44,781 bases of DNA from Pseudomonadota bacterium (GCA_051747405.1 JBNJGC010000001.1:1-44781), one strand, 5' to 3'; positions 1 to 44,781 are shown, numbered from the stretch's first letter. Notes: generated by a model from the sequence alone, not told the origin. Made by a program: numbers and translations.

Positions 1-132
1 CCCGGCGATCTCGGCCACGTCCAGCCCCTCCTGGTACTCGTACTGCTTGAAGCTCGGGCCCATCGCTACCCAGCTGTCGGCGTCTCGGTTGATTGCGGCG
101 CGGGAGGGGAAGTAGTCGAGGGCGGCTTCCAC
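1..132 (-). pseudogene. Open continuation of the transglutaminase-like frame downstream of an in-frame TAG; runs off the left window edge
   Basis: The reverse complement of 1-132, in the same frame as ORF 133..1239, reads VEAALDYFPSRAAINRDADSWVAMGPSFKQYEYQEGLDVAEIAG: 44 codons with no stop. Joined to the preceding ...AVRMEHV it resembles the His strand and Asp strand region of transglutaminase-like cores. Confidence 0.5.
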
Positions 133-1239
133 CTAGACGTGTTCCATGCGCACGGCGGAAATCTCGCCGCCGGACGTCAAGGCCGTAACGGGGATCCCGC
201 CGGAGGCCGCATAGTTCATGGCAGCGTTGAGGTCGTCGAAACCGCCGGCCCAGTTGCGGAAGGCGTCCGGCGGGACGTCAATGGTGCCATGGACATAGCG
301 CGCCGGAACGCCGGAGGCGCGTAGCAGCGCAATGGTCAGGCCGGCGATATCCAGGGCGTTGCCTTTAGCACTGGAGAGAGTGTCCTCGGCGCTCTGCACG
401 GCGCCCCAGCTGGGCAGCCATTCGATGTGGTTGCGCACCCAGTGGTAGATCTTGACCGGGTCGTGATTCAGTTCGGCGGCCTTATCCCGGAGCGCCGGGG
501 TGAGTGCAATCTCGGGACTTTCGCCCAGATAGGCCGGGTCGGAGGCACCGGCCAGGTTGTCAAACGTGAAGTCGCCCAACGCAGCGAGCTTGGGGAGGGG
601 GTTGCCGGCGAGACCTGCATCCCGGAACTGCTCCCGTCGGGTCTTCGGCTTGTTCTGTTCACTCGGCTGGCGGGTGTGGTGCGGCAGGGGGGCCTCGGGG
701 TCAAAGGGCTGATGTTTGCGCTCCAGTTTCATCCCTTCGAGCTGCGCCTTCAAGGTGTTAACCGCGTCGAGAAGCGCCTTCTCGTCCTCTATGTCCTCGA
801 TGCTATTCAGCGTGTCCTGTACGGCGGTCAGGGCCATCTCGAATTTGGCCACTGCCTCGTTATGGCGCTGCCCGATGACGGTGGGGAGCCCTTTATTGCG
901 GATGAGGCGTCCGGTGCGTTCAAAGCCTTGGCGAACTTTTCTGGCGAGTTGCTCAAGGTTGGCGTGCAGCCGGGCCAGCTCGGCCCGGTCGTTCGCGTGG
1001 GGCTTCGCTTCCGACAGCTTTTTTGCGAGGTGCCCGAGGCGGCTTTTTATATGCCGAACCGTGTTGGATAGCTGGCGTTCCGCGCTGATGGTCCGTCCCG
1101 GCGGTGTGTCGGGGGCGGTTCGGATTGCGGCTGCGGCGGGTGCCGTAACCAGGCCGGAAAACGTGAACACGACCACCGCCGCGGTGGTACGCATAAAGGC
1201 GCTGCAGTGGCGAAGCTGTGCCAGAACCGGTGCATTCAT
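133..1239 (-). CDS. Secreted coiled-coil / transglutaminase-like domain protein; frame ends at an in-frame TAG inside the domain
   Basis: 368-aa ORF. A purine-rich SD (GGGGAGAGAAGGG) precedes ATG 1239. There is a signal-like hydrophobic segment (TTAAVVVFTFSGLVTAPAAAA) and a long helical region. The C-terminal KGNALDIAGLTIALLRASGVPARYVHG matches the transglutaminase-core nucleophile strand (G-x-C-x-D...GIPAR) but has Ala at the Cys position. TAG lies at 133-135. Confidence 0.7.
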   Translation of the reverse strand: MNAPVLAQLRHCSAFMRTTAAVVVFTFSGLVTAPAAAAIRTAPDTPPGRTISAERQLSNTVRHIKSRLGHLAKKLSEAKPHANDRAELARLHANLEQLARKVRQGFERTGRLIRNKGLPTVIGQRHNEAVAKFEMALTAVQDTLNSIEDIEDEKALLDAVNTLKAQLEGMKLERKHQPFDPEAPLPHHTRQPSEQNKPKTRREQFRDAGLAGNPLPKLAALGDFTFDNLAGASDPAYLGESPEIALTPALRDKAAELNHDPVKIYHWVRNHIEWLPSWGAVQSAEDTLSSAKGNALDIAGLTIALLRASGVPARYVHGTIDVPPDAFRNWAGGFDDLNAAMNYAASGGIPVTALTSGGEISAVRMEHV

Positions 1240-1320
1240 TGTTTTTCCCTTCTCTCCCCTGCCCGGCTGTCGCCCTGACAGCCGGTGTTCATTGTTTCCT
1301 GCTGTTAGTGATAAGCCGCT

Positions 1321-4300
1321 TCAGTCGCCCCGAGAAGAGGACCACCAACGGTAGCCGAGCGTTCGCAAGGTGCCTGCGTTGACTAAGCGAAGTGGTGCGT
1401 AGGCTTCATCCGTAAGCCGATCGGAAGCTTCGACCAGGTAGCGGATAGCGGCGGAGCGGTCGCCGTTACTCTTCGCATCGGCCGCCTTTGCCATCCAGCG
1501 CTCAGCCTGCTCGAAGGCCGGATCTTTTCGTTCCGGCGCGTGCTCGGTAAACGCGGCCTGGAGCTCGTTGATCGAAACGACCGGCGTGACCGGGACTACC
1601 GTATGGATGGGCTCGCCGTAGGGCTCGTACGCCTCCGGCTCCCCGGTTTCAATGGAGGTGATCAACTCAACGGTATCGTCTGCTGCTGCATCGATCCGAA
1701 CCCAGGCATCAAACACCAGCTGCTGCTCCTCTTCCAGGGAGAACGGCCATTGGAGGCCAGCCTCACTGACGGTCCCGCCGCCAGCTTCCACCACCGTGAC
1801 GCCAGGCGGCAGTGCGACACTCACCCGCCCGCCGGTGGCGATCCCCTCGTTGATAAGTTGCACACGAATCGGCAATACACCACCGGGACGGACGTCATAC
1901 GTTTCGGGGTGCACATGCGCGAGGGCATCCTGCATGAAGCGCTCGATCACGCTGTCACCCGTGGTTGCTGTCTCCGCCAACCAGTCAAAGGCGGTGTAGA
2001 GGGCCTGCCCCTCACCGTAGCGGTGGTCGGTGACGGCAGGCGCTCCCGACCCGAAGCGGGCCACCACCTCCGCACCCTCCGTCTGTACGCGGATGCTGCG
2101 CGATGATGCCGCAAGAACACTCTGTCCCGGCTCGGTGATGTCCGTAAAGGTCACCATGGAGGCATTGACGCTGCCCCGGGCCGCGATGCCGAGCGGCTCG
2201 TCCAGCAGCAGGTTGCGCTGGTCGTGGTCGCCGGCAACGATCAGGCCGGCGCCCCGGTATACCGCCTCGCGCAGTTCTCTCTGGGCAACGTTGTCGAGGC
2301 GCACCTGCTCATTGAGAAGCAGATAGGTCGTATAACCGTCGCTGCGCAGTTCGCGCGTGAAAGCGTCGGCATCCGTCACGAGGGTATACGACCAGCCCCA
2401 TTGCTCCAGCAGGCCTTCAAGGCGCTCCTGCTGAACCGGTACCCCGGCCGCGCCGTTCGGGCCATGCGGGTCTCGCCCGTTCGCGGTGCCGGGCGTCCCG
2501 TCGCCGTCCAGCAGGACCAGCACGCGGCCCCTCGGCCCCTCGCCGACGCTCGCGTCGATGCGGATCGGCGGTTCCAGCAGGCGGAACGGGGCATAGTCCA
2601 GTGTGCGCCACTCACCGTCGATCTGCGCCCTGAGCACACAGGCGTGCATGCCTACCGAAAGCGCATCGGTATCGAAGCTGCTGTGGTAGGCGTCCAGCTC
2701 GCCCGCATCGATGGTCAAGCTGCGTTCGGCATGGATGACGGCGCTCCCGTCGTCAATACCGGTGCTCATGTAGCGGGTCGGAACCTCCGCCGCCATCCCG
2801 GCACCGTCGTTGCTCATTTCGAACGTGCAGGATTGCGGATCCCCTTGATACAACTCATCGTGGGCGACGGCCACCCGTCCGCTCAATGCCAAGTCGAGAC
2901 TCTCACTGACTGTAAAAGCGGTCACACTGGATGCCAGAACCGGCCCGATGCCATCGCGCAGTGTCGCCCTGGCCTGGTATTGCCCTTCCGGCGCGGCATC
3001 CAGCAGCAACTCGTCGAAGGCCAGGCCTTCACCACCGGGCTGCAGCGAGGACAGCGACAGCTCGCTTTGCAACCACTCAGCCCCGTTCGGGCCGGTTACG
3101 GTGAGGGTGACCGTAGGTGTTTCCAGAATCCGGTTGGCGGTGAGGTTCCGCGCCAGGTTCTCCAGTACCACCCGATCCGACGTGTGATAGGTGGCCCGAT
3201 CGGTGGTGAGCCGCAGCCCCGCTGCGGGTTCGCCACCCGTGTCGTGCACGATTTCGAACGGGGCGGCATCCTCCGCCACCGGTTCCCCGTCGGCCCCGAC
3301 CAGCAGCCCACGCAGCCGGTAGGGGCCGGCGAGATAGGTGCCTGTATCCCAGGTTGCAGTCACGGAGAGCTGCTCGCCAGGCGCCAAGATCACGGCATCG
3401 AAGTTGTCGAAGCTGGCGAGGGGATTCCCGGCGGTGTCCTCCACGAGGAGGACGGGCTGGAATTCGCCAAGCAAGGCGCCTTGGTTTTCAAAGTCACCGG
3501 TCAACAGCACGTCGACCGAAGCGCCGTATTGCGACGCATCGGTGGCAACATCGATGGCGCCGAGTTCGGTGCCCACCGGGCGTGAAACCCGGTTGTTCTC
3601 CCGGTTGCACCCGCCGACCGTCTGCGCCGGGTCGACAGTAGCGACCACTTCAGCCACTCCCGGGGGAAGGTCTGCCGACAAGCTGACCTCGACATGGCCG
3701 CTGGCCGTAACGGCCTCCAACGTCTTATTCTCCTGCCACAGCAGGGCGCCGTCGGCACCGAGTCCCTGCAGCCTCAATACCGTACCGATCGGGACATCGC
3801 CGGTGCCGGCGTTGCCGACTAGCAGGCTCATCGTGGCTGGCTGACCCACCCCTCCGTCGGTCACGGTCAGGGCCCCGACCGTCAGGTCCACCACGCGGAC
3901 TTCACGCTGCACCTTGCCGGCGATGCCGGCCCCGTAATCGTCGTAGTTGTCGATAGTCAGCACGAAGCCGCGCTCTCCACCGACCGGCTGCGGGAATACA
4001 ATCTGTTCGAGCAGATAGCGATCAACCCCCGAGCCGACACCAATTGCGTTCAACGTATCGATACCAGCCTCGCGGGCCCTCTCCGATGCCCGGATGGCGT
4101 AAGTGCGGCTCGAGCGACCGTCGGTGGAGACGTCGATCACCTTTATGGCACTTGAGGGAGAGGCGGAGGTAATTTGTGACACCGCCGAACTGATGCAGCT
4201 GTGGATGCTGGTGCCTCCTCCGAGCTTGCGGATGCTGCGGATTTGCTCAGCGACTTGCGCTGCGTTCTCTTCGGTAATGATGGTGGGTGGCAGCTCAACC

Positions 4301-4899
4301 CGTGTCCAACTTGAGAATTGAAGCGCGCTCAGGCGCACCGAGCCGTCGTGGGGCACGATCTCCGGATCCTCGATGGCAGCTGCAGTACCATCCAGTTGAA
4401 GCTGGAACTCGCCCCAGCTCACACTGCCGGAGGCATCCATGCACATCGCCAAATCCAGCGCCACGCTCTCTTCGGGACCGGCGCACTGTCCGGCATCCCC
4501 TGCGTAGTTATTCCCCTCGGAGAGTTCGACGCTGGTTTCGCTGCTGTCGACCCATACTCTAATCGGGGCGTCACGGAACGGCAGCGTCCCTTCGACAGGA
4601 ATGGCAAGGGACGCCTCGGAACCGACCGCGAGGTCGGACGGAAGAGTCCCTGAGCCGAGCCGGAGATCGTTTTCCGCCGAAAAGACACCATCCCCGTCAG
4701 CATCGTAAAACGCGAGCGCTGTGACGGGACCGGTTGCAGCGGCTGTGCCGTCGTTGGCGATCTGAACGGCAACTTCCCCGGAGAGAGAAAGATCCAGGGG
4801 ATCGCTGTTTGCGGCGGTCATATCCAGCGCGGCAACGATCAGGTCGGGTTTCAGTTCACTCACATTCTCCGGTCGCATTCTCAGCGAACCGAGTTGCAA
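1321..4899 (-). CDS. Very large VWA + CARDB-repeat protein; probably the C-terminal 1,192 aa of one ~1,910-aa secreted protein
   Basis: Start is TTG 4899 or ATG 4878, with no signal peptide and no good SD. A MIDAS-like DxSxS (MCMDASGSVS) sits in a VWA/DUF1194-like segment. Several CARDB-like modules are present (KPDLIV...EGNN; DLTVGALTV...GNAGTGDVP; ...NRENN). The C-terminal third resembles a class-I glutamine-amidotransferase-like/ThuA-type fold (RVLVLLDGDG...GAGLIVAGDHD). Same frame as, and contiguous with, ORF 4900..7056. Confidence 0.7.
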   Translation of the reverse strand: MQLGSLRMRPENVSELKPDLIVAALDMTAANSDPLDLSLSGEVAVQIANDGTAAATGPVTALAFYDADGDGVFSAENDLRLGSGTLPSDLAVGSEASLAIPVEGTLPFRDAPIRVWVDSSETSVELSEGNNYAGDAGQCAGPEESVALDLAMCMDASGSVSWGEFQLQLDGTAAAIEDPEIVPHDGSVRLSALQFSSWTRVELPPTIITEENAAQVAEQIRSIRKLGGGTSIHSCISSAVSQITSASPSSAIKVIDVSTDGRSSRTYAIRASERAREAGIDTLNAIGVGSGVDRYLLEQIVFPQPVGGERGFVLTIDNYDDYGAGIAGKVQREVRVVDLTVGALTVTDGGVGQPATMSLLVGNAGTGDVPIGTVLRLQGLGADGALLWQENKTLEAVTASGHVEVSLSADLPPGVAEVVATVDPAQTVGGCNRENNRVSRPVGTELGAIDVATDASQYGASVDVLLTGDFENQGALLGEFQPVLLVEDTAGNPLASFDNFDAVILAPGEQLSVTATWDTGTYLAGPYRLRGLLVGADGEPVAEDAAPFEIVHDTGGEPAAGLRLTTDRATYHTSDRVVLENLARNLTANRILETPTVTLTVTGPNGAEWLQSELSLSSLQPGGEGLAFDELLLDAAPEGQYQARATLRDGIGPVLASSVTAFTVSESLDLALSGRVAVAHDELYQGDPQSCTFEMSNDGAGMAAEVPTRYMSTGIDDGSAVIHAERSLTIDAGELDAYHSSFDTDALSVGMHACVLRAQIDGEWRTLDYAPFRLLEPPIRIDASVGEGPRGRVLVLLDGDGTPGTANGRDPHGPNGAAGVPVQQERLEGLLEQWGWSYTLVTDADAFTRELRSDGYTTYLLLNEQVRLDNVAQRELREAVYRGAGLIVAGDHDQRNLLLDEPLGIAARGSVNASMVTFTDITEPGQSVLAASSRSIRVQTEGAEVVARFGSGAPAVTDHRYGEGQALYTAFDWLAETATTGDSVIERFMQDALAHVHPETYDVRPGGVLPIRVQLINEGIATGGRVSVALPPGVTVVEAGGGTVSEAGLQWPFSLEEEQQLVFDAWVRIDAAADDTVELITSIETGEPEAYEPYGEPIHTVVPVTPVVSINELQAAFTEHAPERKDPAFEQAERWMAKAADAKSNGDRSAAIRYLVEASDRLTDEAYAPLRLVNAGTLRTLGYRWWSSSRGD

Positions 4900-7056
4900 T
4901 TAACTTCCCAGGGTAATCACCAGGCCGAGGTCTACCGGACCGTAGCCATCTTTTTGCAGGTGCAATTCGGCTTCGGTGTCGGTGATATCGTCGACGAGGA
5001 AAGCCCCGCCCGCGTCAGTCACAACGGTGGTGCTGCCACTGGCGTAACTTGCCGTCACGCTCACACCTTCGAGGGGTGATCCGGAGGTTGCATCGATGAC
5101 CGTCCCCGACAGGGAAGCCAGGTCCCGGTACCCGGCGGGGTACAAATCAACGTCACCGAAGTCGAGGAGTATGACTGAAGACACCTCAATGGCAGTCTGC
5201 CAGGGATCGAAGTCGGTCGCGACGATACTCAGTGTCGCCGCGCCGGCAGGCACGTCAGAGAGGATCGCCTCACCTTCGGTAGTGGTGGTTTCGGTTATAA
5301 CCCCAGCGCTGGTCTCCACCGTCACGGTGGCGCCCGCCACCGCCTGACCGGTGGCCGCATCGCGGACAACCACGCGCACCCCACCGGAGGCTTCCGGAGC
5401 GGGTGCTTCCGACGACTGTTCAATGAGCACTGGAGCGAAGCGGATCACCGTTGCGCTATCGGCAGTCGCTTCGCCGCTTACGGGCCAGTACCCGTCCGCC
5501 TCGGCCGTCAGCGTGTAGGTCCCTGTCGACAACCCTTCAATACGGTACGCCCCGGTTGAGTCGGTCGTTGCGTTCCAAGACTTCCCTTCGGCGTCCTGCA
5601 CATTGATAGTCGCACCGGCAAGAGGCGTGGCATCGCTGGCCCGCGTGACGGTGCCTTCCACTGAGACTTGGGTTTGCGAGACCGACAACGCCGGCGAGAA
5701 CAGCGCCATTTGTCCCGCCGTAAGGGAAGGACTGGCCGAGGCTGACCGGAAGCCGGCCTTGGAGGCAACCAGCGTGACCGTGCCGGGGGCAAGGCCTGCC
5801 AACTGGTAACGCCCCTCGGAATCGGTAACGGCTTCTGTTTCCGTGCCGCTGACCCGAACCGTCGCATCCGCCAACCCGGCACCGGTATCGGCCCGCGTGA
5901 CCTGCCCGGTAACAGTCGCAGTCTCTGTGCTCCCCGAGGCCGGCAGCATTTGCAACGCCCCCAAAGAAGCCCGGGTCCCCACCTTGAGTTGAAGGGACGC
6001 CGTCAAGGATGCATACCCCTCAAGGGCGAGTCCCAACTCGTACGTACCGGGCTCCAAATCTTCGAGATGGAACGAACCGGAACTGTCAGTCGCTGTCGAC
6101 CAGGACTGCTCCCCCGTCAGGGTCACTGAGACGCCCACCAAAGGCGCCCCGGTATCACCATCAATGACACTGCCTTCAACGACCCCCAGATCGGCGAACG
6201 GCGCATCACCGGCTGCAAGTGCCCTGAGTGCAAGGGCCGTTACGTAAACGTCCTGTCCCCAGCTACCGTCGGCGTGCTGCCAGCCGAGGAGGCGCTGCCG
6301 GGCCTCATCCAAAGAGCTCTTGTCTTGAAGGGTCGGATAGAGCGCGACAAGGGCTGCAGCCGTCTCCAACGCATTGGCGTTCCAGCCGCCCTCCTCGCCC
6401 TGGTCCGAAAGGAGAAAACTACGCGCCTCTGCGATGAGCGTCCCCACCTCAAGGTGGTGCCGCAGCGGCCAAATGGCACGGAGCACCTGCGCAGTGACAT
6501 AGGCGGATGCCGGCTGTTTCGGGTCCGCCCCCCAACCACCGCCCGGTGCCCGGCGATCGGCCAGAAAGGCCACTGCAGCGGTATATACGCGAGTATCTCC
6601 GTAACCGGAAAGCGACAGGGCTTCCAGGGCCAGGGCCGTATCCATGACGGTGGCGTTGAAGCCTGCGGTTTCACCAAATCCACCATCAAAACCCTGGTTG
6701 GCCGCCAAAACGGAGGTCAGGCTGGTAGACTCACCCCCATCCTGAACAAGCGCAACGATCTGGCGGCTAAGGCCTTCTGTGCTGTGCGCACTCTCTGCCT
6801 GAAGGTATTGCAGCGTAGCGCTAAGTTCGGTGCTCCTCACACGCCCTTGAGCAACGAGTGCCCGAACCGCTTCCGACGAAGACTGGAACGGTGTAGCGGT
6901 ATCGCCTGGAGCGGAAAAGACCCCGCCAGGCTGAAGTCGTGATAGCAACCAGTCGGTGCCGTCGGCTGTGGCCGTACCAACGAACACCAACAGACAGAAA
7001 AGGATGAACAGTCGAACAGGCACGCCAGGTCGTGTGCGGAAGGCGCTCTTTTCCAT
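4900..7056 (-). CDS. Secreted protein: signal peptide, prenyltransferase/terpenoid-cyclase-like repeats, five CarboxypepD_reg-like repeats
   Basis: N-terminal signal (RLFILFCLLVFVGTATA). Four GGW-type repeats (FDGGFGE, PGGGWGAD, EEGGWNAN, HADGSWGQD) are typical of alpha/alpha-toroid prenyltransferase-like folds. Five repeats follow the pattern G-x-V-x-D-x-x-(T/S)G-x-P-L-x-G-(A/V)-x-V...TD-x-x-G-x-(Y/F)...G-x-Y-x-L. Ends with TAA 4900-4902, inside the fifth repeat. Confidence 0.75.
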   Translation of the reverse strand: MEKSAFRTRPGVPVRLFILFCLLVFVGTATADGTDWLLSRLQPGGVFSAPGDTATPFQSSSEAVRALVAQGRVRSTELSATLQYLQAESAHSTEGLSRQIVALVQDGGESTSLTSVLAANQGFDGGFGETAGFNATVMDTALALEALSLSGYGDTRVYTAAVAFLADRRAPGGGWGADPKQPASAYVTAQVLRAIWPLRHHLEVGTLIAEARSFLLSDQGEEGGWNANALETAAALVALYPTLQDKSSLDEARQRLLGWQHADGSWGQDVYVTALALRALAAGDAPFADLGVVEGSVIDGDTGAPLVGVSVTLTGEQSWSTATDSSGSFHLEDLEPGTYELGLALEGYASLTASLQLKVGTRASLGALQMLPASGSTETATVTGQVTRADTGAGLADATVRVSGTETEAVTDSEGRYQLAGLAPGTVTLVASKAGFRSASASPSLTAGQMALFSPALSVSQTQVSVEGTVTRASDATPLAGATINVQDAEGKSWNATTDSTGAYRIEGLSTGTYTLTAEADGYWPVSGEATADSATVIRFAPVLIEQSSEAPAPEASGGVRVVVRDAATGQAVAGATVTVETSAGVITETTTTEGEAILSDVPAGAATLSIVATDFDPWQTAIEVSSVILLDFGDVDLYPAGYRDLASLSGTVIDATSGSPLEGVSVTASYASGSTTVVTDAGGAFLVDDITDTEAELHLQKDGYGPVDLGLVITLGS

Positions 7057-7116
7057 GTCATGTTTCCTTTCACGCGTCCGTACCCTTACGGACTTCCCAT
7101 ATAACGGATATGTTAA

Positions 7117-7145
7117 AAACTAATTATCCGATATTATCGGGTCAA
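7117..7145 (-). promoter_or_regulatory. Candidate sigma70 promoter for the 7056<-1 operon, with a palindrome in the spacer
   Basis: The minus strand reads TTGACC (7145-7140), a 17-nt spacer, then TAGTTT (7122-7117). The spacer contains the palindrome CCGATA-N1-TATCGG (7128-7140). This is pattern matching only. Confidence 0.25.
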
Positions 7146-7247
7146 GAGAGCCTGCAAAATTGTTACAGTATTAACATGTCACAGAAAAGTTTCGGGTAAG
7201 TGCGCAAGTAGTGCTTGTACAACAAAAGGGTTCTTTAGATCCAAGAA

Positions 7248-7257
7248 GGGGGGGGGG
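7248..7257. repeat. Homopolymeric G10 (C10 on the minus strand) tract in the rlmB / surface-operon intergenic region
   Basis: Direct count of ten consecutive G residues at 7248-7257. Confidence 0.9.
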
Positions 7258-7367
7258 AAGTACTGAACCTGCCAACAAAAAGTGTACACCTCCCTATCAG
7301 CAAGAGGCGACACAGACACCCCAGATAGCCTGTAATCACCCGTTCAGAGAGGCTACAGAAAGAACCT

Positions 7368-8129
7368 TTATCCGCAGTTAGTCCCACGACGCTGCCTAAG
7401 CGCCTCGAACAGGCAGATACCGGTGGCGACGGAGACATTGAGGCTCTGCACACTCCCGCGCATGGGGATATGTACCAACGTATCGCAATTCTCGCGGGTA
7501 AGTCGGCGCAGTCCCTTACCCTCGGCACCCAGCACCAGGGCCAGGGAGCCGGTCAGTGGGGTGTCGTAGAGGGCGCTCGCCCCCTCCTCCAACGCGGTAC
7601 CCACCACCCAGACTCCGGCCTTTTGCAGGGTCTTGAGGGTTCGGGCAAGGTTGGTTACCTGGACGAAGGGAAGCGACTCGGCAGCGCCGCTGGCCACCTT
7701 GCGCACCACCGGCGTCAGACCGCAGGCCTTGTCACGGGTGGTGATCACCGCATCCACCCCGGCGGCATCGGCACTGCGCAGGCAGGCACCCAGATTGTGC
7801 GGATCGGTCACGCTATCCAACACCAAGAGAAAAGGCGGGTGTTCGAGCTCTACCAGCAACTGCTCCAGATAGCTCTCGTTGCGTTCGGTCACGCCGGAGA
7901 CCCAGGCGGCGACGCCCTGGTGGCGTGCGCCGTCGGGGAGGCGTTCCTCCAGCTCGCTCCGGGTCACCCACTCAGGGCGTACCCCCTGGTTTTTCGCCAA
8001 TTGCGACAGCGTCTTGAGCCGCTTGTCCTTGCGCTTGATGTCGCAGCAGAGGCGCTGAATGCTGGCCGGGTTACGCTTAAGCGCCGCCTCCACGGCGTGC
8101 AGCCCAAAGATCAGACTGCTATCACTCAC
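7368..8129 (-). CDS. rlmB: 23S rRNA (guanosine-2'-O)-methyltransferase RlmB (SpoU/TrmH family)
   Basis: 253-aa ORF. N-terminal LIFGLHAVEAAL..., and SpoU motifs (LVLDSVTDPHNLGACLRSADAAG, LVLGAEGKGLR, IPMRGSVQSLNVSVA). Its GTG start overlaps the rnr stop (GTGA). Conserved rnr-rlmB synteny. Confidence 0.9.
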   Translation of the reverse strand: MSDSSLIFGLHAVEAALKRNPASIQRLCCDIKRKDKRLKTLSQLAKNQGVRPEWVTRSELEERLPDGARHQGVAAWVSGVTERNESYLEQLLVELEHPPFLLVLDSVTDPHNLGACLRSADAAGVDAVITTRDKACGLTPVVRKVASGAAESLPFVQVTNLARTLKTLQKAGVWVVGTALEEGASALYDTPLTGSLALVLGAEGKGLRRLTRENCDTLVHIPMRGSVQSLNVSVATGICLFEALRQRRGTNCG

Positions 8130-10390
8130 CGCTGCTTGCCCTTCCCCTTGCCCTTGCGCTTCTTGCCACGGGGTTTGCCGGAGGGTTCCGGAGGGGGTTC
8201 GGCCAGAACATCGTTTTCGTCGAGGATAAGGTCAAAGTCGATCTTGCGCTCATCCAGATCGACCCGCGCCACCTGCACCTTCACTTTGTCGCCGAGGCGG
8301 TAGATCTTGCGGGTACGGTCCCCCACCATACGGTGGTGACTGGGGTCGAACTGGAAGTAGTCGTTACCCAGGCCGGTAACGTGCACCAGCCCCTCGACAT
8401 AGATCTCCTGCAGCTCGACGAAGATCCCAAAGCCGGTGACGCTGGTGATGATGCCTTCGAAGTTCTCTCCCACCTTGTCCATCATGTACTCGCACTTGAG
8501 CCAGTCCATGGCGTCGCGGGTGGCATCATCGGCGCGCCGCTCGGTCATCGAGCAGTGTTCGCCCAGGACCACCATATCCTCGGTGCTGTAGCGGAACTCC
8601 TCCACCGGCTTACCGGAGATGATGTGGCGGATGGCGCGATGCACCAGCAAGTCCGGGTAGCGCCGGATGGGCGAGGTGAAGTGGGTATAGGCCTTGTAGG
8701 CGAGACCGAAGTGTCCCTGATTATCCGGACTGTAGACCGCCTGATTCATGCTGCGCAGCATCACCGTCTGGATAAGGTGGGCATCGTCGCGGCCTTGGAT
8801 CTGTGCCATCAGCTCCGAGTAGTCGCGCCCCTCGGGTTTGTCGCCCCCCTTGAGTGAGAGACCGAGCTCGCCGAGAAACTCACGCAGGGCGTTGAGCTTC
8901 TCCTCCTTGGGCTTTTCGTGCACGCGGTAGAGGATGGGGATCTTGTGTTCACGCAGGAAGTCGGCGGTGGCGACGTTGGCCACCAGCATGCACTCTTCGA
9001 TGATGCGGTGGGCGTCGTTGCGCACCACGGGGACGATCTGTTCGATCTTCCGATCCTCACCAAAGACGATGCGTGTCTCGGTGGTATCGAAGTCGATGGC
9101 GCCGCGTTTGCGACGCTGCTCCAGCAGTTTTTTGAACACGCCGTGCAGATGTTCAAGGTAGGGCACCACCTCGTTGAACTGCTCGCGCTGGGCCGGGTCG
9201 TTATCCAGCAGGATCGCCGCCACGTTGTTGTAGGTGAGGCGGGCATGGGAATTCATCACTGCCGGGTAGAAGCTGTAGTCGTCCAGCTCACCCTTGGCAG
9301 TGATCTGCATATCGCAGACCATGCAGAGGCGATCCACCTTGGGATTGACCGAACACAGACCGTTGGAGAGCGCCTCCGGCAGCATCGGAATGACCCGCCC
9401 GGGGAAATAGACCGAATTGCCGCGCAGCCGCGCCTCGGCATCCAGCGCGCTAGCCGGCTCGACGTAGTGGGAGACATCTGCGATCGCCACCACCAGACGC
9501 CAGCCATCCCCCTGCGGCTCACAGAAAACCGCATCGTCAAAATCCATGGTATCTTCGCCGTCGATGGTCACCAGCGGCATGTCACGCAGATCGACACGCC
9601 CCTGCTTGTCCGCCTCATCCACTTCGGTGGGCAGGCGCTCACACTCGGCATCCACCATGGGTGACCACTCCAGCGGCAGGTCGTGGCTACGGATGGCCAC
9701 ATCGATCTCCATCCCCGGCGCCATATGATCCCCGAGGATCTCCACCACACGCCCCATCGCCTGGCGGCGCTTGGTGGGAAACTCGCGGATCTCGACCACC
9801 ACCAACTGGCCATCTTCGGCTCCATAGGCCTGGTCATTGGGAACCAGGATATCCTGGTTGACCCGCTTGTTGTCGGCGACCACGAAACCGACGCCGTTAT
9901 CGTTATGATAACGACCGGCAACACGGCCATTGGCATGTTCAAGCACTTCGACGATGGCCGCCTCGCGCCGACCGCGACGGTCCACCCCGGCCACACGGGC
10001 CAATACCCGATCACCGTGCAAACATCCGTGCATCTCCCGGGCGGAGAGGAAAAGGTCATCTCCCCCCTCGTCCGCCACCAGGAAGCCAAAGCCATCGGCG
10101 TGGCCGATGACCCGACCACGGATGAGCTGCATCTTGCTCACCAGGGCATAGCCGCCGCGGCGGTTGAAGATCACCTGGCCATCGCGCTCCATCGCGCGCA
10201 TGCGCCGGCGCAACGCCTCTAACTGGTCCTCATCTTCCAGCTCCAACCGCTCGGCAATTTCATGTCGGTTCAGCGGCTGGCCGGCTTCCTCCAGCAGCTG
10301 CATGATGAACTCGCGGCTGGGGATGGGATTATCATACTTCTGCGCTTCACGCTTCAGGTACGGGTCGTTCTCGGGTAATCGTTTTGGCAT
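8126..10390 (-). CDS. rnr: Ribonuclease R
   Basis: RNB-family exoribonuclease with cold-shock, RNB and C-terminal S1 domains plus a Lys-rich tail (KPRGKKRKGKGKGKQR). I prefer ATG 10390 (MPKRLPENDPY...) over the GTG at 10414 used by the ORF track. Confidence 0.92.
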   Translation of the reverse strand: MPKRLPENDPYLKREAQKYDNPIPSREFIMQLLEEAGQPLNRHEIAERLELEDEDQLEALRRRMRAMERDGQVIFNRRGGYALVSKMQLIRGRVIGHADGFGFLVADEGGDDLFLSAREMHGCLHGDRVLARVAGVDRRGRREAAIVEVLEHANGRVAGRYHNDNGVGFVVADNKRVNQDILVPNDQAYGAEDGQLVVVEIREFPTKRRQAMGRVVEILGDHMAPGMEIDVAIRSHDLPLEWSPMVDAECERLPTEVDEADKQGRVDLRDMPLVTIDGEDTMDFDDAVFCEPQGDGWRLVVAIADVSHYVEPASALDAEARLRGNSVYFPGRVIPMLPEALSNGLCSVNPKVDRLCMVCDMQITAKGELDDYSFYPAVMNSHARLTYNNVAAILLDNDPAQREQFNEVVPYLEHLHGVFKKLLEQRRKRGAIDFDTTETRIVFGEDRKIEQIVPVVRNDAHRIIEECMLVANVATADFLREHKIPILYRVHEKPKEEKLNALREFLGELGLSLKGGDKPEGRDYSELMAQIQGRDDAHLIQTVMLRSMNQAVYSPDNQGHFGLAYKAYTHFTSPIRRYPDLLVHRAIRHIISGKPVEEFRYSTEDMVVLGEHCSMTERRADDATRDAMDWLKCEYMMDKVGENFEGIITSVTGFGIFVELQEIYVEGLVHVTGLGNDYFQFDPSHHRMVGDRTRKIYRLGDKVKVQVARVDLDERKIDFDLILDENDVLAEPPPEPSGKPRGKKRKGKGKGKQR

Positions 10391-10482
10391 GTAAAACCTT
10401 TTTTGCTGCCCCACAGGGACGTTTTGTAAGCCCCTATTCTAACGTAGTTGAGGCGCCTTTGTGGAATGTTTAATTTCAGTGG

Positions 10483-10511
10483 TTGACAGAGTCGATATGA
10501 AGCTGTAAAGT
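10483..10511 (+). promoter_or_regulatory. sigma70 promoter of tRNA-Leu
   Basis: TTGACA (10483-10488), 17-nt spacer, TAAAGT (10506-10511), then a GC-rich discriminator (TCGCGTCC). It sits about 30 nt upstream of the mature tRNA 5' end. Confidence 0.6.
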
Positions 10512-10545
10512 TCGCGTCCTCTCGTGGCGCAAGCCGCGTGAGAAA

Positions 10546-10632
10546 GCCGAGGTGGTGAAATTGGTAGACACGCCAGCTTCAGGTGCTGGTGGGGGCAACC
10601 CCGTGGAGGTTCGAGTCCTCTCCTCGGCACCA
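10546..10632 (+). tRNA. tRNA-Leu (anticodon CAG), encoded CCA end
   Basis: 87 nt. Acceptor GCCGAGG/CCTCGGC, anticodon stem CCAGC/GCTGG with loop TTCAGGT (CAG), long variable arm, T-arm GAGG-TTCGAGT-CCTC, discriminator A plus CCA. Confidence 0.95.
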
Positions 10633-10644
10633 CACTCCGAAAAA

Positions 10645-10677
10645 CCCGCATCAGGGCATCCTGGTGCGGGTTTTTTT
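10645..10677 (+). terminator. Rho-independent terminator after tRNA-Leu
   Basis: 11-bp stem CCCGCATCAGG / CCTGGTGCGGG (one G-U pair), loop GCAT, followed by T7. Confidence 0.8.
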
Positions 10678-10758
10678 ATCTCCACGGATCGACGCTATGC
10701 CGTGCGCGCGCAAGCAGGGGGAGGGGTAGCCATAAAGCTCCACGAATGAGATCCCCCA

Positions 10759-11028
10759 TAGTGTAGTGTTTCATACTGATTGGCGCTTTCAGAGGCTCGC
10801 AAATGCCCCAAGACAAGGCGCAGCCCGCAGAGACTGGCCCACCCTTTTCAAGGGGGTGCAACGCAGGATTGGGGCATTTGCGGGCCTCCCTGCGGGCGCG
10901 GCGAGAAGCCGTCATCTGCGGGGCGTTGCGTTGCTTGGAAAGGGCGCGCCATTCCCTGCGCAACGCGCCTTGCAGCTAACGGCTTCTCGTCACGCTGAAA
11001 ACGTCAATCAGTATGAAGCACTACACTA
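10759..11028. mobile_element. 270-bp MITE-like element with 34-bp terminal inverted repeats and nested internal hairpins
   Basis: 10759-10792 (TAGTGTAGTGTTTCATACTGATTGGCGCTTTCAG) versus the reverse complement of 10995-11028 gives 31/34 matches, with the outer 24 bp at 23/24. Internal stems: 10795-10811 with 10869-10885 (16/17), and 10903-10912 with 10979-10988 (10/10). No transposase is present. Confidence 0.45.
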
Positions 11029-11075
11029 GTGGTGACGGCTGGAACGCAGGGCAACCGCATACTTTGTCGTCGCTG

Positions 11076-11171
11076 GTGTAAGCCCTTGATTTAGGGTCGT
11101 CTGCCGCAAGGACGCGGCAGTCGAGCCTCCAGGGAGGGATTCACGGCGTACCGTATATCAAGGGCTTACAC
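11076..11171. repeat. 96-bp palindromic element (15-bp perfect inverted termini)
   Basis: GTGTAAGCCCTTGAT (11076-11090) pairs with ATCAAGGGCTTACAC (11157-11171). An inner hairpin is CTGCCGC-AAGGAC-GCGGCAG (11101-11120). Confidence 0.5.
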
Positions 11172-11234
11172 TAGCTGTACGCGGGGTGTCATATAACTAT
11201 GCGCTCACCCTGGGCTGGAGCGCTATCCTGCGCC

Positions 11235-12557
<1,323 letters not shown>

Positions 12558-12648
12558 CTATTTCAGACACAGGCCAGCTCACCGCCCGAGCGACTCGGAC
12601 GCAGGCATACCTTGCGGCGTCATAACGCCGCTGAAAACAATGAAACCT

Positions 12649-13833
12649 TTATTGACTTTGAACCGCGACCGGCTGCCAGCGTCCTTCATGCAGCACAAGC
12701 TCCTGGTCGCAACCCATCTCCGATGCCCCGCCCTGCTGCCCCGGCAGTGCCTGGATGACACGCTGGCCCGAGGCACGCAAAGCCGATACCGCTTCAGCCA
12801 GCGCGGGGTCGTCGGCACAAGGGGCAAAGATACCATGAACCTCGGGGGATTTGGCATCCACATGGGTCAAAACGGTCTTCAGATCCGTGCTGAACCCGGT
12901 AGCCGGGCGTGCCCTGCCAAAGACCTTGCCGATGTCGTCGTAACGTCCGCCCTGGGCGATCGCCTGCCCCTGTCCCGGGACAAAGGCTGCGAACACGACG
13001 CCGGTGTGGTAGTTGTAGCCGCGTAGTTCGGCCAGGTCGAAGTGTACGCTGGTGCCGGGCAAAGCGTCGGCAACGGCGGCGATCTGCCCCAGGCTATCGA
13101 GTGCCTGGCGCACCGACTCATCGGCATCGGTGAGCAGTGAGGCGGCCTGCTCCAATACAGCGGCACCGCCATGCAGGTCCGCCAGACTGTCGAGCATACG
13201 GTGCAGTGTCGCGGGCAGATCCCGCTTTGCCAACAGTGCGGCGATCTCCGGCTTGGCCTTGCGCTGTAGCGCATCGAAGAGTTTCGCCTCGGTACGGGCA
13301 TCAAGCCCCGCCTGCTGGGCCAGGCCGCGGAAGATCCCCACATGGCCGATATCCAGATAGACGTGCTCGACACCCGCCGTATGCAGCGTCTGCACCATCA
13401 GGCGCAGCACCTCGGCGTCGCTCTCGATACCGGCATGGCCGTAGAGCTCCACACCCACCTGCATCGGGCTGCGGTTGCCGCCGTGGGTCGGCGGCAGAGT
13501 CCGCAACACCGTGCCCATGTAGCAGAGCCGTGTCGGCACATCACGTTTGAGGCAGTGGGCGTCGATGCGCGCCACCTGGGGGGTCATATCGGCTCGCAGC
13601 CCCATCAGGCGACCGGTCAGCTGATCGGTCAATTTAAAGGTCTGCAGGTCGAGATCATTGCCGGTACCGGTAAGCAGTGATTCCAGGTACTCAATAAACG
13701 GCGGCATCACCAGCTCATAGCCCCAGCTGCGATAGAGGTCGAGCAGGCGACGCAGGGTCGCCTCGAGCTGCTCGGCCTGCGGCGGCAGTAGCTCCTCGAT
13801 GCCCTCAGGCAGTAACCAACGATCGTTTTGCAT
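12649..13833 (-). CDS. hisZ: ATP phosphoribosyltransferase regulatory subunit HisZ
   Basis: HisRS-like paralogue of 394 aa. N-terminus WLLPEGIEELLPPQAEQLE...WGYELVMPPFIEYLESLL is typical of HisZ. It sits in the hflC-yjeT-hisZ-purA position. Confidence 0.9.
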   Translation of the reverse strand: MQNDRWLLPEGIEELLPPQAEQLEATLRRLLDLYRSWGYELVMPPFIEYLESLLTGTGNDLDLQTFKLTDQLTGRLMGLRADMTPQVARIDAHCLKRDVPTRLCYMGTVLRTLPPTHGGNRSPMQVGVELYGHAGIESDAEVLRLMVQTLHTAGVEHVYLDIGHVGIFRGLAQQAGLDARTEAKLFDALQRKAKPEIAALLAKRDLPATLHRMLDSLADLHGGAAVLEQAASLLTDADESVRQALDSLGQIAAVADALPGTSVHFDLAELRGYNYHTGVVFAAFVPGQGQAIAQGGRYDDIGKVFGRARPATGFSTDLKTVLTHVDAKSPEVHGIFAPCADDPALAEAVSALRASGQRVIQALPGQQGGASEMGCDQELVLHEGRWQPVAVQSQ

Positions 13834-13838
13834 GCTGT

Positions 13839-14027
13839 TCAGTTTTTAATCAGGTAGAAAAAGAGGGCACCGGCAGCCATGCTCACCAGTCCGGTCACGC
13901 GCAGTGAGCGCGCATCCATCGCCAGCATGGTCATCATCGCCTTGCGATAAGCGTGCGGCGAGAGTGCCGGTAGCAGCCCCTCGATTACCATCACCAGGGC
14001 CAGCGCGGCCCACAGTTCAGACCACAT
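13839..14027 (-). CDS. yjeT: DUF2065-family small membrane protein (YjeT-like)
   Basis: 62 aa with two hydrophobic helices. It occupies the conserved position immediately downstream of hflC. Confidence 0.75.
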   Translation of the reverse strand: MWSELWAALALVMVIEGLLPALSPHAYRKAMMTMLAMDARSLRVTGLVSMAAGALFFYLIKN

Positions 14028-14093
14028 GGATTAAAGTGCCTTCCAAAAAAAGCCGGGAAGCGTCGCAACGCTACCCGGCGGTTTACGTTACCA

Positions 14094-14969
14094 CTATCGC
14101 GCCGTGCCGGCGGCATCCTTGAAGTACTTGAAGAACTCCGAGGTCGGGTCCAGCACCAGCACATCCTCCTCATTGCTGAAGACATTCTGGTAGGCGTTCA
14201 GACTGCGGTAGAGCTCATAGAACTCCTCATCCTGACCGAAGGCCTTGGCATAGATATCGGCGGCGCGGGCATCGCCCTCACCACGCAGCCTTTCGGAGTC
14301 GCGATAGGCCTCGGCCAGAATCACCGTGCGCTGGCGATCCGCCTCGGCCCGAATCCGCTCGGCCGCCTCGGCACCCTGGGAGCGCAGCTCCTTGGCAACC
14401 CGTGAGCGCTCCGCTTCCATCCGACGATAGACCGAACCGGAGACCTCCGACGGCAGCTCGATACGCTTGATGCGCACATCCACCACTTCGATACCGAACT
14501 GTGTGGCCTGCTCTTCGATCTGTGCAGTGATCACGTTCATGATCTCGGAACGCTCACCGGAGATCGCCTCCTGGATGGTGCGCTTACCGAACTCGTCGCG
14601 CAGTCCGTTCTTGATTACCTGCGACAGGCGCAGACCGGCGTTACGCTGACTACCCGCCATGGTGGTGTAGTAATTGGCAACGTCGGAGATCCGCCACTTG
14701 ATGAAGGCGTCGACGATGACGTTCTTCTTCTCAAAGGTCAGATAGCGCTCCGGCTGTGCATCCAGAGTGAGGATACGGCTGTCAAACTTGCGCACGTTGT
14801 TGACGAACGGCAGCTTGAAGTAAATGCCGGGTTCGTAATCGGTCTCCACAATCTCACCCAGGCGGAATTTAATCGCAAGCTCGGTCTCGTCGACGATGAA
14901 AAAGGACATGGAGCCAAGCCATACCACCAGGGCGGCCAGGATCAAGGCAAAAGATTTAACCGGCGTCAT
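14094..14969 (-). CDS. hflC: FtsH protease modulator HflC
   Basis: SPFH/band-7 protein with an N-terminal TM segment. Its ATG overlaps the hflK TAA by 1 nt (TAATG). Confidence 0.93.
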   Translation of the reverse strand: MTPVKSFALILAALVVWLGSMSFFIVDETELAIKFRLGEIVETDYEPGIYFKLPFVNNVRKFDSRILTLDAQPERYLTFEKKNVIVDAFIKWRISDVANYYTTMAGSQRNAGLRLSQVIKNGLRDEFGKRTIQEAISGERSEIMNVITAQIEEQATQFGIEVVDVRIKRIELPSEVSGSVYRRMEAERSRVAKELRSQGAEAAERIRAEADRQRTVILAEAYRDSERLRGEGDARAADIYAKAFGQDEEFYELYRSLNAYQNVFSNEEDVLVLDPTSEFFKYFKDAAGTAR

Positions 14970-16156
14970 TAGCGCACCTCCCGGATTCGACGATCATCGC
15001 GCAGCCGGCTGTTCTGCGATGTGGAAGAGCTGCTGACCCCCGTCCTCTCGCTGTCACCGGGACGCTGCGCCTCGTAGCTTTTTGATGGCACAGTACCGAG
15101 CTGCCCGGCACCGCTGCGCTGCATCAGTTTGTCCAGCGGCAGATAGAGGAGGTTGTTACCACCATCGGTATCGACCACCACCTTGCTGCTCTTGTGCAGC
15201 ACCGACTCGAGGGTATCAAGATAGAGGCGCTTGCGGGTCACAGCCGGTGCCTTGCTGTACTCATTGAGGATACTGATAAAGCGGCTGGTCTCACCCTCGG
15301 CCTCGGCGATAACCTGCTCACGGTAGCCGCTGGCCTCTTCAAGCAGTCGCGCTGCCCGACCCCGTGCCTTGGGTAGGATATCGTTGGCATAGGCCTCGGC
15401 CTCATTCTTCAGCCGCTGCTCATCCTCGCGCGCCTTGACCGCATCGGCAAAGGCGCCCTGCACCTCCTCCGGCGCCTGGGCATCCTGCATGGTCAACTGG
15501 TTGACCACCAGGCCGGTTTTATAGCTGTCGAGAATATTCTGCATCAGTTGCTGGGCACGATTGACCACCTCGGCCCGACCGCCGGTAAGGACAAAGTCCA
15601 TCTCACTCTTGCCCACGATCTCGCGCACGGCACTCTCCATGGCCTGGCGCAGCGTCTCATCGGGACCGGTGATATTGAACAGGTAGTCACGGGCATCCCG
15701 CACCTGATACTGCACGGCGAACTTCACATCGACGATGTTCTCATCCTGGGTCAACATCAGCGACTCTTCCTTGCGCCCGCCCAGCTCGATGCTGCGGACA
15801 TTCTCCACATTCACCTTGCGAACCCGCTGGATAAAGCGCGGATACCAGTGTGGGCCGGGACGGGTGGTCTTGGTGTAGGCACCGAACTGGGTTACCACGC
15901 CGCGGGTCCCCTCGTCGACGATGTAGATGCCGGAGAGCGCCCAGACGATGAGTGCAATCACCACCACCAGTCCGATACCGCCGGCGCCGACACTGCCGCC
16001 GGAGGGACGACCTCCGCCGCCGCCCCCGCCAAAGAGGCCGCCAAACTTGCTTTGCAACTTGCGCACCACCTCGTCCAGATCCGGTGGGCCCTGTTCGTCG
16101 TTGCGGCCGCCCCAGGGGTCTTTGCCCCCGGAGCCACCCGGTTCGTTCCAGGCCAT
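14969..16156 (-). CDS. hflK: FtsH protease modulator HflK
   Basis: MAWNEPGGSGGKDPWGG... Gly-rich N-terminus, a TM segment and an SPFH domain; hflX-hflK-hflC synteny. Confidence 0.93.
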   Translation of the reverse strand: MAWNEPGGSGGKDPWGGRNDEQGPPDLDEVVRKLQSKFGGLFGGGGGGGRPSGGSVGAGGIGLVVVIALIVWALSGIYIVDEGTRGVVTQFGAYTKTTRPGPHWYPRFIQRVRKVNVENVRSIELGGRKEESLMLTQDENIVDVKFAVQYQVRDARDYLFNITGPDETLRQAMESAVREIVGKSEMDFVLTGGRAEVVNRAQQLMQNILDSYKTGLVVNQLTMQDAQAPEEVQGAFADAVKAREDEQRLKNEAEAYANDILPKARGRAARLLEEASGYREQVIAEAEGETSRFISILNEYSKAPAVTRKRLYLDTLESVLHKSSKVVVDTDGGNNLLYLPLDKLMQRSGAGQLGTVPSKSYEAQRPGDSERTGVSSSSTSQNSRLRDDRRIREVR

Positions 16157-16293
16157 TAGCTACTCCAAATGTCGATTGATTGAGCGGAAAGAATCCGCAG
16201 CAGTATGGATATGTTGCGCCGATTCTAGGGGTCTTGCCGGCACACCGCAAGGCGCAAAGCTCCGTGGGCCATTTTGGCAGACCGCCTGGGCGA

Positions 16294-17577
16294 CTAGGCC
16301 GGAGGCAACAGCTCGGCGAACTCCCCCTGTTTACGCAGTGCATCGAGGTATTGCGGTTCAATACTGATATCCAGCTCCCAGGTGCCGTCATCATCAAGCT
16401 TCTCGTCGACCACGGCACCCAGCTCATACAGCCGCGCCCGCAGCCGTGTGGCGGCAGGCGGCAACTGCAGACTGTAGCGGCGGCGTTTGACACTCAACCA
16501 CTGCTCCAGCACCTGGCGCAATAGCTCCATCCCCGCCCCGTCAGCGGCACTGAGATAGATACGGGTGACCTGCCCATCGGCGTCGCGCTCCACATGGGGC
16601 TCGAGACCATCGGCCAGGTCGATCTTGTTGTAGATGGCGATCTGCGGCACCTCATCGGCACCGATCTCATGCAGCACCTCATCCACCTGCTCGATCTTGG
16701 CGTCCCGCTCCTCGTCGCTGGCATCGATCACATGCAGCAGCAGGTCCGCCTCACGGCTCTCCTGCAGGGTGGACTGAAAGGCGGCCACCAGGTCGTGGGG
16801 CAGGTGCCGGATAAAGCCCACGGTGTCGGCCAGGATCAGGGCGTTACCGTTGTCCAGCTCCAGGCGGCGTAGGGTCGGGTCGAGGGTGGCGAAGAGCTGA
16901 TCGGCGGCATAGACCTCATCCACCGTCAGACGATTGAACAGCGTCGACTTGCCGGCGTTGGTATACCCCACCAGCGAGACCGTCGGCAGCTCGGCGCGCT
17001 TACGCGAGCGGCGCCCCTGTTCACGCTGTCGGCGGACCTTCTCCAGGCGTTTATTGAGGTTTTTGATCCGCTCGCCGATCAGCCGGCGATCGGACTCAAG
17101 CTGGGTCTCACCCGGCCCGCGCAGACCGATCCCCCCCTTCTGTCGCTCCAGGTGGGTCCAGCCTCGCACCAAACGGGTCGAAAGGTGGCGCAGCTGCGCC
17201 AGCTCCACCTGTAGTTTCCCCTCGTGGGAGCGGGCCCTTTGGGCGAAAATATCGAGGATAAGGCCCGTGCGATCGAGTACGCGGCATTTGAGCTTCTGCT
17301 CGAGGTTGCGCTCCTGGGCAGGGCTCAGGCCGTGGTTGACCAGCACCACCTCCGCCTCGCAGTCGTTGACCACCTGGGCGATCTCGTCGACCTTACCGCT
17401 GCCGACAAAGAATTTAGGTTCGGGCAGACGCCGCGCACCGGTCACCACCGCCACCGGCTCGGCACCCGCAGAGACCGCCAGATCCCGGAACTCGTCCAGA
17501 TCCTCACGATCGGTCTCCTGCTGCAGGTCCAGGTGAACCAGTACGGCGCGCTCGCCACTGCGGGGACGCTCAAACAA
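16294..17577 (-). CDS. hflX: GTPase HflX
   Basis: G1 motif GYTNAGKST, DTVGF, NKIDL, and an HflX N-terminal domain; located downstream of hfq. Confidence 0.95.
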   Translation of the reverse strand: MFERPRSGERAVLVHLDLQQETDREDLDEFRDLAVSAGAEPVAVVTGARRLPEPKFFVGSGKVDEIAQVVNDCEAEVVLVNHGLSPAQERNLEQKLKCRVLDRTGLILDIFAQRARSHEGKLQVELAQLRHLSTRLVRGWTHLERQKGGIGLRGPGETQLESDRRLIGERIKNLNKRLEKVRRQREQGRRSRKRAELPTVSLVGYTNAGKSTLFNRLTVDEVYAADQLFATLDPTLRRLELDNGNALILADTVGFIRHLPHDLVAAFQSTLQESREADLLLHVIDASDEERDAKIEQVDEVLHEIGADEVPQIAIYNKIDLADGLEPHVERDADGQVTRIYLSAADGAGMELLRQVLEQWLSVKRRRYSLQLPPAATRLRARLYELGAVVDEKLDDDGTWELDISIEPQYLDALRKQGEFAELLPPA

Positions 17578-17615
17578 GGCGGCCCCCCAGAGGCGTCACG
17601 GGTTGAGTGGAGAGA

Positions 17616-17879
17616 TCAGAAATTGTGGCTGGGCCCCACCGCCGTTTCACCGGCTGTCTCGGCAAAGTTCAGGCGCACATTGCGTGCCGGAACGATGGTG
17701 GAGATGGCGTGCTTGTAGACCATCTGGCTGACCGAGTTCTTCAGCAGCACTACAAACTGGTCGAAGGACTCCACCTGACCCTGCAACTTGATACCGTTGA
17801 CCAGGTAGATGGAGACCGGAATACGTTCCTTCCTCAGGGCGTTCAAGAATGGGTCCTGGAGTGCTTGCCCTTTGCTCAT
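17616..17879 (-). CDS. hfq: RNA chaperone Hfq
   Basis: [48 protein letters not shown].... I trimmed the ORF-track start (17933) to ATG 17879. Confidence 0.95.
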
Positions 17880-18012
17880 ACTATTGCTCCTTTTGTTATT
17901 ATGCGGCGCAATACGCGCACCTAAAAAGCTCATGGTTGAATGTAATCAGTTAGTTATATAACAAATGCGTGACCGGAAAAGTGTCACGATGGTCCCTGAA
18001 GGCACCCTATCC

Positions 18013-18960
18013 CTACTCAATGGCGTTATCATCCAGGAATTTCAACACTTTTTCCAGCAACCTGCCGTCAAATGTAGCAAACCACTGTAAATCCCGCTCG
18101 CTGCGCAACCAGGTGAACTGGCGCTTGGCCAGCTGCCGTGTGGCAACGATCCCCCTCTCTGACATCTCCTCGCGGGAAAGTTCCCCAATCAGATACTGCC
18201 AGACCTGGCGATAGCCGACACAGCGGATCGACGGCAGATCGCTGTGCAGATCCCCCCGCCGGTAGAGTCTCTCCACCTCCTCCACCAGCCCCTGCTCCAG
18301 CATCAGAGAGAAGCGCCGGGCAATGCGCCGGTGGAGCTCGGCCCGATCATCGGGCGCCACCGCCAGCTTGACCACTCGATAGGGCAACGGGCGGGACTGG
18401 GCCTCGCGCCACAGCTCGCTGAGCGGGCGACCGGTCAGCGCATACACCTCCAGTGCCCGCTGTAGCCGCTGCGGGTCGTTGGGGTGAATCCGTTCAGCCG
18501 AGGCCGGGTCCACTGCGGCAAGACGGGCGTGCAGCTGCTCCCAGCCCACCTCGCCCGCCTCGCTCTCGAGCCGGGCGCGCAATGCCGGGTCGGCCTCCGG
18601 CAAGGACGCCAATCCCTGCTGCAAGGCCCGATAGTAGAGCATCGTCCCGCCCACCAGCAACGGAATGCGCCCCGCAGCGGTAATCGCCGCCATCTGGGCC
18701 AGCGCATCCTGGCGAAAACGGGCCGCCGAGTAGGCCTCCGCCGGGTCGAGAATATCGATCAGGCGGTGCGGCGCCTCAGCGAGCACCGCCGGCTCGGGCT
18801 TGGCGGTACCGATATCCATTTCGCGGTAAACCATTGCCGAGTCGACACTGATGATCTCCACCGGCAGCCGCCGCACCAGCTGCACGGCCAGATCGGTCTT
18901 TCCTGAGGCGGTGGGACCCATGAGAAAGATCGCCGGAGGCGCCGAACGGACCCCGTTCAC
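18013..18960 (-). CDS. miaA: tRNA dimethylallyltransferase MiaA
   Basis: P-loop [12 protein letters not shown], then [22 protein letters not shown]. The GTG start overlaps the mutL stop (GTGA). Confidence 0.93.
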
Positions 18961-20681
18961 AGCGATTCCACCGGCGTTGCGGCGGCCCAGCGCTCCAACT
19001 GCCCCAGACTGAGGCTGCGCCAGCCCACCTGCTGCTCGGCAGGCAGCGCCTCCAGCTGCTGCAGCAACCGCTGGGCCTGGTCGAGATCCTCAAGCGGCAG
19101 CTCATTTACCGTCAACGCCACCAACGCCTCGCTCAACCACTCAGTGACGGCGCCATCAGCGCTGTCGGGGGCCTCCATGAGTGTCTGCAGCACCTTCGCC
19201 GGCGCCACCCCGCGCAGCAGCGCCGGGATACGCCGCAGCACCACCGCCTCCTCCCCCAACTGCTCCAGCTCCACCCCCAGCGGCAGCGCCGCCGGCGCCA
19301 GCCTGAGCAGACGCTCCAGCTGACCGGAGGTAAGGTTTTCGCTGTAGGGGAGCAGCAGCGGCTGGCTACGCACCTCCCCCTGCTCCACCATCACCCGCAG
19401 GTGCTGCAACAACACCTGCCTTCGTGCTGCCGCCAGATCCAGCAGTTGCGGCCCCTCCTCCCCGTCGGCCAGCAGAAAGCGTCCATGGAGGATGGCCCGC
19501 ACCCGGCGCCGGGGCAGCGCCGCATCCCGCGCCCGGGCGTAGAAGCTCTGCTGATCGGCGACACGAGCGACCGACGGCGCCCTGCCGCGTAGCGGCGATG
19601 CCGTCTCAGCCGAATAATTCGACCGTGCCGGAATCGCAGATGCCGCCGCCGGACTCTCCAGCTCTGCCCCGGGCGCTGCCTGCTCGCCGCTCAACGTCTC
19701 CTGCAGGGCACGGAAGAGAAAGTCGTGCACCATGCGCGACTCCCGGAAGCGTACCTCATGTTTAGTCGGGTGGACATTCACATCCACCTGGGTCGGATCG
19801 AGGCTAAGATAGAGGACATAGGCCGGGTAGCGCCCCGGTTCGAGCAGCCCCTGATGGGCTTGGCGCACGGCGTGATTGATCAGCTTGTCGCGGATCATGC
19901 GACCGTTGAGATAGAAGTATTGGCTGTCGGCCTGGCTGCGTGAGGCCGAAGGCGGCGCCAGCCAACCCTGCAGATGCATCCCCGCCGCCTCGAAACGCAG
20001 CGCCAGCGCCTGCTGGATAAAGCCGCGCCCCAACACCTCACCGGCTCGGCGCCGCTGCGCCGCCTCATCCTGCGCCGGACGCAAGCGCAACACCTGACGC
20101 CCGTTGTGGCGCAGGGTGATCGCGACATCGAAACGGCTCAGCGCCAGCCGGCGCACGACCTCCTCGATGTGCAGAAACTCGGTGCGCTCGGTACGCAGAA
20201 ACTTGCGCCGGGCCGGAGTGTTGTAGAACAGATCGCGCACCTCGACCCGGGTACCGGCGGGCTGTGCGCTGGGCGCCAGCTCACCGGCGGCGCTAAGCGC
20301 CCAGCCCTGCCCGGCATCGCTGTGACGACTGGCCAGCGAGAGGCGACTGACCGAGGCGATACTCGCCAGCGCCTCACCGCGGAAACCGAGGCTGGCGATC
20401 TGCTCAAGCTCCTGCTGGGTGTAGACCTTGCTGGTGGCGTGGGGGGCGATGGCCAGGGGCAGATCCTCAGGGTGGATCCCGCGCCCATCATCGAGCACCC
20501 GGATCAGCTTCGCCCCGCCCTGCTCCACCTCAAGCTCAATCGCAGAGGCGCCGGCATCGATGCTATTCTCCAGCAGCTCCTTGACCACAGAGGCGGGGCG
20601 CTCCACCACCTCGCCGGCGGCGATCTGGTTGGCAAGTTGCGGAGGAAGGGCTTGAATACGTCGCTGCACGTGGCCGGCCAA
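18957..20681 (-). CDS. mutL: DNA mismatch repair protein MutL
   Basis: [36 protein letters not shown] (GHKL ATPase N-terminus). The start codon is uncertain: TTG 20681 or GTG 20669. Confidence 0.93.
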
Positions 20682-20756
20682 ACGGTTCGAGTGGGGCCCG
20701 TGAGCTTATCAAAAACGGGGGGCGAGTGCAGGCCCAACAGGCCTTTTCAGCCCCTG

Positions 20757-22058
20757 TCAGCTGTCGCTGGGGATACGCAACACCTGGCCGACCCTGAGAG
20801 TCGTATCCTGAAGGCCGTTGTAGCGCTTGAGGGTGTCCGTATTTACCCGGTAGCTGTGGGCGATCCCGGAGAGCGTCTCGCCACGGGCGATAACGTGCTT
20901 TCGCTGAGAGCGCGCCAGGAGCGTCCCCGGGGGTGGATTGTCCTGAAAGTAGTTGAGAATACCTTCGCGCATCGCCTTGGCCAGTCGATACTGGTGGTTG
21001 GCGTTGCGGAGCCTGCGCTCTTCCCCGGGGTTGGAGATAAAGGCGGCCTCTACCAGGATGGAGGGCATATCCGGCGCCTTGAGCACCCGGAAGCCGGCCT
21101 GCTCGACCTGGCGCTTGTGGACCTTGCCCACCGTTTTGAGCCCCTGTAGCACCCGCGCGGCCACATCGGTGCTCGCCTCGATGCTGGCGGTCTGGGAGAG
21201 GTCCAGCAGCACCGAGGCGAGCAGATTATCCTTATCCTCCAGGGTGACCCCGCCGATCAGGTCCGAGGCGTTCTCCTTCTCCGCCAGCAGGCGAGCCTGT
21301 TCACTAGTGGCGCCACGGCGCGAGAGGGTGTAGACCGAGGAGCCGCTGGCCCGGTGATCGCGGAAGGAGTCGGCATGGATGGAGACCATCAGGTCGGCCT
21401 TGTATTTGCGCGCCAGCTCTACCCGTTGGCTGAGACCGATGTAGTAGTCCCCATCGCGAATGAGTACCGGCTTGAACCCCTTCTCCTTCTTCAGCAGGGC
21501 AGCCAGGCGCCGTGCTATGGCGAGCACCACATCCTTCTCGTGGGTTTTATTGGGACCGATCGCGCCCGGGTCTTCACCGCCATGTCCGGCGTCGATAGCG
21601 ACGATAATATCCCGTGCCGCCACAGCGTTGTAGCTGCTCAGGCTCTTTTTTTCGCGAACCCGGTTCTCGTCATGCGCAAGGTCGACCACCAGGCGGTGGC
21701 CATACTTCTCATTGGGACGCAGGGCAAAACTCTTCGGCTCCACCGCCTCGCTCAGATCGAGTACGATGCGCAGGTCGCCCTTACCCTTCTTGCCGGTGCG
21801 GATCCCCTTCAGCACCCCTTTATCGAAGTCAAGTTTATCGGTATCGGCGCGCAGACGCGCATTTTTCACATCAATGACGATACGGTCTGGGTTGTCCAGG
21901 CTGAACAGGGAGTGCTCCACTTCGCCACTGGCGTCGAACACCACCCTGGTGCTATCCGGCGCCGGCCACATGCGCACACCGTTTATCTCGCTCTGCGCGT
22001 GCAGCAGGGCGGAAAACAGCAGTAATACTGTCGCGGCAAGGTATCTGTTCATGGGCAT
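20757..22058 (-). CDS. amiB: N-acetylmuramoyl-L-alanine amidase (AMIN + Amidase_3 + LysM)
   Basis: Signal peptide, an AMIN-like N-terminus (VRMWPAPDSTRVVFD), the amidase_3 core (IDAGHGGEDPGA...SIHADS) and a C-terminal LysM (HVIARGETLSGIAHSY...). Position is tsaE-amiB-mutL. Confidence 0.9.
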   Translation of the reverse strand: MPMNRYLAATVLLLFSALLHAQSEINGVRMWPAPDSTRVVFDASGEVEHSLFSLDNPDRIVIDVKNARLRADTDKLDFDKGVLKGIRTGKKGKGDLRIVLDLSEAVEPKSFALRPNEKYGHRLVVDLAHDENRVREKKSLSSYNAVAARDIIVAIDAGHGGEDPGAIGPNKTHEKDVVLAIARRLAALLKKEKGFKPVLIRDGDYYIGLSQRVELARKYKADLMVSIHADSFRDHRASGSSVYTLSRRGATSEQARLLAEKENASDLIGGVTLEDKDNLLASVLLDLSQTASIEASTDVAARVLQGLKTVGKVHKRQVEQAGFRVLKAPDMPSILVEAAFISNPGEERRLRNANHQYRLAKAMREGILNYFQDNPPPGTLLARSQRKHVIARGETLSGIAHSYRVNTDTLKRYNGLQDTTLRVGQVLRIPSDS

Positions 22059-22183
22059 GGCGCAGCTCCTATCCCCTCATCCCGAAAAGCGTTAACCCTT
22101 TTTAGTCATGCAGTTACAAGACTTACTTTCGAGTGATTATAGCTTTTAAATGCAACTTTATACAATTTGGGGATAAATTCAAG

Positions 22184-22666
22184 CTATTCGTTCGCAGCGA
22201 AGTGAGCATCCACACACGTCCAGAGCTCCGCCGCCACGCCCTCGACACTGCTGAGGTGCGCCTCGCGTCCCGCTTCGCAGTAGGCCAGGTGCAGCGTCAG
22301 GGCGGGGTTAGGCAGTAGCCCCTCTCCGCGCTGAGGCCACTCCACCAGTGCGATCGCTCTGCCGTCGAAGTAGTCACGGATCCCGAGATACTCCAGCTCC
22401 TCGGGGTCACCCAGGCGATAGAGATCGAAGTGGTAGACCGTCTGCCGACCCAACTGATAAGGCTCGACCAGGGTGTAGGTGGGGCTTTTGACCGCCCCAC
22501 GGTGGCCCAGCGCTTGCAGAAACCCGCGCACCAGGGTGGTCTTGCCGGCCCCCAGCTCACCGTGGAGGTGGATGACCGTCCCCGCCGGGCAGCAGTGGGC
22601 CAGAGCGGCGCCGAGGGCCTCGGTCCGCGCTGCAGAGTCCAGGGTGAAGTGGCACGTCACAACCAT
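22184..22666 (-). CDS. tsaE: tRNA t6A37 biosynthesis ATPase TsaE
   Basis: Contains [16 protein letters not shown] and [10 protein letters not shown] motifs. I trimmed the start to ATG 22666 (MVVTCHF...), just after the nnr stop. Confidence 0.88.
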
Positions 22667-22670
22667 CGCC

Positions 22671-24161
22671 TCAGGGGTTGACCAACTGCCGTAACTGGGG
22701 AAGAAGGTCGCTGGCGAGCATCCCCCGCTCTCCCGTCGCCGCCGCCCGGTCCCCGGCGGCACCATGGATCACCGTGGCAAGCCTGGCCGCATCACGCAGC
22801 GCATGGCCCTGGGCGATCAGGGCGGCAATCACCCCGGTGAGCAGATCCCCCATCCCAGCGGAGGCCATGCCGGGATTGCCCTCGCTGCAGAGGGCAAACT
22901 CGCCATCCCGCGCCAACACCAAAGAGCCGCACCCCTTGAGCACCACCACACCGCCGAAGCTGGCCTCCAGGGAGGCGGCGGCGGCAAAGCGATCCGCCTG
23001 GATCTCGGCGGTGGAGCAGCCGAGCAGCCGCGCCGCCTCACCGGGATGGGGGGTCAGCACCCAATCACGACGATAGGCGGGTTCGAGGGCCAGCAGATTG
23101 AGGGCATCGGCATCGACCACCAGCGGCAGCCCGCTCTCAAGGATGCGCGCGAGCACTCCACGCCCCCAGGCGCCCCGCCCCAGCCCCGGCCCCAGGGCCA
23201 CCACACTGGCCCGCTCCAACAGCGGGACGAGCTGCTCGGGCTGCTCCACGGCGTGGCACATCAGCTCCGGTCGCGCCTGCGCGATCGCAGCGGCGTGACG
23301 CTCACGCGTGGCCAGCGAGACCAACCCCGCCCCACAGCGCGCCGCCGCCTCACCGGCCAGACGCACCGCACCGCCCATACCGTGATCGCCGCCGACCACC
23401 AGCACATGGCCGTGCTCCCCTTTGTGACTATTGCGCCGCCGCCGACTCAGCTGCGACTTGAGCTGCGGGTAATCGATGCGCCGCGCCGCAGGACTCAGAT
23501 GGCCGTAGACCTCCACCGGCACATTCAGCGCGGAGAAGCGCAGCTCGCCGCAGTGGTCCGGGCCGTCGGCGGTAAACAGCCCCTGTTTGAGGCCGATGAA
23601 GCTCAGTGTAAGGTCGGCCCGTACCGCCGCACCCAGCACACGCCCCGTATCGGCACTCAAACCGGAGGGGATATCCACGGCCACCACCGGCACGTCGATC
23701 TCGTTGACCGCCTCGATCGCCTCGCGCCAGATCCCCTGCGGCTCACCGTTGAGACCGGTGCCGAGCATGGCATCGACGACCAGCTCAAAACCGTCCAGAC
23801 GCTGACCGTCGTAGTTGATCATAGAGACGGCGGCCGCCTCGGCATCCTCAAAGGCTCGCCGCGCCTCGCCTTTGAGCTTGTCCGCCGGAGCCAGTTGGTG
23901 CAACTCCACCTCCATACCGGCCAGGCGGGCCAGACGGGCCACCACATAGCCGTCGCCGCCGTTGTTGCCCCCGCCACAGAGCACGGCGATCTGACGCACC
24001 CTGGGCCAACGCTTCCGCATCGCATCGAACAGCACCTGCCCGGCGGTGGTCATCAGTGAATAACCGGCGATGCCGTAATAGTCGATGGCCAGCCGGTCCA
24101 GCTCCCGCACCTGGGCGGCGCGATAAAGATCATGGGGTAATCGCTTCATGGGAGGTATCAT
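22671..24161 (-). CDS. nnr: Bifunctional NAD(P)H-hydrate repair enzyme Nnr (epimerase + ADP-dependent dehydratase)
   Basis: The YjeF N-terminal domain ([14 protein letters not shown]) is fused to a carbohydrate-kinase-like C-terminal domain (GPGLG...[13 protein letters not shown]). Confidence 0.9.
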
Positions 24162-24168
24162 AGCGGCT

Positions 24169-25236
24169 ATGGCGCGGACACAGAACCACTTTAATCACGA
24201 CAGGCTGGTGACACAACTCCGCCACTGGGCGCGGGAGCTGGGGTTCGAACAGCTCGGCATCAGCGGCGTCGAGCTGGGCGCAGCCGAGGCACACCTGCTG
24301 CGTTGGCTGGGGGACGGCTACCACGGTCAGATGGGGTACATGCAGCGCCACGGGCGCAAACGCAGCCGTCCGGCGGAGCTGGAGCCGGGCACCCTCAGCG
24401 TGATCAGCGTGCGCATGAATTACCTGCCGAGCGGCGCGGCAAACCCCTGGAACGTATTGCATGATGGCGAGCGGGGCTACATCTCGCGCTACGCCCTGGG
24501 GCGCGACTACCACAAACTGATGCGCAAACGGCTGCAGCACCTGGCCACACGGATCAGCGAGCAGATCGGCCACTTTGGCTACCGCGCCTTTGTCGACAGC
24601 GCTCCGGTGCTGGAAAAACCGCTGGCCGCCAACGCCGGCCTCGGCTGGGTGGGCAAACACAGCAATCTGCTCAGCCGTGAAGCGGGCTCCTGGTTCTTTC
24701 TGGGCGAGCTCTACACCGACCTGCCGCTGCCCGCGGACGCCCCCCTCGAGAGCCACTGCGGCACCTGCCAGGCCTGTATCGACCTCTGCCCCACCGCCGC
24801 CATCGTCGAACCCTATGTGGTGGATGCCCGCCGCTGCATCTCCTACCTCACCATCGAACACCGGGGCAGCATCCCTGAACCGCTACGGCCACTGATGGGC
24901 AACCGCATCTACGGCTGCGACGACTGCCAACTGGTCTGCCCCTGGAACCGATTCGCCAAAACCGGCGCAGAGACCGACTTCGCCCCGCGCCACGGGCTCG
25001 ACAATCCCGACCTGATCGAACTGTTCGGTTGGGACGAAGAGACCTTCCTGCGCCGTACCGAAGGCTCGGCCATCCGCCGCATCGGCCACGAGTCGTGGCT
25101 GAGGAATCTGGCCGTGGCGCTGGGCAACGCCCCCCGCAGCGAGCGATTGATCCTCGCCCTGCAACAGCGTCTGGCACACCCGTCGGCAATCGTCCGCGAA
25201 CATACCATCTGGGCATTGGCACGACAGCAGCAGTAA
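24169..25236 (+). CDS. queG: Epoxyqueuosine reductase QueG
   Basis: Contains 4Fe-4S motifs (CGTCQACIDLCPT, CDDCQLVCPWN) and a HEAT-like C-terminus. It is divergent from nnr, as in enterobacteria. I prefer ATG 24169 (GGAGG 13 nt upstream) over 24148. Confidence 0.9.
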   Translation: MARTQNHFNHDRLVTQLRHWARELGFEQLGISGVELGAAEAHLLRWLGDGYHGQMGYMQRHGRKRSRPAELEPGTLSVISVRMNYLPSGAANPWNVLHDGERGYISRYALGRDYHKLMRKRLQHLATRISEQIGHFGYRAFVDSAPVLEKPLAANAGLGWVGKHSNLLSREAGSWFFLGELYTDLPLPADAPLESHCGTCQACIDLCPTAAIVEPYVVDARRCISYLTIEHRGSIPEPLRPLMGNRIYGCDDCQLVCPWNRFAKTGAETDFAPRHGLDNPDLIELFGWDEETFLRRTEGSAIRRIGHESWLRNLAVALGNAPRSERLILALQQRLAHPSAIVREHTIWALARQQQ

Positions 25237-25250
25237 TCACGAGGAGTCAC

Positions 25251-26117
25251 ATGGCAAAGATTCTGGCAGTAGGCAACGCCACCCTGGACATCATCAACGT
25301 CGTCGACAACTACCCGCACGAAGACCAGGAGGTGCGCGCCGTCTCCCAGCACACCAACCGCGGCGGCAACGCCGCCAATACTCTGGTGGTGCTGAGTCAG
25401 TTGGGCCACAGCTGCAGCTGGGCCGGCACCATCGCGGACGAACCCGGTGGCGAGCAGATCCGCCGCGATCTCAGGCACAACCGCATCGACCTGAGCGCGG
25501 TCTACGCGCTCCAACACGGTAAGGTCCCCACCTCTTACGTCACCCTCAGCCGCCTCAACGGCAGCCGCACCATCGTCCACTTCCGCGACCTGCCCGAGTA
25601 TCCGGCCCGCCACTTTGCTGCGATCGATCTCGACCCCGTCGACTGGCTCCACTTCGAGGGGCGCAACCTGGATCAGGTTCGCACCATGATGGAGCACGCC
25701 CGTAGCGAACAGCCCAACCTCCCCATCTCCCTGGAGGTGGAGAAGGCGCGCCCCGGGATCGAAAAACTCTTCCCCCTGGCCGACCTGCTGATGTTCTCCC
25801 GCGACTACGCCAAGCGGATGCACGCCCACAGCGCAGAGAGCTTTCTACGCCACATGCAAACCCATGGGCTGGAGGCGATGATGAGTTGCACCTGGGGCGA
25901 ACAGGGCGCCTACGCCCTGGATACCGACGGCACACTCCACCACGCCCCACCCTTTTCGCCACCGATGGTGGTGGACACCCTGGGCGCGGGAGATGTGTTC
26001 AACGCCGGGTTGATCGATCAACTGGAGCGGGGACACAAGCTGGATCTCGCCCTCATCGAGGCGTCACGGCTGGCGGGGAAAAAGTGCGGAATCTATGGGC
26101 TGGATAACCTGGTCTAA
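25251..26117 (+). CDS. PfkB-family carbohydrate kinase (ketohexokinase/ribokinase-like)
   Basis: MAKILAVGNATLDII... followed by C-terminal DTLGAGDVFNAG (PfkB signature). GAGGAG SD lies upstream of ATG 25251. The ORF-track N-terminal extension overlaps queG and was discarded. Confidence 0.8.
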   Translation: MAKILAVGNATLDIINVVDNYPHEDQEVRAVSQHTNRGGNAANTLVVLSQLGHSCSWAGTIADEPGGEQIRRDLRHNRIDLSAVYALQHGKVPTSYVTLSRLNGSRTIVHFRDLPEYPARHFAAIDLDPVDWLHFEGRNLDQVRTMMEHARSEQPNLPISLEVEKARPGIEKLFPLADLLMFSRDYAKRMHAHSAESFLRHMQTHGLEAMMSCTWGEQGAYALDTDGTLHHAPPFSPPMVVDTLGAGDVFNAGLIDQLERGHKLDLALIEASRLAGKKCGIYGLDNLV

Positions 26118-26208
26118 CCCGTCGGCTCTCCAGTTACACCATGGCGGGCTTATCTAAAGCACATTATGCAGATAACGGGGTGCGAAGCGCCCCCCGGCAG
26201 GATACTCT

Positions 26209-26436
26209 TCAGGCCTTCACATCGAGCAGAGAGCCAAGAGTTTCGTCAACGGTTTTCAACATATCGACATTGGTCTCCACTTGACGGCGATTGACGATAC
26301 TCTCCACCAACGGCTGGGCCACATCGGCATCACTGCGGCCATTGGCGCGCGCCACATCGCCGGCATTACGCTCCAGCCCCTCCATTCCCCGGCGTACACC
26401 GGTCAATGCACTGTTCATGGCACCGTTGATCGTCAT
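26209..26436 (-). CDS. Small (75-aa) protein with flagellar-rod-like N- and C-terminal motifs
   Basis: SALTGVRRGMEGLERNAGDVARAN resembles the FlgB/C/G N-terminal box. LVESIVNRRQVETNVDMLKTVDETLGSLLD resembles the rod C-terminal box (E-x-V-x-x-I-x-x-x-R-x-Y-E-A-N-x-K). An SD-like GAAGG lies upstream. The assignment is by eye only. Confidence 0.4.
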   Translation of the reverse strand: MTINGAMNSALTGVRRGMEGLERNAGDVARANGRSDADVAQPLVESIVNRRQVETNVDMLKTVDETLGSLLDVKA

Positions 26437-26890
26437 ACCTTCGCCCCCATCGTGTTAAACCATTGACTATTGCCCTAAATATAGTGGCAATGGCACAAAT
26501 TATAAAGGTTAGATTCCGCACCACGGCTCACGCAGGCGCGAGCGCTGCGTGGCCAGGACTGGCCGATTTGATATCCCCTGCCTGCTGCCACCACCGGGCC
26601 TGCTCAAAAGGAACGGCACGGACCAGTACATCCTCATCATCGCTGTCCAGCCCATGAACCCCGCCCACGCCACGACCATCGACCTGACCACAGTAGAGGG
26701 CGCTCCGCGCCGGGGCTAACCAGGTCGTCGCAGATAAACACCTGTAGCCCGCCCTCACAGCCGCCCGTGCGGCCCGCGTCTTGCGCTCATCCTGCTCATC
26801 CCTCCCCCTTCGTCACAAACAACTGTGGAAAATGGTAAACTATTTAATCGGTCTAACAGTCTTTCATATCCAGACATCCAACTAACGCCC

Positions 26891-27490
26891 ATGCCACTGC
26901 CGACAGAACCCAAACGGACAGTCACCGTCGTGCTTCTCGCCGGCGGCGCTGGGCGTCGCATGGGGGGGCAGGACAAGGGGCTGCTACCCTTTCGCGGCAC
27001 CAGCCTCATCGCGCATGTGCTACAGGTGCTCAAGCCGCAGGTAGAGCAGGTTCTGATTAATGCCAACCGTAACCATCAACACTACCGTGAGCTGGGCCTT
27101 CCGTTAGTCAGTGACACGCTCAGCGGCGGACTGGGCCCGCTGGCCGGCCTTCTCAGTGGACTGGAACACAGTGACAGCGAGTACGTCCTGAGTATTCCCT
27201 GTGATACCCCGTACCTTCCCGGCGATCTGGTTGAGCGTATGCTGCACACGCTACTCCAGCACGATGCCCAGGCCTGCACCGTGGATGATGGCAGACGGCT
27301 CCACCCGGTGATCATGTTGGTTCGCTCCGATGCCGAAGCGCCGCTGCGCGACTATCTGCAACAGGGCGGACGCAAGGTTCACGACTGGTTCTACAGCGTA
27401 CCGCACTGCTGTGCCGACTTCTCCGATCAGCCCGAGGCCTTCACCAACCTCAACACCCCCGCTCAACTCAATGAGGCGCAGCAGCCATGA
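26891..27490 (+). CDS. mobA: Molybdenum cofactor guanylyltransferase MobA
   Basis: VVLLAGGAGRRMGGQDKGLLPF motif. Start trimmed to ATG 26891. Overlaps the mobB start. Confidence 0.88.
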   Translation: MPLPTEPKRTVTVVLLAGGAGRRMGGQDKGLLPFRGTSLIAHVLQVLKPQVEQVLINANRNHQHYRELGLPLVSDTLSGGLGPLAGLLSGLEHSDSEYVLSIPCDTPYLPGDLVERMLHTLLQHDAQACTVDDGRRLHPVIMLVRSDAEAPLRDYLQQGGRKVHDWFYSVPHCCADFSDQPEAFTNLNTPAQLNEAQQP

Positions 27491-28020
27491 GTGACTCCCC
27501 ATTCCCACTGCTGGGCCTCGTCGCCTACAGCGGCACCGGTAAAACCACCCTGCTGGAGCAGCTCATCCCACTCCTCGACACCAGGGGGATCCGCTGCGGC
27601 CTGCTCAAGCACGCCCACCACGACTTCGACATCGACACCCCGGGCAAGGACAGCTACCGTCTACGCCAGGCCGGTGCCCGCCAGGTGATGGTCGCCTCTC
27701 ACAAACGGTGGGCACTGATGAGCGAAAACGGGGAGGATACGGAACCCCGACTCGACGAGTTACTCCCCCACTTTGACAATAAGCGCTTCGATCTGCTGCT
27801 GGTCGAAGGCTTCAAGCACGAGGTCTACCCCAAGATCGCCCTTTACCGACGGGCACTGGGTAAGCCTCCCCTCTCTCTCGACGACAGTGAGATTATCGCG
27901 GTAGCCAGTGACACCGCTTTCAGCGACACACTACTGCCGCAACTGGATATCAACCAGCCGGAACAGATCGCCCGCTTCATCGCGCAGTGGCTCGATGAAC
28001 GGCGACGTACAACCGATTGA
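27487..28020 (+). CDS. mobB: Molybdopterin-guanine dinucleotide biosynthesis adaptor MobB
   Basis: P-loop GYSGTGKTTL followed by LLKHAHH; ATGA overlap with mobA. Confidence 0.88.
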   Translation: MSDSPFPLLGLVAYSGTGKTTLLEQLIPLLDTRGIRCGLLKHAHHDFDIDTPGKDSYRLRQAGARQVMVASHKRWALMSENGEDTEPRLDELLPHFDNKRFDLLLVEGFKHEVYPKIALYRRALGKPPLSLDDSEIIAVASDTAFSDTLLPQLDINQPEQIARFIAQWLDERRRTTD

Positions 28021-28047
28021 ATACTGCAAAACCATAGGAATCAGCCG

Positions 28048-29298
28048 ATGAGCAATCCCAACAGCTGTGACAACCAGGGCATGAGCGACCTGCTCAACGT
28101 CGATGAAGCGCTGGCGAAAATCCGCCAGGCGCTTCAGCCCATCGAGGGTTTTGAGCGCTGCACCCTGCCCCTCGCCCACAACCGTATCGTCGCCGAGGCG
28201 GTCACCTCCCCCATCAACGTACCGGGACACCGAAACTCCGCCATGGATGGCTACGCCGTCAACGGCGCAGAGCTCCCCGACAGCGGCAGTGCCGGCTTCA
28301 CGGTAATCGGCACCGCCTTTGCCGGCACCCCATTTACGGGCAGAGTGGCGTCGAGGCAGGCCGTGCGCATCATGACCGGTGCAGTTGTACCGGAGGGAGC
28401 CGACACCGTCATCATGCAAGAGGCGGTGGAACGTGACGGTGACACTATCACCCTCCAAGCCGGCCACAAAGCCGGCGAGAACGTGCGCCACATCGGCGAG
28501 GACATCCCCAAAGGCGGTATCGTCCTCGCACCGGGCAAGCGGATCCGTGCCGCGGAGATGGGGCTGCTCGCCTCACTGGGTGTCGGTGAAGTGACGGTAC
28601 ACCGCCGCCTGCGCGTGGCTACCTTCTCCACCGGCGATGAGCTCTGCTCCATCGGTGAGGTTCCTGAAGAGGGACAGATCTACGACAGCAACCGCTACAG
28701 CATTGCCGGCATGCTGCAAGCGCTCAATGTCGAGCACCTCGACATGGGTGTGATCCGCGATGAGCCCGAGGCGATCAGCCACGCCTTTGGCACTGCCGCC
28801 AAGATCGCCGATGTCCTGATCACCAGCGGCGGCGTCTCGGTGGGCGAGGCCGACTACGTCAAACAGACCCTGGAGCGCCTCGGTGAGGTCAACTTCTGGA
28901 AGATTAAGATGAAACCGGGCAAACCGCTCGCCTTCGGCAGACTGGGTGAGACGGTCTTCTTCGGCCTGCCGGGCAATCCGGTCTCGGTAATGGCGACCTT
29001 TTATCAGATCGTACAACCGAGCCTGAAACAGCTGATGGGGCAGGCGTACAGCGCGCCGTTGCGCGTCCGAGTCCGTTGTCAGGAGAGGCTCAAAAGCCCG
29101 GCGCGGCAGGACTTCCAGCGCGGTATTCTCGAACGCGCCGATGATGGCGAGCTGGTGGTACGCAGCACCGGCCATCAAGGCTCGCACATCTTGAGCTCCA
29201 TGAGTCAGGCCAACTGCTTTATCGTACTGCCGGCGGAGTGTCGCGGTGTCGAACCGGGCGAGTGGGTCGAAGTCGAACCGTTTGAGGGCCTGTTCTAA
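28048..29298 (+). CDS. moeA: Molybdopterin molybdenumtransferase MoeA
   Basis: 416 aa with SAMDGYAV, ITSGGVSVGEADY and the MKPGKP...FGLPGNPVS motifs. Confidence 0.92.
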   Translation: MSNPNSCDNQGMSDLLNVDEALAKIRQALQPIEGFERCTLPLAHNRIVAEAVTSPINVPGHRNSAMDGYAVNGAELPDSGSAGFTVIGTAFAGTPFTGRVASRQAVRIMTGAVVPEGADTVIMQEAVERDGDTITLQAGHKAGENVRHIGEDIPKGGIVLAPGKRIRAAEMGLLASLGVGEVTVHRRLRVATFSTGDELCSIGEVPEEGQIYDSNRYSIAGMLQALNVEHLDMGVIRDEPEAISHAFGTAAKIADVLITSGGVSVGEADYVKQTLERLGEVNFWKIKMKPGKPLAFGRLGETVFFGLPGNPVSVMATFYQIVQPSLKQLMGQAYSAPLRVRVRCQERLKSPARQDFQRGILERADDGELVVRSTGHQGSHILSSMSQANCFIVLPAECRGVEPGEWVEVEPFEGLF

Positions 29299-29342
29299 GG
29301 GGCTGGCGCATATCGTGTTTACATTCGCTCGCTCATGAGCGC

Positions 29343-29378
29343 AAAAAAAAGGCCGGTGAGCTATCACCGGCCTTTTTT
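29343..29378. terminator. Bidirectional Rho-independent terminator between moeA and the H1-like gene
   Basis: A8, then stem GGCCGGTGA, loop GCTA, stem TCACCGGCC, then T6. It can terminate both convergent transcripts. Confidence 0.8.
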
Positions 29379-29397
29379 GCGTTTCGGCACCCTGTTA

Positions 29398-29910
29398 TCA
29401 GGAGGCCTTTTTCACGCGACGCTTGGTGGTGCGGCGTTTTTTCGCCGGAGCGTTACGCTTTTTCACCATCTGCGCCTCTTTCTTCTCCTGAGCCTTGACG
29501 GCTTTGCCCAGAGCGCGCTCGTAGGCCTTGTCCTGGGCCGCTTCGAACTTGACCAGCGCATTGATCATGGAGTCGGCCAGACGCAGATCAAACTTGGCAT
29601 CCGCCACCTTCTCCCGCGCCTTCTTGCTCATCTCCATCTTCTTGGCAACCGCATTCTTGGCAGCAGCGGTTTTAGTGGTACGGGCCTTGGTGCGGGCTGC
29701 AGCCAGTGCATCAGCGGCCTTCTTGGCGGCAGCCTCCGCCTTGGCCAGTGCCTTCTCCGCCTTCTCGCGACGGCTTACCGCCGCTTTGAAGGTGCTGTTC
29801 TTGGTCGGGTCCAGCTTGACAGCCGACTTACGTGCAGCCGGACGACCGCGACGTGCAGCTGTCTTCTTTACAGTTTTCTTTTTGGTTGCAGCTTTTTTAA
29901 CGCGTGCCAT
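29398..29910 (-). CDS. Highly basic Lys/Ala-rich protein (histone H1-like / AlgP-like)
   Basis: MARVKKAATKKKTVKKTAARRGRPAARK... with a KKRRTTKRRVKKAS tail. GGAG SD upstream of ATG 29910. Low-complexity KA-rich composition. Confidence 0.6.
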   Translation of the reverse strand: MARVKKAATKKKTVKKTAARRGRPAARKSAVKLDPTKNSTFKAAVSRREKAEKALAKAEAAAKKAADALAAARTKARTTKTAAAKNAVAKKMEMSKKAREKVADAKFDLRLADSMINALVKFEAAQDKAYERALGKAVKAQEKKEAQMVKKRNAPAKKRRTTKRRVKKAS

Positions 29911-30211
29911 AAAACCGCTCCTTACATTTTCGATGAGAAACAAAATCGTTCGACGCTCAAATTATAAACACACTTTTTTTGTTTTTGTAAAAGAAATAGG
30001 TTTTTTTTACGAAAAAAACGCGTTTTTTTGCCCAATATTGCAAAAAAACGCACCAATCAAAGAAAATTCATCCGTTCGGCATTGCTTTGCACCCCTATCG
30101 CCACAATTCGGCAAGGAGGCAGTTGCCACTTTGCAGACGAGAATTTTCCGCTAAAATCTGCCGACACAAGACCACTCAACTCCATTGCGCAGTTAACACG
30201 AGAGGAACACC

Positions 30212-32605
30212 ATGGTCGATAACGAGCCGCTTGAAGCCGAATATATACAGGACACCGACAGCGACACCGGCCTGGCGGTGCAGGGCACGGTACTACCCAC
30301 GACGCTGCACCTGCTGCCGGTATTCGAACGCCCATTCTTCCCCGCTCAGGCCGCGCCCATCGTTATGGATGAGAAGCCCTGGCTGCCAACCATCGAAGAG
30401 ATCGGCAAAACCAGCCACCATATGGCCGGGCTGGTCATGGTCAAAGGGGGGGAGCTGGAGAAACCTCCGCGCGAAGATTTCTACAACGTCGGCAGCGTTG
30501 TACGACTACACCAGCCGGCGCGTGCCGACGACAAGCTGCAATTCATCGCCGAAGGGCTACAGCGCTTTCGTATCGTCAAATGGCTCTCCGACACGCCCCC
30601 CTACCTGGTGCAGGTGGAGTACCCGCACGAGGAGAAAAAGCTCGACGAAGAGCAGGTGCGCGCCTACGCCATGGCGATCATCAACACTATCAAGGAGCTG
30701 CTGCCGCTTAATCCGCTCTACAGCGAAGAGCTCAAATACTTCCTTAACCGTTTCGGCCCCAACGAACCCTCGCCGCTAACCGACTTCGCCGCCGGCCTGA
30801 CCACCGCCGACGGCGCCTCACTGCAGGAGGTGCTGGAGACCTACCCGGTGATCAAACGTATGCAGCGGGTGCTGGTACTGCTGAAAAAGGAGATGGAGGT
30901 AGCCAAGCTCCAACACCAGATCCGCGAGCGGGTCGAGGATCAAATGTCGGAACAGCAGCGCAAGTTCTTCCTGCGCGAACAGCTCAAGGAGATCCAGAAA
31001 GAGCTGGGACTGGAGAAGGATGATCGCACCGCCGACCTGGAGCGCTTCAAAGAGCGGGCGGAGCAGCTCACCCTGCCCGAGCATGCTCAGAAGCGCCTCG
31101 ACGACGAGATGCAGAAGATGTCCGTACTGGAGGTGGGCTCCCCCGAGTACACCGTCACCCGCAACTACCTCGACTGGATCACCTCGCTGCCCTGGGGGGT
31201 GGACTCGGAGGATATCCTCGACCTCAAACGGGCGCGCAAGATCCTCGACCGCGACCACGACGGCCTGGACGATGTCAAACAGCGCATTCTCGAATTCCTC
31301 GCCGTGGGCAAGCTGCGCGGCACCGTCGCCGGCTCGATCCTGCTGCTGGTCGGCCCGCCCGGCGTGGGCAAGACCTCCATCGGTCGCTCCATCGCCGAGA
31401 CCGTGGGGCGCAAGTTCTACCGCTTCTCGGTCGGCGGCATGCGCGACGAGGCCGAGATCAAGGGCCACCGCCGCACCTACATCGGCGCCATGCCCGGTAA
31501 GTTCATCCACTCGCTCAAGGAGGCGGGCACCGAAAATCCGGTGATCATGCTCGACGAGATCGACAAGATCGGCGCCTCCTACCAGGGCGACCCGGCAGCG
31601 GCGTTGCTGGAGGTGCTCGACCCGGAGCAGAATAGCGAATTCCTCGACCACTACCTCGACCTGCGCTTCGACCTCTCCAAGGTACTGTTCGTCTGCACCG
31701 CCAACCAGCTCGACACCATCCCCGGGCCGCTGCTGGACCGCATGGAGGTGATCCGCCTCTCCGGCTACATCACCGAAGAGAAGCTGGCCATCGCCAAACA
31801 CCACCTCTGGCCGCGCCAACTTGAGCGTGCCGGGGTCAAACCGAGCAAACTCAAGATCACCGACTCGGCGCTGCGCCAGATCATCGAGGGCTATGCCCGT
31901 GAGGCGGGTGTGCGCAGTCTGGAGAAGCAGCTGGGCCGAGTGGTGCGCAAGGCGGCGATGAAGATCGTCAGCGGTGCCAAAGGGCCGATTCGGGTCGGCC
32001 CGAAAACGCTGGAGGGGTACCTGGGCAAGCCCTTCTTCGGCAAGGAGAAGCCGCTCAGCGGCGTCGGCGTGGTCACCGGGCTGGCCTGGACCGCTATGGG
32101 CGGCGCCACCCTCAGCATCGAAGCGACCCAGGTGCACAGCAAGAACCGCGGCTTCAAGCTCACCGGCAAGCTCGGCGAGGTGATGCGCGAGTCGGCGGAG
32201 ATCGCCTACAGCTACGTCTCCTCCCATCTCAAGCAGTTCGACGGCGACCCGGCGTTCTTCGACGAGGCCTTCGTCCATCTGCACGTGCCCGAAGGGGCCA
32301 CCCCCAAGGATGGCCCCTCCGCCGGCATCACCATGGCCACCGCCCTGCTCTCGCTGGCGCGCAATCAGCGCATCAAACGGCCTTTGGCGATGACCGGCGA
32401 GCTGACCCTTACCGGCAGCGTCTACCCGGTGGGCGGCATCCGCGAGAAGGTGATCGCCGCCCGCCGCGCAAAGGTGATGGAGCTGATTCTGCCCGAGGCC
32501 AACAAGGGGGATTTCGAAGAGCTGCCCGAACACATCAAGGAGGGGGTGACGGCCCACTTCGTTCAGCACTACCGCGAGGTGGTCCCCATCGTCTTTAGCG
32601 ACTAA
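30212..32605 (+). CDS. lon: ATP-dependent Lon protease (LonA type)
   Basis: N-terminal LON domain, Walker [10 protein letters not shown], Walker B IMLDEIDK, catalytic [15 protein letters not shown] and GGIREKV. Confidence 0.95.
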
Positions 32606-32774
32606 ATAAGCAATCCGAATACCAGTACACTTGGGAGGTTCCCACACGCCTGACAGGACCGTCGACCGCAGGGACTCTGCAGCTGTTATTTGGCTCCGTG
32701 AAATAGCGTCCAGGCTTTACCCAGTGAAAAAACCGTTATATAACGGTAAGCCTATCGACTCGTAAGGCAGGTCT

Positions 32775-33257
32775 ATGCTGCGACGAATCACACTTGCCAG
32801 CATTATCGCACTACTGATCGGCGGTTGCAGCTCACCGCAACCCAAGCCGTCGGCCATCACCCCAAAGCCGGATAACGCGCCGACGCAACAGTCCGTACAC
32901 CCGGCGGTCTCAGTCGCCCGGCGACAGCTGGGCACCCCCTACCGCTTCGGCGGCGCCTCCCCTGAACGCGGCTTCGACTGCAGCGGTCTGGTCCACTACT
33001 CTTTCAAACACGCCGGCATCAACGCTCCGCGCACCACTGCCACGCTTTATAACAGTGCTTTTCCCGTCACAGGTGACGCCCTGCGCCAGGGGGATCTCTT
33101 ATTCTTCCGTATCGAGGGCAAGGTTTCGCATGTGGGGATCTACATCGGCGACGACACCTTCCTCCACGCCCCCTCCAGCGGTAAAGCGGTCAGCTACGCC
33201 TCGCTCGATAACCCCTACTGGCAACAGCGCCTGATCCGCGCCGGCAGGCTGTTTTAA
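32775..33257 (+). CDS. NlpC/P60 (C40) peptidoglycan endopeptidase lipoprotein
   Basis: Lipobox LIGGC; catalytic GFDCSGLV...SHVGIYIGDDTFLHAP. Confidence 0.88.
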   Translation: MLRRITLASIIALLIGGCSSPQPKPSAITPKPDNAPTQQSVHPAVSVARRQLGTPYRFGGASPERGFDCSGLVHYSFKHAGINAPRTTATLYNSAFPVTGDALRQGDLLFFRIEGKVSHVGIYIGDDTFLHAPSSGKAVSYASLDNPYWQQRLIRAGRLF

Positions 33258-33289
33258 ACGCATTGGCCCCTACACGAGCCAAATAACTC

Positions 33290-33450
33290 ACCGCAAAGAC
33301 GCGAAGACGCAAAGCGATGGAGACAGAGTCGGTGTGCACCCCCGGCAACGGTCTTCGCGAACACGTGGTACCAACTAATCAAAATTGGAAGGCGGTGTGG
33401 CTTTCAAAACCTTTTTCACCATACGCTCTGCGCCTTTGCGTCTCTGCGGT
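33290..33450. repeat. Inverted-repeat element of tandem 8-mers (divergent member of the 37.3/38.8-kb family)
   Basis: ACCGCAAAGACGCGAAGACGCAAAGCG (33290-33316) versus the reverse complement of 33424-33450 gives 23/27 matches, and every mismatch is an A/G transition. It sits between the convergent 3' ends of the NlpC/P60 gene and hemH. Confidence 0.6.
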
Positions 33451-33471
33451 TCACTTCTGGCGACCTGATAG

Positions 33472-34458
33472 TTACCTATCTCTAATCAACCCGGCCATCA
33501 TGGCGATGTGGTCGTCACGGGCGTTGAGGGCGGGGATGTAGTGGAACACCTCGCCACCGGCGTCGATAAAGATCTCGCGATTCTCCCCTTCGATCTCCTC
33601 CAGCGTTTCGAGACAGTCGGCGGAGAAACCGGGGCAGATCACCTCGACACTCTTGATCCCCTCAGCCGGCAGGCTCTCCAGTGTCTTGTCGGTATAGGGC
33701 TGCAGCCACGGCTCGCGTCCAAAGCGTGACTGAAAGGTCATCATCCACTGCGACGCCTCCAGCCCCAGCTCCTCGGCCAGCAGTCGGGCGGTGCGCCGGC
33801 ACTGGGTGTAATAGGGATCGCCCTGCTCGCGGTAGCGTAGCGGGGTGCCGTGGAAGGAGATGATCAGCTTCTGCGCCGCGGTGCGCCCCTCACGATGATC
33901 ACGCACCGAGGCGGCCAGGGCGGCGATATAGCGCGGGTCGTCATGGTAGTCGGCGATAAAGCCCAGATGCGGGACATCGCGCCGCCGCTTCATCGCCCCG
34001 GCCACCGCATCGAGGGTGGAGGCAGTGGTGGAACAGGAGTTTTGCGGATAGAGCGGCAGGATGATGAGGCGTTCACAGCCGGCCTGACGCAGCTCATCCA
34101 GCGCCGAGGCGATGGATGGGTTGCCGTAGCGCATCCCCAGCGCCACCGCGAAACGGCCCGGCTGTTGCTGCTCCAGCCGCTCACGCAGCATGCACTGCTG
34201 CTCCCGGGCGATCCGCAACAGCGGCGACCCCTCATCGGTCCAGACCTCGCGGTAGGCGCGCGCGGAGCGAGCCGGACGGATCCGCAGAATCACCCCGTGC
34301 AGGATCAACCACCACAACGGTCGCGGTAGATCGACCACCCGCGGGTCCCAGAGGAACTCCGCCAAGTAGCGGCGTAGTGCCGCGCTAGTGGGGGCGTCCG
34401 GGGTGCCGAGATTGGTCATCAACACGCCAATCCTACTCTCTGAGTGATCGCTCTGCAT
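33472..34458 (-). CDS. hemH: Ferrochelatase
   Basis: IGVLMTNLGTPDAPTSAALRRYLAEFLWDPRVV.... Start trimmed to ATG 34458; the ORF-track extension runs across the adk terminator. Confidence 0.92.
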   Translation of the reverse strand: MQSDHSESRIGVLMTNLGTPDAPTSAALRRYLAEFLWDPRVVDLPRPLWWLILHGVILRIRPARSARAYREVWTDEGSPLLRIAREQQCMLRERLEQQQPGRFAVALGMRYGNPSIASALDELRQAGCERLIILPLYPQNSCSTTASTLDAVAGAMKRRRDVPHLGFIADYHDDPRYIAALAASVRDHREGRTAAQKLIISFHGTPLRYREQGDPYYTQCRRTARLLAEELGLEASQWMMTFQSRFGREPWLQPYTDKTLESLPAEGIKSVEVICPGFSADCLETLEEIEGENREIFIDAGGEVFHYIPALNARDDHIAMMAGLIRDR

Positions 34459-34582
34459 AACTCTCCGCCAGTGCTGGGGTGGAAACACGCCTGCCGCCCA
34501 GCTGTGATTAGCTGTACAAACGTGATCGGATTGTAGCGGTACAGTATACCCTGATGGCCACGCGGTGGGCACGCCACAACGC

Positions 34583-34605
34583 AAAACAGGCCCCGAAGGG
34601 CCTGT
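34583..34605 (-). terminator. Likely intrinsic terminator of adk
   Basis: The minus strand reads ACAGGCCC-TTCG-GGGCCTGT followed by TTTTG, about 27 nt after the adk stop. Confidence 0.6.
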
Positions 34606-34631
34606 TGTCACTGCAGGGCTGGCGGGCAGCG

Positions 34632-35360
<729 letters not shown>

Positions 35361-35385
35361 TTATCAATGGGCCAATGCGGTGGCT

Positions 35386-35940
35386 TTATCCGCTGCGCTG
35401 CACCAGCCTGGAGCCGTTGATCTGAAAGGCCTCGAACGGTTCGCGGCCAAAGCGCATCAACTTGTTGAGGGTCAGCGTCTCGATGCCTTCGAACGCCCCT
35501 TTCTGGATGGAACTGAGCAGCAGCTCGATCTTCAGGCGGTTAGGGGTGTAGTGAGCGGCCAGAGCGGCGGGGCTTCCGCTGCGGCTCGGTCGCACCCGCG
35601 GCATGGTATAGGCGATACACTGCACCTGCTCCACCTGCACGCTGGAGAAGGCCCGCGAGAGGCGCCGCCGCAGCTCACGCCGGGCATAGGCGGCACAAAA
35701 GGTGGCGATCTCGTCGATCAGCTGTAGCAACGCAGGGTCCGCCGCCTCGGGCTGATCACGAAAGAAGTCGAGCGCCGGGTAGTAACCCAGCCCCTGCTCC
35801 ATCACCCAAGGGTCCACCTGTCCGGCCAGATTCTCCCCCAGCACCCAGGGCAGATAACCCACATTGGCCTCCACCACCGTCTCCGGTACGGTGACGGTAA
35901 GGTTTGCGGCAACGGTGACGACCTCTATCTTGGGTGGCAT
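35386..35940 (-). CDS. Hypothetical 184-aa protein, last gene of the MoxR/VWA cluster
   Basis: High third-position GC consistent with coding. No TM segment, signal peptide or motif I can assign. Weak SD. Confidence 0.6.
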   Translation of the reverse strand: MPPKIEVVTVAANLTVTVPETVVEANVGYLPWVLGENLAGQVDPWVMEQGLGYYPALDFFRDQPEAADPALLQLIDEIATFCAAYARRELRRRLSRAFSSVQVEQVQCIAYTMPRVRPSRSGSPAALAAHYTPNRLKIELLLSSIQKGAFEGIETLTLNKLMRFGREPFEAFQINGSRLVQRSG

Positions 35941-35943
35941 TTG

Positions 35944-36081
35944 GGTTCAAAGTTCAAGGTTTATGTTCAGGATGAACGGGCCGCTTTATCACGTCCCTGT
36001 GACCGCGGCACTGATGCATCCGTGCACGGCGTATACCGCGGGCGCAGGGATGCGCAGGAGCGGTGCAAAGTTCAAGGTTTA
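35944..36081. repeat. 20-bp direct repeats flanking an imperfect hairpin
   Basis: GGT(T/G)CAAAGTTCAAGGTTTA occurs at 35944-35963 and 36062-36081 (19/20). The inner inverted repeat 35990-36008 / 36036-36054 matches 15/19. Confidence 0.6.
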
Positions 36082-36129
36082 AGGCGTGCAGATTGGGGTT
36101 CGCAGGCTCACCCCAACCTACAAACTCCG

Positions 36130-37290
36130 TTATCGCCGGCGTGCGCGGCGGCGACGGCGTCGGCCCTGGCTCATGGTCTCCGGGTCACGCCCGCGCAGAC
36201 GGTAGATCGCCTTGCGCAGCGGCAGCGTCACCGGCTCGATCTTCTCGTTCATTACCGTGCCCACGGCATCGGTCTGGCCGAAAATGGGGTTGAGCAGGTA
36301 CTCGTTCACCTGGGCCAGGGTGAGCATGGCGCGGATCTCCGGCTCCAGCTCGGGTACCGCCTGCAGCAGCGTCTGAAGCTGTTCATCCTCCTGCATCAGT
36401 TGCTCCACCAGCGCCTCGATCTCGGCCAGCTCGCGGAAGCCGTCACAGCGGCGTAGCTTGAGAAAGTAGCGACCCAGGGCATTGAACAAAGCGCTGGCCA
36501 CATCCTGATCGGCGGGGTTGCTCAGCACATCCTCGGCGATCTCGAGGAAACTCTGCCCCACTTGCTCCAGCATCAGCAGCAGATGGCGGGCGTACTCATT
36601 CTCCGCCGCGGCAAGCGTTTCCAACGTCTCTCGGTACTGCTCCAGATCCTCGCGCGGGGGTTGCTGCTCGGGCAGGTCGTGGGGCAGGGTTTCGAGAAAA
36701 CCGATGCGGTAGCTCTTCTGGCGTCGCCCGCTCTCCCAGAGCTTCTGTTTCTGTGCCTCGTCGATAAGCCCCGGCTGCAGCACCAGGCGCACGGTGTTGA
36801 GCATATCGCGCGGCTCGGTCTCGAACGGCAGGTGCTCGATGAGGTGTTCGGCCAGCTTCCTGCCCATCTCCCCCGCGACTACCTGCGGCGCCTCCAGCAT
36901 ACGCCGGGCATGTTCGGAATACGGTGCGCACCACCAGGCGCGACGCGCCAGCTCATCGGAGAGGTTGCGGGCGCAGACAACCGCCATCACCGCCTCGGGT
37001 TCGCCCAGCTTAAGCAGGCGATCCAACTGGTCGTTGTCAATTTGGCCCATGCGGGTCCAGCGGCGCAGGAACACCGGGTAGCCGCCGGGCGAGTCGAGCA
37101 CCGCGCTGGAGAGCATGGCGCGCACCGCCTGCAGGTACTGATCACTGCGTCCGGTGGGGTTGAGGGGAAACTTCATCTCCTCCTCACCCTTCAGGCCGTA
37201 TACGGTCATGCTGTTCTCGTCGATGCGCACCGCCTCGGCGTTGGCGATCAATACATTCAACCGCAGCGCATCTTCACTACTCAGTTCCAC
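36130..37290 (-). CDS. Hypothetical 386-aa helical protein with a C-terminal poly-arginine tail
   Basis: GTG start at 37290 with GAGG 7 nt upstream. Leu/Glu/Ala/Arg-rich, with no TM segment. Ends ...SQGRRRRRRARRR. Confidence 0.7.
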   Translation of the reverse strand: MELSSEDALRLNVLIANAEAVRIDENSMTVYGLKGEEEMKFPLNPTGRSDQYLQAVRAMLSSAVLDSPGGYPVFLRRWTRMGQIDNDQLDRLLKLGEPEAVMAVVCARNLSDELARRAWWCAPYSEHARRMLEAPQVVAGEMGRKLAEHLIEHLPFETEPRDMLNTVRLVLQPGLIDEAQKQKLWESGRRQKSYRIGFLETLPHDLPEQQPPREDLEQYRETLETLAAAENEYARHLLLMLEQVGQSFLEIAEDVLSNPADQDVASALFNALGRYFLKLRRCDGFRELAEIEALVEQLMQEDEQLQTLLQAVPELEPEIRAMLTLAQVNEYLLNPIFGQTDAVGTVMNEKIEPVTLPLRKAIYRLRGRDPETMSQGRRRRRRARRR

Positions 37291-37315
37291 TGTTAAACCT
37301 CGTTATAAAACATTC

Positions 37316-37437
37316 TCAACGCAGAGGACGCGGAGGTCGCTGAGAATGAAAAGCACGTCCTCTTCGTCTGCAATATGTCACGTTCCTACATGAACAAACC
37401 ATAAATACCTCTGCGTCCTCCGCGTCCTCTGCGTTGA
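37316..37437. repeat. Inverted-repeat element: 21-bp perfect GC-rich arms built of tandem 9-mers around an AT-richer 80-bp core
   Basis: TCAACGCAGAGGACGCGGAGG (37316-37336) is the exact reverse complement of 37417-37437. The arms consist of GCAGAGGAC/GCGGAGGAC-type 9-mers. The element fills the VWA / 386-aa gene spacer. Confidence 0.8.
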
Positions 37438-37442
37438 ATCAT

Positions 37443-38756
37443 TCAGTTCAATTGAATCCTTTGGCCCCAGGGGATTTGTGCCTTGCCCTTGACGAGCCAT
37501 ACGGTGGGGTACGGCGGTTCGCTCTCGGGGAAGTGGCCCTGGGCGTCGGTGAAGTAGACCAGTACGTCGGGCCTGCGGTTCTCGCGCTGCACCCAGTCGA
37601 ACACCGGACGGAAGTCGGTGCTGCCGCCGCCGCTAAACTCTTGCGGCAGGTCGAACTCTTCCCACGGCTCGTAGGTCCAGCCATCGCCGATGAGGCCGGA
37701 GTCGCAGGCCAGCAGCGTGACGCGGGCGCGGATCTGCCCCTTCAGGGCATTCACCTCGGAGACGAATTCGGTCATCTCCTTGTCGGTGACCGAGCCGCTG
37801 GTGTCCAGTGCCACTACGACATCCAGCTCATGGCTCTTGAGGCTGGGCATGATGTAGTCGCCCTCGCGCCGGGAGGGACGCGAGTAGTTGTAGTCGTCGC
37901 GGGCGGTGGCGTTGAGGTAACGCGCCAGCAGCATACGCCACGGCAGTTGCGGCTGCAGCAGGTGATCGATGATGCGCCGTAGCGGCCCGCTGAGCTTGCC
38001 CGCCTGCATCGCCTGTTGCGCGGCGCCGGCCATGCGCTGCTGCCACTGCACCGAGAGGTTATCCATCTCCTCTTTGGAGAGCGGCGGCGGCTGTTTGGCC
38101 CCCTCTCCGCTACCATCGCCGTCCTTGGGCTGCTCCTGTTCCTGCTGGCCCTCGCCCGGCTCCTGTTTGGTTTTGTCGGGCTTCTCCGCATCGCCACGCC
38201 CGCCCTTGTTGTCGGGGCTCTTCTTCTGCTGCTGATCGCCGCCCTCTGAACCTTTCTCGGTACTGTCGTGCTGACCGCCGGCACCCTGTCGTCCGCCGCC
38301 GCTCTGGTTGTCCTCGTCGTAGACGTGGTCATCATGCGGGGTGAGGTTCTCGTGCTCATCGAGACAGGGGTAGATCTCCTCGGCGGTCATCTCCTCGAAC
38401 TGCGGCAGGTAGATGGCATCCGGGCAGGGCTTGAGACCGTCGGCGATGAGCAGCGGATTGATGGCCAGATCACAGGCGAGATCCCAGCGATGCTTGTCAC
38501 GGTGCGAACGACGGGCGAAGTGCGACAGTGCACAGTGCAGCGCCTCATGGGCGAGCACGAACTGCGCCTGCTCCACCGACAAACCGTCGATATAATCGGC
38601 GCTGTAATAGAAAGCCCGCGCATCGGTGGCCACCGTCTTGCACCAATCGGAATCAGCCTCAATCATCGGCAGACGCAACACCAGCGCACCGAGGAACGGC
38701 TTGTCCAGAATCAGCTTGGTGCGCGCGGCACTCAGTTTCGTTTCACAGTCTGACAT
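37443..38756 (-). CDS. VWA-domain protein with N-terminal HExxH metallopeptidase-like domain (DUF2201 / COG3864 type, MoxR partner)
   Basis: LAHEALHCALSH (HExxH), followed by a roughly 90-aa acidic Gly/Gln/Lys-rich linker. The C-terminal VWA has the MIDAS motif VVALDTSGS and ...GGGSTDF.... Confidence 0.85.
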   Translation of the reverse strand: MSDCETKLSAARTKLILDKPFLGALVLRLPMIEADSDWCKTVATDARAFYYSADYIDGLSVEQAQFVLAHEALHCALSHFARRSHRDKHRWDLACDLAINPLLIADGLKPCPDAIYLPQFEEMTAEEIYPCLDEHENLTPHDDHVYDEDNQSGGGRQGAGGQHDSTEKGSEGGDQQQKKSPDNKGGRGDAEKPDKTKQEPGEGQQEQEQPKDGDGSGEGAKQPPPLSKEEMDNLSVQWQQRMAGAAQQAMQAGKLSGPLRRIIDHLLQPQLPWRMLLARYLNATARDDYNYSRPSRREGDYIMPSLKSHELDVVVALDTSGSVTDKEMTEFVSEVNALKGQIRARVTLLACDSGLIGDGWTYEPWEEFDLPQEFSGGGSTDFRPVFDWVQRENRRPDVLVYFTDAQGHFPESEPPYPTVWLVKGKAQIPWGQRIQLN

Positions 38757-38769
38757 AGGTATGATTTTT

Positions 38770-38900
38770 CAACGCAGAGGACGCAGAGTGCGCGGAGGAA
38801 AAGAAGGTGATTGCATAACGGCCACTCATCACCTCGCTTGCTAGTGAGAAACGAAAAAAACGCATCACAAACCTCTGCGTCCTCCGCGTCCTCTGCGTTG
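38770..38900. repeat. Second copy of the tandem-9-mer inverted-repeat element
   Basis: CAACGCAGAGGACGC (38770-38784) is the exact reverse complement of 38886-38900. More imperfect complementarity follows (GCGGAGG/CCTCCGC). The right arm CCTCTGCGTCCTCCGCGTCCTCTGCGTTG is identical to that of the 37.4-kb copy. Confidence 0.7.
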
Positions 38901-38905
38901 CATGA

Positions 38906-39952
38906 TCAGTACAACATTACCTCGGCGACGGCCTGGGCCCACGGCGAGAATTCTGGTACGGCGAAGATATCCTGGCCGATGGCCCGATGCAGGTCGGAGA
39001 CCAGCATCACGCCCATCTCGCGCTCGCGGAAGCGGCCGGCGAACTCAAGGATCGCACCGTAGACCTCGTTGGCGTTCTGCGGGTCTTCGTTCTTGGCGCG
39101 CAGGGCACGCCCCACCAGGGCGGAGGCGACGGCGTACTGCAGGTCGATCTCCTTGGGCAGCGGCACCTGCTCGCGGCGGATGATTGCATCCAGGTCCGGC
39201 AGGTTGTCGAGATTGTCGACGAAGGCGCCCAGCTCGATGCCGGCGGCGGGGCCGACACAGGCCTGCAGGGTATTGACCAGCAGGCTGCCGCTGTCGGCGA
39301 ACTTCTGCAGCGCCCTGTGTGCGAACTCCCAGGAGCGCGGCGAGGGGAAGGCGACCGGGTTGTGCGCCGGGTCAAAATCGAACAGCAGTTCGGGACGGAA
39401 GCGCAGGAAGGCGATCACCCGCTCGTCGATGCCGTTGGCGTAGGCCCAGCTGACCCAGTCGTCCAGGTGCGTATCCACCTCGAAGTGGGCGAAGCGGTTG
39501 GCCAGCGGCGCCGGCATGGTGTAGGTGACACCGCGGTCGCCCTGGCGATTACCGGCGGCGAAGATGGCCCACCCCTCCGGCACCTGGTACTCCCCCAGAC
39601 GGCGGTCGAGGATGAGCTGGTAGGCGGCGGCGGAGACACTCGGCGGTGCGGAGGTGACCTCGTCGAGGAACAGAATCCCCTCGGCACCGTGGCGCTCGGT
39701 ATCGGGCAGCATCGCCGGCACCGCCCACTCCACATGCTCGCCGCTGCGAAACGGAATGCCGCGCAGGTCGGAGGGTTCCATCTGCGACAGGCGGATATCC
39801 ACCACCGGCACACCGTGGCGCCCGCCGACCTGTTGCACCATCTGGGACTTGCCCACGCCGGGCGGACCCCACAGCATCACCGGGGTATGGTGCCCCTCGC
39901 GGGTGCTGGTAAATTCACGCTCAAGAACATTCGCTATCTGCGCAGGACGCAT
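38906..39952 (-). CDS. MoxR-class AAA+ ATPase (AAA_5)
   Basis: Walker A LWGPPGVGKS, Walker B GILFLDEV, and AAGNRQGDRGVTYTMPAPLANRF (sensor/Arg-finger region typical of MoxR/CbbQ-like ATPases). 348 aa. Confidence 0.9.
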   Translation of the reverse strand: MRPAQIANVLEREFTSTREGHHTPVMLWGPPGVGKSQMVQQVGGRHGVPVVDIRLSQMEPSDLRGIPFRSGEHVEWAVPAMLPDTERHGAEGILFLDEVTSAPPSVSAAAYQLILDRRLGEYQVPEGWAIFAAGNRQGDRGVTYTMPAPLANRFAHFEVDTHLDDWVSWAYANGIDERVIAFLRFRPELLFDFDPAHNPVAFPSPRSWEFAHRALQKFADSGSLLVNTLQACVGPAAGIELGAFVDNLDNLPDLDAIIRREQVPLPKEIDLQYAVASALVGRALRAKNEDPQNANEVYGAILEFAGRFREREMGVMLVSDLHRAIGQDIFAVPEFSPWAQAVAEVMLY

Positions 39953-40129
39953 GCACGCTCACCTTCTTTGTTGTGTGTCGGGCTAGAGCCCGATCAACAT
40001 CGTTCATCACTATCATGTAGGTCGGACTATACGCCGACAGACTGTTTGCGCCGGACTTCAATCAGCGGTACCGGGCGAAAAAGCTTAGCATTATTGTCAG
40101 GCTTTAGACAAAACGGCTTCGAATTCTAA

Positions 40130-40561
40130 CTAACGAAGTGGGGTCGTTTGCCCGGTTTCCAAATAGTGCAGGTAATCCTGCAAGATCAGGGCATGGTCGA
40201 AAGCCAGCGGTGCCGGGGGGTTGGTGGGATCGATCAGGTGGAGGGATTTGGCGTCGTCGCGGGCCTCGGGCTGGCCTTCGCCGCTGGCGATATAGACGGC
40301 GCTGACGGTGTGACCGCGGGGATCGCGGTCGGGTTTGGAGTAACAACCGAGAAGCGCCTTGAGGGTAACGCGCATGGCGGTCTCCTCCAGCGCCTCACGC
40401 ACCGCCGCCTGCTCGAGACTCTCACCCCGATCGACAAATCCGCCCGGCAGCGCGTAGCCGTGGGGCGGGTTGAGCCGCTCGATCAGGACGATACGGCCCG
40501 GCGCCGAGACCGGCTCGATAATGATATCGGCAGCCAGCAGTGGCGTTTCGGGCCGTGGCAT
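40130..40561 (-). CDS. NUDIX hydrolase
   Basis: Nudix box GGFVDRGESLEQAAVREALEETAM. Its ATG shares 1 nt with the thioredoxin TAA (TAATG). Confidence 0.88.
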   Translation of the reverse strand: MPRPETPLLAADIIIEPVSAPGRIVLIERLNPPHGYALPGGFVDRGESLEQAAVREALEETAMRVTLKALLGCYSKPDRDPRGHTVSAVYIASGEGQPEARDDAKSLHLIDPTNPPAPLAFDHALILQDYLHYLETGQTTPLR

Positions 40562-40944
40562 TAGCCTTCCTGACTGCCTTCCTCGGCCTGCTGCTCGGCC
40601 ACCTGCTTACGCACCTCGTCCATATCCAGCTCACGGGCCTTCTCGATCAGCTGATCGAACTGGCCACCCATCAGGGCGCCGGGCTGAGAGTAGATGACGA
40701 TCTGATCGCGCAGGATCATCAGGGTCGGGATAGAGCGGATCTGGAAGTGACCGGCCAGCTCCTGCTGCTCCTCGGTGTTGACCTTGGCGAAGACGATATC
40801 GTCGTGCTTCTCGGAGGCCTCCTCATACACCGGACCAAACGACTTGCAGGGGCCGCACCAGGGGGCCCAGAAGTCGACAATCACAAAGTCGCTTTTGCCC
40901 ACTACCTCGTCGAAGTTCTCTTTGGTCAGCTCTACAGTCGCCAT
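40561..40944 (-). CDS. Thioredoxin with an acidic C-terminal extension
   Basis: MATVELTKENFDEVV...VDFWAPWCGPCK, with the tail ...VAEQQAEEGSQEG. AGGAGA SD upstream of ATG 40944; the ORF-track extension was discarded. Confidence 0.9.
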   Translation of the reverse strand: MATVELTKENFDEVVGKSDFVIVDFWAPWCGPCKSFGPVYEEASEKHDDIVFAKVNTEEQQELAGHFQIRSIPTLMILRDQIVIYSQPGALMGGQFDQLIEKARELDMDEVRKQVAEQQAEEGSQEG

Positions 40945-41079
40945 GATTACTCTCCTATTGCATTCACATATTGCCGCCCTACACCGACGGCGGATAAAAA
41001 TAAAGCAGGCCGGAGCCTGCATTGGGTGTCTGTTGTTACACACATAGGGGGGAAAATACCCGATTTCAACCGGGGGATC

Positions 41080-41466
41080 TCAGTCATACTTGTTGATGAA
41101 GCGAATAATTTTCCGCCGCCCCCGCTTGTCCGGGCGTTTGGCGGGCCGCGGCGCGGCGGCGGCCATCAGCCGGCGCTGCTCTTTTAGCTCCTCGCGCTGG
41201 CGGCGGCTCTGCTCATCCTCGGCATAGAGCTGCTGCGCCACACTGGCCGGCCCTCGCTTGCTGGAGAGCCCCTGCACCGTGATGCGAAAGCTATCCTGCC
41301 CCTTTTTGATCTCCAGCTCATCGCCCTCCTGCACCGCTCGCGCCGGTTTGGGGCGCTGGCCGTTCAGGTGGACGTGGCCGCCGTTGATCGCCTCGGTGGC
41401 CAGGGCGCGGGTCTTGAAAAAACGCGCCGCCCAGAGCCACTTGTCCAGTCGTACCTTCTCCGCCAC
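41080..41466 (-). CDS. hslR: Ribosome-associated heat shock protein Hsp15 (S4 domain)
   Basis: VRLDKWLWAARFFKTRALATEAINGGHVHLNGQRPKPA plus a basic C-terminal tail. Confidence 0.9.
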   Translation of the reverse strand: MAEKVRLDKWLWAARFFKTRALATEAINGGHVHLNGQRPKPARAVQEGDELEIKKGQDSFRITVQGLSSKRGPASVAQQLYAEDEQSRRQREELKEQRRLMAAAAPRPAKRPDKRGRRKIIRFINKYD

Positions 41467-41469
41467 CGT

Positions 41470-41697
41470 CTACTCCTGTTCGAGCCGGGCGCGCAGCTCC
41501 GCCATCATCTCCCGGTAGTAGTCGATGGGAATGAGGGCGTGCTCGGTGGTATCGCAGGAGGGGCAGTGTTGGAGCAGCATCACCCCCATCGACTCACCAT
41601 CTTGGTAGTCCTCCCCCTCGATATGGGTGTACTCGATCATCCCCTCGAAGTGGCAATCGATACACTGCCCCCAGGCCTTGAATTTCATCCTGCTCAT
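41470..41697 (-). CDS. Small (75-aa) CxxC...CxxC zinc-ribbon-like protein
   Basis: CIDC (residues 12-15) and CPSC (45-48). The stop lies 3 nt before the hslR ATG, suggesting coupled expression. Confidence 0.55.
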   Translation of the reverse strand: MSRMKFKAWGQCIDCHFEGMIEYTHIEGEDYQDGESMGVMLLQHCPSCDTTEHALIPIDYYREMMAELRARLEQE

Positions 41698-41882
41698 TGT
41701 CGCTTATCTGAACTCACCGTCGAATTGAGTGACTAGAGACTGCCCGAATTTCCCCCCGATGCCAAGCTCCATCCCCCTGTCGGAGAGACACCGACAGCAA
41801 GATCCGCCTACTGTCCGATGTTAAATTCACCCACTTTTAACCATACTTTCATCATCAACCAAACGACAAGGAGTACAGTACG

Positions 41883-43802
41883 ATGATGGATATACTCAAC
41901 AACCTCTCCATCGGTAAACGCATCGGCTTGGGATTCGCCCTGGTGCTACTGCTGACCGGCGCCATCATTGTGCCAGTAGTGATGAGCGAGATCACCGATG
42001 TGGTTTACGAGGCCGAGGAGCGCGAGCTGCGCCAGCTGGCCACCAGCGCCGCCGCCGAGCTGGCCTCCGAGTCGCGCACCGCCGAGGCGATGAGTGCACT
42101 GGTGGCACAGAACCCACAGGTGCAGTCGCTCTTTGCCGCCGGTGATCGCGAGGCGCTCAACCGCCAGCTTGGGCCGACATTCAGCTACACCCAGGAGCGC
42201 TATGCGGTACAGCAATTTCAGCTTCACACACCGCCGGCCACCTCGTTTTTGCGGCTGCACAAGCCGGAGAAGTTTGGCGACGACCTGAGCGGCTTTCGCG
42301 CCACCGTCATCGAGACCAACCAGCAGCGCAAACCCGTGCGCGGTCTGGAGAAGGGGGTCGCCGGACTGGGTATCCGCGGGATCTCGCCGGTATTCAGCGG
42401 TGACGAGCACATCGGCTCGGTGGAGTTCGGCATGTCCTTCGGACAAGCCTTTTTCGAGCAGTTCAAACGTAAGTACGGGGTCGATATCGGCCTCTACATC
42501 GAGGGCGACAGCGGCTTCAAGGCCTTCGGCACCACCTGGCAGGGTAAGACACCGCTGGATGATGCACAGCTGCGCAGCGCCCTGGGTGGCGACAGCGTGG
42601 TCACCCGCTTTACCCACGGCGACAGCGCCTACGCGGCGTTTGCTGAGTCGGTGGAGGATTTCACCGGCAAGTCGGTAGGCGTACTCACCATCAGCATGAA
42701 CCGCGACAGCTACCTCGCCGCCATCGACGGGGCGCGCAACACCACTGTGCTCATCACCGCCGCAGCGCTGGTGGTGGGGGTGCTGCTGGCGGCGCTGATC
42801 AGCCTCAGCATCACCCGACCGATGCGGCACGCCGTAACGGCGATGAACGATATCGCCGAAGGCGAAGGCGACCTGACCAAGCGACTGGAGCAGCAGGGGA
42901 ACAACGAGATCGCCGAGCTTGCCGCCGCCTTCAACCGTTTCGCCGCCCGCGTGCAGGAGACGGTGATTCAGGTCAGCGCCTCGGTGCAGCAGCTAGGCAC
43001 CGCCGCCGAGCAGATGTCTCACATCACCGAGGAGACCAACCGCGAGGTGCAGAATCAGCAGTCCGAGACCCAGCAGGTGGCCACGGCGATGAACGAGATG
43101 ACCGCCACGGTACAGGAGGTGGCCAGCCACGCCGCACGCGCCGCCGACTCCGCCCGCGAGGCGGACGAGCAGTCGCAGCAGGGCAAGTCGATCATGCAGC
43201 AGACCCTTGGCGCCATGGACTCCCTGGCCGACGAGGTGGAGAACGCCTCCGGTGTCATCAACCAGCTGGAGAAGGAGAGCGAAGAGATCGGCACCGTGCT
43301 CGATGTCATCCGCGGCATCGCCGAACAGACCAATCTGCTGGCGCTCAACGCCGCCATCGAGGCGGCCCGCGCCGGAGACCAGGGGCGCGGCTTCGCCGTG
43401 GTGGCCGACGAGGTGCGCACCCTGGCCCAGCGCACCCAGCAGTCGACCCAGGAGATCCAGGAGATGATCGAGCGGCTACAGGGCGGCGCCAACAACGCGG
43501 TCAAAGCGATGGAGTCGGGCCGCAGCCAGGCCAGCGCCGGGGTGGAACAGGCGGCCAAGGCGGGCTCTGCGCTCGACAGCATCACCGCCGCGGTGAGCAC
43601 CATCAGCGAGATGAACATCCAGATCGCCAGCGCCGCCGAGGAGCAGGGCTCCGTGGCCGAAGAGATCAACCGCAACATCAGCCGCATCAGCGAATCGGCC
43701 GACACTACCGCCGAGGGGGCGGGACAGACGGCACAGGCCAGCGACAGCCTGGCCCGCCTCTCCGCCGAACTTCAGGATCTGGTAGCGCAGTTCAAGGTCT
43801 GA
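41883..43802 (+). CDS. Methyl-accepting chemotaxis protein (Cache-type periplasmic sensor, HAMP, MA domain)
   Basis: Two TM segments flank a roughly 260-aa ligand-binding region. HAMP domain ([24 protein letters not shown]) and the conserved signalling hairpin [40 protein letters not shown]. Confidence 0.92.
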
Positions 43803-43829
43803 TCGATGCGCCTCGCCCCTCGGCACACC

Positions 43830-44639
43830 CTATGCCGCCACCACCGGGCCGGGTTGTGTCGGGTGGGTCGGCTCATCGTCCCCGGCAAGGCCGAGGTAAC
43901 GGCTGACATACTCACCCACTTTAACCCCCTGCCGATTGAGCCCATCGAGACCGAACATCAGGTTGAACTCCAGCAGATAACAATGCCCCTCCACCACTGC
44001 CACATCGAAACCGGCGTGGTCGACACCCAGTTCGCGGGCGACCCGGCTGACCAGCTCCAGCGCCACAGGCGGTACGTCATCAAAGCTCAGCACCCCGCCA
44101 CGGGCGACGTTGTTATGGAAACCGTCACTCCCCTCGCGCCAATAGGCGCTCACCACCTCATCCCCCACCCAGACCACCCGCAGGTCGCGCTCGATGGGTA
44201 GGTACTCCTGTATGTAGAGGATGTCATTCTGTGCCGCGTAGTCGAGGAACTCACGTCGCGACGCGACAAGGTAGACCCCTTCGCCCATGGAGCTGCGCAC
44301 CACCTTGGCAACGAAGGGAAAGCTGAACCACTCCAACACATAGTCGATAGAGGCATCGGTGGCAGGGAGGATCTCGGTCCAGGGCACATGCGCGGGGGCC
44401 ACGGCCATGAAGGCGCGGGTCTGTTCGATCTTATCGTGACCCAGATGGTAGCTGGCGATACTGGGGAAGATACGGCGCTTCAGGCCGTAGACCAGGCTAT
44501 TGACCTGCCAATACTCGGGGTAGAGCACCCACTCCGCCTCGCGGACGTGATCCAGCGAGCCGAGAAAGCTCTCAGGCTTGATATAGCGGACCCCCGGCAC
44601 ATCCAGGGTGCGAAAGGCGTTAAAAGAGATAAGCCGCAT
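43830..44639 (-). CDS. ATP-grasp domain protein (RimK/GshB-like fold)
   Basis: FPFVAKVVRSSMGEGVYLV..., YIQEYLPIERDLRVVWVG..., HNNVARGG..., and CYLLEFNLMFG, which is typical of ATP-grasp ligases. Start trimmed to ATG 44639 (MRLISFN...). Confidence 0.75.
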   Translation of the reverse strand: MRLISFNAFRTLDVPGVRYIKPESFLGSLDHVREAEWVLYPEYWQVNSLVYGLKRRIFPSIASYHLGHDKIEQTRAFMAVAPAHVPWTEILPATDASIDYVLEWFSFPFVAKVVRSSMGEGVYLVASRREFLDYAAQNDILYIQEYLPIERDLRVVWVGDEVVSAYWREGSDGFHNNVARGGVLSFDDVPPVALELVSRVARELGVDHAGFDVAVVEGHCYLLEFNLMFGLDGLNRQGVKVGEYVSRYLGLAGDDEPTHPTQPGPVVAA

Positions 44640-44781
44640 GGCAGTGGCACGATAAGCCCCGAATCGGGCGCTGAGCAATTTAGCCGCAAAGCCTCCCGGC
44701 GTCAATCGCCGGGGAACCGGGAGCAGACGCGGTTGCGCCCCAAACCCTTGGCCCACAGCCCGCTGCCGAGGAAAAACTAAA

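Follow-up and report, generated by a model that had tools for sequence, protein, structure and literature searches.

A cluster of four genes in a 44,781-nucleotide stretch of DNA (the window), whose source is most likely a Thiohalomonadaceae bacterium, raises the question of whether it encodes a new system. A sequence-only reading had ranked it as the best candidate for one, with a MoxR-class AAA+ ATPase, a partner carrying HExxH and VWA motifs, a helical protein with a poly-Arg end, and a 184-residue protein, here called p184. That ranking was overstated, and the cluster is only partly undescribed, because the third gene product is already named DsrS, no defense signature was found, and the hairpins between the genes are not special to the operon. 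The novelty seems to lie in how the parts are combined.

Gene content and genomic setting

ORF calls bore out both the shared orientation of the four genes, all on the minus strand, and the long spacers between them, with intercistronic gaps of exactly 149, 152, and 189 bp (Table 1). The translations contain every motif that had been quoted: GPPGVGKS, ILFLDEV, HEALH, DTSGS, and the C-terminal RRRRRRARRR. The locus lies in the core chromosome, and the flanking genes are core housekeeping genes.

Table 1. Genes and spacer elements of the cluster and its surroundings, in window coordinates
Feature	Position	Strand	Size or basis
MoxR-class AAA+ ATPase gene	38906..39952	-	348 aa
Gene for zincin-like metallopeptidase (DUF2201_N), acidic linker, and VWA/MIDAS (DUF2201)	37443..38756	-	437 aa
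DsrS-family gene: N-terminal beta unit, alpha-solenoid, disordered poly-Arg tail	36130..37290	-	386 aa
p184 gene (small family that follows DsrS)	35386..35940	-	184 aa
MITE/REP-like hairpin element, MoxR-VWA gap (gap 1)	38766..38901	.	inverted repeat I3
Second copy of the gap 1 hairpin element, VWA-DsrS gap (gap 2)	37313..37438	.	inverted repeat I7, 93% complementary
Short REP-like hairpin (GTAGGTTGGGGTGAGCCTGCGAACCCCAATCTGC), DsrS-p184 gap (gap 3)	36088..36121	-	fold
Gap 3 insert: 103-nt GC-rich hairpin (35963-36065) and flanking 15-nt direct repeat AAACCTTGAACTTTG	35948..36080	-	
Third element of the gap 1/gap 2 hairpin class, nlpC/P60-hemH spacer, outside the operon	33289..33452	.	motif scan, sequence, fold

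The ATPase and its zincin-VWA partner

The first protein matched Pfam AAA_5 (35.8 bits against a cutoff of 22, E = 9.7e-9), and together with its Walker A (GPPGVGKS) and Walker B (ILFLDEV) motifs this match identifies it as a MoxR-class ATPase; the defining feature of the MoxR clade is a helix 2 insert in the AAA+ core (PMC7159879). Its closest solved relatives are the midasin AAA modules, NorQ, and CbbQ, and it is 72-95% identical among dsrS-linked loci. The second protein matched both DUF2201_N (158 bits, 4.8e-46) and DUF2201 (83.9 bits, 1.3e-23), each far over the Pfam cutoff. In an alignment of 23 sequences, two of them phage homologs, the zincin residues H70, E71, H74, and H79 and the MIDAS residues D318, S320, G321, S322, and D404 were invariant; the acidic linker was not conserved. 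The HExxH region showed a weak match to the minigluzincin MJ1213 (E = 0.002), and the whole protein had no detectable sequence similarity to solved chains, including any NorD or CbbO chains in the PDB. Judged by these motifs, the VWA protein is a predicted cochaperone with an intact zincin domain and a putative peptidase. Pfam, the solved relatives, and the invariant motifs show the MoxR and HExxH-VWA (DUF2201) assignments of the sequence-only reading to be right, and our literature search found no experimental work on this subtype, as had been claimed, and no paper tying DsrS to a MoxR/VWA pair.

The arrangement resembles NorQ/NorD, CbbQ/CbbO, CoxD/CoxE, and RavA/ViaA in that an AAA_5 ATPase stands beside a MIDAS-bearing VWA cochaperone, a class whose general mechanism has been summarized (PMC7159879). 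It differs in the N-terminal zincin HExxH domain of the VWA partner and in having two further dedicated partners, DsrS and p184. Both proteins of the pair also match, over their full lengths, families of group 2.2 jumbo phages (phrog_1297, 4.8e-91, and phrog_1314, 2.2e-88; 26-29% identity). The phage ATPase gene likewise lies upstream of the VWA gene, directly adjoining it in Escherichia phage Ecwhy_1 and separated from it by one gene in a Vibrio phage. The phage proteins have been read as a chaperone-cochaperone pair with a proposed role in virion assembly (Iyer et al. 2021, PMC7824862). The window pair, in contrast, is cellular, highly conserved, and tied to DsrS and p184, to which the phage neighbors are unrelated; it provides the first cellular, pathway-linked context for a metallopeptidase-VWA/MoxR pair that is widespread in jumbo phages.

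The invariance of the HExxH motif and its third histidine (H79) from sulfur oxidizers through jumbo phages could also indicate an ATP-dependent processing protease, in which the VWA domain holds a substrate, MoxR unfolds or presents it, and the zincin domain cleaves it. The substrate could be DsrS itself or an unrelated protein, making DsrS a substrate or regulator rather than an adaptor for Dsr maturation. The weak similarity to the minimal metallopeptidase MJ1213 is consistent with such activity, and the jumbo-phage paper suggested that its phage counterparts process proteins by peptidolysis (PMC7824862). We consider this unlikely, however: there is no evident cleavage substrate, DsrS is a well-folded and strongly conserved protein of 386 residues, unlike a rapidly diverging precursor, and the characterized MoxR/VWA pairs are remodelers rather than proteases (PMC7159879).

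The sequence-only reading had also hinted at a conflict system, and an antiphage system of the MoxR-vWA ternary type would be in line with the phage homologs of the pair and with matches to bpMoxR and EAD2, both of which are weak and below threshold (16.3 and 18.6 bits, where the cutoffs are 27 and 23.8). PADLOC, however, returned only weak P-loop noise (E at least 2e-4), the cluster has no effector, β-propeller, or VMAP partner, its GC content is native, like that of the rest of the window, and its place among housekeeping genes is stable throughout a family. The hint thus came to nothing, and a role in conflict is highly improbable. Assignment to the MoxR-vWA ternary architecture was rejected on the PADLOC noise, the bpMoxR score below cutoff, and the lack of a third component of the β-propeller, VMAP, or effector kind.

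The third gene encodes DsrS

The third gene had been taken for an anonymous one with no assigned role. By sequence it is DsrS: its product is 53-76% identical to proteins named "sulfur reduction protein DsrS" in NCBI and UniRef (76% to P0046). With the Sedimenticola selenatireducens DSM 17993 DsrS (L023) it shares 55% identity (E = 4.5e-122), and P0387, which is 99% identical to this Sedimenticola protein, carries that name in both databases. The link to the founding A. vinosum member (Alvin_1265) runs through database names and published annotations; a homolog search seeded from Sedimenticola DsrS reached no Chromatiaceae. All named hosts belong, by lineage name, to recognized sulfur-oxidizer lineages (Thiohalomonas, Sedimenticola, Thiogranum, Thiohalobacter, Sulfuricella, and Sulfurifustaceae).

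Deletion of dsrS in A. vinosum reportedly merely slows sulfur oxidation, an effect said to have been discussed as post-transcriptional control. The gene is a named and genetically studied part of the dsr sulfur-oxidation locus, with its own promoter in A. vinosum, and the 2011 genome paper of that organism gives its function as still not resolved (PMC3368242); our literature search found nothing later that resolves it. The A. vinosum protein and that of the window belong to one family by database names and published annotations, and they share a similar size, the lack of a Pfam domain, and a sulfur-oxidizing host. They differ in genomic context, since A. vinosum dsrS is the last gene of dsrABEFHCMKLJOPNRS and the window gene is the third of a MoxR-VWA-DsrS-p184 operon in the core chromosome. 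No other dsr genes were seen in the 44.8-kb window, so its dsrS does not end a dsr operon, and none were recognized among the annotated neighbors of dsrS in 80 loci. In agreement, published genome annotations place dsrS away from the dsr cluster in Sulfurifustis/Sulfuricaulis (PMC5024460) and Thioalkalivibrio (PMC5328954), and the operon location therefore defines the Chromatiaceae arrangement, not the DsrS family.

The AlphaFold model of DsrS (pLDDT 89) has a small three-stranded N-terminal unit followed by helical repeats, so that the earlier description of an all-helical protein holds for the repeats but not for the N terminus. Comparison with solved structures gave no match beyond generic HEAT/ARM repeat proteins. 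The protein is predicted to be well folded and is strongly conserved across homologs. The poly-Arg tail is present in the window protein, whose last ten residues are basic, but it is lineage specific and not a feature of the family, most members of which lack a basic tail and end in ...LRG.

This tail, if it bound RNA, could make DsrS a post-transcriptional regulator of dsr expression that is modulated by the MoxR/VWA pair. Grimm, Dobler and Dahl reportedly proposed post-transcriptional control in 2010. The separate promoter of A. vinosum dsrS (PMC3368242) and the ten basic residues would suit such a role. The absence of the tail from most relatives and the protein-interaction solenoid fold, with no recognizable RNA-binding domain, argue against it, and we judge it quite improbable.

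p184 is a small, stand-alone family

We found 119 close homologs of p184. Among 1.84 billion representatives the family accounts for just 172 clusters, each of them a stand-alone protein of about 180 residues. Its AlphaFold model (pLDDT 95) had no convincing structural match in the PDB or among viral proteins. No cysteine is invariant in either the DsrS or the p184 alignment, and this speaks for a scaffold and against a sulfur carrier.

Linkage of the four genes among sulfur oxidizers

Gene order was surveyed in 80 sulfur-oxidizer genomes or loci, 65 of which had enough flank for scoring MoxR/VWA adjacency. In 41 of the 65, the MoxR and VWA genes are adjacent and co-directional as in the window and immediately precede dsrS on its own strand; the p184 gene follows dsrS in 34/73 loci. 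The linkage of MoxR, VWA, and dsrS spans Gammaproteobacteria (Thiohalomonadaceae, Sedimenticola, and Acidiferrobacterales) and Betaproteobacteria (Sulfuricella, Nitrosomonadales); a Sulfurifustaceae locus (L062) has the VWA gene immediately before dsrS. All four genes occur together in a locus (L083) whose DsrS and p184 homologs are only 38% and 33% identical to those of the window. The view of the four genes as a real conserved unit is borne out by these counts, although the expected neighborhood was not universal: the MoxR/VWA pair does not adjoin dsrS in 24/65 loci, and in Ectothiorhodospiraceae BW-2 DsrS stands alone. The partnership is therefore either dispensable or maintained from separate loci.

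Gaps between the genes measure 5-25 bp in compact relatives, and about 10 loci have a dsrS stop codon that overlaps the start codon of p184 (-1 or -4); the ancestral operon was tight and probably translationally coupled. Beyond the purple sulfur bacteria, a compact operon of dsrS with the MoxR/VWA genes and the gene of a small partner is the usual arrangement. The best explanation of these data is a conserved, chromosomal, vertically inherited accessory operon of sulfur-oxidizing Proteobacteria.

A possible role in the reverse Dsr system

Our best reading, on which we are evenly divided, is that MoxR and the VWA protein form a chaperone-cochaperone pair that acts with DsrS and p184 in the assembly, activation, or repair of some part of the reverse Dsr pathway, the long gaps being MITE/REP-like insertions. 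Starting from the observed gene identities, conserved linkage, and conserved catalytic motifs, we infer a physical complex, its client, and its direction of action. A client or adaptor protein would be caught by one of its acidic peptides at the MIDAS site of the VWA domain, and a MoxR hexamer would then remodel the bound protein with ATP. DsrS, as an α-solenoid scaffold, and p184 would together provide specificity toward a reverse-Dsr sulfur-oxidation component, and the zincin domain may contribute a processing step. The most plausible candidate for being assembled, activated, or repaired in this way would be DsrAB, the siroheme/[4Fe-4S] sulfite reductase. As a support we count the position of cysG, the siroheme synthase gene, which closely follows dsrS/p184 in 15 loci whose gene order is Thiogranum-like and in L083, where cysG adjoins the isc operon. 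Against the reading count the absence of further dsr genes from the window, the 24/65 loci in which MoxR/VWA do not adjoin dsrS, and the fact that cysG is a neighbor mostly where MoxR/VWA are missing.

The position of cysG would also suit a chelatase-like siroheme or tetrapyrrole machine in which DsrS, as the substrate-holding subunit, delivers or inserts siroheme into DsrAB. The window operon shares a design with BchI/BchD/BchH and CobS/CobT/CobN, namely, an AAA+ motor, a second subunit in which an acidic linker leads into the VWA domain, and a third subunit, and the MoxR protein weakly matches phrog_249, a phage CobS-like family. The resemblance does not go beyond design, however. DsrS has no similarity to BchH or CobN, the N terminus of the VWA protein is peptidase-like rather than AAA-like, and its HExxH domain has no chelatase counterpart. 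The adjacency of cysG occurs mostly in loci without MoxR/VWA, and hemH lies next to the cluster because of a conserved (htpG-)adk-hemH housekeeping array. A machine of this kind has little likelihood in our view.

Under the remodeling reading, the four proteins may tentatively be regarded as a machine dedicated to maturing and repairing the reverse dissimilatory sulfite reductase system, a possibility that we hold somewhat doubtful. If it is correct, they would represent a new class of metalloenzyme accessory factors, comparable to NorQD, which serves nitric oxide reductase, or CbbQO, which serves Rubisco, DsrS would gain a biochemical role, and p184 would be a new family at the fold level. 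In any case, the idea that ATP drives the assembly or repair of some Dsr component is a concrete and testable hypothesis.

Origin of the structured gaps

Every gap had been described as filled by a hairpin-forming repeat. Strong hairpins are indeed present in all three, with folds of -66.1 kcal/mol (z = -6.8) for gap 1, -68.8 kcal/mol (z = -8.3) for gap 2, and z = -4.1 for gap 3, and in no case were any of 200 shuffles as stable as the native spacer, but the elements of gap 3 differ from those of gaps 1 and 2. The inverted ends of the gap 1 element are built of tandem heptamers (CAACGCAGAGGACGCGGAGGACGCAGAGG). The 29-nt end of the gap 1 and gap 2 elements, an identical 29-mer, occurs three times in the window against 0.00 expected, and the element of this class outside the operon also folds stably (z = -4.8). 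The repeat AAACCTTGAACTTTG occurs exactly twice in the window (0.03 expected), and the gap 3 insert is the only one with a clear flanking direct repeat (15 nt).

Of the two explanations first offered for the spacers, segmental mRNA processing or stabilization and independent insertion into a once-compact operon, the data support the latter, with generic MITE/REP-like hairpins that are not special to this operon. Empty sites are found in relatives, the MoxR-VWA gap being just 7-20 bp in L001, L004, L005, L006, L010, and L035, and in the nearest relative (L152) the DsrS-p184 gap is 22 bp, without the 103-nt insert. Dispersed copies are equally evident: the hairpin class occurs in other spacers of related loci, the motif class of GTAGGTTGGGGTGAGCCTGCGAACCCCAATCTGC lies 3' of the p184 homolog in L007, and the identical 23-nt end of the element is present in 66 unrelated metagenome contigs (GC 39-72%). 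The elements are short (110-190 nt), noncoding, and intergenic, with terminal inverted repeats and strong hairpins, and they are present or absent at orthologous sites among close relatives and exist in many copies across genomes, all of which they share with bacterial MITEs and REPs. They differ in that their ends consist of tandem heptamers (CGC[AG][AG]AG plus 1-3 nt) and no cognate transposase was found, the window having been examined for one; they matched no named family.

Selection for RNA elements that process or stabilize segments of the operon transcript would be compatible with the occupation of gaps 1 and 2 throughout a subclade and with the two arms of the nearest relative's hairpin, which differ and yet retain pairing. 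A simple consensus scan of the coding (minus) strand found no terminators (GC-rich hairpin plus U-run) or -35/-10 promoters in the three gaps, which would also suit it; the sole promoter-like site lies downstream of the p184 gene, before adk. Such selection nevertheless seems rather unlikely. Equally close relatives have gaps of 7-21 bp, an Rfam scan of the spacers gave no match, and the element class also occupies unrelated spacers, both elsewhere in the window and at other loci, while its identical 23-nt end recurs in the unrelated contigs. The two copies within one genome, moreover, share the variant of that genome, as would be expected if a repeat family evolved in concert. The case is a caution that strikingly structured gaps in an operon can be mere generic mobile hairpins.

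A four-gene cluster containing dsrS

The sequence-only reading described four co-directional genes separated by 149, 152, and 189 bp; the ORF coordinates bear out both arrangement and spacing, and all the motifs it quoted were found in the translations. It had left two of the products unassigned. One of these, the 386-aa protein, belongs to the DsrS family. Its relatives number in the thousands, several of them carrying the NCBI and UniRef name "sulfur reduction protein DsrS"; one so named, from Sedimenticola (P0387), is 99% identical to DsrS of the cultured Sedimenticola selenatireducens DSM 17993, with which the window protein shares 55% identity (E = 4.5e-122). A homologue search seeded from the Sedimenticola DsrS did not reach Chromatiaceae. 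In Allochromatium vinosum, dsrS is the final gene of the dsrABEFHCMKLJOPNRS locus, has its own promoter, and encodes a protein whose function "is still not resolved" (PMC3368242). In Sulfurifustis and Sulfuricaulis, a genome paper places the gene "outside of the gene cluster" (PMC5024460); for Thioalkalivibrio, another puts it "elsewhere in the genome" (PMC5328954).

The AlphaFold model of DsrS (pLDDT 89) is not, as had been proposed, all-helical: a small N-terminal β unit precedes an α-solenoid and a disordered tail. A structure search of the PDB gave as best matches only generic HEAT/ARM/TPR proteins (E > 0.1). The RRRRRRARRR sequence ending the window protein occurs only in its closest Thiohalomonadaceae relatives; some Sulfuricella proteins carry short PRRRR tails, and most DsrS proteins stop at ...LRG. 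The poly-Arg tail is ruled out as a family feature by its absence from most members and is a recent lineage-specific addition. That the cluster specifies a post-transcriptional regulator is, in our estimate, improbable.

The other unassigned product, the 184-aa protein of the fourth gene (p184), is a genuine, conserved protein: 16 of its residues are invariant across 43 sequences. Its family is small (119 close matches), and a profile search of 1.84 billion representatives returned only 172 clusters, all stand-alone proteins of ∼180 aa, with no wider family found. The AlphaFold model (pLDDT 95) is an α/β sandwich for which neither the PDB nor the viral-structure library BFVD held a convincing match. 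Matches from the PDB searches (p184 and DsrS) and the BFVD search (p184) were only generic or poor, with TM-scores below 0.4. Neither DsrS nor p184 contains an invariant cysteine; near the N terminus of DsrS, E6 and D7 are invariant.

Features of the window and of compared loci (L-numbers). Gap 1, MoxR-VWA; gap 2, VWA-DsrS.
Feature	Location	Strand	Details
MoxR-class AAA+ ATPase gene	window 38906-39952	minus	348 aa
DUF2201_N + DUF2201 (zincin-VWA) gene	window 37443-38756	minus	437 aa
DsrS-family gene	window 36130-37290	minus	386 aa
RRRRRRARRR tail of DsrS	window 36130-36165		
p184 gene	window 35386-35940	minus	184 aa
29-nt element end, gap 1	window 38872-38900		
29-nt element end, gap 2	window 37408-37436		
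Third hairpin element, same class	window 33289-33452		between nlpC/P60 gene and hemH, outside operon; ends CACCGCAAAGACGCGAAGACGCAAAG
Elements in the nearest relative	L152:4355-4497 and L152:5815-6000		same two intergenic sites as window gaps 1/2
Four genes, cysG, isc operon	L083:1421-8095		
CysG/glutaredoxin neighbourhood	loci with Thiogranum-like gene order among L037-L077		e.g. L040, L047, L049
tRNA-Leu(CAG)	window 10546-10632		
∼285-bp element	window 10752-11035		41-nt inverted ends, 85% complementary; between tRNA-Leu(CAG) and purA
Second inverted repeat pair	window 11072-11175		26 nt; after ∼285-bp element
Two very large ORFs	window 1321-7056	minus	

Linkage of the MoxR/VWA pair and p184 to dsrS

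A DsrS profile scan using one genome per species gave 542 confirmed relatives; the 80 best loci were retained. Profile HMMs placed MoxR and VWA genes immediately before dsrS, in the same orientation, at 41 of the 65 loci with enough upstream sequence, and p184 directly downstream at 34 of 73. The MoxR-VWA-DsrS order occurs in Gammaproteobacteria (Thiohalomonadaceae, Sedimenticola, Acidiferrobacterales, and Granulosicoccaceae) and Betaproteobacteria (Sulfuricella and Nitrosomonadales). The two partners of dsrS vary independently of one another (both at 20 loci, MoxR/VWA only at 18, p184 only at 10, and neither at 12), and DsrS stands alone in Ectothiorhodospiraceae BW-2. L083, a metagenomic locus at much greater distance, keeps all four genes, with two small extra genes inserted, at 70% (MoxR), 52% (VWA), 38% (DsrS), and 33% (p184) identity to the window proteins. 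Identity falls in the same order across the dsrS-linked loci: 72 to 95%, 55 to 92%, 47 to 82%, and 30 to 75%. Compact loci have gaps of 5 to 25 bp, and in about 10 the stop codon of dsrS overlaps the start codon of p184 (-1 or -4), as is usual for subunits whose translation is coupled. We conclude that these genes make up an accessory operon tied to DsrS, with a probable tie to the Dsr pathway.

The MoxR ATPase and its zincin-VWA partner

Pfam assigns the first gene product to AAA_5, and its nearest solved relatives are midasin AAA modules, NorQ, and CbbQ, which places it in the MoxR class. The 437-aa protein matches DUF2201_N (4.8e-46) and DUF2201 (1.3e-23). Both proteins also match phage families across their full length (ATPase, phrog_1297, 4.8e-91; VWA protein, phrog_1314, 2.2e-88), with homologues at 26 to 29% identity in 690 phage records, for the most part jumbo phages. 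Two phage loci were inspected, and both have the ATPase gene upstream of the VWA gene: the two genes are immediate neighbours in Escherichia phage Ecwhy_1, and a single gene separates them in a Vibrio phage; the adjoining phage genes showed no relation to the DsrS and p184 profiles. Many phrog_1314 homologues are labelled "HNH endonuclease" or "homing endonuclease" (phage records H2, H6, and H13, among others, and loci L081 and L082), which looks like an annotation error copied between records.

Residues H70, E71, H74, and H79 of the VWA protein are invariant from sulfur oxidisers through phages, as are its MIDAS residues, and its HExxH region has a weak match in the minigluzincin MJ1213. For the phage pair, Iyer et al. 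proposed a part in assembling virions, with peptidolytic processing (PMC7824862). A processing protease is one reading of the window pair, which we consider unlikely. In MoxR-vWA systems generally (NorQD, CbbQO, CoxDE, RavA-ViaA, and chelatases), the vWA domain captures a substrate peptide and the ATPase passes a conformational change to the substrate (PMC7159879). For the window operon, the pertinent observations are the tight, widely conserved linkage to DsrS, the DsrS solenoid fold, and the fact that purple sulfur bacteria have dsrS within their dsr locus. The most economical reading is that DsrS together with p184 would serve as an adaptor or scaffold, directing the MoxR/VWA remodelling machine to some part of the reverse-Dsr machinery; the sirohaem/[4Fe-4S] enzyme DsrAB is the most plausible candidate. 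The gene identities and their linkage are observed, whereas such a complex, its client, and any role of the peptidase domain are inferred.

Literature searches for DUF2201 or COG3864 function returned nothing relevant, and those combining DsrS with von Willebrand or MoxR returned no paper linking DsrS to MoxR/VWA. The earlier observation is confirmed, and its interpretation is supported in part. The cluster rests on a MoxR/VWA chaperone pair, a known kind of machine, and the combination with DsrS and p184 appears undescribed. The long-open question of DsrS function becomes directly testable, within a specialised field.

Chromosomal setting

The window lies in core chromosome, with rnr, purA, hisZ, hflKC, hflX, mutL, amiB, and lon followed by hslR-trx-nudix-[cluster]-adk-hemH; gene order around the cluster is conserved across Thiohalomonadaceae, and GC content is uniform across the window. 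A PADLOC search of the window gave no meaningful defence match. For these reasons the suggested role in a conflict system is unsupported, and a defence system was rejected.

In other lineages, a Sel1-repeat protein (145 aa) recurs upstream, before DsrS or before MoxR, and a glutaredoxin recurs downstream of dsrS/p184. Sirohaem synthase CysG lies downstream of dsrS/p184 at 15 loci; at L083, cysG comes after the four genes and precedes the isc operon (iscR-iscS-iscA-hscB). CysG and glutaredoxin recur just downstream of dsrS/p184 in lineages where MoxR/VWA is not adjacent. Such neighbours may point to a connection with the supply of cofactors to DsrAB. The cysG adjacency would also suit a chelatase-like sirohaem handler, which we regard as a slim prospect beside the adaptor reading. 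HtpG follows p184 in L036 and L042. The adjacency of hemH/hemL was dropped as a tetrapyrrole link because (htpG-)adk-hemH is a conserved housekeeping array, as in the E. coli gene order.

Insertions in the intergenic spacers

All three gaps fold much better than shuffled sequence (z = -6.8, -8.3, and -4.1 for gaps 1, 2, and 3). Gaps 1 and 2 each hold one element of ∼130 nt with an identical 29-mer, CAACGCAGAGGACGCGGAGGACGCAGAGG, at one end (three window matches against zero expected). Hairpins at these gaps measure 110 to 190 nt and end in tandem heptamers, CGC[AG][AG]AG plus 1 to 3 nt. Gap 3 (DsrS-p184) differs, with a short hairpin, GTAGGTTGGGGTGAGC...GCGAACCCCA, and a 103-nt GC-rich hairpin flanked on both sides by the 15-nt direct repeat AAACCTTGAACTTTG.

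In a subset of Thiohalomonadaceae, gaps 1 and 2 are long, and comparison across loci indicates that the ancestral operon was compact. In the nearest relative, L152 (DsrS 89% identical), gaps 1 and 2 are occupied at the same sites; the element arms have changed in step with pairing kept (CGCAGAG/CTCTGCG in the window versus CACAGAG/CTCTGTG), and the interior is not conserved. Between its dsrS and p184 genes, L152 has just 22 bp, which makes the gap-3 insert particular to the lineage of the window. Copies inside one genome carry that genome's own variant, which suggests that the elements evolve in concert or have been replaced.

The same class also occupies other spacers of six loci (L011, L017, L021, L025, L050, and L079). 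An exact 23-nt element end, CAACGCAGAGGACGCGGAGGACG, was found in 66 metagenome contigs (L086-L151) from soils, peat, wetlands, and sediments, with GC contents of 39 to 72%; in about half, its inverted partner lies 70 to 220 nt away, and none of the 66 carries the operon. The class with tandem-heptamer ends seems to have spread across unrelated bacteria; no named family or transposase could be matched to it. An Rfam search of the spacers matched no family, and no terminator-like or promoter-like sites were found on the coding strand of the three gaps. On this evidence the spacers are best read as generic MITE/REP-like insertions, in agreement with the proposed insertion into a once-compact operon; the hairpins may have a secondary effect on mRNA stability.

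Other features of the window

The repeats near tRNA-Leu(CAG) are probably MITE-like elements of other families. The two very large ORFs encode a 1192-aa protein, in which CARDB, VWA, and DUF1194 domains were recognised, and a 718-aa protein composed of carboxypeptidase-regulatory-like repeats; this pair is probably surface-located or secreted, with no relation to the cluster.
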